DNA of 64,000 nucleotides, from NCBI GenBank assembly GCA_951406725.2, contig OX597835.1, positions 6,076,001-6,140,000 on the forward strand, in the 5' to 3' direction. The translations under genes were made by a program, and so were the position numbers. The DNA comes from Octopus vulgaris (lineage: Eukaryota). Below the pieces are notes generated by a model, which saw nothing but the letters and a program-made list of their open reading frames with translations, was not told the DNA's origin and ran no database searches. This document shows positions 1-64,000 of the stretch, one piece after another. Positions within the stretch are counted from its first letter, which is position 1. The number at the start of each line of letters is the position of its first letter.

Positions 1-417
1 GTGTTATTTTTAATTTTTGCGTAATTTAGACGACAATTTATTCTATATATATTGATTAGATTTACCATTGAGAAAAGAAAAAAATTTATTTGCTCATCAG
101 AATTTAAGACCATAAAAAAACATTAGATGAGCGTTATGAGACAAAAAAGACCGTAGATTGTATTTTCGAATACAAAAAAAATAATATAAATAAACAGAAT
201 GACTCCAGACCGTGTCAAATGGTTTAAACACTAACTCATAGAAAATAGGACAAATTCAACAACTTCAAATGGTTAAGTGTTACTCACAAAAAAATGCACA
301 CATACAAATAGACGTTGCGCATTATATATACAGATCGATAATAAATACAAGTAAATAATCTAGCGGGACAGAAAAGCGTGGATGTTCGTGTGTGTACGAG
401 TGTGTGTGTGTGTGTAC

Positions 418-493
<76 letters not shown>

Positions 494-773
494 TTTCTGT
501 GATGGCAGAAGAAATGAAAGAATGATGCCATGCTATGATCTGTTTTATGTCGATCTTTCAGCCTTCTGTTTGTATTAATGTGTATTGTTGTATGTGCCTG
601 AAGATGAATGAATGTGTTGACGTGTATTTGTGTGTGGTTGTGCCGTTCACTCTCTTTTCTCTCCTTTCCTCCTACTTCAAATGGTTAAGTGTTACGCACA
701 AAAAAACTTATAAATAACAAACACACGTAGCGTATTATATGCATATTGTCAAAAAATTATATAAGTTATATAA

Positions 774-1089
774 GGCGCAGGAGTGGCTGTGTGGTAAGTA
801 GCTTGCTAACCAACCACATGGTTCCGGGTTTAGTCCCACTGCGTGGCATCTTGGGCAAGTGTCTTCTGCTATAGCCCCGGGCCGACCAATGCCTTGTGAG
901 TGGATTTGGTAGACGGAAACTGAAAGAAGCCTGTCGTATATATGTATATATATATAAGTGTGTGTGTATATGTTTGTGTGTCTGTGTTTGTCCCCCTAGC
1001 ATTGCTTGACAACCGATGCTGGTGTGTTTACTTAGCGGTTCGGCAAAAGAGACCGATAGAATAAGTACTGGGCTTACAAAGAATAAGTC
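774..1089 (+). mobile_element. tRNA-derived SINE family A, 3' truncated
   Basis: Head GGCGCAGGAGTGGCTGTGTGGTAAG with A/B-box-like motifs and an internal (TA)/(TG) tract; near-identical to the copies at 5865 and 10140. Confidence 0.85.
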
Positions 1090-1265
1090 GGAGGGTTTAA
1101 GTCGATCACCGCAACCTCAGTGCTCGACTAGTACTTATTTTATCCACCCCGAAAGGGTCAAAGGTATAACTGACACCGCGGGGGGGATTTGAATTCAGAA
1201 TGTAAAGCCGGACGAAATGCTGTTTAGCATTTTGCTAGTGCAGTAACGATTCTGCCATCTTGTCG
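1090..1265 (-). mobile_element. SINE family B, old degenerate copy
   Basis: Diverged reverse complement of the family B core (cccgaaagg...atttgaattcagaa...gacgaaatgc...ttctgcca). Confidence 0.7.
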
Positions 1266-1466
1266 TTTTATAGGGGGCAAATATTGGCTGCTTTATTTTT
1301 ACAGTATACAATACGACATAGAAACATACTCACATGGCTAATCAAATCATTTATTCAACCTGGATCTTTGACTGCTAATTCTAGCACGACGAGCGGCCAC
1401 ATAGATGCTAGTCTATGCTCAATTCTATTTCCCATTCACCCGTTCTCCTCGAAGATTTGTCTTGTA

Positions 1467-1810
1467 AGGGGTAAGGGGTAAAGACCCCCTTCGGTCATGA
1501 ATGACCATGGGATTGCACCTAGAAAGTTACTCTCTGAGGCACAAGTCTGGGTAAGGTTGTTTATGGAAGACCAGCAGTCGCCCATGCATACCAGCCTCCC
1601 CTCTCCACGCCACCAGTGTTATCCAAGGGAAAGACAAAGGGGCCGATACAGCTTGGCACCAGTGACGTCGCAACTCATTTCTACAGCTGAGTGAACTGGA
1701 GCAACGTGAAAATAAAGTGCTTTGCTCAAGAACACAACACGCAGCGCGGTCCGGGATTCGAGCTCACAACCTCACGATCGTAAGTTCGACGCTCTAACCA
1801 CTGAGCCATG
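1467..1810 (-). mobile_element. tRNA-derived SINE family C with 22 bp TSD
   Basis: tRNA-like head on the minus strand (catggctcagtggttagagcgtcg...); flanked by the perfect direct repeat ctcctcgaagatttgtcttgta at 1445-1466 and 1811-1832. Confidence 0.85.
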
Positions 1811-2839
1811 CTCCTCGAAGATTTGTCTTGTACTCAGCCAAAGAATATGGCGGTGTTCTTTAAGACCGAAACCGAGACGAGTAATAAATACAACCGTGAC
1901 GTTTATATTCCTTTATCGTTGATAGTTTTTTAAGATAATTCCCAACAGAAATATTAGATTGTCGAAAGCAGCCATTGAAAACGTATCATAAATGTAGTCA
2001 TGTTTGTATTTTTGTTTCTTTGTTTCGGTTTTTTCTTTCTTCTTCTTATCATTTCATACTTGAGAAAGAAATAACAGAAATAACAATAACAGCAGAAGCA
2101 ACAACAACAACAGCAACAACAACAAAATGTAAGAAAGACATTTTGATCACTATATGAAATATAATAAAATATCTTAGCAACATATTTCTGATAAAAGCGT
2201 ATTTGCTCTCTCTCACTCTCTCTCTCTCACTCTCTTTCTCTCTCCCCTTTACACACATACACACACACGCACACACACGCACACACACACACATATATAT
2301 ATATACGTTCATATATAAGTATGTTTATATGCTTTATGTGTGTGTACGTGTGTATGCATGTCTATGTATGTATACTAATGCACTTGCGTGTGTATGTTGG
2401 CATGTATGCATACATATATGTGTGTGTGCATATATATATATGCATGTGTGCATGTATGCATACATATATGTGTGTGTGCATATATATATGTAGGTGTGCA
2501 TGTATGCATACATATATGTGTGTGTGCATATATATATGTATGTGTGCATGTATGCATACATATACATGTATGTATATCTGTGCGAAGGTATGCATGTATA
2601 TATGTATGTTTGTAATTATGTATTATGTACGTATGTATGTATGCATACATACTTGTATATATATGCATGTATGTATCTAAGCATTCAAGTATGTATGCAT
2701 GCATGCGTGTATGCATATACGCATGTATGTATACATACGCTAACACGCTACCCTAAAAGTAGAGTGTTTGTCAATGACGTGTGTTATAAATTGTTGTTAA
2801 TTGTTTACAAAATACTTAGAAGTATTCTACCGGGGCTTT

Positions 2840-3142
2840 AGGTTCTGGTTTCGAAATCTGCTGATGTCGAATTTGCCTTTCATTATTTCGGGTTGAACAC
2901 AAAGATCCACCACCACCACCACCACTACTCATGTACACAAACACGTACGTACGTAGAGCCTTACATACACACGCACAGACTCCCTCTCTCTCTCTCTCTC
3001 TCCCTCTCTCTCTCTCTCATACGCTCTCTAATCGACCAAGTGACGAACCGAGTAAAATATGTCTCAGTTGAACACTAAGATCGATATTAAAGACTTAACC
3101 CTCCCTTAAAATTGCTGGCCTCGTGCCAAAATTTGAAACCAT
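2840..3142 (+). mobile_element. old SINE family B copy interrupted by a composite insertion
   Basis: Core gtcgaatttgcctttcattatttcggg before 2892; continuation aaaatatgtctcagttg...ggcctcgtgccaaaatttgaaacc after 3055. Confidence 0.6.
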
Positions 3143-3719
3143 AATGTATAGCACGTCCTTGGGAATAAGTAAGAGTAGAGAACAAAGTACAGAGAGAGGA
3201 AAAGGAAGAAGGATTGGAGGACACAGCAGAGAGAAAGGGACAGAAAGAAATCTTTGATTCTTTCTGTTTCTTCGCCTAATCCCTAAATTGCTCTTTCATT
3301 ACTGAAATTGGCGGATACTGAGTCAATGACCATGGACTTAGGACGAGAGATCTTGGATCTCTGAAAGTGACGTTGCTGAAAGTGACTTCCAAAGATAACC
3401 CGAACCATTGTTGAGTAAGAGTTTCTTTGGTAACTGCAGCAAAATCAGAACAGAGTAAGTCGTAAGTATTGTTTATTAGCGCCACCTCGCGGTCAGCCTA
3501 GAGTGAAAGGACGCTGCCGTTTTGATCAGAAGCAGGCCTGGTAAGTGTTTTGTGTCATAATTTTGGACAATAGAAACAATAATGCTTACATATAATATAG
3601 ATCATATATCAACAATATAGATTATAGATTAATATAGATTATAGATTAATATAGATTATATCTTATCAGGAGAATGAGGACAGGACAAGTGTTTAACTCA
3701 AAGCGAAGCTGAACAAGCC

Positions 3720-4137
3720 TGTACGTACCAGACTCTTAAAAAGCACGGTCCTACGAGCGATCTTATAAGCAAGTATGACGTGGATTACTACGAAGAGAAA
3801 AGAACATTGATCAAATTATGATACAAAGGGTCATGGAAAGACCTATGCTAGGAATATCATTATGAGACCCCATTGGAAATGAGGTCATTCGAGAACAATG
3901 GAATGAACGACATGAGCGCAGATGACCGGAAGCACAAATTCCACTGAGGTGAACAGGTCGCGAGATTCACAGCCAACAAGAGATCGGAAAAAAACCCCAC
4001 TCGGAATGCCTTCATGGCGATTTCGTTAAACTATTTGGGCTCAGATGAAAAAAAAGAAGGGTGCAGTCGAGAAAGAATTGGAAACGCATTGTGACCAGCG
4101 GTGTATAACAGCTTCTGATTACTGGTCTGTACAGTAA
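3720..4137 (+). mobile_element. decayed RTE-type LINE, RT C-terminal region and 3' end
   Basis: Broken frames read QRVMERPMLGISL*DPIGNEVIRE and KFH*GEQVARF, resembling the RTE pattern QRAMERxMLGISLRD...RWAGHVAR. Confidence 0.55.
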
Positions 4138-4150
4138 TACAGTGATTTAC

Positions 4151-4537
4151 TGGAGGCGCAATGGCCCAGTGGTTAGGGCAGCGGACTCGCGGTCGTAGGA
4201 TCGCGGTTTCGATTCCCAGACCGGGCGTTGTGAGCGTTTATTGAGCGAAAACACCTAAAAGCTCCACGGGGTTCCGGCAGGGGATGGTGGTGATCCCTGC
4301 TGTACTCTTTCGCCACAACTTTCTCTCACTCTTTCTTCCTGTTTCTGTTGTACCTGTATTTCAAAGGGCCGGCCTTGTCACTCTCTGTGTCACGCTGAAT
4401 ATCCCCGAGAACTACGTTAAAGGTACACGTGTCTGTGGAGTGCTCAGCCACTTACACGTTAATTTCACGAGCAGGCTGTTCCGTTGGTCGGATCAACCGG
4501 AACCCTCATCGTCGTAACCGACGGAGTGCTTCCACAC
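4151..4537 (+). mobile_element. tRNA-derived SINE family D, full length with TSD
   Basis: Head GGCGCAATGGCCCAGTGGTTAGGGCAGCGGACTCG...GGTTTCGATTCCC; TSD acagtgattta at 4139-4149 and 4538-4548; second full copy at 45128. Confidence 0.88.
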
Positions 4538-5196
4538 ACAGTGATTTATTAACAATATAGATTACTTATTAAAAATATTGATAATATCTTAACAATATAG
4601 TTTATAAATCAATATTGATAATGTATTTACAAACAATATTAATAATATATTAACCATATAAACATAGCGAGCTGTAGTTTGTATTTTGTTTGTTTTCATT
4701 TGTTAGTTTACAATTGATATTTCCCGATGTTTGAAATGAAAGAATATGGCTGCTTCAAGATGGGTTGGTGGGGGGCAGATTTTGTTGGGTGTTGATACGT
4801 CGGCTTAATTTTTAGGCCCCGTTTAATAGCCTATAATGGAAGAAGTATAAATAATAACTTTAAATATTTTATCCAATGAAGTGTTTATTTGACTCTTCTG
4901 AAAGTGTGTCTTTTGATTAAATAGGTTTTGTTAATATTTGAGCAAGAATTGCATGCGACCGGCCGGAGGACTGACCGGCTTGCTGATTGGTTGGTTGGTT
5001 GGCTCGCTGGTTGGTTGGCTAGTTGGTTAGATGGTTGGTTAGTTACTCGGTTGGTCACTCGGTCGATTGGAGAGCGTATGAGAGAGAGAGAGGGAGAGAG
5101 AGAGAGAGGGGGAGTCTGTGCGTGTGTATGTAAGGCTCTACGTACGTACGTGTTTGTGTACATGAGTATGAAATCGATATCAAACACAAGGGAAAC

Positions 5197-5199
<3 letters not shown>

Positions 5200-5266
<67 letters not shown>

Positions 5267-5529
5267 GGTGGTGGTGGTGGTGGTAGTTGTAGTAGTAGTA
5301 GTAGTAGTAGTAGTGTTGTTGGTGGTGGTGTTGGTGGTGGTGTTGGTGGTGGTGGTGGTGGTGATGGTGGTAGTGGTAGTTGTAGTAGTAGTAGTGGTGG
5401 TGTTGGTGGTGGTGGTGCTGGTGGTAGTTGTAGTAGTAGTAGTGGTTGTGATGGTGGTGGTGGTTGTAGTAGTAGTAGTAGTGGTGGTGGTGGTGGCGGT
5501 AGTAGTAGTAGTTGTAGTAGTTGTAGTAG
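5200..5529. repeat. (AGT)n/(GGT)n compound microsatellite
   Basis: Read directly; source of the poly-S/G/V/T ORFs. Confidence 0.95.
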
Positions 5530-5864
5530 CCATTCTGACTCCATTGAACATATTTTTTTTCTGTTATAAGAAATTAATTTCAGATATTGGTTTCGCCCTT
5601 GTCCCTCTGTGTACGTCTGTACATAACAAGTGGGTAGATTCTTTATGTATACACATGCATATACATACATGTGAGTGTGTAAATGGATGAAAGTATATAT
5701 ACGTATGTAAATATCTATCTCTATATCTACTTAGCTATGAGTATATGTATGTGCGCGTGCGTGTGTCTATACACACGAGAGAGTGGACAAACGAAAAAGA
5801 AGCGCTCAACACATTTGGTATACATATACATATATATACATATATGTACCTCTCTCTCTTTATA

Positions 5865-6328
<464 letters not shown>

Positions 6329-6329
6329 A

Positions 6330-6675
6330 TATATATATATATTATAAAATCCGTTCTGTTTGTCTGTGTGTCTTCTAGGATCTCGGGCATCCTCCATCCG
6401 ATTGCGCTCAAATTTGATATGTAGATACCGACGGTATCAGGGCGTGTATAAGTCCTGAAAAAATTACAAAAATCGATTCCAGGTGAGAATGCGATCGATA
6501 AAGCCGTGGGAACGTGCATTTGTACGCGCAAGTACATCAGCCGTTGCGATCGATATTACGCGTTCGCGAGAAAAATGCACGTGCAGTTTGCGCAAAAAAA
6601 GCCGACAGGCTTGAAATAATGTCACAAAATGCAGTATATTCAAAACGGTTAAACCATGTTTGTGTTCTCCCAGTC

Positions 6676-6713
<38 letters not shown>

Positions 6714-6960
6714 CGGACTCTCCCGTCGAAGACAACGTAGGTACGTGCAGCTTTTGCCGAACGACCTATACAAACGATTTGTTTATAGTGATCAAATGTT
6801 CGTACCGAACACTAGCTCACACTGTCCATCAAATCGACGTTGTCTTCACAAGTGCACCGTGTGCCACGCATCAGGTGCCGAATGGAACGCAGAGCAACGT
6901 GAGGTGTTTTGCTCAACAACAGAACGCACTACCCGGTCTGTGGGAGGGGGAGGGCGTCGT
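6330..6960 (+). mobile_element. probable non-autonomous Helitron 5' portion
   Basis: tatatattataaaatccgttctgtttgtctgtgtgtc...ccgattgcgctcaaatttg resembles invertebrate Helitron 5' ends; CpG-rich body; no CTAG 3' end found, so the right boundary is uncertain. Confidence 0.4.
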
Positions 6961-7107
6961 GTGAGTGTGCGTGCGTGTGTGTATCATTTATTATATGTAT
7001 GTAATATGTATGTATATTTATGTACAAGAAAGAATAACCAGTGAAAAATAATATGCTATACACAATGAAGTGTAAATATAAATACACGTGTCTGTAGGTG
7101 CAGATAT

Positions 7108-7166
<59 letters not shown>

Positions 7167-7479
7167 CATATATATGTAATTATGTTTATAATTATAGAAT
7201 ATTTGTACACACACACACACACAGACGACGGCTGTATATGCAATAGTATATAATATGATTAAAATACGTGTTCTGTAGTCACTGTTAAAGGTTATTTGGT
7301 GCAACTATCTTGGTTTTACCATTCTTTTGTTCCTTTGTTTCGCAGCAATTCTCGAGGAATTTATTGTGGCTTTGTTTGATGCTTTGTTTGGCGCTAGATG
7401 AAAAATTACACACACCTACACACACACACACACACACTCACATATGCACATACAAAGATACACATATATATATATATGC

Positions 7480-7525
<46 letters not shown>

Positions 7526-7529
7526 TCGT

Positions 7530-7581
7530 ATGTATGTATGTATGTATGTATGTATGTATGTATATGTATATATAAATATAC

Positions 7582-7632
<51 letters not shown>

Positions 7633-7637
7633 CATGC

Positions 7638-7684
<47 letters not shown>

Positions 7685-7738
7685 TACATACATACATAAG
7701 GACATACATACATATGGATCTATATATACATATCGATT

Positions 7739-7787
<49 letters not shown>

Positions 7788-7809
7788 ATGTATATATAAA
7801 TATATATAC

Positions 7810-7840
<31 letters not shown>

Positions 7841-7853
7841 CATGCATATATAC

Positions 7854-7893
<40 letters not shown>

Positions 7894-7946
7894 ACATACA
7901 TACATAAGGACATACATACATATGGATCTATATATACATATCGATT

Positions 7947-7975
<29 letters not shown>
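7530..7975. repeat. tandem duplication of a roughly 220 bp compound microsatellite block
   Basis: The marker cataaggacatacatacatatggatctatatatacatatcgattta occurs at about 7695 and about 7903. Confidence 0.85.
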
Positions 7976-7994
<19 letters not shown>

Positions 7995-8072
7995 AATACA
8001 CATAAACGTAGCACCTGTATATTTGCTCCTATACACTTGTTGTATATGTATAGGTATATTTATGCTTAGTGT

Positions 8073-8111
<39 letters not shown>

Positions 8112-8354
8112 TGGGGGGACCCAATTACAAATATCGAACACCTGCAAAATTATTTACTTCTCAAACAAAAGACTTCACAGAATAATTGTTGTTCTGCCGT
8201 TATTTTTCCTTTTATTCCAAACATGTTTGCTTTTTCCTCTCATGTTTCGGTTTCCGTATTTCGATTCTTCTTAAGATTTCTTGACTTATTTATTTTTTTT
8301 TTTTTTTTGGTTCCAAGAATTATAATTAGCATTTTACTCGCTATTGCTGCTTTT

Positions 8355-8657
8355 GTTGTTGTTGTTCTTTTGGTTGTTATTGGTGGTGGTGGTGGTGGTG
8401 CTGGTGCTGTTGGTGGCGGCGGCGGCGGTGGTGATGGTGGTGGTGGTGGTGGTACTGGTGGTGGTGGTGGTGGTGGTAGTGGTGGTGGTACTGGTGGTGG
8501 TGGTGGTGGTGGTGGTGGTGGTAGTGGTGGCGGCGGCGGTGGTGATGGTGGTACTTGTGGTGGTGGTGGTGGTGGTGGTGGTGGTGGTGGTAGTGGTGGT
8601 GGTGCTGGTGGTGGTGATGGTGGTTGTGGTGGTGGGGGTGTGGTGGGGTGGGTGGTA
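8355..8657. repeat. (GGT)n low-complexity tract
   Basis: Read directly. Confidence 0.95.
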
Positions 8658-9260
8658 TTAATGCGCTTTTTTTTTTCTTAGCCTTGTTGATGAGATTTCT
8701 GATCGAGTTATCTAATAGAATAAATCGTTCCTGCCGTGACCGTAGCATTTATGCTTTAAGTCAATGTCTATTCAAATTCATTATTTGTTACGACCTTTAA
8801 TTTCAAGCAGCAAAGTTAAATTTTAAACAGATTTCATTGCTATTTCTAGTATTTATAGCTAGCACACAATACCCCCATCATATTTTTACAATTGATTTAG
8901 CCAAACTCAGAGCAGTACTCGAAGGTACTCCTGTGTGCTCACAACTATCTCCTTATTTCTAGGTTTTTTTTCAGCTGATAATTGACAAGTTCTTTGCCAG
9001 AGGTCCATGTTCCTTCTCTTGTCTGACCCACAGAGGCGGGTGATTCTTCTTCTTAGACGACTGTTTTTAAGGGTCTATATACCTCCCTTATTTTGTGTGA
9101 GTACAATACGCATACATACGAATCCATTCATTTGTAAAAGTATACATTTTTTTCATTGGTTGTCCTGTATTTTTAAGAAGCTTATAATTATTCCATGACA
9201 ACAATACTCCACTCAGTAGCATGGTTTGTACAACAGATGGTACCCCCGCTTTTAATAAAA

Positions 9261-9483
9261 GGCGGCGAGCTGGCAGAAACGTTAGCACGTCGGGTGAAAT
9301 GCTTTGCGGCATTTCGTCTGCCGCTACGTTCTGTGTTCAAATTCCGCCGAGGTCGACTTTGCCTTTCATCGTTTCGGGGTCGACTAAATAAAGTACCAGT
9401 TACGCACTGGAGTCGATATAATCGACTTAATCCGTTTGTCTGTCCTTGTTTGCCCCCTCTGTGTGTAGCCCCTTGTGGGCAGA
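9261..9483 (+). mobile_element. tRNA-derived SINE family B, near full length
   Basis: GGCGGCGAGCTGGCAGAAACGTTAGC head and gtcgactttgcctttcat core; flanking duplication agatggtaccccc at 9235-9247 and 9484-9496. Confidence 0.88.
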
Positions 9484-9539
9484 AGATGGTACCCCCTCTG
9501 TTGTGGGTAGTTAAAAGGTACAGTCTGGCTATTTATAAA

Positions 9540-9820
9540 ACGTTGAAACGAATGTTTTTTTGCATATACGGTGTAGTCTATCGACTACATTTGTTTACAG
9601 ACAAAATGGACGGACACCTGCATGATGTCCTTCCCATTTTAATAAAAGCTGTCAATATTAGCAAATAAAATATGCTGCAAGACCGTCTGTTAACGGAACT
9701 TCGTAACAACAATTACGAAAAGTTAGAATGCTTACTTATGCAAACAGATTTGGGATGGCTATCAAAAGATAATTGCTTTTGTCGTCTTTAGATCGGATTT
9801 TGTGTCATTTCTTACTAGTA
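9540..9820 (+). mobile_element. hAT (Buster/Charlie-like) transposase remnant
   Basis: Broken frames give MDGHLHDVLPILIKAVNISK*NMLQDRL and GWLSKDNCFCRL, resembling the hAT VNxIK...RLF...RWLSKG region. Confidence 0.55.
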
Positions 9821-10139
9821 AACAGCTTGGTGAACGGCTGGGTGCTGCTGCTACTGCTGTTGCTGTTACTGCTGCCAGCTGTTACATAGTTTATCTGTCA
9901 GACTATTTCAGATGCTCAATTTGCTGAACAAACTACCAATGTTTATCTTAGATCTTGCAAAGTGTCTATTACTGCTTTCATTATAAAACTCAAGCTACGA
10001 CACATAACATCGTGAGATGATGTAGCTTTTCACTTTGCTTACTGTTAACTATAGCGTGTAAGATGATATTGTTTTCCTGTCTATGTTAAGAATTTGAAGC
10101 ATTTATTCTGTTAATTATTTATTCTATAAAGCATTTATA

Positions 10140-10535
10140 GGCGCAGGAGTGGCTGTGTGGTAAGTAGCTTGCTTACCAACCACATGGTTCCGGGTTCAGT
10201 CCCACTGCGTGGCATCTTGGGCAAGTGTCTTCTGCTATAGCCCCGGGCCGACCAATGCCTTGTGAGTGGATTTGGGAGACGGAAACTGAAAGAAGCCTGT
10301 CGTATATATGTATATATATATATTATAAGTGTGCGTGTGTGTGTTTGTGTGTCTGTGTTTGTCCCCCTAGCATTGCTTGACAACCGATGCTGGTGTGTTT
10401 ACGTCCCCGTCACTTAGCGGTTCGGCAAAAGAGTACCGATAGAATAAGTACTGGGCTTACAAAGAATAAGTCCCGGGGTCGATTTGCTCGATTAAAGGCG
10501 GTGCTCCAGTAAAAGAGTAAAAGAGTAAAAGAGTA
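10140..10535 (+). mobile_element. SINE family A with a short 3' internal deletion
   Basis: Matches other A copies; jumps from gtgctccag directly to the tail repeat. Confidence 0.88.
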
Positions 10536-11926
10536 TTCATACAAAGATGTGGAAGTACAGTGCAGCGGCTTAGAAGAGATGAGCTTGCCAGGGATGGGCA
10601 GTAGATCTACTTGGAACAAGTGCAACAGTTGATAACGTCAAGCTGTAGGATCACTTCACAGATTTGCGGAGTGACAAGAAAGCAATTCCAATTAGATAGT
10701 CAAATATAATTGATAGAAAATTAGTGAAATTGCGAAGACTTTCCCACTTCCCTAGAAGACAATAGATTTGTATTGTATGCCAAATCTCATTGCTGCTAAT
10801 TATCCTCTGAATTTTAATCTACCGCTTTAAATAATCAAAATCCATACTGGATAATGAAAATTTAAATATTACTAGAAGGCGTGGTGGTCATGAATGGGAC
10901 GCCTTTCATCCTTGATCTGCTACATGTGAAATTATTTGGCATGAAAGAACATCAAACATAATAATACGACGTAAAAATGACGGAGCTTCCCTGTGCTTGT
11001 TTGATGTGCTAGAAATAACAGCCACATTTCTGTCCATGCCAGATAGATAAGCATCTCGACTTATTTATTGCTAATATGTATAGCCTGATTCGCAAAGGTG
11101 GATACATCCTAATGTCGAGTAACAAGAATTTTGAAGTTTCTAGAAAAACCCTCCGTGGATGAGAGAAAAATGTTTTTAAGGTAACACTGAATAATTATAG
11201 GAGGAGGAGGAGGGGCAGCAGCACTACTGTCTTTGAACAATGGTAATATTCTAGTTTAACATGAGATTAGATGGAAAGAAAATCTTGGATTTGTTCGAAT
11301 AGAAAAAAAAAAATAACCAGAGCTCCACAGCAATGGGATGAAAAAAGAACATCAGACGCAAAACAAACGTTACTCAACTAAAACTAGGAAACGTGGAGAT
11401 GTTCTTTACACGACGTTGATGGCAAAAATGTGTTGAAGTCTATTGCAGTATATTGCTGTTTCTATTAGAGAATGGCATCAATTTAAAGACATCAAACGCT
11501 AAGGAGGAGAGATGAAAGCCATTTTGGCATCTCTGGATTATTGATTTCACATAAAAGAAGAAATGTTTTCAGGCATTGTGTGTGTGACTGGTGAATGAGC
11601 ATTGAGCTTGAAAAATAAATGGCACCGAACTGTTGTTGGCGCTATTGTTTGCTGTAGTAGTTGTTGTTGTTGTGGTTGTGGTTGTTGTTGTTGTTGTTGT
11701 TGTGGTAATTGGTGTGTCAGTGTTTGTTGTTGTTGCTTTTGTTGGTGTTGTTTGAAGATTGTTTGGTAGTAAGGAGGTGTTACTCTGCTTCGTTTGTATT
11801 CCTCTGTTGTTTAGTTCGGGACGAAAGGTCAAGACATGACTGAGAGACTGTCAAACAGAAAGGGGTCAGGGAAAGAAGGGCTACGTTGATAACATTAAGC
11901 AGAATATAACTTGAAACGGCGCCAGG

Positions 11927-11970
<44 letters not shown>

Positions 11971-12071
11971 TATAGAGAACGGAAACACACACACACATAT
12001 ATGCATGTGTCTATATATATATATAAATATATATGTATGTATACATGTATATATAAACATGTGTGCGTGTA

Positions 12072-12122
<51 letters not shown>

Positions 12123-12153
12123 TTATATATACATATATATGTATATATATATG

Positions 12154-12184
<31 letters not shown>

Positions 12185-12185
12185 G

Positions 12186-12218
<33 letters not shown>

Positions 12219-12326
12219 CTGTGTAGTTTTTTAACCTCCTGAGCCATGGAAACACACTTATAGATACATACATACATACATACATACATACATACATACA
12301 TACATACATACATACATACATTGATG

Positions 12327-12403
<77 letters not shown>

Positions 12404-12409
12404 AGAGAA

Positions 12410-12616
12410 GCTCTGTGAGTGGATTTGATAGAAGGAAACGTATATATATTTTTTTCATTTCCTTGTCACCCCACCGTCGCTTGACAACTGATGTTGGTGT
12501 GTTTACCTCTCCATAACTAAGCAGTTCGCTAAAAGAGACCAATAGAATAAGTCCTGGGGTCGATTTGCTCGATTAAAGTCGGTACTCCAGCATGGTCTCA
12601 GTCAAAGAGTAAAAGA

Positions 12617-12618
<2 letters not shown>
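12410..12618 (+). mobile_element. SINE family A, 5' truncated and degenerate
   Basis: tgtgagtggatttgatag...gcttgacaactgatgttggtgtg...ctccagcatgg followed by the tail. Confidence 0.75.
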
Positions 12619-12693
<75 letters not shown>

Positions 12694-12705
12694 TGCATAT
12701 ATACT

Positions 12706-12737
<32 letters not shown>

Positions 12738-13764
12738 TGTATGTATGTATGTATGTATGTATGTATGTATGTATAAAAGTAAACGAAAGTGTATAGTTAC
12801 ATACATTAAACAAGAAGCGATGAGAAAGTGCGTATATTTTGTTATAGATCCCAAATACCCCAAGGGATGAGAGAACTTAATACATTTAAAGACTCGGCCC
12901 TATAGTATGACTGGTAGTTTCAGCTCGAGCAAGAAATCTCGGACCACTGGAATACTTGTGAATTGGGATTTAGAAGTGCAATGCGCGCGCGCGCGTGTGT
13001 GTGTGCTATTATGATGTGGAAGGTGATATTTTCAGTTATATTTGTTTTCAATTGGGAGGCAATGATTTTCTGCGGGTCAGTTTGAGGACCCGCTTTTCAT
13101 TGGGCAGGTCAATGAAATTTGTTAAAAATAATTGTCTCTTTTGTATATAAGAGACAAAACAATCAGGTTTAATTAGTCTCTCGGTGGTGTTGTGTATGAA
13201 TGAGTGAGGTGGTGTGACGATTTATCAGAGGCTCATTAGTATAGGCAGTTTCTTTATTTATAAAAATTACATTAAAAAAAATGGGTTTCGTAGTCTATTA
13301 AGAAAGGAATAATTAATTAGTAATGAAACAATTGAAATGTTCATTAGTGAGATTCTATGCTTACACGCAAATTAATTTGTTGATAGAATATGTAGTGTAG
13401 AGTGTTGGAAGACGAGACTGGGAATCGATGTTGGCAGCGCATATTACGGGCAGCAGGTGCTCAAATGTACAGATATATATGGGAGGGGGTGCGGTATGAG
13501 TGTGTGTCTTTACATATGTATGCGTTCACACGCTTATTAATAATTTTATACGCAATACGCAGATCTACAGAAACATATTCTTACGCATTTAATTGGATTT
13601 ATCATTAAATTAGAAATTAAACGGAATTCTCTCACACACACACACACACATACACACACACATACACAGCGTAATGGCGGAAAACACAAGTCGCGGAAAA
13701 GAACTCTCAGGTTGTTTTAATGAAAGAAAGCCATATATATATATATATGTATGTATATATATAT

Positions 13765-13853
<89 letters not shown>

Positions 13854-13984
13854 TGTATATGTATATAAATATATATATGTATATTATATATATATATTAT
13901 ATATACATGTATATTATATATATATAGATGTATATATATGTGTGTGTGTGCATGTATGTATATGTATATAAATACATATATATT

Positions 13985-14035
<51 letters not shown>

Positions 14036-14388
14036 CATAACCACAAAAGAAACGTCGCACACATACTAAATAAAAACCGATTTATTGACAGACTGTCACA
14101 GCATTGATTGAAGAGTGCTAATTAAGCAACCATACTTTGCTAATGATAAAATGTCATTTCTTGAAGTATGACGTCACATGGTGTAATGTGGTGACGGAGT
14201 GTCCTGGATCCGAAGAGGTGATCTCAACACCTCGTGTGATCACAGTTAACGTTGATTACCGCCAGGCATCTTCAGTACATTAAATGCACCAAATGATTGA
14301 TAAAGGCCATGGGGACAGCAGCCCACAACCCTGTTAAAACTTGCCGTGAGTTGTACCGCAGTTTATATATATATACATACATATATAT

Positions 14389-14529
<141 letters not shown>

Positions 14530-14644
14530 CTATATTATATATAAATATATATATACACATATTCCTTCAAAATGTTACCTCGTATGTACCGTTGGCGATT
14601 TTTTTTCCTCTGTCTTCCTTTCTCTGGATCTTTCCTTCTCCTAT

Positions 14645-14679
14645 GTTTCCGACGAAGAGCTCCGCTCGAAACGTTAAAC
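14645..14679 (+). ncRNA. minimal type I hammerhead ribozyme motif (CCGACGA variant) in a probable Penelope-like terminus (about 14575-14772)
   Basis: gttt-CCGACGA-a-gagc(tcc)gctc-GAAA-cg-TT-aaac: stems I and II pair; palindromic ACGT at helix III. Confidence 0.6.
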
Positions 14680-14767
14680 CCTCCTTCTTTCCTGAGCGTC
14701 CAATAATACTATATTTGTTCCACGTCCTCGCGTTGTTGTGTTTTTTTGTGCATTCTTGTTTGGATTA

Positions 14768-14850
<83 letters not shown>

Positions 14851-14984
14851 GCACTCCGTCGGTTAGGACACTATAACAAGGCAATATGTGCGACGCTCTA
14901 CCGGTCCTGCCACTTCATGGCTCTCAATAATCGTTTCTAACATCAGTAAAAGGTTTGAAATTATGGGATAGGGTGATATTCGGT

Positions 14985-15145
14985 ACAAACGCCCCCAGTG
15001 AATTACTGGTATTTAAATTATCCATCCCGTATAAATGAAAGGCAAATATTACCGCAGCCAGGTTTGAACTCAAAGCCCAAATAGTTGGCACAAATACAGC
15101 ATAGCATTTTGTTCGACGCTCTCAAATTTTTAATATCCACTGCCT
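14985..15145 (-). mobile_element. old SINE family B copy
   Basis: ccccagtg...ctggta...atgaaaggcaaa...tttgaactca...agcattttg. Confidence 0.6.
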
Positions 15146-15324
15146 GATGGAAGACACAACAAGAATAAGAATGGGAAAACAGCAAACATTGATGTCAAAT
15201 GGTATAATGGATCTGTTTTAAGTTAATGGAAATTGGTATTCTCGTAGAGTTAAATGTCTTGATCAGAGATACCACACTAATACCCATGTCGGGGAATTCT
15301 GATAACCTATTGATTTCTTTAGAC

Positions 15325-15640
15325 ATAGCGTGGGTTAGTGATTAGTGTATACGACTCACGATTCCGAGCGGCATGTTGTGTCCTTGCGCAAGGCACTTTA
15401 CTTCACGTTGCCCCAGCTGGCAAAAATTAGATGTATCTGTATTTCAATGGGCCAACCTAGTCACGTTCTGTGTCATGCTGAATGAATCTCCCTTAACGTT
15501 AAGGGTATGCGTGTCTGTGGAGTGCTCAGCCACTTGTACGTTAATTTCACGAGGAGGCTGTTCAAAGGAACATCTAATCAACGGGACAGCCGTTAATCAG
15601 ATCAACTGGAACATGCATCGTCGTATACGACGGAGTGCCA
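15325..15640 (+). mobile_element. old SINE family D-related copy
   Basis: Shares gtgtctgtggagtgctcagccactt...gttaatttcacgag...gacggagtgcc with the copy at 4151. Confidence 0.75.
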
Positions 15641-17157
15641 GTAAGCTCTTGTAAGATAAAAGCTGGAGAAAATCAACAAAACATCGAATGAAATCCCTCG
15701 TGGTATTTTATCACATCCATTTGCCTTCTGGATTGAAATCCCTCCGTGATTAAGCTTACATTTATTCCTTGTGGGTGGATAAACAATAAAGCACCATCCT
15801 AGCAGCACAAATGCCGATATAATCGACTCCCGTTCACTTCAATGTAAAGCCCTCTGCCCTGAATTAAAAATCGTTAACTTTGGCTCCTGTGCAATTCATT
15901 ATCCACAGAGAATAACTTTGAATAATTTCCACAGAAAGCAAAACGTGTTTCTGGTTGAAGAAAATTATTCTAATTTATTCTAATGTTAAACACAAATATT
16001 CCAGTTGCGTAACAAAAAATATCGGAAATTTTCGGAACAAACTATGCAGAAATAATGAAACACAAGGGAAGCAAAAGAGGCCAATAACTTTTTGAATTGA
16101 ATCTGTAACTAACAAACCATTTCGAATATTTTATCAACTAAAGCCAACTAAACAGCATTGTTCTAATTAATGAGATACTCGAAGCTTGATTGGATGAGGG
16201 AAGGAGAATCAAATATACTCTGTCTCTGTTGAAGTTTGATTTGGGATTTTTGTTTTTCTTTGACAATTCTTATTGATCGATTTTCAATTTAAAATGTTAA
16301 AAAAACTTTATACGACAATCAATCAGTAGAACAAAGGTTATATTTTCTCATTTTAGTTTTTCTTCTACTTCCTCCTCCTTCTCCTCCCCCTCCTCCTCTC
16401 CTTTCTCTTCATCGTCGTTTTCGTCTTCTTTTTCGTCTTCACAACGGGATAGCGTATGGGTGGGTCGGGGAATGAAACGAAGAAGAAACGACCAACTGCG
16501 CAAAAACAATGTGAAAACAAAAAATTGGGTAAGAGATATTTTAAAATTATTTCATCAAACAAGATGTATATATTATTATTATTGTTGTTGTTGTTGTTGT
16601 TGTTGTTATTATTATTATTATTATCATTATCAGTTGAGTAACTCTGCTTATAGCATTAAAGAAAATTGATTTCTTAGGCAAAAAAAAATGCCGCAAATAT
16701 GGAGGGGAGATGGGGAAGGAGAAGGAGCAAGAGAAGTATACAGCAGGAGGGGCAGGAAGAGCAGAAGGAACAGAAGTAGGAGCAAGAGAAGGAAGAGGAG
16801 GAACAGCAGGAGGAGGACGACGACCACGAACAGGGTAGGAGGGGAGGAGTAGGTGGTGAAACGAGATTGCGTAATAACTGAGCGAAAGTTGTGAAGGTCA
16901 TTAGCAAAAGTAGATTGGCTTGAGTCAGAAATATGTTTGGTAACGTTCGGTTGCTAGGGGCCTCCCCGTATTCCGTAAAGCCTTTAATATTTTTAATATC
17001 TCGATTAATATCGAATGCTCGTTTAATATCGATTTTCTTTTCTCTTTTTTTTTTCTTTTGTTTGTGTACGTGTGTTTTGGCTTCAGAACAAGGTTTTAAA
17101 TGTGGCTGTTAGTACTGCTACTGTCGTTGCTATTTCGGTTGTCATTGTTCTTGTTGT

Positions 17158-17203
<46 letters not shown>

Positions 17204-17296
17204 GATGATGATGATGATTATGATGATGATTAATAGAGTATCAGTCAAGATAGTGGTCTGTTTTCTCTTCTCTCTTGGAATCAGCTATGCAATGTT

Positions 17297-17475
17297 ATAA
17301 ACCTACGATTGTTTCGATTCAGACCCAATAATATATTTATAAAAATTCATGTTTATGGGTAAGAATTTTATCAGGGAAATATTTGTTAAATATTTCCCTG
17401 ATGAGATTCTTACCTATAAACATGAATTTTTGTAAATTTATTATTGGGTCTGAATCGAAACAATTGTAGGATTAT
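17297..17475. repeat. foldback palindrome, 88 bp arms and 3 nt spacer
   Basis: 17297-17384 is the reverse complement of 17388-17475 with about 7 mismatches. Confidence 0.92.
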
Positions 17476-17477
17476 AT
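17390..17477 (+). ncRNA. type I hammerhead ribozyme motif with canonical core and long stem II
   Basis: tcc-CTGATGA-gattc...gaatc-GAAA-caattg-TA-gga; palindromic helix III; predicted cleavage after GUA (17468). Confidence 0.72.
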
Positions 17478-17904
17478 TATTTATATTATATCATATTATA
17501 TTATATTATATTATATTATGTTATATTATATCATTTATATTATATTATATTATATTATATTATATTATATTATATTATATTATATTATATTAATAAATTA
17601 ATATTATGTTAATAAATAAAAATATGTCAATCGTAAATCTCATTTTTGTATATTAAATACATACCCATTTAAATTTGGGAAAAATTGTTCTCTGCTATAT
17701 TGGGTATTAAACAGCCAAACCAGTGAAACAGGGAATGATTTTGCATTCCTATAGAGGAAAATGTTTTCCTTGTATTGAATTTATATATATTGTATTTCGG
17801 GATGGTCATAATGTTTTGCTTCGCCAACCGTAAAGATTTATATACATGCATAAATACAAACCTCGATAGACACACTCAAACACACACACTTACATATATG
17901 TACA

Positions 17905-18046
17905 TATATGACGGGTTTCTTTTATTTTCCAAATCTACTCACAAGGCTTTGGTAGGTGCAAAGCTGTAGTAGAAGATACACTGGATGCCAAGCAGACGCA
18001 GAACCAGGAAGCTGGTAAGCAAACTTACCACACAATCACGCGCGTG
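17905..18046 (-). mobile_element. degenerate SINE family A 5' half
   Basis: aaatctactcacaaggctttgg...gtagaaga...ggtaagcaaacttaccacac. Confidence 0.65.
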
Positions 18047-19344
18047 TGTATATATAGCCATGCATATACACATACATATACATATACATACATGTGCGTG
18101 CGTGCGTGTATGCGTGTGCCTATGTATGTATGTATGTATGTATGTATGTATGTATGTATGTATGTATGTATGTATGTATGTATGTATGTATGTATGCAGA
18201 TATAATTAAGAGATTTTGTATGTATGTATGTATGTATGTATGTATGTATGTATGTATGTATGTATATGTATGTATGTATGTATGCAGATATAATTAAGAG
18301 ATTTTCTTCCAGACTGTTGTCGCATTCGACAAGCAGTCTCCGTTCATTCACAACAGAAAATCTCTTTTATATTCCACAACTGTGATATAAATCAACAGAA
18401 AACTAAGTGTAATGCAACACCCTTTCTCTCTAACGACGAAAACAGTTCTTTCATTGGCAGGATTAACATATCTTATTAATTTGTAACACCTTCGGATTGT
18501 CCAAAATATTATTACTAAAGATAATATTTGGTGTGTTGTACTTCGCGGCTATAATTCAATTTGGTGACACTCACGTAATTAAGAAATTATGCACCTTCAT
18601 GAACCTTTACCTTATCACATTATTTTAGCAATTTCTTATCCAAAATTATAATCAATAAAGGCAGGGAAATTTTTTATTTATAGTTTCATCAAAGTAGGGC
18701 AGCACCCATCAGGTTATCGTGACCCGTGAGACTATGTTGTTGTCGAAATAGATGTAAAATAAAACGACTCCTAATCTTGATTTTTAATAGGGAGAAATGC
18801 ATTATGAGTGAGTTATATATCATCAGAATTGTGACTTGGTCTGAATAATTGCAACAAAAGTAAATACTCCTGAATGTAATCAAATGTCAGGTGATAGGAT
18901 TAAACAGAACGATAGATTAATTCTATAGGATTAAGCCGAGCGATCGTTTATGCCTATGGTAAAATTAGTAAAATATTAAAAAACAATGTCTTGCCATTTT
19001 TAACTAAGTCTCATTATTTTGAAGAATAACAAAATATTAGTTTAAGTCGTGCATTGATTTAATCCCCTTATAAGTACCCTTCAAATAAATCGTCATTGTG
19101 GTCCGGTATATCCTTCCATTTTTACAATAAATATTGAACAGTGTTTGACTGGTTTGATATGGTGATGATATATTTGGCTGCTATTTCTAACAGATAGGGT
19201 GACTGCACAGCAGGTCGCACAAAATTTACTTTCAGCTTCCTGTATTCTCATGCGAAATGTCACCAGAGTAGATTTGCAGTCCCATAGTTCGGATGTAGGT
19301 GAAATAAAGTACTGTCCAAATATAAACGTTGAAGCCAAGCAAAT

Positions 19345-19532
19345 CTCTTAACTTTTACTTGTTTCATTCATTAGACTGCGGCCATGCTGGGCAGCACCGC
19401 CTTGAAGAATTTTTAGTTGAAAGAATCGCCCCCAAATTCTTACATTTTTAAATCCAGGTATTTATTCCATCTGTCTCTTTTACAGGACGTAAACACAACA
19501 CCGAAGCGATTGTGGGGGGAGAACACACAAAC

Positions 19533-19577
<45 letters not shown>

Positions 19578-19601
19578 TTATATATATATATATACATATA
19601 T

Positions 19602-19637
<36 letters not shown>

Positions 19638-19712
19638 GATGGGCTTCCATCAGTTTCTGTCTATCAAAACCACTCACACGGGCTTTGATCGGCCTGTTGC
19701 TGTAGCAGAAGA
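19345..19712 (-). mobile_element. SINE family A, 5' truncated
   Basis: ttttacttgtttcattcattagactgcggccatgctgg...gacgtaaacac...cactcaca. Confidence 0.78.
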
Positions 19713-19868
19713 TTAAATAAAGTACGATTGAAGTACTAGGTGGATGAAATCGACTGTACAACACCCACCACCACCACGACACGAACAAACAGTAGATACC
19801 TTGTGTTTTCGAGGGTGGTGTGAATAAGAGGAAGAGATTTCTTCGAGTTGATACTGAACTTTTGATGA

Positions 19869-19902
<34 letters not shown>

Positions 19903-20931
19903 GGTGGTGGTGGTGGTGGTAGTGACTACGATGACGATGATGATAGACATGGTGGTGATATTGGTGGAAGTGGTAATAGTGGTGATGGTGGTAGAGCTGG
20001 GGACGGTGGTGGAGAAGGCGATAATAGTGACGATGAACTTGTTTCTCCTTATCGATGTTGTTATTTGGGGGGGTAACCTCCACCAACACTGCTATCTCAG
20101 CTCAATTCTGACAAATCAAAAAGATCTATGATTTCTGAGATATCTATCTTAGCTGTCATTTCTAACCAGCCGAGTGACCACGTAGAATAAGGCGTCCTTC
20201 GGCCGTGATTGGTGGAGACACTCACATGGTTTCAGTCTCTGGTTCCGCTCAGTTCTGCTCCATAGTAACCTCGAATGCTCGAAGGAGGATATGAAAAAAA
20301 AGCTAAATCCATGAGCATCACATTTTCTATTCACTTTTCCTAAAATGGTGCCTTTGTAACTGAATAAGCCAATCCAAAATATTGAAATGTAATTCTTTGA
20401 ACAATCTTCTACATTAAGAAATATTTTAAAGAAAAAAACAGATGTTTTTCTTTTTTCTCTTTTACGAATCGATAGCTTTAATAGTTCTTAGACTACACAG
20501 TGTAGCTTCTGTAAAGAACCAGAGGTGTAGTGGGGGATAGAAGATGTAGAATAAAATAGAGAAATATGATTTTCCAAAAGAGAAAAAAAAATTTTAATGT
20601 TATATAAAATTTAAGGAAAATAAAATATTAAAAAATGAAATGACAAGAAAACAAAATCAAACGAAGGAAATTCAAAATGGGAGACCGGAAGAGAAAACTT
20701 TAATTGAGTGGCCATATTGTAACCAGTGGGGAGCAGAAAGGAAGAAAATGCTAAATGTGTGTGTGTGTATGTATGAATGCGTTTATGTATGTGCATATTT
20801 ACACATACACACACACATACACACTTTCATATATATTTGTATATATATATATATATATATATACATACAGAGAGAGAGAACGACAGGCTTGTATATATAT
20901 AAATATATGTATATATATATATATATGTATG

Positions 20932-20995
<64 letters not shown>

Positions 20996-21190
20996 CGTAT
21001 ATATACATATGTATATAGGAAGAGGTTAATCGGAAGCACTCACACACACACACTAGGAAAATAATCTCTTCCCAAAAAGGTTAGTAACATCCTGATAAAA
21101 GACTTTATAATTTATTTTTTTTAATAATTTTCTCTATTTTGAAATCTCCTTTATACTTAAAAACTGCATGAAGAAATTTTTCCGAAAGAT

Positions 21191-21234
<44 letters not shown>

Positions 21235-21239
21235 GAATA

Positions 21240-21354
21240 TACGAAGTCTGATAAATAAATATCCAGACTGATGCCATAGTAACGAAGCTAAAGCACGCAG
21301 AGTGAAACTGCTTCGCAAAAGTTGACCTTGAGTTCTGCTGTGCATGTGCACTAA

Positions 21355-21357
<3 letters not shown>
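21240..21357. mobile_element. solo terminal fragment of the mariner family at 58325
   Basis: tacgaagtctgataaataaatatccagact...atagtaacgaagctaaagcacgcagagt matches the termini of 58325-59402. Confidence 0.75.
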
Positions 21358-21411
<54 letters not shown>

Positions 21412-21908
21412 AATTTGCAGCTTTTCTATACACAAAGATGATACCTTGCGGAATAGTTGCTATTTTAATGACATACATCTTGTAAACACCTTAAGAGATA
21501 CATCTACACCAACGGCTACTACAAAAGCAGTTGATAAGTAATCCGCCCGTGAGGGGACCATGCTAGATGGATTGAAAGAGTTGTAGTAATTAATAAGCAT
21601 GCACGCATCTTCCATCTTCCGTGTCTCTCACTAAACAAATACATATATATATATATTTGAATTTAAATTTAAAATGATGAGGGGGAAAAAATTAATATTT
21701 ATTTGATGGTCTACCGTATTATAATCTGAAGATAGAGAAAAATTATATTACATACGTATAAAGGGAATGACTACTATGTGGGCATCCATGTGCTAGAAGT
21801 AGATCCGCTATGGTCTTAACACTAAGAAAGGAATGTTCTGAAGAAAATTTTAGCAATCGCCAGAACATAAGCGAGCATGAGAAAGGAAAAGAAACAAAAT
21901 ATGGATTA

Positions 21909-21967
21909 ATCACAAACCAGTTTTGCTATTACCACTTACGTAATTGTCTGTAGCTCATCAGTGTGAT
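21909..21967 (-). ncRNA. decayed type I hammerhead ribozyme motif in a probable Penelope-like terminus (about 21655-21970)
   Basis: Minus strand: atcaca-CTGATGA-gcta...tagc-AAAA-ctgg-TT-tgtgat; 6 bp stem I and 4 bp stem II; G12 replaced by A at a CpG site. Confidence 0.65.
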
Positions 21968-22050
21968 CGTCTTCGCAAATAAAATTTGAAGAACTATAGA
22001 CGAGACGTCCGCAACTGTGTCTTCATATCTAGATATCTGTCTACCAATCT

Positions 22051-22258
<208 letters not shown>

Positions 22259-22269
22259 TTATCTCGAAC

Positions 22270-22584
22270 GACCTTCGAAGCTCATAGGGCCGATGACTCG
22301 GATTCCGTGGCGTATGTGATTGATCCCCTGGATGAGACGCCGGTCCATTGCCGCACACTGAGTGAACTGAAGAAATGCGGAATGAAGTGTTTTGCTCAAG
22401 AACACAACGCATCACCCGGTCCAAGAATCAAAACCACAATATAGCGAGTGACGTCGCAGCTCATTTCTACAGCTGAATGAACTGGAGCAACGCTCAAGAA
22501 CAAAACACGCATCCCGGTCGAGGAATCCAACTCACAACCTCACGATCGTAAGCTCGACGATCTAATCATTGAGCCATGCGCCTT
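22270..22584 (-). mobile_element. two adjacent SINE family C-related fragments
   Basis: ctgagtgaactg...tgctcaagaacacaacg occurs twice; second piece ends in the head ctcacgatcgtaagctcgacg...gagccatgcgcc. Confidence 0.75.
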
Positions 22585-22680
22585 CCCATATATACACCAC
22601 CACAAATGCATTTTCATGTACGTGTATACATATTCATATATAAAAATTGTATATATGTATATATACATATATCTGTGGTA

Positions 22681-22761
<81 letters not shown>

Positions 22762-23033
22762 CATACATACATACATACATACATACATACATACATACAT
22801 ACATACATACATACACACATACAATTTATAGCAATATGCCGCTGTGCGTCTCTGTGTCTGTATATGTATGTGAGCACATCTACATATGCCGATATACATG
22901 TGAGTGTGTGTGTGTGTATATATATATATATACGTATATCTATGCATATATATGTGTGTATATATATATAGACGTATATATATATATATATATATATAGA
23001 CGTATATATATACATATATATGTGTGTGTGTAG

Positions 23034-23073
<40 letters not shown>

Positions 23074-23279
23074 GTATATATATATACATACATATATATG
23101 TGTGTGTAGATATATATATATATATGTATATGTAGATATATATATATATGTGTGTGTGTGTGTATACCCACACATACATAGCAATATATTAATACGTGTG
23201 TGTGTGCGTGCGTGTGTGTGTGTTCATGTAATTGCCTTGGATTTTGCAGCGGAGGAGGCGAACCAAAAGTCAACAAACG

Positions 23280-23325
<46 letters not shown>

Positions 23326-24013
23326 TAAAACAGGAAACAAAAACAAAACACCCCAAACAAACAAACAAACAACAGACAAAGATAGAAACAAACAAACAAG
23401 TAAAAAACAAAAGCCAGCCCCTCTTTTGTAAGATTGGCTTTCTATGAAACGCAAAAGCTTTGTTTGTGAAGAGCAAAAACAAAAAAGGGACCAATAAAAT
23501 AAACCTGATATAAATCTCAGAAACTAATCCTGCCTCTCGTACATCATTTATTTCTCCGGATCATTAGTAAGTTGCGTATCATATTCTTCGACTTGGAATT
23601 ATTTTGTTCTTGCAGATGTCTGAATAAGCGTTTTATTTTATTTATTTTTTTTTTTTGGTTTTGCTCTTTTCTTGCTTTTTGGTTTTACTCTTTTCTTGCT
23701 TTTTGGTTTGGTTTTTGTTTTTGTTTTTTTTGTTTTTTCCTTTCTTCTGTTGGTCTATTTGGCTTCTTCTAGTTTTTTTGGTAAGCAAAGAGAAATACAT
23801 TGAAAATAAGCTTTAAATAACTTTTACGTGTTGAAACATCGAAAGTAGAGATCGGAAATAAAAAGACGTAAAACAAAAGACATTTTAATGGATTGTTTCT
23901 CGCTCTCCAACACAATGTCTACACACACACACACACATATATATATATATGTATATATATATATATGTATATATGTATATATGTATGTGTATATATATAT
24001 ATATGTATATATG

Positions 24014-24064
<51 letters not shown>

Positions 24065-25406
24065 TGCATATATATTTACAGTAGGAGCACTCCTCTTATC
24101 TATGCGTGCATGATACGTGATGAAATATCTATGATGAATATAGATAGAAAGCGAGAGAGCAGAGAAAGAGCAAAGAGAGAGAGAGAGCAGAGAGAGCAGA
24201 GGGAGAGCAGAGAGAGAGCAAAGAGAGAGAGCAGAGAGCGAGCAGAGGGGGAGCAAAGAGAAATAGAGAGAGCAAAGAGAGAGAGAGCAGAAAGAGATAG
24301 GAGAGAGAGAGGGGGGTCACTTACAAAGAGAGTTGTTCCATTCAGACAAAAGGCATTGTGGTAGTTGTTCCACATCTCTACACTCAGTGTTCAAATCCTG
24401 CCTTCACTTCTATAAACTTCATAGTCACCGAAACTATTGAAGAAAATAAGATACCTGCTGCCAAGTTCCTGCTTGCTTGTGATTGATGTCCCTTACCTTT
24501 AATTTAGTTACACGGGGAGCGGAGTCGACTGAAACCATTTGCAAGTTCTTTAAGTTTCACTTTGACGTTATTATCCAGACGAAACAATGTTCAGGCGTCG
24601 GAACAAAATCCATTTAACCAAGACGACGTTTGGATATCATTGTTTCAATCGCAAGCCAAGCAGATCGTTTGAATGGGGTTGTCTTTCCAAACTCAGAGAA
24701 AGAAATTATCATAAAGAAAGGCAACTTCTTTTGGCATGATATCGGATTTGGGAACCATTGTCGTCTTTATATAACTGGAAAAAAAAAATATCTTGGCTTT
24801 ATAATGTCGTATCTTGAACAGAAAACAAGAAAGCTTCTTGGCATACTTCAATACCCAGGAATTTACTATTCAAGCTATCAATCGTATTCATCTAGCAGCT
24901 GAGTTTGAGCTGCAAACCAGCTTAAACCACAGCTTTTCGTCGACTCGCGACTTGATATGAAAGTCGGTACACACAGTCCAAATGTTAATTTCAAACCTGC
25001 TAAATTCGTACGGCCCTAACTCCAAGAAAACCATCTTCTTGTGTACACCACTTGACTCAATGATTATCAAGAAACATATTTGGAAAGACTTTACAATCAA
25101 GTCAATAAAATATTATTTTTAAAACTCATCAAGTATTTTTTTTTTAATGTCAGAATTTCGTCATCCATCAAGTCCTTACCCTCAAGAAAATGTTTGCTTG
25201 TTTTGATTTTACTTTCATTTTTTGTTTTTGTTGTTGGCATCTGTTGGTTTTTATTATTGCTTGGAAATTAGCACGTCTTACGAGCGATCCAAATGGTCGG
25301 TATTAGCCAATGGAAGAGCAAATTATCTATAACGTAGGCACACTCACACGCACAAACACGCACCCACATACGGGTCTTTAATGCTAGTATATATATATAT
25401 ATAATA

Positions 25407-25618
25407 TTTTACTTGCTTCAGTCATTTGACTGCGGTCATGCTGGAGCACCGCCTTTGGTCGAGCAAATCGACTCTAGGACTTATTCTTTGTAAGCCTAGT
25501 ACTTATTCTATCGGTCACTTTTGCCGAACCGCTAAGTTACGGGGACGTAAACGCACCAGCATCATCGGTTGTGAAGCGATGTTGGAGAAAGATAAACATA
25601 GACACACAAACATATACA

Positions 25619-25699
<81 letters not shown>

Positions 25700-25852
25700 G
25701 TACGACGGGCTTCTTTCAGTTTCCGTCAACAAAATCCACCCACAAGGCTTTGGTCGGCCCGATGCTATAGTAGAAGACAGTTGCCACGCAGTGGGACTGA
25801 ACCTGGAACCATGTGGTCGGTAAGCAAGCTACTTACCACACAGCCACTCCTG
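25407..25852 (-). mobile_element. SINE family A
   Basis: Reverse complement of the family A sequence along its length. Confidence 0.88.
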
Positions 25853-25969
<117 letters not shown>

Positions 25970-26402
25970 GGTGTGTATACGTATGTGTAGAAAATGAGTA
26001 GATTCATAATGTATATCGCTGGTAGCAAAGCCATCTACAACGGTTTCAGGAGGTTTTAAAGTATAGCTTCTCAGTAAGAAAGTGTATAAAATATTGGTAG
26101 CCTGTCTATGGCGAATCAATAAGCCCGTTAAATTTCGATTAATTGAGCGGAACAAATATTTATACATCTTAAATTCTATAAACGTTGTCGAGTGCACTTT
26201 CCTAGAATCAATTCAGTTTGCATGAGGTAATATATTAGTAAGGAGAGCTGCCTGCTGCAGTTGCAAAGGAACGCTGCTGTTGCACTTGACAAGCTTGTAG
26301 TAATAGACACGTGACTTAAGGTGAATACACGCACATACGAGTGCGTATATATATATATATAGAGATAGATAGATATAGATATATAGATATAGATAGATAG
26401 AT

Positions 26403-26461
<59 letters not shown>

Positions 26462-26528
26462 TAGATATATATATAGATATATATATATATACATATATAC
26501 ATATATATATACATATATTCATATATAT

Positions 26529-26621
<93 letters not shown>

Positions 26622-26703
26622 TACATATCCTGTGCGTTATACGAATACATCTGTTTGTTTTGTACACCACCTGTCTTCGTCTTTTGTTTTTTTCGGAAAC
26701 TCT

Positions 26704-26762
<59 letters not shown>

Positions 26763-27021
26763 TGTAAGTATACATATGTATGTATATATACATATATATA
26801 GGTGTGTGTGTGTGTGTATGTATGTATTCATAGGAAGGTGGCAGGTGAAAGAGACAGGTAGATAAACGATAAGATGGATGATGCAAATGCTAAACTTAGT
26901 AATGGGTCTTTTCTGTCATGTATTTCATGTTATAATACATGGGTGAAAGCGAATGCGAGTGTTTTGTAAGTATACACATATGCATACATGCATATATACA
27001 TGCATATATATATACACACAC

Positions 27022-27097
<76 letters not shown>

Positions 27098-27333
27098 GTA
27101 TATCTGCATGCATGTCTGAATATATGAATGTATATACTTTGTATGTGTGTGTATTTAAGTATAACGGAATGTATTTTTTGTATGTACGTATGTACGCAAT
27201 TATGTATGCATGTGCGTACGCCAATGAATATACACTTGAAGATGTGATCTTTTCTTTATTTTGCATTCTATACACACATGCACTGACATATATATCTTTG
27301 AGTATGTGTGTGTGTCTGTGTGTGCATGTATGT

Positions 27334-27389
<56 letters not shown>

Positions 27390-27478
27390 AAAGAGTAAAG
27401 TATATATATAAATATAGATATATATATATATATATATAGTAAAAGAGTAAAGTATATATATAAATATAGATATATATA

Positions 27479-27527
<49 letters not shown>

Positions 27528-27929
27528 GCACACACACTTATGTATATGTATATGTGTATGTGTTTCTATGAGAGAGAATATTAATTTTGCATTATTAACT
27601 GAGCTAAAACGACATCATAATGACATAAAATGTGTTCAATACCTTAAGTAGTGTCTACTATTTCGTATTATATAACTGAATAGTTAACCTTATTACCTTG
27701 TTCATTCTTTCAAGTTTCATGGAGCAGTAGTGGATATATCTTTTAAGTTTTATAGACATATATATGGGGGGAAGACTCTATATGTGTGTGTTTGTCGTTC
27801 TTGTGTGCACTTAATGTATGTTACATATACGGACATTTTGACATTCATATCTGCGTATAGATAGAATTGTTTATAAATGTTCATGTGAGCGCGCATATAG
27901 ATACATACATGTGCATACTTACATACATA

Positions 27930-27985
<56 letters not shown>

Positions 27986-28132
27986 CATAAAACCTCCTGC
28001 ACATGTGTGTAGACATACATATGTATATATTTATATATATATACATATACATATATATTCACGTACTTCTATATATGTATGTATATTTAGATATAAAGAT
28101 ATATATATGTATATATATGTACATATATATGT

Positions 28133-28181
<49 letters not shown>

Positions 28182-28539
28182 CATACAGCGTATATGTATA
28201 TAGACTCGTTCATATAAGTGTTTAACCAGAACTAATATCAACCGATCGCGTTTCCTGTCTTTCCGCCATGTTGGTCTTAGTTGAAGGAGTTGTTATTCAA
28301 TTCAAACACAACCCTTGTAAACTTTGAAGAATCAGTAATATTGCGTGATTAAGTAATGTTTGAAGACCAGGATTCTTCTCTTTTAGTCCATTCACAACAC
28401 AAAGCCTAAACATGTACGATTTTAACCTGCCACAATATAATTTGCTATAAAAACACCGAAATTATAAGAAAAATCAAAAGTGATCAAGAAGCAAACATTT
28501 TCAAAACAGTAGTAACACGTTTATGTGCGTAAATATGTG

Positions 28540-30690
28540 TGTGTGTGTGTATAAATCTGTATGTGTGTGTGTGTATAAATCTGTATGTGTGTGTATAAAT
28601 CTGTATGTGTGTGTGTGTATAAATCTGTATGTGTGTGTATAAATCTGTATGTGTGTGTGTGTATAAATCTGTATGTGTGTGTATAAATCTGTATGTATGT
28701 GTGTGTATAAATCTGTATGTGTGTGTGTGTATAAATCTGTATGTGTGTGTGTGTATAAATCTGTATGTGTGTGTGTGTATAAATCTGTATGTGTGTGTGT
28801 GTATAAATCTGTATGTGTGTGTGTATAAATCTGTATGTGTGTGTGTGTATAAATCTGTATGTGTGTGTATAAATCTGTATGTGTGTGTGTGTATAAATCT
28901 GTATGTATGTGTGTGTATAAATCTGTATGTGTGTGTATAAATCTGTATGTGTGTGTGTGTATAAATCTGTATGTGTGTGTATAAATCTGTATGTGTGTGT
29001 GTGTATAAATCTGTATGTATGTGTGTGTATAAATCTGTATGTGTGTGTATAAATCTGTATGTGTGTGTATAAATCTGTATGTGTGTGTGTATAAATCTGT
29101 ATGTGTGTGTATAAATCTGTATGTGTGTGTGTGTGTATAAATCTGTATGTGTGTGTATAAATCTGTATGTGTGTGTGTGTATAAATCTGTATGTGTGTGT
29201 ATAAATCTGTATGTGTGTGTGTGTATAAATCTGTATGTGTGTGTATAAATCTGTATGTCTGTGTGTGTATAAATCTGTGTGTGTGTGTATAAATCTGTAT
29301 GTGTGTGTGTGTATAAATCTGTATGTGTGTGTATAAATCTGTATGTGTGTGTATAAATCTGTATGTGTGTGTGTGTATAAATCTGTATGTGTGTGTATAA
29401 ATCTGTATGTGTGTGTGTGTATAAATCTGTATGTGTGTGTATAAATCTGTATGTGTGTGTGTGTATAAATCTGTATGTGTGTGTATAAATCTGTATGTGT
29501 GTGTGTGTATAAATCTGTATGTGTGTGTATAAATCTGTATGTGTGTGTGTGTATAAATCTGTATGTGTGTGTGTGTATAAATCTGTATGTGTGTGTGTGT
29601 ATAAATCTGTATGTGTGTGTATAAATCTGTATGTGTGTGTGTGTATAAATCTGTATGTGTGTGTGTGTATAAATCTGTATGTGTGTGTATAAATCTGTAT
29701 GTGTGTGTGTGTATAAATCTGTATGTGTGTGTGTGTATAAATCTGTATGTGTGTGTATAAATCTGTGTGTGTGTGTATAAATCTGTATGTGTGTGTATAA
29801 ATCTGTATGTGTGTGTGTGTGTATAAATCTGTATGTGTGTGTGTGTGTATAAATCTGTATGTGTGTGTATAAATCTGTATGTGTGTGTATAAATCTGTAT
29901 GTGTGTGTGTGTGTATAAATCTGTATGTGTGTGTATAAATCTGTATGTGTGTGTGTGTATAAATCTGTATGTGTGTGTATAAATCTGTATGTGTGTGTGT
30001 GTATAAATCTGTATGTGTGTGTATAAATCTGTATGTGTGTGTGTGTATAAATCTGTATGTGTGTGTATAAATCTGTATGTGTGTGTGTGTATAAATCTGT
30101 ATGTGTGTGTATAAATCTGTATGTATGTGTGTGTATAAATCTGTATGTGTGTGTGTGTATAAATCTGTATGTGTGTGTGTGTATAAATCTGTACGTGTGT
30201 GTATAAATCTGTATGTGTGTGTATAAATCTGTATGTATGTGTGTGTATAAATCTGTATGTGTGTGTATAAATCTGTATGTGTGTGTGTGTATAAATCTGT
30301 ATGTGTGTGTATAAATCTGTATGTGTGTGTGTGTATAAATCTGTATGTATGTGTGTGTATAAATCTGTATGTGTGTGTGTGTATAAATCTGTATGTGTGT
30401 GTATAAATCTGTATGTGTGTGTGTGTATAAATCTGTATGTGTGTGTATAAATCTGTATGTGTGTGTGTGTATAAATCTGTATGTGTGTGTATAAATCTGT
30501 ATGTGTGTGTATAAATCTGTATGTGTGTGTATAAATCTGTATGTGTGTGTGTGTGTATAAATCTGTATGTGTGTGTATAAATCTGTATGTGTGTGTATAA
30601 ATCTGTATGTGTGTGTGTGTGTATAAATCTGTATGTATGTGTGTGTATAAATCTGTATGTGTGTGTGTGTATAAATCTGTATGTGTGTGC
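28540..30690. repeat. minisatellite, unit ATAAATCTGTAT(GT)n of 20-26 bp
   Basis: Invariant ataaatct core with a variable (GT) spacer over about 2.1 kb. Confidence 0.97.
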
Positions 30691-30736
30691 GCGTATGAAT
30701 ATGTGTGTGCGAGAGTATGACGAAAACCTAGATGTA

Positions 30737-31388
30737 TACTCTTATACTTGTTTCAGTCATTTGACTGCGGCCATGCTGGAACACCGCCTTTAGTCGAACA
30801 AATCGACCCCAGGACTTATTCTTTGTAAGCCTAGTACTTATTCTATCGGTTTCTTTTGCCGAACCGCTAAGTTACGGGGGCGTAAACACACCACCATCGG
30901 TTGTCAAGCGATATTGGAGTGACAAACACAGATACACACACACACACACACACACACATTATATACATATATATATATATTTCTTTACTGCCCACAAAGG
31001 GCTAAACATAGAGGGGACAAACAAGGACAAAGGAATCACAATGACCCCAGTTGCAAAACTGGTACTTTATTTATCGACCCCGAAAGGATGAAAGGCAAAG
31101 TCGACCTCGGCGGAATTTGAACTCAGAACATAACGACAGACGAAATACCGCTAAACATTTCGCCCGGCGCGCTAACGTTTCTGCCAGCTCGCCACCTTAT
31201 ATACATATATATATATATATATATACGACGGGCTTCTTTCGGTTTCCGTCTACCAAATCCACTCACAAGGCTTTGGTCGGCCCGAGGCTATAGTAGAAGA
31301 CACTTGCCCAAGGTGCCACGCAGTGGGACTGAACCCGGAACCATGTGGCTGGTTAGCAAGCTACTTACCACACAGCCACTCCTGCGCC
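30737..31388 (-). mobile_element. SINE family A with a nested family B copy
   Basis: The two halves of A flank 30979-31196. Confidence 0.88.
30979..31196 (-). mobile_element. SINE family B nested in the (TA)n tract of SINE A
   Basis: Head-to-tail B sequence with (TA)n on both sides. Confidence 0.88.
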
Positions 31389-31487
31389 TATGAAAACAAA
31401 AGAAATAGATTTCAATATCATTAAAATAGAGACCTATACGATATAAAATAGAAGCATGGAACACTCACATACAACACTCGGAGTTTC

Positions 31488-32002
31488 CCGCCGAGGTCGA
31501 CTTTGCCTTTCATTCTTTCGGGGTCGATAAATTAAGTACCAGTTACGCACTGGGGTCGATGTAATCGACTTACTCCGTTTGTCTGTCCTTGTTTGTCCCC
31601 TCTATGTTTAGCCCCTTGTATGTAGTATAGAAATAGGTATTTCATCTGCCGCTACGTTCTGAGTTCAAATTCCGCCGAGGTCGACTTTGCCTTTCATTCT
31701 TTCGGGGTCGATAAATTAAGTACCAGTTACGCACTGGGGTCGATGTAATCGACTTACTCCGTTTGTCTGTCCTTGTTTGTCCCCTCTATGTTTAGCCCCT
31801 TGTATGTAGTATAGAAATAGGTATTTCATCTGCCGCTACGTTCTGAGTTCAAATTCCACCGAGGTCGACTTTGCCTTTCATCCTTTCGGGGTCGATAATT
31901 TAAGTACCAGTTACACACTGGGTCAATGTAATCGACTTAATCCGTTTGTCTATCCTTGTTTGTCCCCTCTATGTTTAGCCCCTTGTGGGCAATAACGAAA
32001 TA
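31488..32002 (+). mobile_element. tandem trimer of headless SINE family B (184 bp period)
   Basis: Junction gaaatAggtatttc at 31635 and 31819. Confidence 0.9.
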
Positions 32003-32677
32003 AGATAGATAGATATACACAAGCACACAGGCGCATATACATACGCAAACACACACACACAAATATACATATTTTTGATGTATGTATGTGTAGCTGGAGC
32101 CGAAAGAGTTAAAAATTCGCTTCTTAATCGCAAATTCTCGGGTTAGAATCCAGCAAGATTTGTGGAACTTTCTTTTTCTATAATCTCAACTCAACCAATG
32201 CTTTATGGGTGAAATGGGATTCACAGAAACTTCGGGTAATGCCGCCAGATGAACAGATGGACTGTACCAGTAATTTTTAAGGCATAGCCTCGTCTCTGAG
32301 TACCACACCAATTCAACCTGAGAAATTACAATAAGTGTACACGAGACTATGGAATACTCATCCACTGGTATTCTAATTCAATGATCAATTGGTTCAGTTG
32401 ATAGCAGAAATTGATATTCATCGTTAAGCTGACAGAGATCCATTTCCTAAACACACACACACATCATAATATATATATATATATATACTAAGCAATAAAG
32501 GGTTTAGCAACGAATTGCCTTACCACAGACCGAATTTAGAAATAGCAGTCAAAGAGTTATAGCTATTTCTTCTACTAAAAAGGGAGATCTCAGTAAAAAA
32601 CACAGCAATTGGAAGGCAGACACAAACAGGTAAGAGAGAATGAATTGACGGCAATCTATCATACAATTTTAAGTTAT

Positions 32678-32775
32678 CTACGGACGCACGTTTCGAAATC
32701 AAGTTTTTAGGAAAGCATAAGAATTAAATATTAAATAATTCTACGTTACCCAAACTTCTTTTCTCTTCAGCGTAG
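32678..32775 (-). ncRNA. type I hammerhead ribozyme motif with canonical core and GUC site, in a probable Penelope-like terminus (about 32487-32850)
   Basis: Minus strand: ctacg-CTGAAGA-gaaa...tttc-GAAA-cgtgcg-TC-cgtag; stem II extended by aagttt/aaactt and gaatta/taattc pairings. Confidence 0.78.
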
Positions 32776-33196
32776 AATACTATAATCATAAATGATTATA
32801 TATTGAATTTTGAGATACTAGAAGGCACCAACTCAACTCAGTATCAGTATATATATATATATATATACAAACATATATATATTGCGTTGTAGCATGTACG
32901 GCAGTGTCGTGTGCGTGTTAGCTAAGTAGTAACGGGCGCATTAACCAAACCAAGCAACAACGTATGCAATGAGGCATATAAAAGCCATTTTAGAAGATCG
33001 TCTTTCGCGGATCAAATGGAATTCTTACTGAAGCCAAACTACACTGAGACTACTTCACCAAATTTGGTTCAGTTGGATTCAATGATTGTTCCATTCCATT
33101 GTTTCAGGCGTGTAATGGACTTTGCATTCATTGGTATTATTGATATTCGATATATATATACATATATACACATGTTTGTCTCTGTATAAGAGTGCG

Positions 33197-33301
<105 letters not shown>

Positions 33302-33542
33302 GTATGTATATAGTGTATTTAAACTTTATATGTGTGCCTGGGAACTTATCAATTATACATACACACAAACACACACACACACACACACACACAGAAATGC
33401 ACCCACACATTAATACACAGGCCGATGCACCCATTTGTTTTGATATATATATATGTGTATATGTATGTGTGTGTGTATGTATGTGTGTATGTATGTATGT
33501 ATGTATGTATGTATATGTATATATGTGTGTATGTATGTATGC

Positions 33543-33574
<32 letters not shown>

Positions 33575-33598
33575 GTATGCATGTTGTATGTGTGTATG

Positions 33599-33631
<33 letters not shown>

Positions 33632-34454
33632 GTTTATCTGTGCATGAGTGCGGATGTGTGTGTCTATCATACACACACAAACACATATAACATGGAAACG
33701 TATAGAAGATATACAAAGAAACGTAAGCACTCATATTCACACATACCTTGTTACGTCTCAGTATGCACACGTGCATGTACAAGCTATCACACATGTGCAT
33801 ATACACACATATATAAAATGCAGGCACGCATGGACACATATTACGCATTTACAAATCTGCATGTACACGTTATCTTCGAGCTTGAAAATACATACCTACG
33901 TACTTTGACGTACACAGTCACCTTCAAATCATCTATGTTACATGGCATGCAAGATTTAAACACAGAGAGAGAAGGGGATTAAAAGAGCGAGAGAAAGATA
34001 AGGGTAGATTAGTGAGAAAGAGGGAGAGAGAAGGAATGCGTAAGAGAGAGTGCATGGAAGTACGATTGTTATACTCAGAAGAACATAAGAAGATTCATGT
34101 GTTAACTGGCTCAATTGTACAATATAATAACAGGCATGAACATGTACTTTTAGACAGTCGCTGCTTCTTTTTTTACAATGTTCCGAATGTTACGGAAACC
34201 TGTCTGCCTCATCGATGGCGTGGTGTATTCGATTACGTGTCTTTGTGATATTTACGTGAGTATTCTTCCAATAAACAGGATAAAGAACGTACTACGTGTC
34301 TGTTGAAATATGTTGGTGCGTGCTAGTAGGCCTTAGAATTTTTTTTTTGTGAGCCCTACATCTCACAAAGGCCGGTCACCTGGTTACCACGGATGACTGA
34401 GATCACAACATTCCCCATGAACGGGCCGCCGTGCCATTGCAGGATTCAAGGCGG

Positions 34455-34630
34455 GTACAAGTCGATTACATTTGAGTCCCATACTTGGCCGGTTCTTTAT
34501 TTTAGTGACTGCGAAGGTATGAAAGACAAACCTGAGCTCGGTGGTATTTGAACTCAGAACAGACGAAGCCGGAAGAAATGCCGCTAAGCATTCTGTCCGA
34601 CGTGCAAACGATAATGCCGGTTCGCCATCT
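34455..34630 (-). mobile_element. old SINE family B copy
   Basis: aagtcgattaca...tttgaactcagaac...gaaatgccgctaagcatt...ttcgcc. Confidence 0.65.
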
Positions 34631-35112
34631 TCATGCCTTACAATTTGGGTATGCATAAATGTATGGAATAATTTACATCTGCTTTGAAATGCATGCATTT
34701 CTACATACAAGCACGTGACCGAGTGGAAAGAACGTTGCGGCTGTTTCTATTTCTAGACCTGGCGGCGGGTTGTGTTCTTTCATTTCAGATTTCTCCAATC
34801 CATTCACCTGAAACTGAATACCAACAGCAGCTGGTGACGTCTCTCTCACGGACTGGCGTTCTGTAATGGGAAGTTATACATGTCTGAAGCTGTCATGAGC
34901 TCCGAATTAATGACAGAGGTAAGAGCACCGACTTAGGTTTGCCATAATCGTTATAAAGTTGGACAAAATACTATGTCGTATTCGATCTGACTTTCTCTGC
35001 TCTGAGTTCAAATTCTTTCAAGCTTCACTTTGTCTTTTATCCTTTCGGGGCCCTAAAACACACCATTTGCACGACTCGAGCAGATAATTCATCTCTCCTA
35101 GTCTCTCTCTCC

Positions 35113-35162
<50 letters not shown>

Positions 35163-35414
35163 GTTCCTCTCTTACTCTTCCTATATCTAGAGAAGCGTCG
35201 GAGAGGGAGAAGTCAATATACATATATACATAAGCAAGGGAGATTGTTTAATCATCTGCAAAAATATTTCTGTAAATCATTTACTTTTTCATTTCACATT
35301 TCATTTCGTTTCATCCTCTCCTCTTGTCAACCAATAACAACAACATCTCAGCTATCACCCCAAAATATTTGTCCTTTCTCACAAATATCTCCTACTATCT
35401 ATCTATCTATCTAT

Positions 35415-35566
35415 CTGTGTGGTAAGTAGCTTGTCAACTAACCACATGGTTCCGGGTTCAGTCCCACTGCGTGGCACCTTCGGCAAGTGTCTTCTACTAT
35501 AGCCTCGGGCCGACGAAACCCTTGTGAGTGGATTTGGTAGACGGAAACTGAAAGAAGCCCGTCGAA

Positions 35567-35620
<54 letters not shown>

Positions 35621-35842
35621 TGTGTGTGTGTTTGTGTGTCTGTGTTTGTCCCCTAGCATTGCTTGACAACCGATGCTGGTGTGTTCATGTCCCCGTTACT
35701 TTGCGGTTCGGCAAAAGAGATCGATAGAATAAGTACTAGGCTTACAAAAGAATAAGTCCCGGCGTCGAGTTGCTCGATTAAAGGCGGTGCTGCAACATGG
35801 CCGCAGTCAAATGACTGAAACAAGTAAAAGAGTAAAAGAGTA
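35415..35842 (+). mobile_element. SINE family A
   Basis: Matches other A copies and carries the tail. Confidence 0.88.
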
Positions 35843-35849
35843 TATATAC

Positions 35850-35923
<74 letters not shown>

Positions 35924-36445
35924 GTGGAGGCGCAATGTGTGATTATTCAGTTTTATCTCAAGATCTCTTGCCAATAGAGAAAGAGCCGGTTTCTAACCTA
36001 GATCCAAGGCCCCTTCATTGGAATTTCAACAACCTCAACAGGGTATTTTTATATGTATGGATGTATATGTGCAGATTTGTATGTTTTATGTATGTATGCA
36101 TGTAAGTATGTATGTATGTATGTATGTATGTATGTATGTATGTATGTATGTATGTATGTATGTATGTACGTACGTACGTATATATGCAACAGGTCGTTTC
36201 CCGCTCTTTTATCTCAGAGAATCTCTGCATTTGAATCCTTAGTTGATTAATACTATTATATTCAGTAAGTTTTAATTCAATCTCTCGATAAACCACTGAT
36301 GCAGTTAACCATAGCACCTATAGATATACATTACAGCTAATCCTATTTAGGAGCGGTAGCCTGTGCGTCGGTAGACATCAAAGGAACGCTTCTGCCTTTC
36401 GCACCAAAATACAAAAACAAAAAATACTTCCAGAAAGTTCCCTGA

Positions 36446-36579
<134 letters not shown>

Positions 36580-36702
36580 GATCTCTCAACAGAGATAATC
36601 AGGCTTGCGGCTGGAGGCTATGTCACGCTGGGTCAGCTTATATAAGACCAGCTCTCACAACCTACTTCTCTTATAAACAACATACACCTCTCTCCTTCTC
36701 CT

Positions 36703-36740
<38 letters not shown>

Positions 36741-36847
36741 ACTCGTGCTCAGCTCAAAACCTGGATGTTTTGATAGATGACATCATCTCCAAACTTTTAC
36801 AGGGTGCGATAAAATACATCAGGTTCACCATTCTTGATAAGAATACC

Positions 36848-37078
36848 CATTTCTTTACTACCCACAAGGGGCTAAACACAGAGGAGACAAACAAGGACAG
36901 ACCGACGGATTAAGTCGACTACATCGACCCCAGTGCGTAACTGCTACTTAATTTATCGACCCCGAAAGGATGAAAGGCAAAGTCGACCTCGGCAGAATTT
37001 GAACTCAGAACGTAACGCCAGACGAAATACGGCTACGCATTACGCCCGGCGTGCTAACGTTTCAGCCAGCTCGCCGCC
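36848..37078 (-). mobile_element. SINE family B, full length with 17 bp TSD
   Basis: TSD ttcttgataagaatacc at 36831-36847 and 37079-37095. Confidence 0.92.
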
Positions 37079-37331
37079 TTCTTGATAAGAATACCAACAG
37101 ACGCAGAATGAACACCATTTCAGCGATAATGCGAACCAAGGAACAACAAGTGGCAAAATCTTATCTACCAAAATACTCCATTACCATCTGCCAAACTTCT
37201 CTATCACCAAACCAATGACCGTTTAAAATAGGGAAGGTTTTTTTGGTCACAAACCCAATTAAACAGTAACGCCCTCTCAGTTGAACATGACACATTACTA
37301 ATCAAACGAACATTTATGGAAAAAATGTACA

Positions 37332-37709
37332 GGCGTGGGAGTGGCTGTGTGGTAAGTAGCTTGCTTACGAACCACATGGTTCTGGGTTCAGTCCCACTGC
37401 GTGGCACCTTGGGCAACTGTCTTCTACTATAGCCTCGAGCCGACCAAAGCCTTGTGAGTGGATTTGGTAGACGGAAACTGAAAGAAGTCCATCGTATATA
37501 TGTGTGTCTGTGTTTGTCCCTCCAACATCGCTTGACAACTGATGCTGGTGTGTTTATGTCCCCGTGACTTAGATGTTCGGCAAAAGAGACCGATAGAATA
37601 AGTACTAGGCTTACAAAGAATAAGTCCTGGGGTCAATTTGCTCGACTAAAGGCGGTGCTCCAGCATGGCCACAGTCAAATGACTGAAACAAGTAAAAGAG
37701 TAAAGAGTA
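37332..37709 (+). mobile_element. SINE family A, full length with a minimal internal microsatellite
   Basis: Matches other A copies. Confidence 0.9.
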
Positions 37710-37767
37710 TAATACAACTATACAAATATTTACATGTTGAATGATTTTAATATTTCATTTTGTCTAA

Positions 37768-38350
37768 AGCGACGAGCTAGCAGAATGGTTAGCAAGCCGG
37801 ACAATATATTCTGCGGCATTTCGTCCGTCTTTATGTTCTGAATTCAAATTCCGCTGAGGTCGACTTTGTTTTTCATCCTATCGGAATGGATAAAGTAATT
37901 TATCAGCTGAGAAGTGGGGTCGATGTAAGGGCCTCCCTTCCTCCCCAGAAACTGCTGGTTCTGTGCCAAGTTTTGAAGCCAATATTTCATTTTGTCTGGG
38001 TTAGTATACTTTTGCTTCAGCTATGATCTGACAGACTGTTTTGCGCCATTAAACATGGCGGAGCTCAAATCTGGCCGAGGCTTTGCCGCTTCATTATTTC
38101 AGGGTCAATATAGTAAAGTTCCAGCCAAGTACCAGGGTCGATTTAATCATCGATAAACCACCTTCTCTCTCAATTTATGGCCTTGTACCTATGTAAGGAA
38201 TTATTATTTCAGGATCTGTAAAGCGTTGGATAACCCGCCTTTTATGGTACCGGATACCGTTCCTTCAATATTTAAGTTCCAATCGCAGTCATGTCGACTT
38301 TGTTTTTTATCATTCCAGGGTCGTCAAGATAAGTAACATTCAAATACTGA
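37768..38350 (+). mobile_element. cluster of three older SINE family B copies or fragments
   Basis: Core resembling tcaaat...gtcgactttg...tcat...gggtc recurs at about 37845, 38065 and 38280. Confidence 0.6.
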
Positions 38351-38767
38351 AGCCTTCGTTCCTTCAAAATAATCTGGGAATCATTTGCTAAGCAATTACA
38401 CTCCGTGAAAAGAAACGTAAGTTATTTCGTCGTAACATTTCAATGGTGGGGTGTATTTTAGAACAATTTGAAAAGTGTCTTCGTTTTAAACCGTAAAGCA
38501 AGAATGGCAATAAATATAGAGTTTTTTTCATTAAGTTATGAAAATTACCAAAATAGGGGGTGGGTGGGATTTATCCTAGAACGGAACAAGATAGAAGTTT
38601 TCAGCAACTAAAGAGAAATCAAGAAACTAACACTATTATGATTATAGGTTCGGATTGTCTGTGGGAGCCAATTTTATTTCAAAAGCATCAGAAAACCTAA
38701 TTATATAAAATGGGGCATGTCCTTATTTCTTTATTTTTAATGATCATCACCACTGTTGTTGTTGTTG

Positions 38768-38833
<66 letters not shown>

Positions 38834-39351
38834 TTGTTTTTTTTTAATTATAGGATGTCAGGAAAGTCTTCGAGAAATCAATTCCATTGATTTGTGGAAT
38901 CAGAAGAAATGTTTTCGGGTTATATTTTTATCCAAATATTTCTTCCAGATTTTTTTTCTTTCTCACTTAAAAATTTTCTTTTATCTCTACTTCTTCCGCC
39001 GTTTTCTCAACGCACCACCGCCATTTTGAATTCTTTAAGACTTTCTGTTGATTTAATCATTTTTTTTTTTTATATTCTTTCACTCCTCAACAGTGACGCT
39101 TTTCTCTTGTTTTGTTTTTTTAGTTTTTTTAGTTTTTTTTTTTATTCTCAACACCCCGTCTTTACACCTGACACATCATGCGGTATTTATTGATTTCATC
39201 ATGAAATGCTTTCTTGATAGTGTCTCGCTTTGCTTCCCTTAAACATATGTGTATAAGTGTGTGTGTGTGTGGACATACATACGTAGATACGTGTGTGTGG
39301 ACATACATACGTAGATACGTGTGTGTGTGTGTGTGTGTGGACATACATACA

Positions 39352-39394
<43 letters not shown>

Positions 39395-39534
39395 TGTGTG
39401 TTTGTGAATGTATGTATACATAGTTACACCTACGTAGATAAATAGTGAGAATCTTAAAAAATTAGTCTATACATTTGAATTAGTCTATACATTCAATGAC
39501 GCATAAGCACCACTTATTCAACTTAAACAGTGAA

Positions 39535-39568
<34 letters not shown>

Positions 39569-40019
39569 TGCGTATGTGTGTGTGTATGTATATATACATA
39601 AACTATGCTTATATATTTTTTATATCATATTCTAATATTCCAATTACTTAACTTAGAGAATCAATCTAAAATATCATACTTCTACAGTGGAGTTATTACC
39701 TTTTCTGCATGAAATAGCAGCCAAACCCCTCATCCTTCTGCTTTAAAGGAAGTTACATCCTATCGCCTTTAAAGAAAAATGCATTATATAAAGTAAGTAC
39801 TAGGCATGCTCTTTCTTCTTACAAGACGAGATGATCAAGTGTGGAACGCCATGGATCGTAAGTACCCCCCCCCCTCCGTGGTGTCGTGTGCTAAACAACA
39901 TGGACGTCAGTCTAAGTGAAAAAGTCGTCTCCGATATTATATCAGTCAGAATACATTTTTTAAACATGATATATGCACAAGGTGGTTCATAAATGACTTT
40001 ATCATTATAATTACTTTTA

Positions 40020-40155
40020 TAGATAGATAGATAAATAGATAAGTAGGTAGGTAGGTAGGTAGGTAGGTAGGTAGGCAGGTGGGGAGGTAGGTAGGTAGGT
40101 AGGTAGGTAGGTAGGTAGGTAGGTAGGTAGGTAGGTAGGTAGGTAGGTAGGTAGG

Positions 40156-40235
<80 letters not shown>

Positions 40236-40236
40236 C
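40020..40236. repeat. (AGGT)n/(AGAT)n microsatellite
   Basis: Read directly. Confidence 0.95.
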
Positions 40237-41497
40237 ATTCCTGATAAACTTTTGTTTATTCTGTTGTTAGCATAGTGTGCTTGTATACCCATGCCCAGGA
40301 ATAGCATAGGCAAATGATACCGATACTAAGAACGGATACTATTATCCCTCAGCCGGTTATTCCAGCCACTGATTCTGCTTACTTTGTTATATATATATAG
40401 GTGCAGGCGTGACTGTGTGGGAAGAAGCTTGCTTCTCCCACTGCGCATGCATGTGTTGTTGTGAGTGTGCGCATGCGTTGTTGTCAGTGTTGTGCGTATC
40501 GCCGAAAGACTTGGCCAAGCTGTGTACAGCTGGTGAAAAAAGAAGCTCAATTGTAAGGTAAGACTTTTGTTTTTTGGGTCCAGTGGGGATTTATTGTTTG
40601 CGGTAATTATTTTTGTACAAATAAGAGGTCCTCACTGGATTCTAAACTCTGGTCTGCCTGCAGTTGTGCAAAAGTGGTTCACGTAAAGTAAACATTTTTT
40701 TCTCACTTAATTGTGAGAATTGTTGCTGGGGGGCGTATCGTGCCTCCTAAAAATTTGTTCACTTTTTGTGAATTTTAAAAATAATTGTGAGAATTGCTGT
40801 TTTGGGGGAGTGTCTTTGCCACCGAATATTGAACGACTTGTATACCAGTTTTTGTGGAAGTTGTGTTCCAGTTGTGGCGTTCTCTCTCCTTCTTGCTCAC
40901 ACATTATCTCTCATATACACGTACATAAATACATATGCGTACAACTTTTTATTGTATGTATGTGTGTGTTTGTGTGCATGTGAGAAAGAGGGTGAGTGAC
41001 TGTATTACTTCATAACATATAGAGAAAAGGATGTCTTTTAATGGGTGACTAATTCGGATGAACATTACTTTCATTATTCACACATCGTCCCTCTCGTAAT
41101 GCAACACTTTGTAATTCTGATTCGAATTGAAAGTGTGAACCTATTTTCACTTTCTAATGAAACCTGGTCGTTGTAGAGTAGTGTCTTTCAAATAGATTTA
41201 GCTGGTTGTTGAGATAACGTAGAAAATATGTAAATGAAAATAAAGTTCGTTTGGTAACCGAAAGATTGCTAAATCTTTTGATACTCTATATGTCAAAATC
41301 GGCATAAAGAACATACGCGCGCACACACACACAGACACACACAGACACACACAGACACACACAGACATACACATACACACAAACTTTCTTTTATATATAT
41401 AGATTTCTTGCGAATAGAGAAAGTGCTGGTTTCTATATATGTATGTTTGATTCTGTGTATGAGTAATCTTTTATGGAACGGTGACGTCAGCAGGGTG

Positions 41498-41566
<69 letters not shown>

Positions 41567-41853
41567 GTATGTATATGTGTGTATATGTGTATATATGTAT
41601 ATACAGAGAGGGAGAGAGAAAGAGAAAGAACGAGAGGTACACATACAGTAAATATATTTCAAATATTCTTTAAATGCATTCAGTATTTCTAGCGCCATTA
41701 TAATGTATTAATTCTTTACAGTTGTTATGTCATAAGATATTATCATTTCTGTATCATTATTATCGTTATGATTGTCTTTATTGCTTCAGAATTTAAATTA
41801 AGAAAATAGTCGTTTCTCTTTTAAAAATAATAAAATAGGAATGAATCCTTTTA

Positions 41854-41930
<77 letters not shown>

Positions 41931-42452
41931 TAGTAATAATAATAATAATTGATAATAATAATAATAATCTGTCGAGTATTCGCTCTGCTATTATGACTGC
42001 AGTCAGCGTTTCTTTTTGAAGTATTTTATTTTATTTTATTATATTTATTTTACATTGTTTCGTTTAGCGATAAGAATTACACGGAGAGCGATTATGGAAG
42101 ATCACACGCGACATAATTGATTTTCCAATAACAGCAACTAAATAACTCTACCTAACACGCTCACAGAATGACATTGCAACGCAATAATACAGCATTTGAC
42201 TATTAATAATTTCACATCGGAGGGTGAGGTCGCAATGGACTAGCAGGGGCTGGCGGGCGGGCGGGCAGGCGGGCTAGAGGGCTGGCAGGTTGGAAGGCTG
42301 GCAGGCTGGCGTGCTGGCGTGCTGGCGTGCTGTTGATGCGATTGTGTGGTGAGAGGAGGAATAGCTGTTACGAATTAATACTTCGATAATATTTCTATAT
42401 CCGGCTATACTTTGAAATCTTTTTGTTTTCTTCCGTCATCGGTTTTTATTTG

Positions 42453-42521
<69 letters not shown>

Positions 42522-42841
42522 TGTGTGTGTGTGTGGGTTTCCTGGATCATCTCTTGTTTCTTTTTCTGTTTTTCTTCTAGATTATTTTTTTATAATTAAT
42601 TGGAAATTTATTTTTATATTTATTTTTTATGACAATGAAAATGTTTGATACCTTTTCACTACTATACATTCATACACACATACATATATACATACATACA
42701 TTTTTGTGTGTGTATTTGTGTGTATGCATATGTATATATGTGTTTGTATCTGTGTGTGCGTGTATGTATATATATTTTCTGTATGTATATAATAATAACA
42801 ATAATTCTAAGATGGAGTTTATAAATATTTAATACATCACT

Positions 42842-42894
<53 letters not shown>

Positions 42895-42896
<2 letters not shown>

Positions 42897-43057
42897 CGCG
42901 GGCGTGGCTGTGCGGTAAGAAGCTTGCTTCCCAACCACACGGATCTGAGTTCACTTCCACTGCAGGGCACCTTGCGCAAGTGTTTTCTACTATAGCCTCG
43001 TAGTCGACCAAAGCTTTGTGAGCGGCTTTGATAGGCGGAAACTGAAAGAAACCTGTC

Positions 43058-43124
<67 letters not shown>

Positions 43125-43344
43125 CGTGTGTTACTATCTGTGTTTGTCCCTCCACCATCGCTTGACAACCGATCTTGGTGCGTTTACGTCCCCGTAACTT
43201 AACGGTTCGGCAAAAGCGATCGATGGAATAAGTATCAGGCTTACAAAGAATAAGTCCAAGGGTAGATTATTTTTTTAGACTAAAAGGCGGTGCTCCAGCA
43301 TGGTCACAGTCAAAATGACTGAAACAAATAAAAGTGTAAAAGTA
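42895..43344 (+). mobile_element. SINE family A, full length, diverged
   Basis: Head-to-tail match to family A. Confidence 0.85.
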
Positions 43345-43462
43345 TGTATATATATATACCGGAGTAAGCACATAAATGTGATGCAAGGTGGGAAAAAGAG
43401 TACTCAAATACCAGAGGTAGAGTAGTATGCTTTATTTAGAAGCAGCAGAAATAAAACAAAAC

Positions 43463-43500
43463 CTGTTACTCAGAGTTTCACGTTGCCGTTCGTCGGACAG
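43463..43500 (-). ncRNA. compact type I hammerhead ribozyme motif (CCGACGA variant) in a probable Penelope-like terminus (about 43358-43510)
   Basis: Minus strand: ctgt-CCGACGA-acg(gcaa)cgt-GAAA-ctc(t)gag-TA-acag; all three helices pair; GNRA loop on stem II. Confidence 0.72.
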
Positions 43501-44325
43501 TTTTATTAAAATAGAACAAAAATAACGATATGATCAAAACTAGTTAAAGGATACACCTTTAAAAATGGTTTTGTTTCGTTGGTCCTTTCAAATAACGGTC
43601 TTAAGTATGCAATAAGCAAAATAAACAAAATAAATGAATTCAAGAGTTTGCGTCTTTGATTAAAAAGAGTTATTGTCCTGGAATAAAATGAAATATTTTT
43701 CCAGCAGGCATAAATCACATTTGATGTGTCTTTTATGTGCACCGTGTTTGAAATGTCCTTAATAATTTTAGGTTAGTGATTAGCACCTTTAACAAAGTAT
43801 AGTGTTTCTTTGTTCTTAAATCATAGAAGGTATTTATTGTAATCCAGTTTACTATTTTGTTTACGACATTTACTATTTTCCAGCTACTTTGCTATCAGAT
43901 CTACATGTCATGAAACAGCTTTAGTATGCGATCTACACTTTATATTGTAATCTACAAGAAAATTATACTTACCAAAAACAAGGAAAACACCTGTATCGGT
44001 TTCGAAAGAATGTCTGGTTAGAGAGTATGAAGCATTAGGGTTAATAAATAAATGTGTAAAATGTATAAAAATTCTAATTCTCTATTTTCGACTTTTCAAG
44101 CTGATGTTCGTTCGATTCGCCCATAAAATTAGTAAATTGGCTTCAAATCTGTTTCATTTTAATTTTTTTAAATAAATGTATAAAAATGTAAGAATATGGC
44201 TACGTCATTGTACTCTGTTTAGGCTTCCATTGCCTTGTATGTGTTTGTGTATGTAGGCAGGTAGATATGTATTTATATACGTATATGTATGTGTTCGTGT
44301 GTGTTTGAGTGCATGTGTGTGTGCA

Positions 44326-44374
<49 letters not shown>

Positions 44375-44486
44375 ATGTGTCTGTGGTATAAATTCGTACT
44401 GATGGGGATTTTAAGGTCCACACGACCACTTATTCAACCTCTGAACTAAGAATCGCTTTTGCTTTGCCTGACTAAAACATATATAT

Positions 44487-44532
<46 letters not shown>

Positions 44533-44734
44533 CATATGTGTGTATGCATATATATATATATATATACACACATATATATATACATATACACACATATATA
44601 TATACACATAAATATATATGCATATGTGTGTGTATGTATGCATATATATATGTGTGTGTGTGTGTGTTAGAGCGTACGTGTGAGTATGTGTGTACGTAGA
44701 CGCTACAGCCGATAGGCTTGAATAGGTAAAACAG

Positions 44735-44815
<81 letters not shown>

Positions 44816-45127
44816 GTATGTGGGTAATATTATGAAGGCCATAGAAAATATCAAATCATTTTGGGACGAAGTAATTGAAAATTGTCTGAACAGAGTTTGG
44901 GAAGAAACTGTGGCCAGACATGCAATGATATCCGAGAATCTGGCAAAGAAGTAGTAATAGTAACCATTAATGAGATCGTTGAGTTGACCAGTGAATGGAA
45001 GATGCAAAGTGACGCTGCGGAAAGTCTGAAGAAATTTAAGAGAGCCGAAGGATAAAAATTTACGCGTTGAACAAATGCGGAAGTTAGCGTGGAAATGTGT
45101 ATAAAATCAGCCTGAAGACCCTAATGT

Positions 45128-45514
45128 GGTGGAAGCACTCCGTCGGTTACGACGACGAGGGTTCCGGTTGATCCGAATCAACGGAACAGCCTGCTCGGGA
45201 AATTAACGTGTAAGTGGCTGAGCACTCCACAGTCACGTGTACCCTTAACGTAGTTCTCGGGGATATTCAGCGTGACACAGAGAGTGACAAGGCCGGCCCT
45301 TTGAAATACAGGTACAACAGAAACAGGAAGTAAGAGTGAGAGAAAGTTGTGGTGAAAGAATACAGCAGGGATCACCGCCATCCCCTGCCAGAGCCTCGTG
45401 GAGCTTTAGGTGTTTTCGCTCAATAAACACTCAGAACGCCCGGTCTAGGAATCGAAACCACGATCCTACGACCGCGAGTCCGCTGCCCTAACCACTGGGC
45501 CATTGCGCCTCCAT
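45128..45514 (-). mobile_element. SINE family D, full length with TSD
   Basis: Reverse complement of the 4151 copy; TSD cctaatgt at 45120-45127 and 45515-45522. Confidence 0.9.
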
Positions 45515-46113
45515 CCTAATGTAGAACCAGTAACACCAATGAATTCATGAGTCACAGCATTGCCAGCCTCACAGTAATTATAGAACGGATTTGCATGGAA
45601 TGACCCTGTGTGTGAGTGCATTTTCAAAGCGATGAGAAATGTCCTTAGCATTATCTGCTGCTACTGGGAGTTGCTTCGAGAGTCTAGACTCAGTAAAACA
45701 AGAAGCAACTAGTATGCGATAAAGCACCACGGCCTGGCTCCTCATCCCGGAGTGAGAGCCTCTTCTGGGTTTTAAATGAATGAAAAGCAGACCTGATATA
45801 CGAAATTAATTTTATGTATTTTTTAATAATTACATTAAATTTCAATTAAACATGGTTTCTACTTTTATCATAACTTCAGATCATAAGCAACATCACACTG
45901 TGTGAGGCTAGATAATTTTTTTAACTCTTGGTAGGTGTAGCAGCGAACCTCAGAACCTTTCAGCCTTTTGCCTATGTCTCTCACCTTCATTCGTGTTCGA
46001 ATAACTCCTTCAAAAAAGACTATCACGTTTATATGGCTTTTTACGCTGTTATAATGAACCCGTTGAATATTTTAAGACCATATCTAGAGTCCTAAATGAC
46101 GGCTTACTATATA

Positions 46114-46349
46114 TATTCTTTTATTCTTTAATTCATTTAATTGTTTCATTCATTAGACTGCGGCCATGCTGGAGCACCGCCTAGACGAATCTGTCTACTC
46201 CAGTACTTTTTTAAGTCTGGTACTTATTCTATCAGTCGGGATTACCAAACCGCTCAGTTGCGGGGACGTAAACACACCAACACTGGTTGTCAAGAAATGG
46301 TGAAACGCAAACACAAACACAAAACACACACGCACATATATACATACAT

Positions 46350-46406
<57 letters not shown>

Positions 46407-46743
46407 CTTTGGTATTATTATTATTATTATTATTATTATGCTAGGGCACCGCCTACATGAACATGTCGACCCCAGTACATTTTTTAAAGTCTGGTACTTG
46501 GAATACCAAACCGCTCAGTTGCGGGGACGTAAACACACCAACATCAAGAAATGGTATAAACACAAACACAAACACACACGCATATATACACGTATGTATG
46601 ACGAGCTTCTTTCAGTTTCCGTCTACCCAATCTACTCACAAGGCTTTGGCCGATCTAAGGCTATAATAGAAGAAACTTGCCCAAGGTCCCTCGCAGTGAA
46701 ACTGAACCCGGAACCATGTGGTTGGGAGGCAAGCTTTTTACCG
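46114..46743 (-). mobile_element. SINE family A with an internal duplication
   Basis: ttaagtctggtactt...accaaaccgctcagttgcggggacgtaaacacaccaaca occurs at about 46211 and about 46484. Confidence 0.8.
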
Positions 46744-46979
46744 CTTATACATATGTGTGTGTATTTCTGTATATATATATATATGTATGTACAGTATATG
46801 TGTGTGTATGTATACATAAATATATACATATATATATATATATATATAAACAAAAAGGGTATATATATATATACACAATATATATATCATTAGACAATAT
46901 ATATATATATATATCATATACAATATAGATATATGTGGAACACAAAAGATATATAGGTGAATATCAAAACATATATATA

Positions 46980-47028
<49 letters not shown>

Positions 47029-47398
47029 ATGTATATATGTGTGTATGTGTGTATGTATGTATGTATGTATGTATGTATGTATGTATGCATGCATCGGTGG
47101 CACTCTCCATTATGAATCCAAGGACTGCATTCCATCACCCTGAGGACGAAAACTGAAGATAACGGGATAGACTAACAGCACTTCCCTCAGAACATTGATA
47201 TATTGAAAAACAACTGTTTTTTCCAATACATAAAAGCAAAAAACCATCAACATTGCAACTCGTTCATTACATATTGAGAGTCAAATATTTATTATCGAAA
47301 GGTCGGCAGTCATTTCAAGGGCATGTCGGTATTTCTTAATGAAAATTCAGAATACATAAACCGCTGCTGGCAAACCTTCGAACTAACTGTTGAAGCTC

Positions 47399-47455
<57 letters not shown>

Positions 47456-47463
47456 TTATATAT

Positions 47464-47509
<46 letters not shown>

Positions 47510-47661
47510 CCGTATATATACATGTATATATACATATATATATATACATATATATATATATACACATACATATATATGCATATATATATATATATACAAA
47601 CACACAGATATATACAGCTATATACATATACATATATGTAACTACTTGTATATATGTATAC

Positions 47662-47696
<35 letters not shown>

Positions 47697-47715
47697 TATA
47701 TATGCATATATATAT

Positions 47716-47770
<55 letters not shown>

Positions 47771-47845
47771 TATATACACAGACAGATATATACAGCTATA
47801 TACATATACATATCTACTTGTATATATGTACTTGTATATATATAT

Positions 47846-47899
<54 letters not shown>

Positions 47900-48061
47900 G
47901 TGTGCGTCTGTGAATATATATGTGCAATATGGATCTTTATGCACACATGGACATATGCGTACATACATATACATATGTGCAAATATATGTGTGCGCGCGC
48001 GCGTGTGTGTGTGTATGTGTGTGTGTGTGCATGTGTGTGTGTGTATATATATATATGTGTG

Positions 48062-48102
<41 letters not shown>

Positions 48103-48395
48103 AGATATAAACAAGACCACGCTACTAAAAGAATACGGGGGAGAAATCTAGATTTGGAAATTCAGAATCTGTGGAAATTATTCTGCTGCTCTGCGATAGT
48201 CTGTGACACTTTAACGAATCAATAGAATCTATGAATGTGTGATTGATCTTTAAAGGAATCGACAAAAGAATATTAATCAGAGAAGGAAAAGAAGAAAGGA
48301 AAACAAGGAAAAAAAGAAGCAAGTTTATCAGAGAAAATAAATAAAAATTTCTCTATTAAGTCTTCGCTGTTTGTGTGTGTCCCCATGTGAGTGCG

Positions 48396-48446
<51 letters not shown>

Positions 48447-48584
48447 TAAGTATGTGGTGTGTGTGTGCGTGTCTATGTATACATTCACACACACACGCAC
48501 TCGTATACACACACACGTATACATAAATATGAGTGTATGTAATTTATAAATATATTTATTCGTGTATATTTTCATATATGTATG

Positions 48585-48622
<38 letters not shown>

Positions 48623-48937
48623 CACACATATATATAAGTATATATATATTATGTATGTATGTATATATATATATTCATGCATATATCAATACACACAGAT
48701 ACGTACAAATGTATACATATACATACATTGTTATAAATATATATCAATACACATATGTACACATAATTATACCTACGTATATACATATATATATATATAC
48801 ATATATCCACATATATATTATGCGTATATATATATGTTTATAAGATATATATGTACATATGTGTGTATATGTATATATATATGTATGTATCTATGTATGT
48901 GAATATATATTATATATATATGTGTGTGTATATGTAT

Positions 48938-48996
<59 letters not shown>

Positions 48997-49514
48997 TGTA
49001 CACACAGGCACACATATCATTTCGTCGCCTGAATAATCGTGCATAACGAGGAATCAAGCTAGACAGGCTGCAGGGTGAATAATAATCACCATCATCATCA
49101 TCATCATCATCATCATCGATTTCAGATGAATAAATATATACTCCATTTATTATTTACTTATCGTTTATTTATTATTCATTTAAGTATTTATTTTATATTG
49201 GCACCGGCGAACAGTAACGTCTTAGATTAAATATTTGTGGTAGACCAACCATTGCTTCACTGCGTTTTCCGACGTCTAAGTTAACCAGAGTCTAACATGA
49301 TACAACAGAAGTATCTCATAAAATATCCATCAAATGCCCCCCACCCTACGTATGATCAAGGTTTCTTTGTTATGAAATATGGGAATGCCCAAGTGAGTCA
49401 TTAGCTCTACATAATGTACTCTACATTATGTATTAAGTACTCTTTCCCATTGTTTCCATATACCTACTTACATACATATCCACATACATACATATATATA
49501 TGTGGGGGGGGTAC

Positions 49515-49840
<326 letters not shown>

Positions 49841-49894
49841 TTTTTTGAATATGGATTCAACAGAATCTAGGCACATCAATACAAAGGACGCCAG

Positions 49895-49957
<63 letters not shown>

Positions 49958-50201
49958 CTAGCAGAAAGACCACCGAATTCTAATAATTTTTATATTTCAC
50001 GTCTAATTATTTCTTCGTGAAATAGTGCTCACTTGATTAGTAAATATTGCTTTCATTATTTCATCAGTTATAATCTATTTTAGACAAACATCACGGTAGT
50101 CCTACAACTGAGGGAGAAGCAGTTTGTCAAGTTTTACCTTCCCTTCCAAGCAACATAGATTTCAATTCAGCAGCTCATCTTTAAGCTTCGCAGTTTGTGT
50201 G

Positions 50202-50254
<53 letters not shown>

Positions 50255-50345
50255 ATTGCAAACAATGATGAAATAAACATGAAATGAAAAAATTGTATTA
50301 ATAAAAGGGTATTAAAACAGATGTCACATAGCACACCTTGTGAAA

Positions 50346-50525
50346 AGGCGGCTAGCTGGCAGAAACGTTATAGAAATACTTAGAGGAACTTCGTCTGCCT
50401 TTACGTAGTTCAAATTCCACCGAGATCGAGTAGTAGTACTGAGTCGCCCACCCCAAAATTTTCGGGCCTTGTGTCTAGAGTAGGCCGTGGTGGTGGTGGT
50501 GGTGGTGGTGGTGGAAAAGAATATA
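50346..50525 (+). mobile_element. deleted SINE family B with the alternative tail
   Basis: ggcggctagctggcagaaacgtta...ccccaaaattttcgggccttgtgtctagagta...gaaaagaata. Confidence 0.7.
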
Positions 50526-50533
50526 GTTAGCAC

Positions 50534-50560
50534 GTGGTGGTGGTGGTGGTGGTGGTGGTG

Positions 50561-50591
<31 letters not shown>

Positions 50592-50595
50592 CAGC

Positions 50596-50636
<41 letters not shown>

Positions 50637-50665
50637 CGGTCGTGGTGGTGGTGGTGGTGGTGGTG

Positions 50666-50702
<37 letters not shown>

Positions 50703-50703
50703 C

Positions 50704-50744
<41 letters not shown>

Positions 50745-50764
50745 CGGTCGTGGTGGTGGTGGTG

Positions 50765-50795
<31 letters not shown>

Positions 50796-50818
50796 CAGCG
50801 GTCGTGGTGGTGGTGGTG

Positions 50819-50849
<31 letters not shown>

Positions 50850-50917
50850 CGGTCGTGGTGGTGGTGGTGGTGGAAGTAGTAGTAGTAGTAGTAGCAGCGG
50901 TCGTGGTGGTGGTGGTG

Positions 50918-50957
<40 letters not shown>

Positions 50958-51025
50958 CGGTCGTGGTGGTGGTGGTGGTGGAAGTAGTAGTAGTAGTAGT
51001 AGCAGCGGTCGTGGTGGTGGTGGTG

Positions 51026-51062
<37 letters not shown>

Positions 51063-51127
51063 CGGTCGTGGTGGTGGTGGTGGAAGTAGTAGTAGTAGTA
51101 GTAGCAGCGGTCGTGGTGGTGGTGGTG

Positions 51128-51158
<31 letters not shown>

Positions 51159-51359
51159 CGGTCGTGGTGGTGGTGGTGGTGGAAGTAGTAGTAGTAGTAG
51201 TAGCAGCGGTCGTGGTGGTGGTGGTGGAAGTAGTAAACAACAACAACAACAACACCCACAACATAACCCTTATTATTATGTAGTAGTAGTAGCGGTCGTG
51301 GTGGTGGTGGTGGAAGTAGTAGTAGTAGTAGTAGCAGCGGTCGTTGTCGTAGTTACTGC

Positions 51360-51415
<56 letters not shown>

Positions 51416-51444
51416 CGGCAGTGGTGGTGGTGGTGGTGGTGGTG

Positions 51445-51487
<43 letters not shown>

Positions 51488-51491
51488 CAGC

Positions 51492-51529
<38 letters not shown>

Positions 51530-51555
51530 CGGTCGTGGTGGTGGTGGTGGTGGTG

Positions 51556-51586
<31 letters not shown>

Positions 51587-51654
51587 CGGCGGTGGTGGTG
51601 GTGGTGGTGGAAGTAGTAGTAGTAGTAGTAGCAGCGGTCGTGGTGGTGGTGGTG

Positions 51655-51694
<40 letters not shown>

Positions 51695-51795
51695 CGGTCG
51701 TGGTGGTGGTGGTGGTGGAAGTAGTAGTAGTAGTAGTAGTAGTGGTGGTAGTGGTGCTAGTGGTGGTGGTGGTTGCTGCTGCTGCTGCTGCTGCC
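50534..51795. repeat. higher-order triplet minisatellite [GCGGTC(GTG)nGAA(GTA)n]
   Basis: Read directly; source of the poly-V/T/YH ORFs. Confidence 0.95.
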
Positions 51796-52604
51796 GTTGT
51801 TATGGTGTCTTGTACAATCTGGACTTGTAGCTCGATCTATCTCGATCTTGAATTAGTCTAATCTTTTAACTAATCTTTTAACAGTATCACGTCTCTAATG
51901 AAGGATTTATCTTAATCCTTTACTTAAGAAATATTGTAATTCCTGTTGATTACGCAAAACACCAAAACTAGAGATAAAAAAAAAGGAGAGTGACAATGAA
52001 CTGGATGCCTATAAAGTCGCACATAATGCCTGAAATAGCAGCCAAATACTCTCTCAAAGCACATTCAACATTTGTAGAAATAGAAAGAGACTGAAGAGTT
52101 ATAACCCAAGATACACAGGAACTGTTAACATAAATGTTGAGGTGGTCACTATTGGGACGTCTTAAAGAAGTGTGTGGTGAGCAAGGAAATTTCTGAGACA
52201 CAAAAAAATGTAGATTTCTTTTTTTTTTAATCGTTTATTCAGGAAAGGACGAACAGCGTTCGAAACTCTTTTTAGTGCCTCCGACAATTATGTGGAAAAG
52301 ATGGAAGCAAGTTATACTCAGACTGAAGACGTGGCCTTGAGTGTAAGCAATGAATTGAACTCCACAAATGGTCCTCAAAGACCCAAGTGGAGCTGTTTAA
52401 CCTGGTGACGGATTATGTCACTCAAAAACTAAAATTGAAGCAAAAACAAACCACGAAGAATTCCATCAATTCATCTTCCAGAACTGGCGCTATATTTTAC
52501 TAAATTCGAAAGGATGACAGATAAAGTTGACTTCTGCTGGATTCGAACTCAGATCGCAGAGAGCAACAACAATTACATGAACAAATTTTCGGTATGAGAA
52601 TTAC

Positions 52605-52641
<37 letters not shown>

Positions 52642-52834
52642 TTTCCTCCCTCTTTTCCTAACAGTCTTTAAGTATTATTTTGTAATTATAGATACATTCT
52701 ATTTTAATCCATACTTCTTTAATCCGTATATCTCTAATTCATATAACTTTAATCTCTATTTCTCTAAGCATACCTTCCTTCACATTCTCCTACAATTCAT
52801 GCCTTTACAAACCATATACTTCTCTAATCCATAG

Positions 52835-52867
<33 letters not shown>

Positions 52868-52870
<3 letters not shown>

Positions 52871-53745
52871 TGAGTGGGTGGCAAGTAGCTAGGCATAAGA
52901 AATTGCTTATAGAATGTTTAATATCACTGAAGTCATGACGAAAACATTTCTTAAGCAGACGACACTAATGGAGATTTCTTATATGGTCTTATTTCTTATT
53001 TTCCAGATCGTCGATAGCTTGACTGTTCAGGAGCCAGCTAAGATAACAGCACGCTATGAAGTGTGGAAGTCCGTTGTTTTGGTTCAGAGAGGGTGGCGTG
53101 CATGGAAAGGTAAACATACAACACTACGTCTGGAGACAGTAAAAGTTCTTATGCAAAGCTTATGACCACGGACTCTGTGAACGATGCAAGTGGTGGCCGT
53201 CCAACCACATCCCGATCAACCGAAAATGTGGCAACAGTGCAAGAAATGTTTAATCGTAGCTCCCAAAAATCAACACGTCAAGCAGCTCGTGAAAGTGGAC
53301 TAACAAGACACACAATACGTACGGTTTTGCATAAACAATTGAATTTTCATCCGTGGAAACCCCGTTACGTGCAGGAGCTAAAACCTGAAAACTGTAACTG
53401 CAGAATTCCAGAAGTCTAGATCTCACCCCAAGTGATTTTTACCTGTGAGGTTGCACAAAAAAGGAGGTATACAAGACAAAACATCTCACACTGGAGGACC
53501 TGGGGATACGAATTCAAAAGGTTTTCATGGATATCCTAGAAGATGTCCTTCAGAAGGTTGTTCATTCCATCCCTGGCCGACAGAGGAAACGGGTTCACGC
53601 CAGCCATGCTTACGTTGAAATATGAAGATTTTCTTTCATTTTCTCATGTAATAAAGAACATGTATCATTTGTTTCAATAAATTTGTAAAAGGAATTGGGA
53701 TTTTATTAACAATGTTTAATGCCTACTTACTTTTCACCTACATAC
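52868..53745 (+). mobile_element. internally deleted Tc1/mariner-superfamily transposon (DUF4817/Tc3-like N-terminus)
   Basis: Fragments ARYEVWKSVVLVQRGWR, SVNDASGGRPTTSRSTENV...STRQAARESG...LHKQLNFHPWK and SLDLTPSDFYL*G; degenerate TIRs (aagtagctaggcat / atgcctacttactt). Confidence 0.8.
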
Positions 53746-53812
53746 TTTTCATATATATACATATTGATAGAAATAGTAAGACAACAAAAGAATCAAAGAG
53801 ACCTCGATATTA

Positions 53813-54002
53813 TTGTGGGCAGTAAAGAAATGGGTATTTCGTCTGCCGCTACGTTCTGAGTTCAAATTCCGCCGACGTTGACTTTACCTTTCATCCTTTC
53901 GGGGTCGATGAATTAAGTACAAGTTGCGTACTGGGTTGATTTAATTGACTGGCCCCCTCCCCAAAATATTTGGGCCTTGTGCCTAGAGTAGAAAAGAATA
54001 TT
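53813..54002 (+). mobile_element. SINE B tail joined to a headless SINE B unit with a different tail
   Basis: ttgtgggcagtaaagaaatGggtatttcgtctgccg...ggccccctccccaaaa...gcctagagtagaaaagaata. Confidence 0.85.
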
Positions 54003-54112
54003 GTTCAAATCTTCACAATTTTAGTTGAAACTTTTCTAATCCATTCTACTTTAATCTCTACTATTATAATCTGATTTTAGTCATATTAAGTTAATCCATA
54101 TTATCACATACC

Positions 54113-54342
54113 CATTTCTTTATTACCCACAAGGGGTTAAACATAGAAGGGACAAACAAGGACAGACATAGGTATTAAGTCGATTATATAGACCCCAGTG
54201 CGTAATTGGTACTTAATTTATCGACCCCGAAAGGATGAAAGGTAAAGTCGACCCCGGCGGAATTTGAACTCACAACGTAACGGCAGACGAAATACCGCTA
54301 AGCATTTCGCCCGACGTGCTAACGTTTCTGCCAGCTCTCCGT
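54113..54342 (-). mobile_element. SINE family B, full length with 16 bp TSD
   Basis: catattatcaca(t/c)acc at 54097-54112 and 54343-54358. Confidence 0.9.
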
Positions 54343-54769
54343 CATATTATCACACACCATTATACTATCGCCCAAACTGCTACAGCCACCTGCTGCAATT
54401 TACACTGTTATAATTAATATTAACCAATCTGTGTAACAACGAAGAAGTCTCGTGTTGGAACAGTTTCTAATTAATGTCCTTTTCACGAACAGACAATATC
54501 TTGTGGTAGCATTACCAGCTCTGAGATATTTCAAAGTTGCTCTTCGAGTCTGTGGCTCAAAGTTTTCCGAAATACATTGTCTAATGGAACAGTGTCGACG
54601 TCCAGACTCCCTTATAGGATGTCAAAGAACGTCGTCGCTATTGTCCGATACTAACGTTCTTTAAGATGCAAGGATTGACAGTTGACCTACTAAATATAGT
54701 AGCTAGATCCCCTTCCAATAACATATTATCGCCTGGAAAAATTGAGGTCTACTTTCTGTAACGTGATCA

Positions 54770-55051
54770 CGTGATCGAGCGAACTATCGTATGTTATACA
54801 TCGCTGGTTACAATGCGCTTTGCATCGTTTTAGCTTTCAAATGATGTTACTCCGCTGGTTAGGCAAGAAGGTCAGCAATCGCCCCTGTTCGGAAGGCAAG
54901 TTCGTTTCTGGGTTACTTACTTATCGCTGAGTGGACTGGAGCAACATGAAATGAAGTGTCTTGCGCAAAAAACTCGAGGCCGCCGACCGGTCCGGGAATC
55001 GAAACCCCGCTCAAGCTTTCTTGCGTGCGACACCCTAACCACTGGGCCATT
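54770..55051 (-). mobile_element. tRNA-derived SINE with D-like head and C-like core
   Basis: ccctaaccactgggccatt and gggaatcgaaacc (head) plus gctgagtggactggagcaacatgaaatgaagtgtcttg (core). Confidence 0.65.
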
Positions 55052-55237
55052 CTAAATAACCGATGTAATGTATTTTAAATAACCAATGCTTGAGACAAAA
55101 AAAATCCATAGATAATGAGATATTCTTTGCGAGAACGCCTTTGATATTACGTTTGCTTAGTTTTGTAGAATAACAACAACAATCTACAACATCAACAGCA
55201 ACAACAACCAGTGCAATCGATCATGCTGTATTGCGCT

Positions 55238-55380
55238 GCCATTTTTGTGGTGCTTCTTAGAAATAATATTTCGAAATCCCACACAGTTCCGCCCCCACCC
55301 ACGAAACCTCTAAAATGGTTTATTCATTGGCCAAATAATGAAACGCTTATAAAATAGTCATTAGCTTCAGAATCAGCGAT
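55238..55380 (+). promoter_or_regulatory. candidate Pol II core promoter
   Basis: GCCATTTT (55238), CCGCCCCC (55289), ATTGG (55326) and TATAAAA (55348) in canonical order in unique DNA; motif evidence only. Confidence 0.25.
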
Positions 55381-55584
55381 TCTTCGCCTGTGTTTCTCTC
55401 CCCAGTGTCTTAGACTTAACCATTAATTTTATTCTCAGAAATCAAATGTTATTTCGCGGCGAAAATTTCTTACCAATTTCTAAACATGCCTCCAACCATT
55501 AACGATTTCGAGCGGACTTTAGTGCCGAGAATAAAATATGCATTAGACATTAGTGCTGGGGGAGGATTTAATTAACTAATTACA

Positions 55585-55632
<48 letters not shown>

Positions 55633-55879
55633 GACTCACATACGTATATAAGCATATATACAAATACACATATAAATGCATATATACACAGTCACAATCT
55701 CGCAGTACAGAGAAATACTAAACACACACAAATATGCAGAGGTAGGAATAGCTGAGAGTATATGTACAAATGAATATAGTTGTACGCTTACACACACATA
55801 GACTCACACACAACACAATACACACACATACAAACACTGAACATATATTTGTAAGCATGTGTATGTGTGTATATTACTG

Positions 55880-55942
<63 letters not shown>

Positions 55943-56629
55943 ATGTAATTATGCATGTATGTACAACAATATGTATATAGGTACGCCGAGATATATACGC
56001 ATTAAATATATGTGCATATATTAACATTTACCCGATCACATATGCATGAACACTCGCACACACACACACACACACATATATACAAACAAACACATACACA
56101 CGCTTATGTACACAGACATGCGCACACTTATGTAGACATACATACGTGCGTGTATGTATAAAACATTGCCGAGTTGCAAGACAGTACTTGTTTGAGAAAC
56201 AATATATTAAAGAGACTCATACATTGATATATATATATATATGTGTGTGTGTTTGTGGTTGTCTACGCCAATGTCTATAGAAATATACATATAGTTATCA
56301 TTCTTATGTTTTTGAACATATATGTGTGTGTTGTGAGATTTCCTCTGCTAATTCACCTTGTTCCATATTCATCATGTTGACTCATGTCTGAGCTATGAAT
56401 ATTCTTACTCATATTTAACAATTGGTCGAGCACTTTCTGATTATATACCTCACATTACACAGATGACAATCTATTCCGTTCAAACTACGCATGTCTTAGA
56501 AATTTAATGATGGGGCCAGTAGGCCGGTATTTCGAATCCCTGTCACCCCTTTTTTCTTATAAACAAGTATTCTACAAAAAATTATTGAGTAATACGTCAA
56601 TTTAATCTTTAACTGGTTTTATTATTATT

Positions 56630-56940
56630 TGGAAGCGCCATCCAACCAAAATGCAAATATATGGGAAACTACCACCTGTGTCATCTCTTGTGAAAGGTAG
56701 GAGAGTCCAGTTTGCTGGACATTGTTGTAGAGCTGAAAAAGAAGTAATTTCTACTCTTCTCCTCTGGAAGCCATCTACTCGCAATACCAGAAGGCGCACA
56801 CTCTCCTACCCTGATGTAATCTCCAGGGATACAGGCATCCAGCAACAGGACCTCCGTAATGCCATGATGGACCGTGAAGTCTGGCGTAGCATGGTAAATT
56901 CCATTGTCTCGAACACGGTCGAACAATGATGATGATGATG
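56630..56940 (+). mobile_element. RTE-type LINE 3' fragment with open RT C-terminus and (TGA)n tail
   Basis: WKRHPTKMQIYGKLPPVSSLVKGRRVQFAGHCCRA...LLLWKP...AMMDREVWR; stop codon runs into (TGA)n; possible TSD attatttg. Confidence 0.85.
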
Positions 56941-56959
56941 ATTATTTGATATAAAAATT

Positions 56960-57067
56960 CTTTACGTTCTGAGTTCAAATTCCGCCGAGGTCGACCTTCC
57001 CTTTCGTCCTTTCGAAATCAATAAAATAAATGCCAGTTAAGAACTGGGGTCGAAATAATCGACTTAG
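56960..57067 (+). mobile_element. SINE family B core fragment
   Basis: tacgttctgagttcaaattccgccgaggtcgac...ctggggtcga...aatcgactta. Confidence 0.75.
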
Positions 57068-57388
57068 GATCTCCCTTGGAATGTTCGTATCCTGTCTGGT
57101 CCTAAGGCCGTCTCCTGTTTATTTATTTCAGTTTCTTCGTACGTCCATCTTTCGTCTTGGTTATTTTCGCCTTTTTCCCTCGTCCCTCTACCAACGGTTT
57201 CGTCTTGAATCACATTTATTTCATGGCTGTATGTTTACTTTCTGTTTTGCATATCTTTTTTTTCATTTCTCGTTTCTTTGTTCACTTTCTGTCATGTTTG
57301 GGCCTTTGTTCGTTGGCTCACCATTTCCCGGCAGCTTCTTGCAGTCGGTGCAAGAAGGTCGATACATACACACACACACACACACACT

Positions 57389-57430
<42 letters not shown>

Positions 57431-57578
57431 AAGTTGAAAGTTACAGTTCACTATCGAGCCAACGATGGTAATTCTACTCGGCCGCCCAAACTTATAGAAA
57501 TAATGGGCAGATCTCCTTCAAATAACCCCGAATTGTTACATACATCTAAATCTATATTTTTCTCTCTCACCCTCTCTC

Positions 57579-57644
<66 letters not shown>

Positions 57645-57728
57645 AGTGTTGCCCATTATTTCTATAAGTTTGGGCGGCCGAGTAGAATTACCATCGTTGG
57701 GTCGATAGTGAACTGTAACTTTCAACTT
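57431..57728. repeat. 79 bp inverted repeat pair (1 mismatch)
   Basis: 57431-57509 is the reverse complement of 57650-57728. Confidence 0.93.
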
Positions 57729-58271
57729 CCCATGGTATTTAATTCCATTTAGATGAACTGGACCGTAGAATGGTCAAAAGTTAATTTTTCCCACTCCCGG
57801 CCATAGCAGAGCGGCAGACAGGATATATATGTTTCCTGGCTGTATTGGCTTTCTTGTCTATCGCTTCTTTCAGCTGATCCAGTTAGGTGTCTCCTCTCTA
57901 TTTAATGGTTTATGAAGTTCAGAATTAAAGCGACACACACCAAGTTACTTACGTCCAGCTATTTCTAAGCTACATTACCCTCGTTGTAACAAGCACTCGA
58001 CCACGAAATATGACCAAATCCGTCTGTCATAAGACTGTTCAATAACATCAATGGCTAATTTATATTTCAATGGAGCGTAATTACGGAGATAAATGTGTTT
58101 GTACACGTGTGAATGTGTGTGTGTGCGTGTGTGTCTTTCAGGTTTACATAAATACAACTCACACACTCATGTGCACACAGACATATACATTATACAATCA
58201 AATGCATATAGTTTAAACAGATAGATATATGTCGATGGGTATGCGTGTATGCATGCTTATATATGTGTGTG

Positions 58272-58324
<53 letters not shown>

Positions 58325-58327
<3 letters not shown>

Positions 58328-59398
58328 AGATCTGATCAATAAGTATCGGGACCGTTGTCATAGTAACGAAGCTGAAGCTCGCAAAGTAAAGCCGATTGAC
58401 AAAGATTGAACTTCAGCTCTACTGCGCATGCGTTTTAACGTTCTGGCTCACTTCCCCTGTTTACAGCAGTGTTTGGAAGGAAGGTGTGTAGCTTGTCTTT
58501 GTCGCAATGGCCATGACAGAGAAAGTTGTCATGGCGACACCTGCTGAGAGGCCTTCGCAAAGTTGCAGAAAGCATATGGAGAGTAGTGTATGAGCTGCAC
58601 ACAAGTGTGCGTGTGGTTCAGACGTTTCCAAGATGGCCGAAAAACTGTCGATATTGACGAACGTTCTGGGAGACCTGCAGCAAGCAGAAATGAGAAAAAC
58701 ATCGCAGATGTGCGTGCAGCTGTGAAGGGAAATCGTCGAATCACCATCCGGGAGTTATCGGAGAATTTGCAGATTAGTTACGGTTTAGTTCAGTTCATTG
58801 TTACTGAAGATTTGGATATGAGATGCGTGTTTGCCAAAACTGCTTTCCAAAAAGACACTCGGGTTTCAGTTACACAAGATCTCCTTGATTGTATCGAGAA
58901 CGATAAAAACTTTTTGAAAATTTTGCGGAGGCCTCTGAGCAGGTGTCGACAAGCTTTTAGCAAAATTTGATGCAGATTCTCTGCTCAACTTTCTGTCATG
59001 GTCACGACCCCTATTGATCGGTCCCACTTTTTTTTTTCACAATCCCTTTTGATCGGAATTTCCGCCCCGCCCCCCTTTCCCGATCCCTTTTGATCGGAAT
59101 TCGCTCCCCCTCCTTTTCCCCTTCACTTCTTCCCAAAAAGAAAAGCTCTACTTTGTATTTTGTCCCTTCTGTGTTTAGCCCTGCGTGGCCAATAAAGAAA
59201 TCTGTGATAATCATTGCGATGATCACACGCTACACACCTTCCTTCCAAGTACAGCTGTAAACTGCAGAAGTGAGCTAGAACATTAAAACTCAGTGCGCAT
59301 GCACAGCAGAGTTCAAGGTCAACCTGTGCCAAGCGGTTTTACTCTGCGTGCTTTAGCTTCGTTACTATTACAACAATCCGGATACTTATTAATCAAAC

Positions 59399-59402
<4 letters not shown>
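58325..59402 (+). mobile_element. mariner-derived foldback element with a transposase HTH remnant
   Basis: ORF 58590-58970 WFRRFQDGRKTVDIDERSGRP...NRRITIRELS...IVTEDLDMR; long imperfect inverted termini. Confidence 0.88.
59005..59201 (+). mobile_element. retroposed fragment ending in the SINE B tail (candidate partner-LINE 3' UTR)
   Basis: Non-SINE body followed by ttgtcccttctgtgtttagccc...aataaagaaat; degenerate TSD ctgtcatggtca/ctgtgataatca. Confidence 0.55.
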
Positions 59403-59457
<55 letters not shown>

Positions 59458-59463
<6 letters not shown>

Positions 59464-59704
59464 GTCAAAATGAGGGTGAAAAAATTGGATATAAATTTAA
59501 TAGCATCAATTTAAACACCAGTGGTCTAGCGCATAAAAGACTGAGATTCAGTAAATATTATTAATACACAAATATGAGAGAGAATCCACTAAGTGGACGC
59601 TCTTATGCTAGATATAGCGAGAACAATTCTTAGTGGTCCAGACCCTTGCAGATCTATATCTAGCGTAAGAGCGTCCACATAGTGGATTCTCTCTCATATT
59701 TGTG

Positions 59705-59709
<5 letters not shown>
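59458..59709. mobile_element. probable Penelope-like terminal fragment with a 56 bp inverted duplication, inside (TA)n
   Basis: 59562-59617 is the reverse complement of 59654-59709 (2 mismatches); resembles 21655-21805. Confidence 0.55.
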
Positions 59710-59742
<33 letters not shown>

Positions 59743-61277
59743 TTAGTTGGGAGATGTATGCTCTAATAGGGATCGATCTATTTGATAAACAATTATTAAT
59801 ATTGTCAAATATTCCAAATGTATATAGATAATAAAGTAATGACATGTTTTCTATTGTCTGAGTGTATTTTTATATAAACACTCAGAAAGACACCTTGCCA
59901 CTTCACTATTCAAACAGTTTAAATGATAACAACATTCAGGATTATCAGATAGATCGGATTATTACTAACACCAAGTCTCTCACTTCACTGATGGCTCCGG
60001 AAGATACGACCTCTGTCATTCAGAGAAACATAACATTCTTTTAGCATTTTCAGCAAAAGATCGAAATAGGAAAAGTTTTGTAGACACTCCTAGCACATTT
60101 TATTAAAGGATTTCGAACTTCCAACATGTCAACATAATATATTTCCGACGTAATGTATTTGCTATGGACTGAAAGACATTTATAGAATTTTAAAACTGTA
60201 ACAGGAACTGTTTCTAGTTGTTATTTTCCTTTTTCTTTTTTTTTTTTTTCCTACATGTGGTATTTTAGATATGAAAACACAAAGCGTCTCCGTACATGAA
60301 TACATGGAAATATCACGTGTTTTGTGCATGAAGATGAACAGATGAACGTATGATGCATTTCGTAAGTGGTTTTTTGCGTCATTGGTTACACACACCGCCA
60401 ACACCATTCAGTGTTAATTATCTTCGTCTGTATTTAGTTTACAGTTAATTCTGACATGTTGAAAGTTGATAGCGTGGTGAAAGATGTTGGTGGCAGGCGG
60501 GAGGATGGCGGAGTATTTCGGCCGAAATTTATTGAAATATGTTGTAAACGTTGCGTAATTAAATTTTACGAAAATACAGTTTATATTATTCGTATAGCAA
60601 CCAGCTGCTCCCATCTAGGTGTGGCGAACAGGTTAGTCCATGCAATTTCTATCTTACCCTGTAGTTCGTTATTTAATAACATTAAGAAAAAGATAAATAG
60701 AGGAGAAGGGTGAAAGACAAGCACAAACACATACACGTATATACGTGTGTGTGTGTGTGTGCGTATTTGCATGCGTGTGTATACGTGTGTGTATATGTTT
60801 GTGTGTGTGTGTGTATGTGTGTGTATTTCATCCTCTCTCTCTCTCTTCCTGAAGAGCCTGATTAAAAACATCAGTTGAAGCAATTCCACTCTGTCACTGA
60901 ATGAAGCATTCTTGGACAACGCGGCGGCCCCCCAGTCCACTTCATTAAAGCTCTTGATGCTGGCAACTTCAAAGATAATCTCACAGATACCAGAGAAAGA
61001 AAGAAAGAAAGAAAGGAAGAAAGAAACTGTGTAATTGAAGATGTTTAAACGTTGGAACTACAAACCAAACATACAATTCTGCTCAGATGTATTACGTAAC
61101 AACAAATGCAATTTATGATTTGACGGCGATGTTGCTTTATTTTTATTATAAGTAATACGTTGGGGATTTATGAACTCGGTTTTGTAACAATCAACACTTT
61201 TGATAAGTAGCCTTGTTTATTTCTCATCGTAATTAATCACCATTTGCTTTATTTCTCTTTATTTCTCTTACTGTTGC

Positions 61278-61343
<66 letters not shown>

Positions 61344-61378
61344 TTATTATTATTTTTATTATTATTATTATTATTATT

Positions 61379-62656
61379 ACAAACAAGGACAGACAAACGG
61401 ACTCCAGTGCGTAACTGGTACTTATTTAATCGACCCCGAAAGGATGAAAGGCAAGGTCGACCTCGGCGGAATTTGAACTCAGAACGTATAGACTGACGAA
61501 ATACCGATTTCTTTACTACTCACAAGGGGCTAATCACAGAGGGGACAAACAAGGACAGACAAACGGATTAAGTCGATTATATCGACTCCAGTGCGTAACT
61601 GGTACTTATTTAATCGACCCCGAAAGGATGAAAGGCAAGGTCGACCTCGGCGGAATTTGAACTCAGAACGTAAAGACTGACGAAATACCGATTTATTTAC
61701 TACCCAGAAGGAGCTAAGCACAGAGGGGACAAACAAGGACAGACAAACGGATTAAGTCGATTATATCGACCCCAGTGAGTTAATGGTACTTATTTAATTG
61801 ACCCCGAAAGGATGAAAGGCTAAGTCGACCTCGGCGGAATTTGAACTCAGAACGTAAAGACTGACGAAATACCGATTTCTTTACTACCCAGAAGGAGCTA
61901 AGCACAGGGGGGACAAACAAGGACAGACAAACGGATTAAGTCGATTATATCGACCCCAGTGCGTAACTGGTACTTATTTAATCAACCCCGAAAGGATGAA
62001 AGGCTAAGTCGACCTCGGCGGAATTTGAACTCAGAACGTAAAGACTGACGAAATACCGATTTCTTTACTACCCAGAAGGAGCTAAGCACAGAGGGGACAA
62101 ACAAGGACAGACAAACGGATTAAGTCGATTATATCGACCCCAGTGAGTTACTGGTACTTATTTAATTGACCCCGAAAGGATGAAAGGCTAAGTCGACCTC
62201 GGCGGAATTTGAACTCAGAACGTAAAGACTGACGAAATACCGATTTCTTTACTACCCAGAAAGAGCTAAGCACAGGGGGGACAAACAAGGACAGACAAAC
62301 GGATTAAGTCGATTATATCGACCCCAGTGCGTAACTGGTACTTATTTAATCAACCCCGAAAGGATGAAAGGCAAGGTCGACCTCGGCGGAATTTGAACTC
62401 AGAACGTAAAGACTGACGAAATACCGATTTCTTTACTACCCAGAAGGAGCTAAGCACAGAGGGGACAAACAAGGACAGACCAACGGATTAAGTCAGTTAT
62501 ATCGACCCCAGTGCGTAACTGGTACTTATTTAATCAACCCCGAAAGGATGAAAGGCTAAGTCGACCTCGGCGGAATTTGAACCCAGAACGTAGCGGCAGA
62601 TGAAATACCGCTAAGTATTTCGTCCGCCGTACTAACGTTTCTGCCAGCTCACCGCT
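61379..62656 (-). mobile_element. SINE family B tandem array: 1 full, 5 headless 184 bp and 1 partial unit
   Basis: Junction gaaataccg|attt at 61506, 61690, 61874, 62058, 62242 and 62426; head only at 62611-62656. Confidence 0.93.
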
Positions 62657-62657
62657 T

Positions 62658-62798
62658 TAGGACACCGAATACCGCGTTATTAGCTTTGAGATTTCCTCTC
62701 ACTTAGGCGCTGGGGGCATTGTCTGTGAGTCCTTTTATGCATCAAGCGCCTAAATGAGAAGATCTCTTAAGGTTAATAACGCAGTATTCGGTCTTCTA
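62658..62798. mobile_element. MITE-like foldback element with about 50 bp imperfect TIRs
   Basis: accgaataccgcgttattag...tctcacttaggcgct versus agcgcctaaatgaga...ttaataacgcagtattcggt; TA at both ends. Confidence 0.65.
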
Positions 62799-62844
62799 AC
62801 AAGGCATGCATGCTAAGTTGGTTATAAAGATTACCATTTATAAT

Positions 62845-63260
62845 AATGTTTCAAAGGCCAGCAGTTTCAGGGTGGGAGAGTTCATCGATTACATCAACCC
62901 CAGTGCATGACAGGTACTTTATTTTATCGACCCTGAAAGAATGAAAGGCAAAGTCAATCTCGGTGGAATTTGAACTCAGAACATTTAGAACCGGAAGAAA
63001 TGCCGTTAAGCAATTTTTCCGCTGCTTTAGAGTTTTTCCAGCTCACCGCCTGATAAATATTTGTTTCTATTTTAGGTATGAAATCTTGGAAGTTTGAGAA
63101 GTAGAGGTTAGATGATACTATCGATCTCAGTATTTGACTAGTATTTTATTTTATCGATCCCGGAAGGATAAGTGCAAAATTGGCCCTGACAGGATTTGAA
63201 CTCAGAAAGTTAAGCATTGTAACAACATATTGCAAAGAATTTTGTTGGATTTTTCTAATG
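62845..63260 (-). mobile_element. two older SINE family B copies in tandem
   Basis: attttatcga...aag...atttgaactcagaa core at about 62920 and about 63147. Confidence 0.7.
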
Positions 63261-64000
63261 TTTCTAAATAGTTTCTGGTAAATGAACTAAAACCAAAAGT
63301 CAAGATTCTTCAGCTACGATAGAATTACACGAACGACGGCACTGGCAAAAAACACCAAAAACCAAAAATTTATTTTTTTAAATTTATATAAAAGCAAAGA
63401 AAAACAGAAAAAAAAAAAACTAAAGCTAAAGTCTCTGCATTTTCAGATTTTCAGGACAGGTTGAACTGGGTCGTTGAGTGGGAAGGCAAATGGCATTAAC
63501 TGTCTTATTAAAATATATGAACAAATAATATTATTCGTTTATTTTTAAATATTGTCAACGATTCTTTTGTTGAAAGCATTTTTTGATGACAGCGTTTTTT
63601 TCTCTTTCACTTTTATCAAATTAATTGTGTTTTCCGTTCTGTTCGGTGTCTCACCTGTAAAATCTCACTATTCTTTCCCATATAACAGATATATATGTCA
63701 TTTTATGTATGTGGATGGATTCTTTAGAAATTTTGCCAATATTTAGTCGTGGTCATTTTTTGAATTATATTTATTTCATTTATTTTATTATTTTGTTACT
63801 TTTTCGTTTGGAGTTACGATTCTTTATTTTCAGTTGATTTGTTTTGCATTTTTTTCTTTTTCTGTTTACGTTTTTTTTTTTTAAGCTTCTAAGCTTTTGT
63901 AGTTTTTATTGTTCTTTATGTGTCTCTGTCGCTTCTTTTTAAATTTTCATGCTTGGATTATATATGGACCACATTATATATTCAGCAGACATCAGTCGCC

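Follow-up and report, generated by a model that had tools for sequence, protein, structure and literature searches.

The tail-to-head junction of a SINE in Octopus vulgaris is real, widespread and precise, and most likely it reflects a hot spot of self-insertion within the head of the SINE, followed by later amplification. The window, which here denotes the whole stretch of 64,000 nucleotides that was analysed, consists of eukaryotic DNA of 36% GC, is rich in repeats and holds nine such junctions at three loci. All nine are in sense orientation and consist of a tail ending in GAAAT, one additional base and GGTATTTC, the latter located at the apex of the head hairpin. Six of them lie in an array at 61 kb (linker C, minus strand), two in a shorter array at 31488-32006 (linker A) and one at 53827-53840 (linker G), and a single junction of the 61-kb array carries TAAAT in place of GAAAT. 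An original prediction, made from the same DNA, had stated that the tail is joined via one base (C, A and G) to ggtatttc at three loci, and indeed all nine junctions are in register. It missed, however, that ordinary single copies of the SINE use the same target.

Anatomy of the SINE and Its Head

The full-length SINE measures ~229 bp and the tandem unit 184 bp. The SINE has an A-like box with a B box at a spacing of 64 nt, a head hairpin, a shared core and one of at least three alternative 3′ ends, of which the end finishing GAAAT is termed here the B tail and the end finishing AGAATATT the A tail. In canonical tRNAs the A and B boxes are spaced by ~45 nt. The A-like box was found in five heads and the B-box motif at 13 places in the window, where BLAST detected 28 pieces of the SINE, while 52,085-267,001 contigs matched in three public runs. 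The target-site duplications of the copies vary between 13 and 17 bp. With its internal boxes, dispersed high copy number and variable duplications, the element shares these traits with tRNA-derived SINEs, and presumably it resembles a SINE that is abundant in octopus and carries a Meta-like core. The ORF listing of the window yielded no partner LINE, and scanning viral, metagenome and prokaryote collections for its pattern returned 0 loci with matching DNA.

The head of the SINE is not a cloverleaf. It folds as one long hairpin with z-scores of -3.1 and -4.8 in two of four heads, and of -1.3 and -1.5 in the other two; ARAGORN reported 0 tRNAs, and Rfam found neither a tRNA nor a ribozyme in 61200-63200, but only one chance-level microRNA match. 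Headless units had been predicted to start in the loop of a tRNA-like head, of which the start at the loop edge is borne out, GGTATTTC being the exact 3′ arm of the head hairpin, which begins there. The further proposal that the junction rebuilds a gaaat/atttc mini-hairpin did not hold: the three folds are no stabler than shuffles (z +1.33, -0.24 and +0.53), which rules the mini-hairpin out as a driver, and the full 5-bp stem forms in only one of them. By contrast, the argument that GAAAT microhomology is insufficient was correct; microhomology would retain the loop bases and is thereby ruled out as the cause. The relevant shared stretch is the GGTAT(T) that follows the tail, not GAAAT.

Structure of the Arrays

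The coordinates of the arrays, of their surroundings and of the single copies are collected in Table 1.

TABLE 1. Positions of SINE arrays, single copies and adjoining elements in the window.
Feature	Position	Strand	Description
61-kb array, unit 1	62426..62656	-	Full SINE: tRNA-like head, long head hairpin, core, B tail
A-like box of 61-kb unit 1	62632-62646		
61-kb array, headless units	61506..62425	-	Five 184-bp units, GGTATTTC at start, tail and C at end
61-kb array, seventh unit	61379..61505	-	Headless; 18-nt deletion; shortened tail passing into (TAA)n tract
Putative 5′ target copy	62657..62674	-	C and 17 nt beginning GGTATT, immediately 5′ of the array head
MITE-like element	62658..62800	.	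~140 bp, palindromic, TA-bounded, arms ~72% alike, adjoins the array head
31-kb array	31488..32006	+	Three units, 5′-truncated, linker A
Heterodimer	53813..54000	+	5′-truncated; B tail end, G, headless copy with A-type 3′ end
37-kb B monomer	36831..37095	-	Tail and G; perfect 17-bp duplication (37079-37095, 36831-36847) starting GGTATT
54-kb B monomer	54097..54358	-	Tail and G; 16-bp duplication (54343-54358, 54097-54112) starting GGT(G/A)T
9-kb B monomer	9235..9496	+	Duplication of at least 13 bp (9235-9247, 9484-9496), GGTAC 4 nt in; tail end shortened
B monomer in another SINE family	30979..31199	-	Inside (TA)n tail, without GGTAT target; counter-example
Older copy	37749..37997	+	Non-B tail; 17-bp duplication starting AATATTT; control
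Lone B tail	59150..59201	+	Followed by non-GGTAT sequence; counter-example

The units of the 61-kb array fall into near-identical pairs, such that units 2 and 4 differ at 3 of 184 positions, units 3 and 5 at 2 of 184 and units 6 and 7 at 1 of 127, and the first two units of the 31-kb array do not differ at all (0/148). These pairs support the later amplification at the DNA level that had been predicted, and the 61-kb array's six junctions do not count as independent events. The arm of the 61-kb headless units differs from the arm of the array's own head at 5 of 18 nt, compared to 8 of 165 elsewhere (P 0.0013), and the changes correspond to common variants of the family in the public contig sets. 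The headless units thus represent a different SINE variant from unit 1. Likewise, unit 3 of the 31-kb array is a separate variant, with 13 differences from unit 2 over 183 positions, including tail variants. At 53813 the junction is present as predicted, with a B-tail part of ~19-31 nt, but the locus is not a dimer of one family, since the B tail is joined to a copy that lacks its head and has an A-type 3′ end. Long overlaps between the arrays show 13-26 differences per 148-184 nt, which makes the arrays as distant from each other as from monomers.

No target-site duplication was found at the 31-kb array. The 61-kb array has lost its 3′ target copy, and no 3′ partner of the putative 5′ copy was found within ~3.4 kb; the spacing of this 5′ copy equals that of the proven duplication of the 37-kb monomer, and it doubles as the end of the MITE-like element, which is present as a single copy in the window.

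The Junction in Public Contig Sets

Three public contig sets, X9 (from organism A, presumably RNA), X5 (from organism C, presumably DNA) and X11 (organism F), were aligned to the 54-kb B monomer. Rows were listed for 20 of the 1076 loose ends, for 15 of the 353 joints and for 12 of the 347 between-letter rows, and the counts are incomplete. At the first G of GGTATTTC, loose ends leading into a B tail with linker A were listed for 336 contigs of X9 and 815 contigs of X5. The former is the largest of the six rows listed for X9; in X5 the ends at the head start amount to 1668 and 1265 contigs, and in X11, where the junction is rare, its end is not among the six rows listed. A joint leading back by 184 nt is among the listed rows of each set, with 1 contig in X11, 4 in X9 and 8 in X5, and the same junction register recurs in all three. 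Among the distinct tail-to-head joints listed, six of eight share this register within 1 nt, several of them with diverged arms, and such recurrence is more than chance. The other two comprise a joint placed 33 nt closer to the head start and a near-full-length one. The former represents a second tail-to-head site at register 54329, shortly past the beginning of the A-like box (2, 6 and 5 contigs listed); in organism F it accounts for 5 contigs among the listed joints, compared to 1 for the main junction. The junction is thus a dominant, but not exclusive, hot spot that is common to more than one organism.

Where contigs end loosely at the junction nucleotide, the sequence goes on into SINE tail (agreement 0.87 in X9; 0.64 in X5, median length 12), whereas true head-start ends continue into unique flanks (agreement 0.45-0.46, median ~250), and free monomers cut at the junction base do not dominate. 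The ratio of depth before and after the loop, a poor measure that carries no weight here, is 0.65 in X9, 0.81 in X5 and 1.03 in X11, which would fit an excess of headless sequence in two of the sets. Only 14 of 12.9 million reads matched this very high-copy SINE in a raw-read DNA run (X21, 2026) that bears the species label of the best-matching run; X21 is uninformative and presumably mislabelled, filtered or from another organism.

Target Sites of Ordinary Copies

Most B copies in the window are found at GGTAT-type targets, which resemble the beginning of GGTATTTC. Both the 37-kb and the 54-kb monomer end in tail-G-GGTAT, a string identical to the G junction at 53813, and in the 54-kb monomer GGTAT is present in the 3′ target copy, compared to GGTGT in the 5′ copy. 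GGT(A/G)(T/C) is located 20-27 nt before the head anchor in four of the five head-bearing B copies, namely at -22 in the 37-kb, -20 in the 54-kb and -27 in the 9-kb monomer, and at -22 in the 61-kb array, where GGTATT is preceded by C, the linker base of this array. The fifth, located in the (TA)n tail of another SINE, does not have it. The motif is absent from this slot in all 12 controls, namely three older heads and nine members of a second SINE family. By chance it would be found in four of five with a nominal probability of ~5e-7, but both motif and slot were picked once the data had been inspected. Moreover, three of the six complete B tails outside junctions are not followed by GGTAT (the end of the 31-kb array and the tails at 30979 and 59201), and the GGTAT target rule of B copies is loose.

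In older or A-type copies (37749-37997, 1274-1285 and 63049-63061) the position of GGTAT is taken by AATATTT, which matches the end of the A tail. AATATTT occupies the slot in two of the three older control heads, and target and tail appear to co-vary between A-type and B copies.

The second SINE family, which we take to be CORE-like, is ~177 bp long with a (TA)n end and is found at 31216-31392 and at least eight further places (773, 5865, 10137, 25852, 35415, 37331, 42892 and 46742); the tail of one of its copies harbours the B monomer at 30979..31199. The window also contains a minisatellite of ~2.2 kb (28524-30709) with ~97 copies of a 22-24-bp unit and, as judged by eye, a possible remnant at 53400-53620 that resembles the 3′ end of a Tc1-like transposase gene.

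Origin of the Junction

We consider it rather probable that the junction arises by self-insertion at a target in the head, likely with read-through re-mobilisation of the dimers, and that unequal DNA exchange follows. In the first step, which the window documents at small n, B copies lie at GGTAT(T) with duplications of 15-17 bp and one variable base after the tail. The target used would then be another copy's head, whether that copy is of the same type or of a related one, as one contig joint suggests. Because the head holds C-GGTATT at the hairpin apex, a new copy at the family target would give tail-base-GGTATTTC, so that the junction is likely the usual 3′ junction of a copy that entered another copy's head by target-primed reverse transcription. 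A full-length self-insertion should have a 5′ junction consisting of ~16 nt of duplicated arm and a fresh head, and this is matched by one row of X5 (54341->54284), in which 16 nt of the head 3′ arm are directly followed by a complete head start at an offset of 24, within the 20-27 nt of ordinary copies. This 5′ junction comes from one listed row of one run (12 of 347 rows listed).

The 61-kb and 31-kb arrays contain no T4 run, so that Pol III could read through the junction from the head of the inserted copy, leaving out the 5′ part of the host. The resulting head-plus-headless RNA would be re-inserted elsewhere, often with 5′ truncation as in the 31-kb and 53.8-kb forms. None of the three junction loci keeps the 5′ head fragment of the host upstream, which counts against self-insertion; for the same reason the loci would be re-mobilised dimers, and the read-through step would be needed every time. 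Alternatively, a seamless 5′ join via the 16-nt homology could lead to the same product, and a precedent for internal annealing of cDNA to the 5′ target is contained in the available part of PMC2912911. Eventually, unequal exchange or slippage in the shared core multiplies the 184-bp unit, as the variant patterns show. As for the source of the GGTAT rule, we lean slightly toward pairing of the read-through RNA with the target over choice by the endonuclease.

The original prediction placed an RNA cut in the anticodon-like loop. Such cleavage is not supported, nor is it needed, since the same tail-base-GGTAT junction occurs with duplications at non-SINE targets, where no SINE RNA is cut. In a linear version of this scheme, the RNA would be cut at the loop of the head hairpin, and from the resulting 5′ end the reverse transcriptase would jump onto another SINE RNA at its 3′ end and add a single untemplated base. 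This would fit a junction located exactly at the boundary of loop and 3′ arm of a stable hairpin, the variation of the linker (C, A, G) and the heterologous partners without host head upstream at all three loci. Template jumping is established for R2 (cited in the available text of PMC2912911), and a joint in one contig of X5 (54241->54297) represents a 55-nt head deletion beginning exactly at the junction nucleotide. On its own, however, the linear scheme leaves unexplained both the monomer duplications that start with GGTAT and the joint of duplicated arm and full head, and the head is no tRNA cloverleaf. It further predicts many monomers truncated at the junction base with unique flanks, whereas the loose ends there mostly lead into tail, and we regard it as improbable. 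The circular version, in which a 184-nt circular RNA undergoes rolling-circle reverse transcription as in retrozymes, is extremely improbable: the intact head of the 61-kb array, the heterologous last unit of the 31-kb array and the B-on-A junction at 53813 could not stem from one circle, and the lack of a hammerhead core contradicts the rolling-circle copying originally suggested. The CUGANGA core is absent from the sense strand of all four elements tested and appears on the antisense strand only via a change specific to the 61-kb array; together with the absence of a ribozyme in Rfam, this rules out a hammerhead or retrozyme identity. A unit size within the retrozyme range of ~170-400 nt (according to the available text of PMC7229834), the identity of the first two 31-kb units and the pairing of tail and head 3′ arm in the 53813 fold would be in keeping with a circle. 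The heterologous partners rule out that one circle was copied at these loci and speak for insert plus host. In addition, since the junction is common in DNA (as in X5), RNA reads that run from tail to head of the SINE are no evidence of circular RNA.

That DNA slippage or unequal crossover within one locus produced the junction, with the GGTATT in the head and the GGTATT after the tail exchanging to duplicate 184 bp and no second insertion, seems improbable to us as well. The homology would be only 6-7 nt, and the units should be of one origin, whereas the 61-kb headless arm differs from the arm of the head, unit 3 of the 31-kb array has a different tail variant and the 53813 locus joins two SINE types. 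Such an exchange has the merit that the target rule alone suffices, and the 61-kb array does show C-GGTATT in its 5′ flank and C as the linker; recombination between target copies was also proposed for bivalve SINE arrays (PMC11481361, in the text available). A unit phylogeny had been suggested for separating one ancestral dimer from recurrent formation. Two trees, which left out 2 and 3 (fragments) of 18 aligned rows, group the 61-kb units with a bootstrap of ~80, but are otherwise star-like and do not separate one from many origins, and a test that held all junction-bearing units as one clade (15 rows, 118 columns) did not reject this clade (p-AU 0.114). Because one origin is not rejected, descent from few masters surely contributes. 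Improbable, by our estimate, is the stricter form in which a single dimer arose by accident and became the master, with differences in linker and host acquired later by mutation and recombination. It agrees with the tree test, with linker A alone dominating the consensus in X9 and X5 and with the occurrence of the junction in at least two organisms, which may indicate that it is old. It is at odds with the three linkers in one window, none of which is a simple CpG decay of another, with hosts that differ and with arrays as far apart as from monomers, and it does not explain the 5′ joint with a full head. Recurrent formation of the junction is likely.

Comparison With Known Systems

Both self-insertion of SINEs and tandem arrays derived from SINEs are known already, but how such an array is first seeded usually goes unexplained. 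Self-insertion hotspots of Alu in sense orientation are described in the accessible part of the LOCATE preprint (bioRxiv 10.1101/2025.02.26.640385). As for these hotspots, sense insertion here would occur at fixed sites in older copies that match both the normal target and the RNA 3′ end ("feedforward"). Sense joins at a fixed internal site were seen for 9/9 junctions in the window and 6/8 listed joints, and this site matches the ordinary target (4/5 copies vs 0/12 controls, with small n and a post hoc motif). Unlike in Alu, where the hotspots are the A-rich linker and tail of low complexity, a complex motif between the A and B boxes of the tRNA-like head is used to a precision of about one base, and what results is a head-plus-headless array of 184-bp units.

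The TSD1-(SINE)n-TSD1 arrays of Scapharca broughtonii, as described in the available text of PMC11481361, are likewise molluscan tRNA-SINE arrays, and they share with the present ones a first unit whose head is complete, the units after it being truncated at one common position in the head. By contrast, their internal tails are truncated and unequal recombination was proposed, whereas here the tails are complete and the junction equals the target motif. [quoted passage not shown] The sections of PMC10702118 available do not give a target-site mechanism, while the arrays described here are short and dispersed and share one recurrent junction. Non-LTR retrozymes (PMC7229834, available text) also form short tandem repeats of comparable unit length in molluscs and other invertebrates, but there is no type I hammerhead per unit in the present arrays, which instead have a Pol III-type head and SINE target-site duplications. 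As an analogy only, the EhSINE1 of Entamoeba relies on the endonuclease of its partner EhLINE1, which according to the available text of PMC1635306 has a loose five-base preference (GCATT); motif and strand context are different here.

Octopus tRNA-SINEs were reported as OK, OR1 and OR2 (Ohshima and Okada, 1994, as cited in the available text of PMC4758252 and PMC4824008). SINEs make up 11.6% of the Octopus vulgaris genome, with recent insertions being mostly unclassified, and the portion of the main text available makes no mention of SINE dimers (PMC13282606). The accessible part of the SPLASH preprint is without a SINE passage, and a literature search, with most subscription papers outside its reach, yielded no account of the junction or of a self-insertion site in a cephalopod SINE.

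A Possible RNA-Guided Target Choice and Significance

A further proposal, which we hold to be unlikely but worth stating, is that the SINE carries its own target preference in its RNA. Read-through dimer transcripts with GGUAUU after the tail would pair with GGTATT targets, including every SINE head, and each self-insertion would create a new head-targeting master, so that target choice would be heritable, RNA-guided and self-amplifying. Three observations hint in this direction: the A-tailed type is found at AATATT, in agreement with the end of its own tail; the second hot spot is similar to a tail repeat; and the sole monomer whose motif copies differ has the base of the junction in its 3′ copy.

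If self-insertion at the head target is true, one target motif would connect ordinary and nested insertions with dimeric masters and nascent satellites within a single, very abundant family, and this connection could be quantified in every assembled genome of the group. As we infer, the splitting of such a family into many apparent subfamilies in automatic repeat libraries would find its explanation as well.
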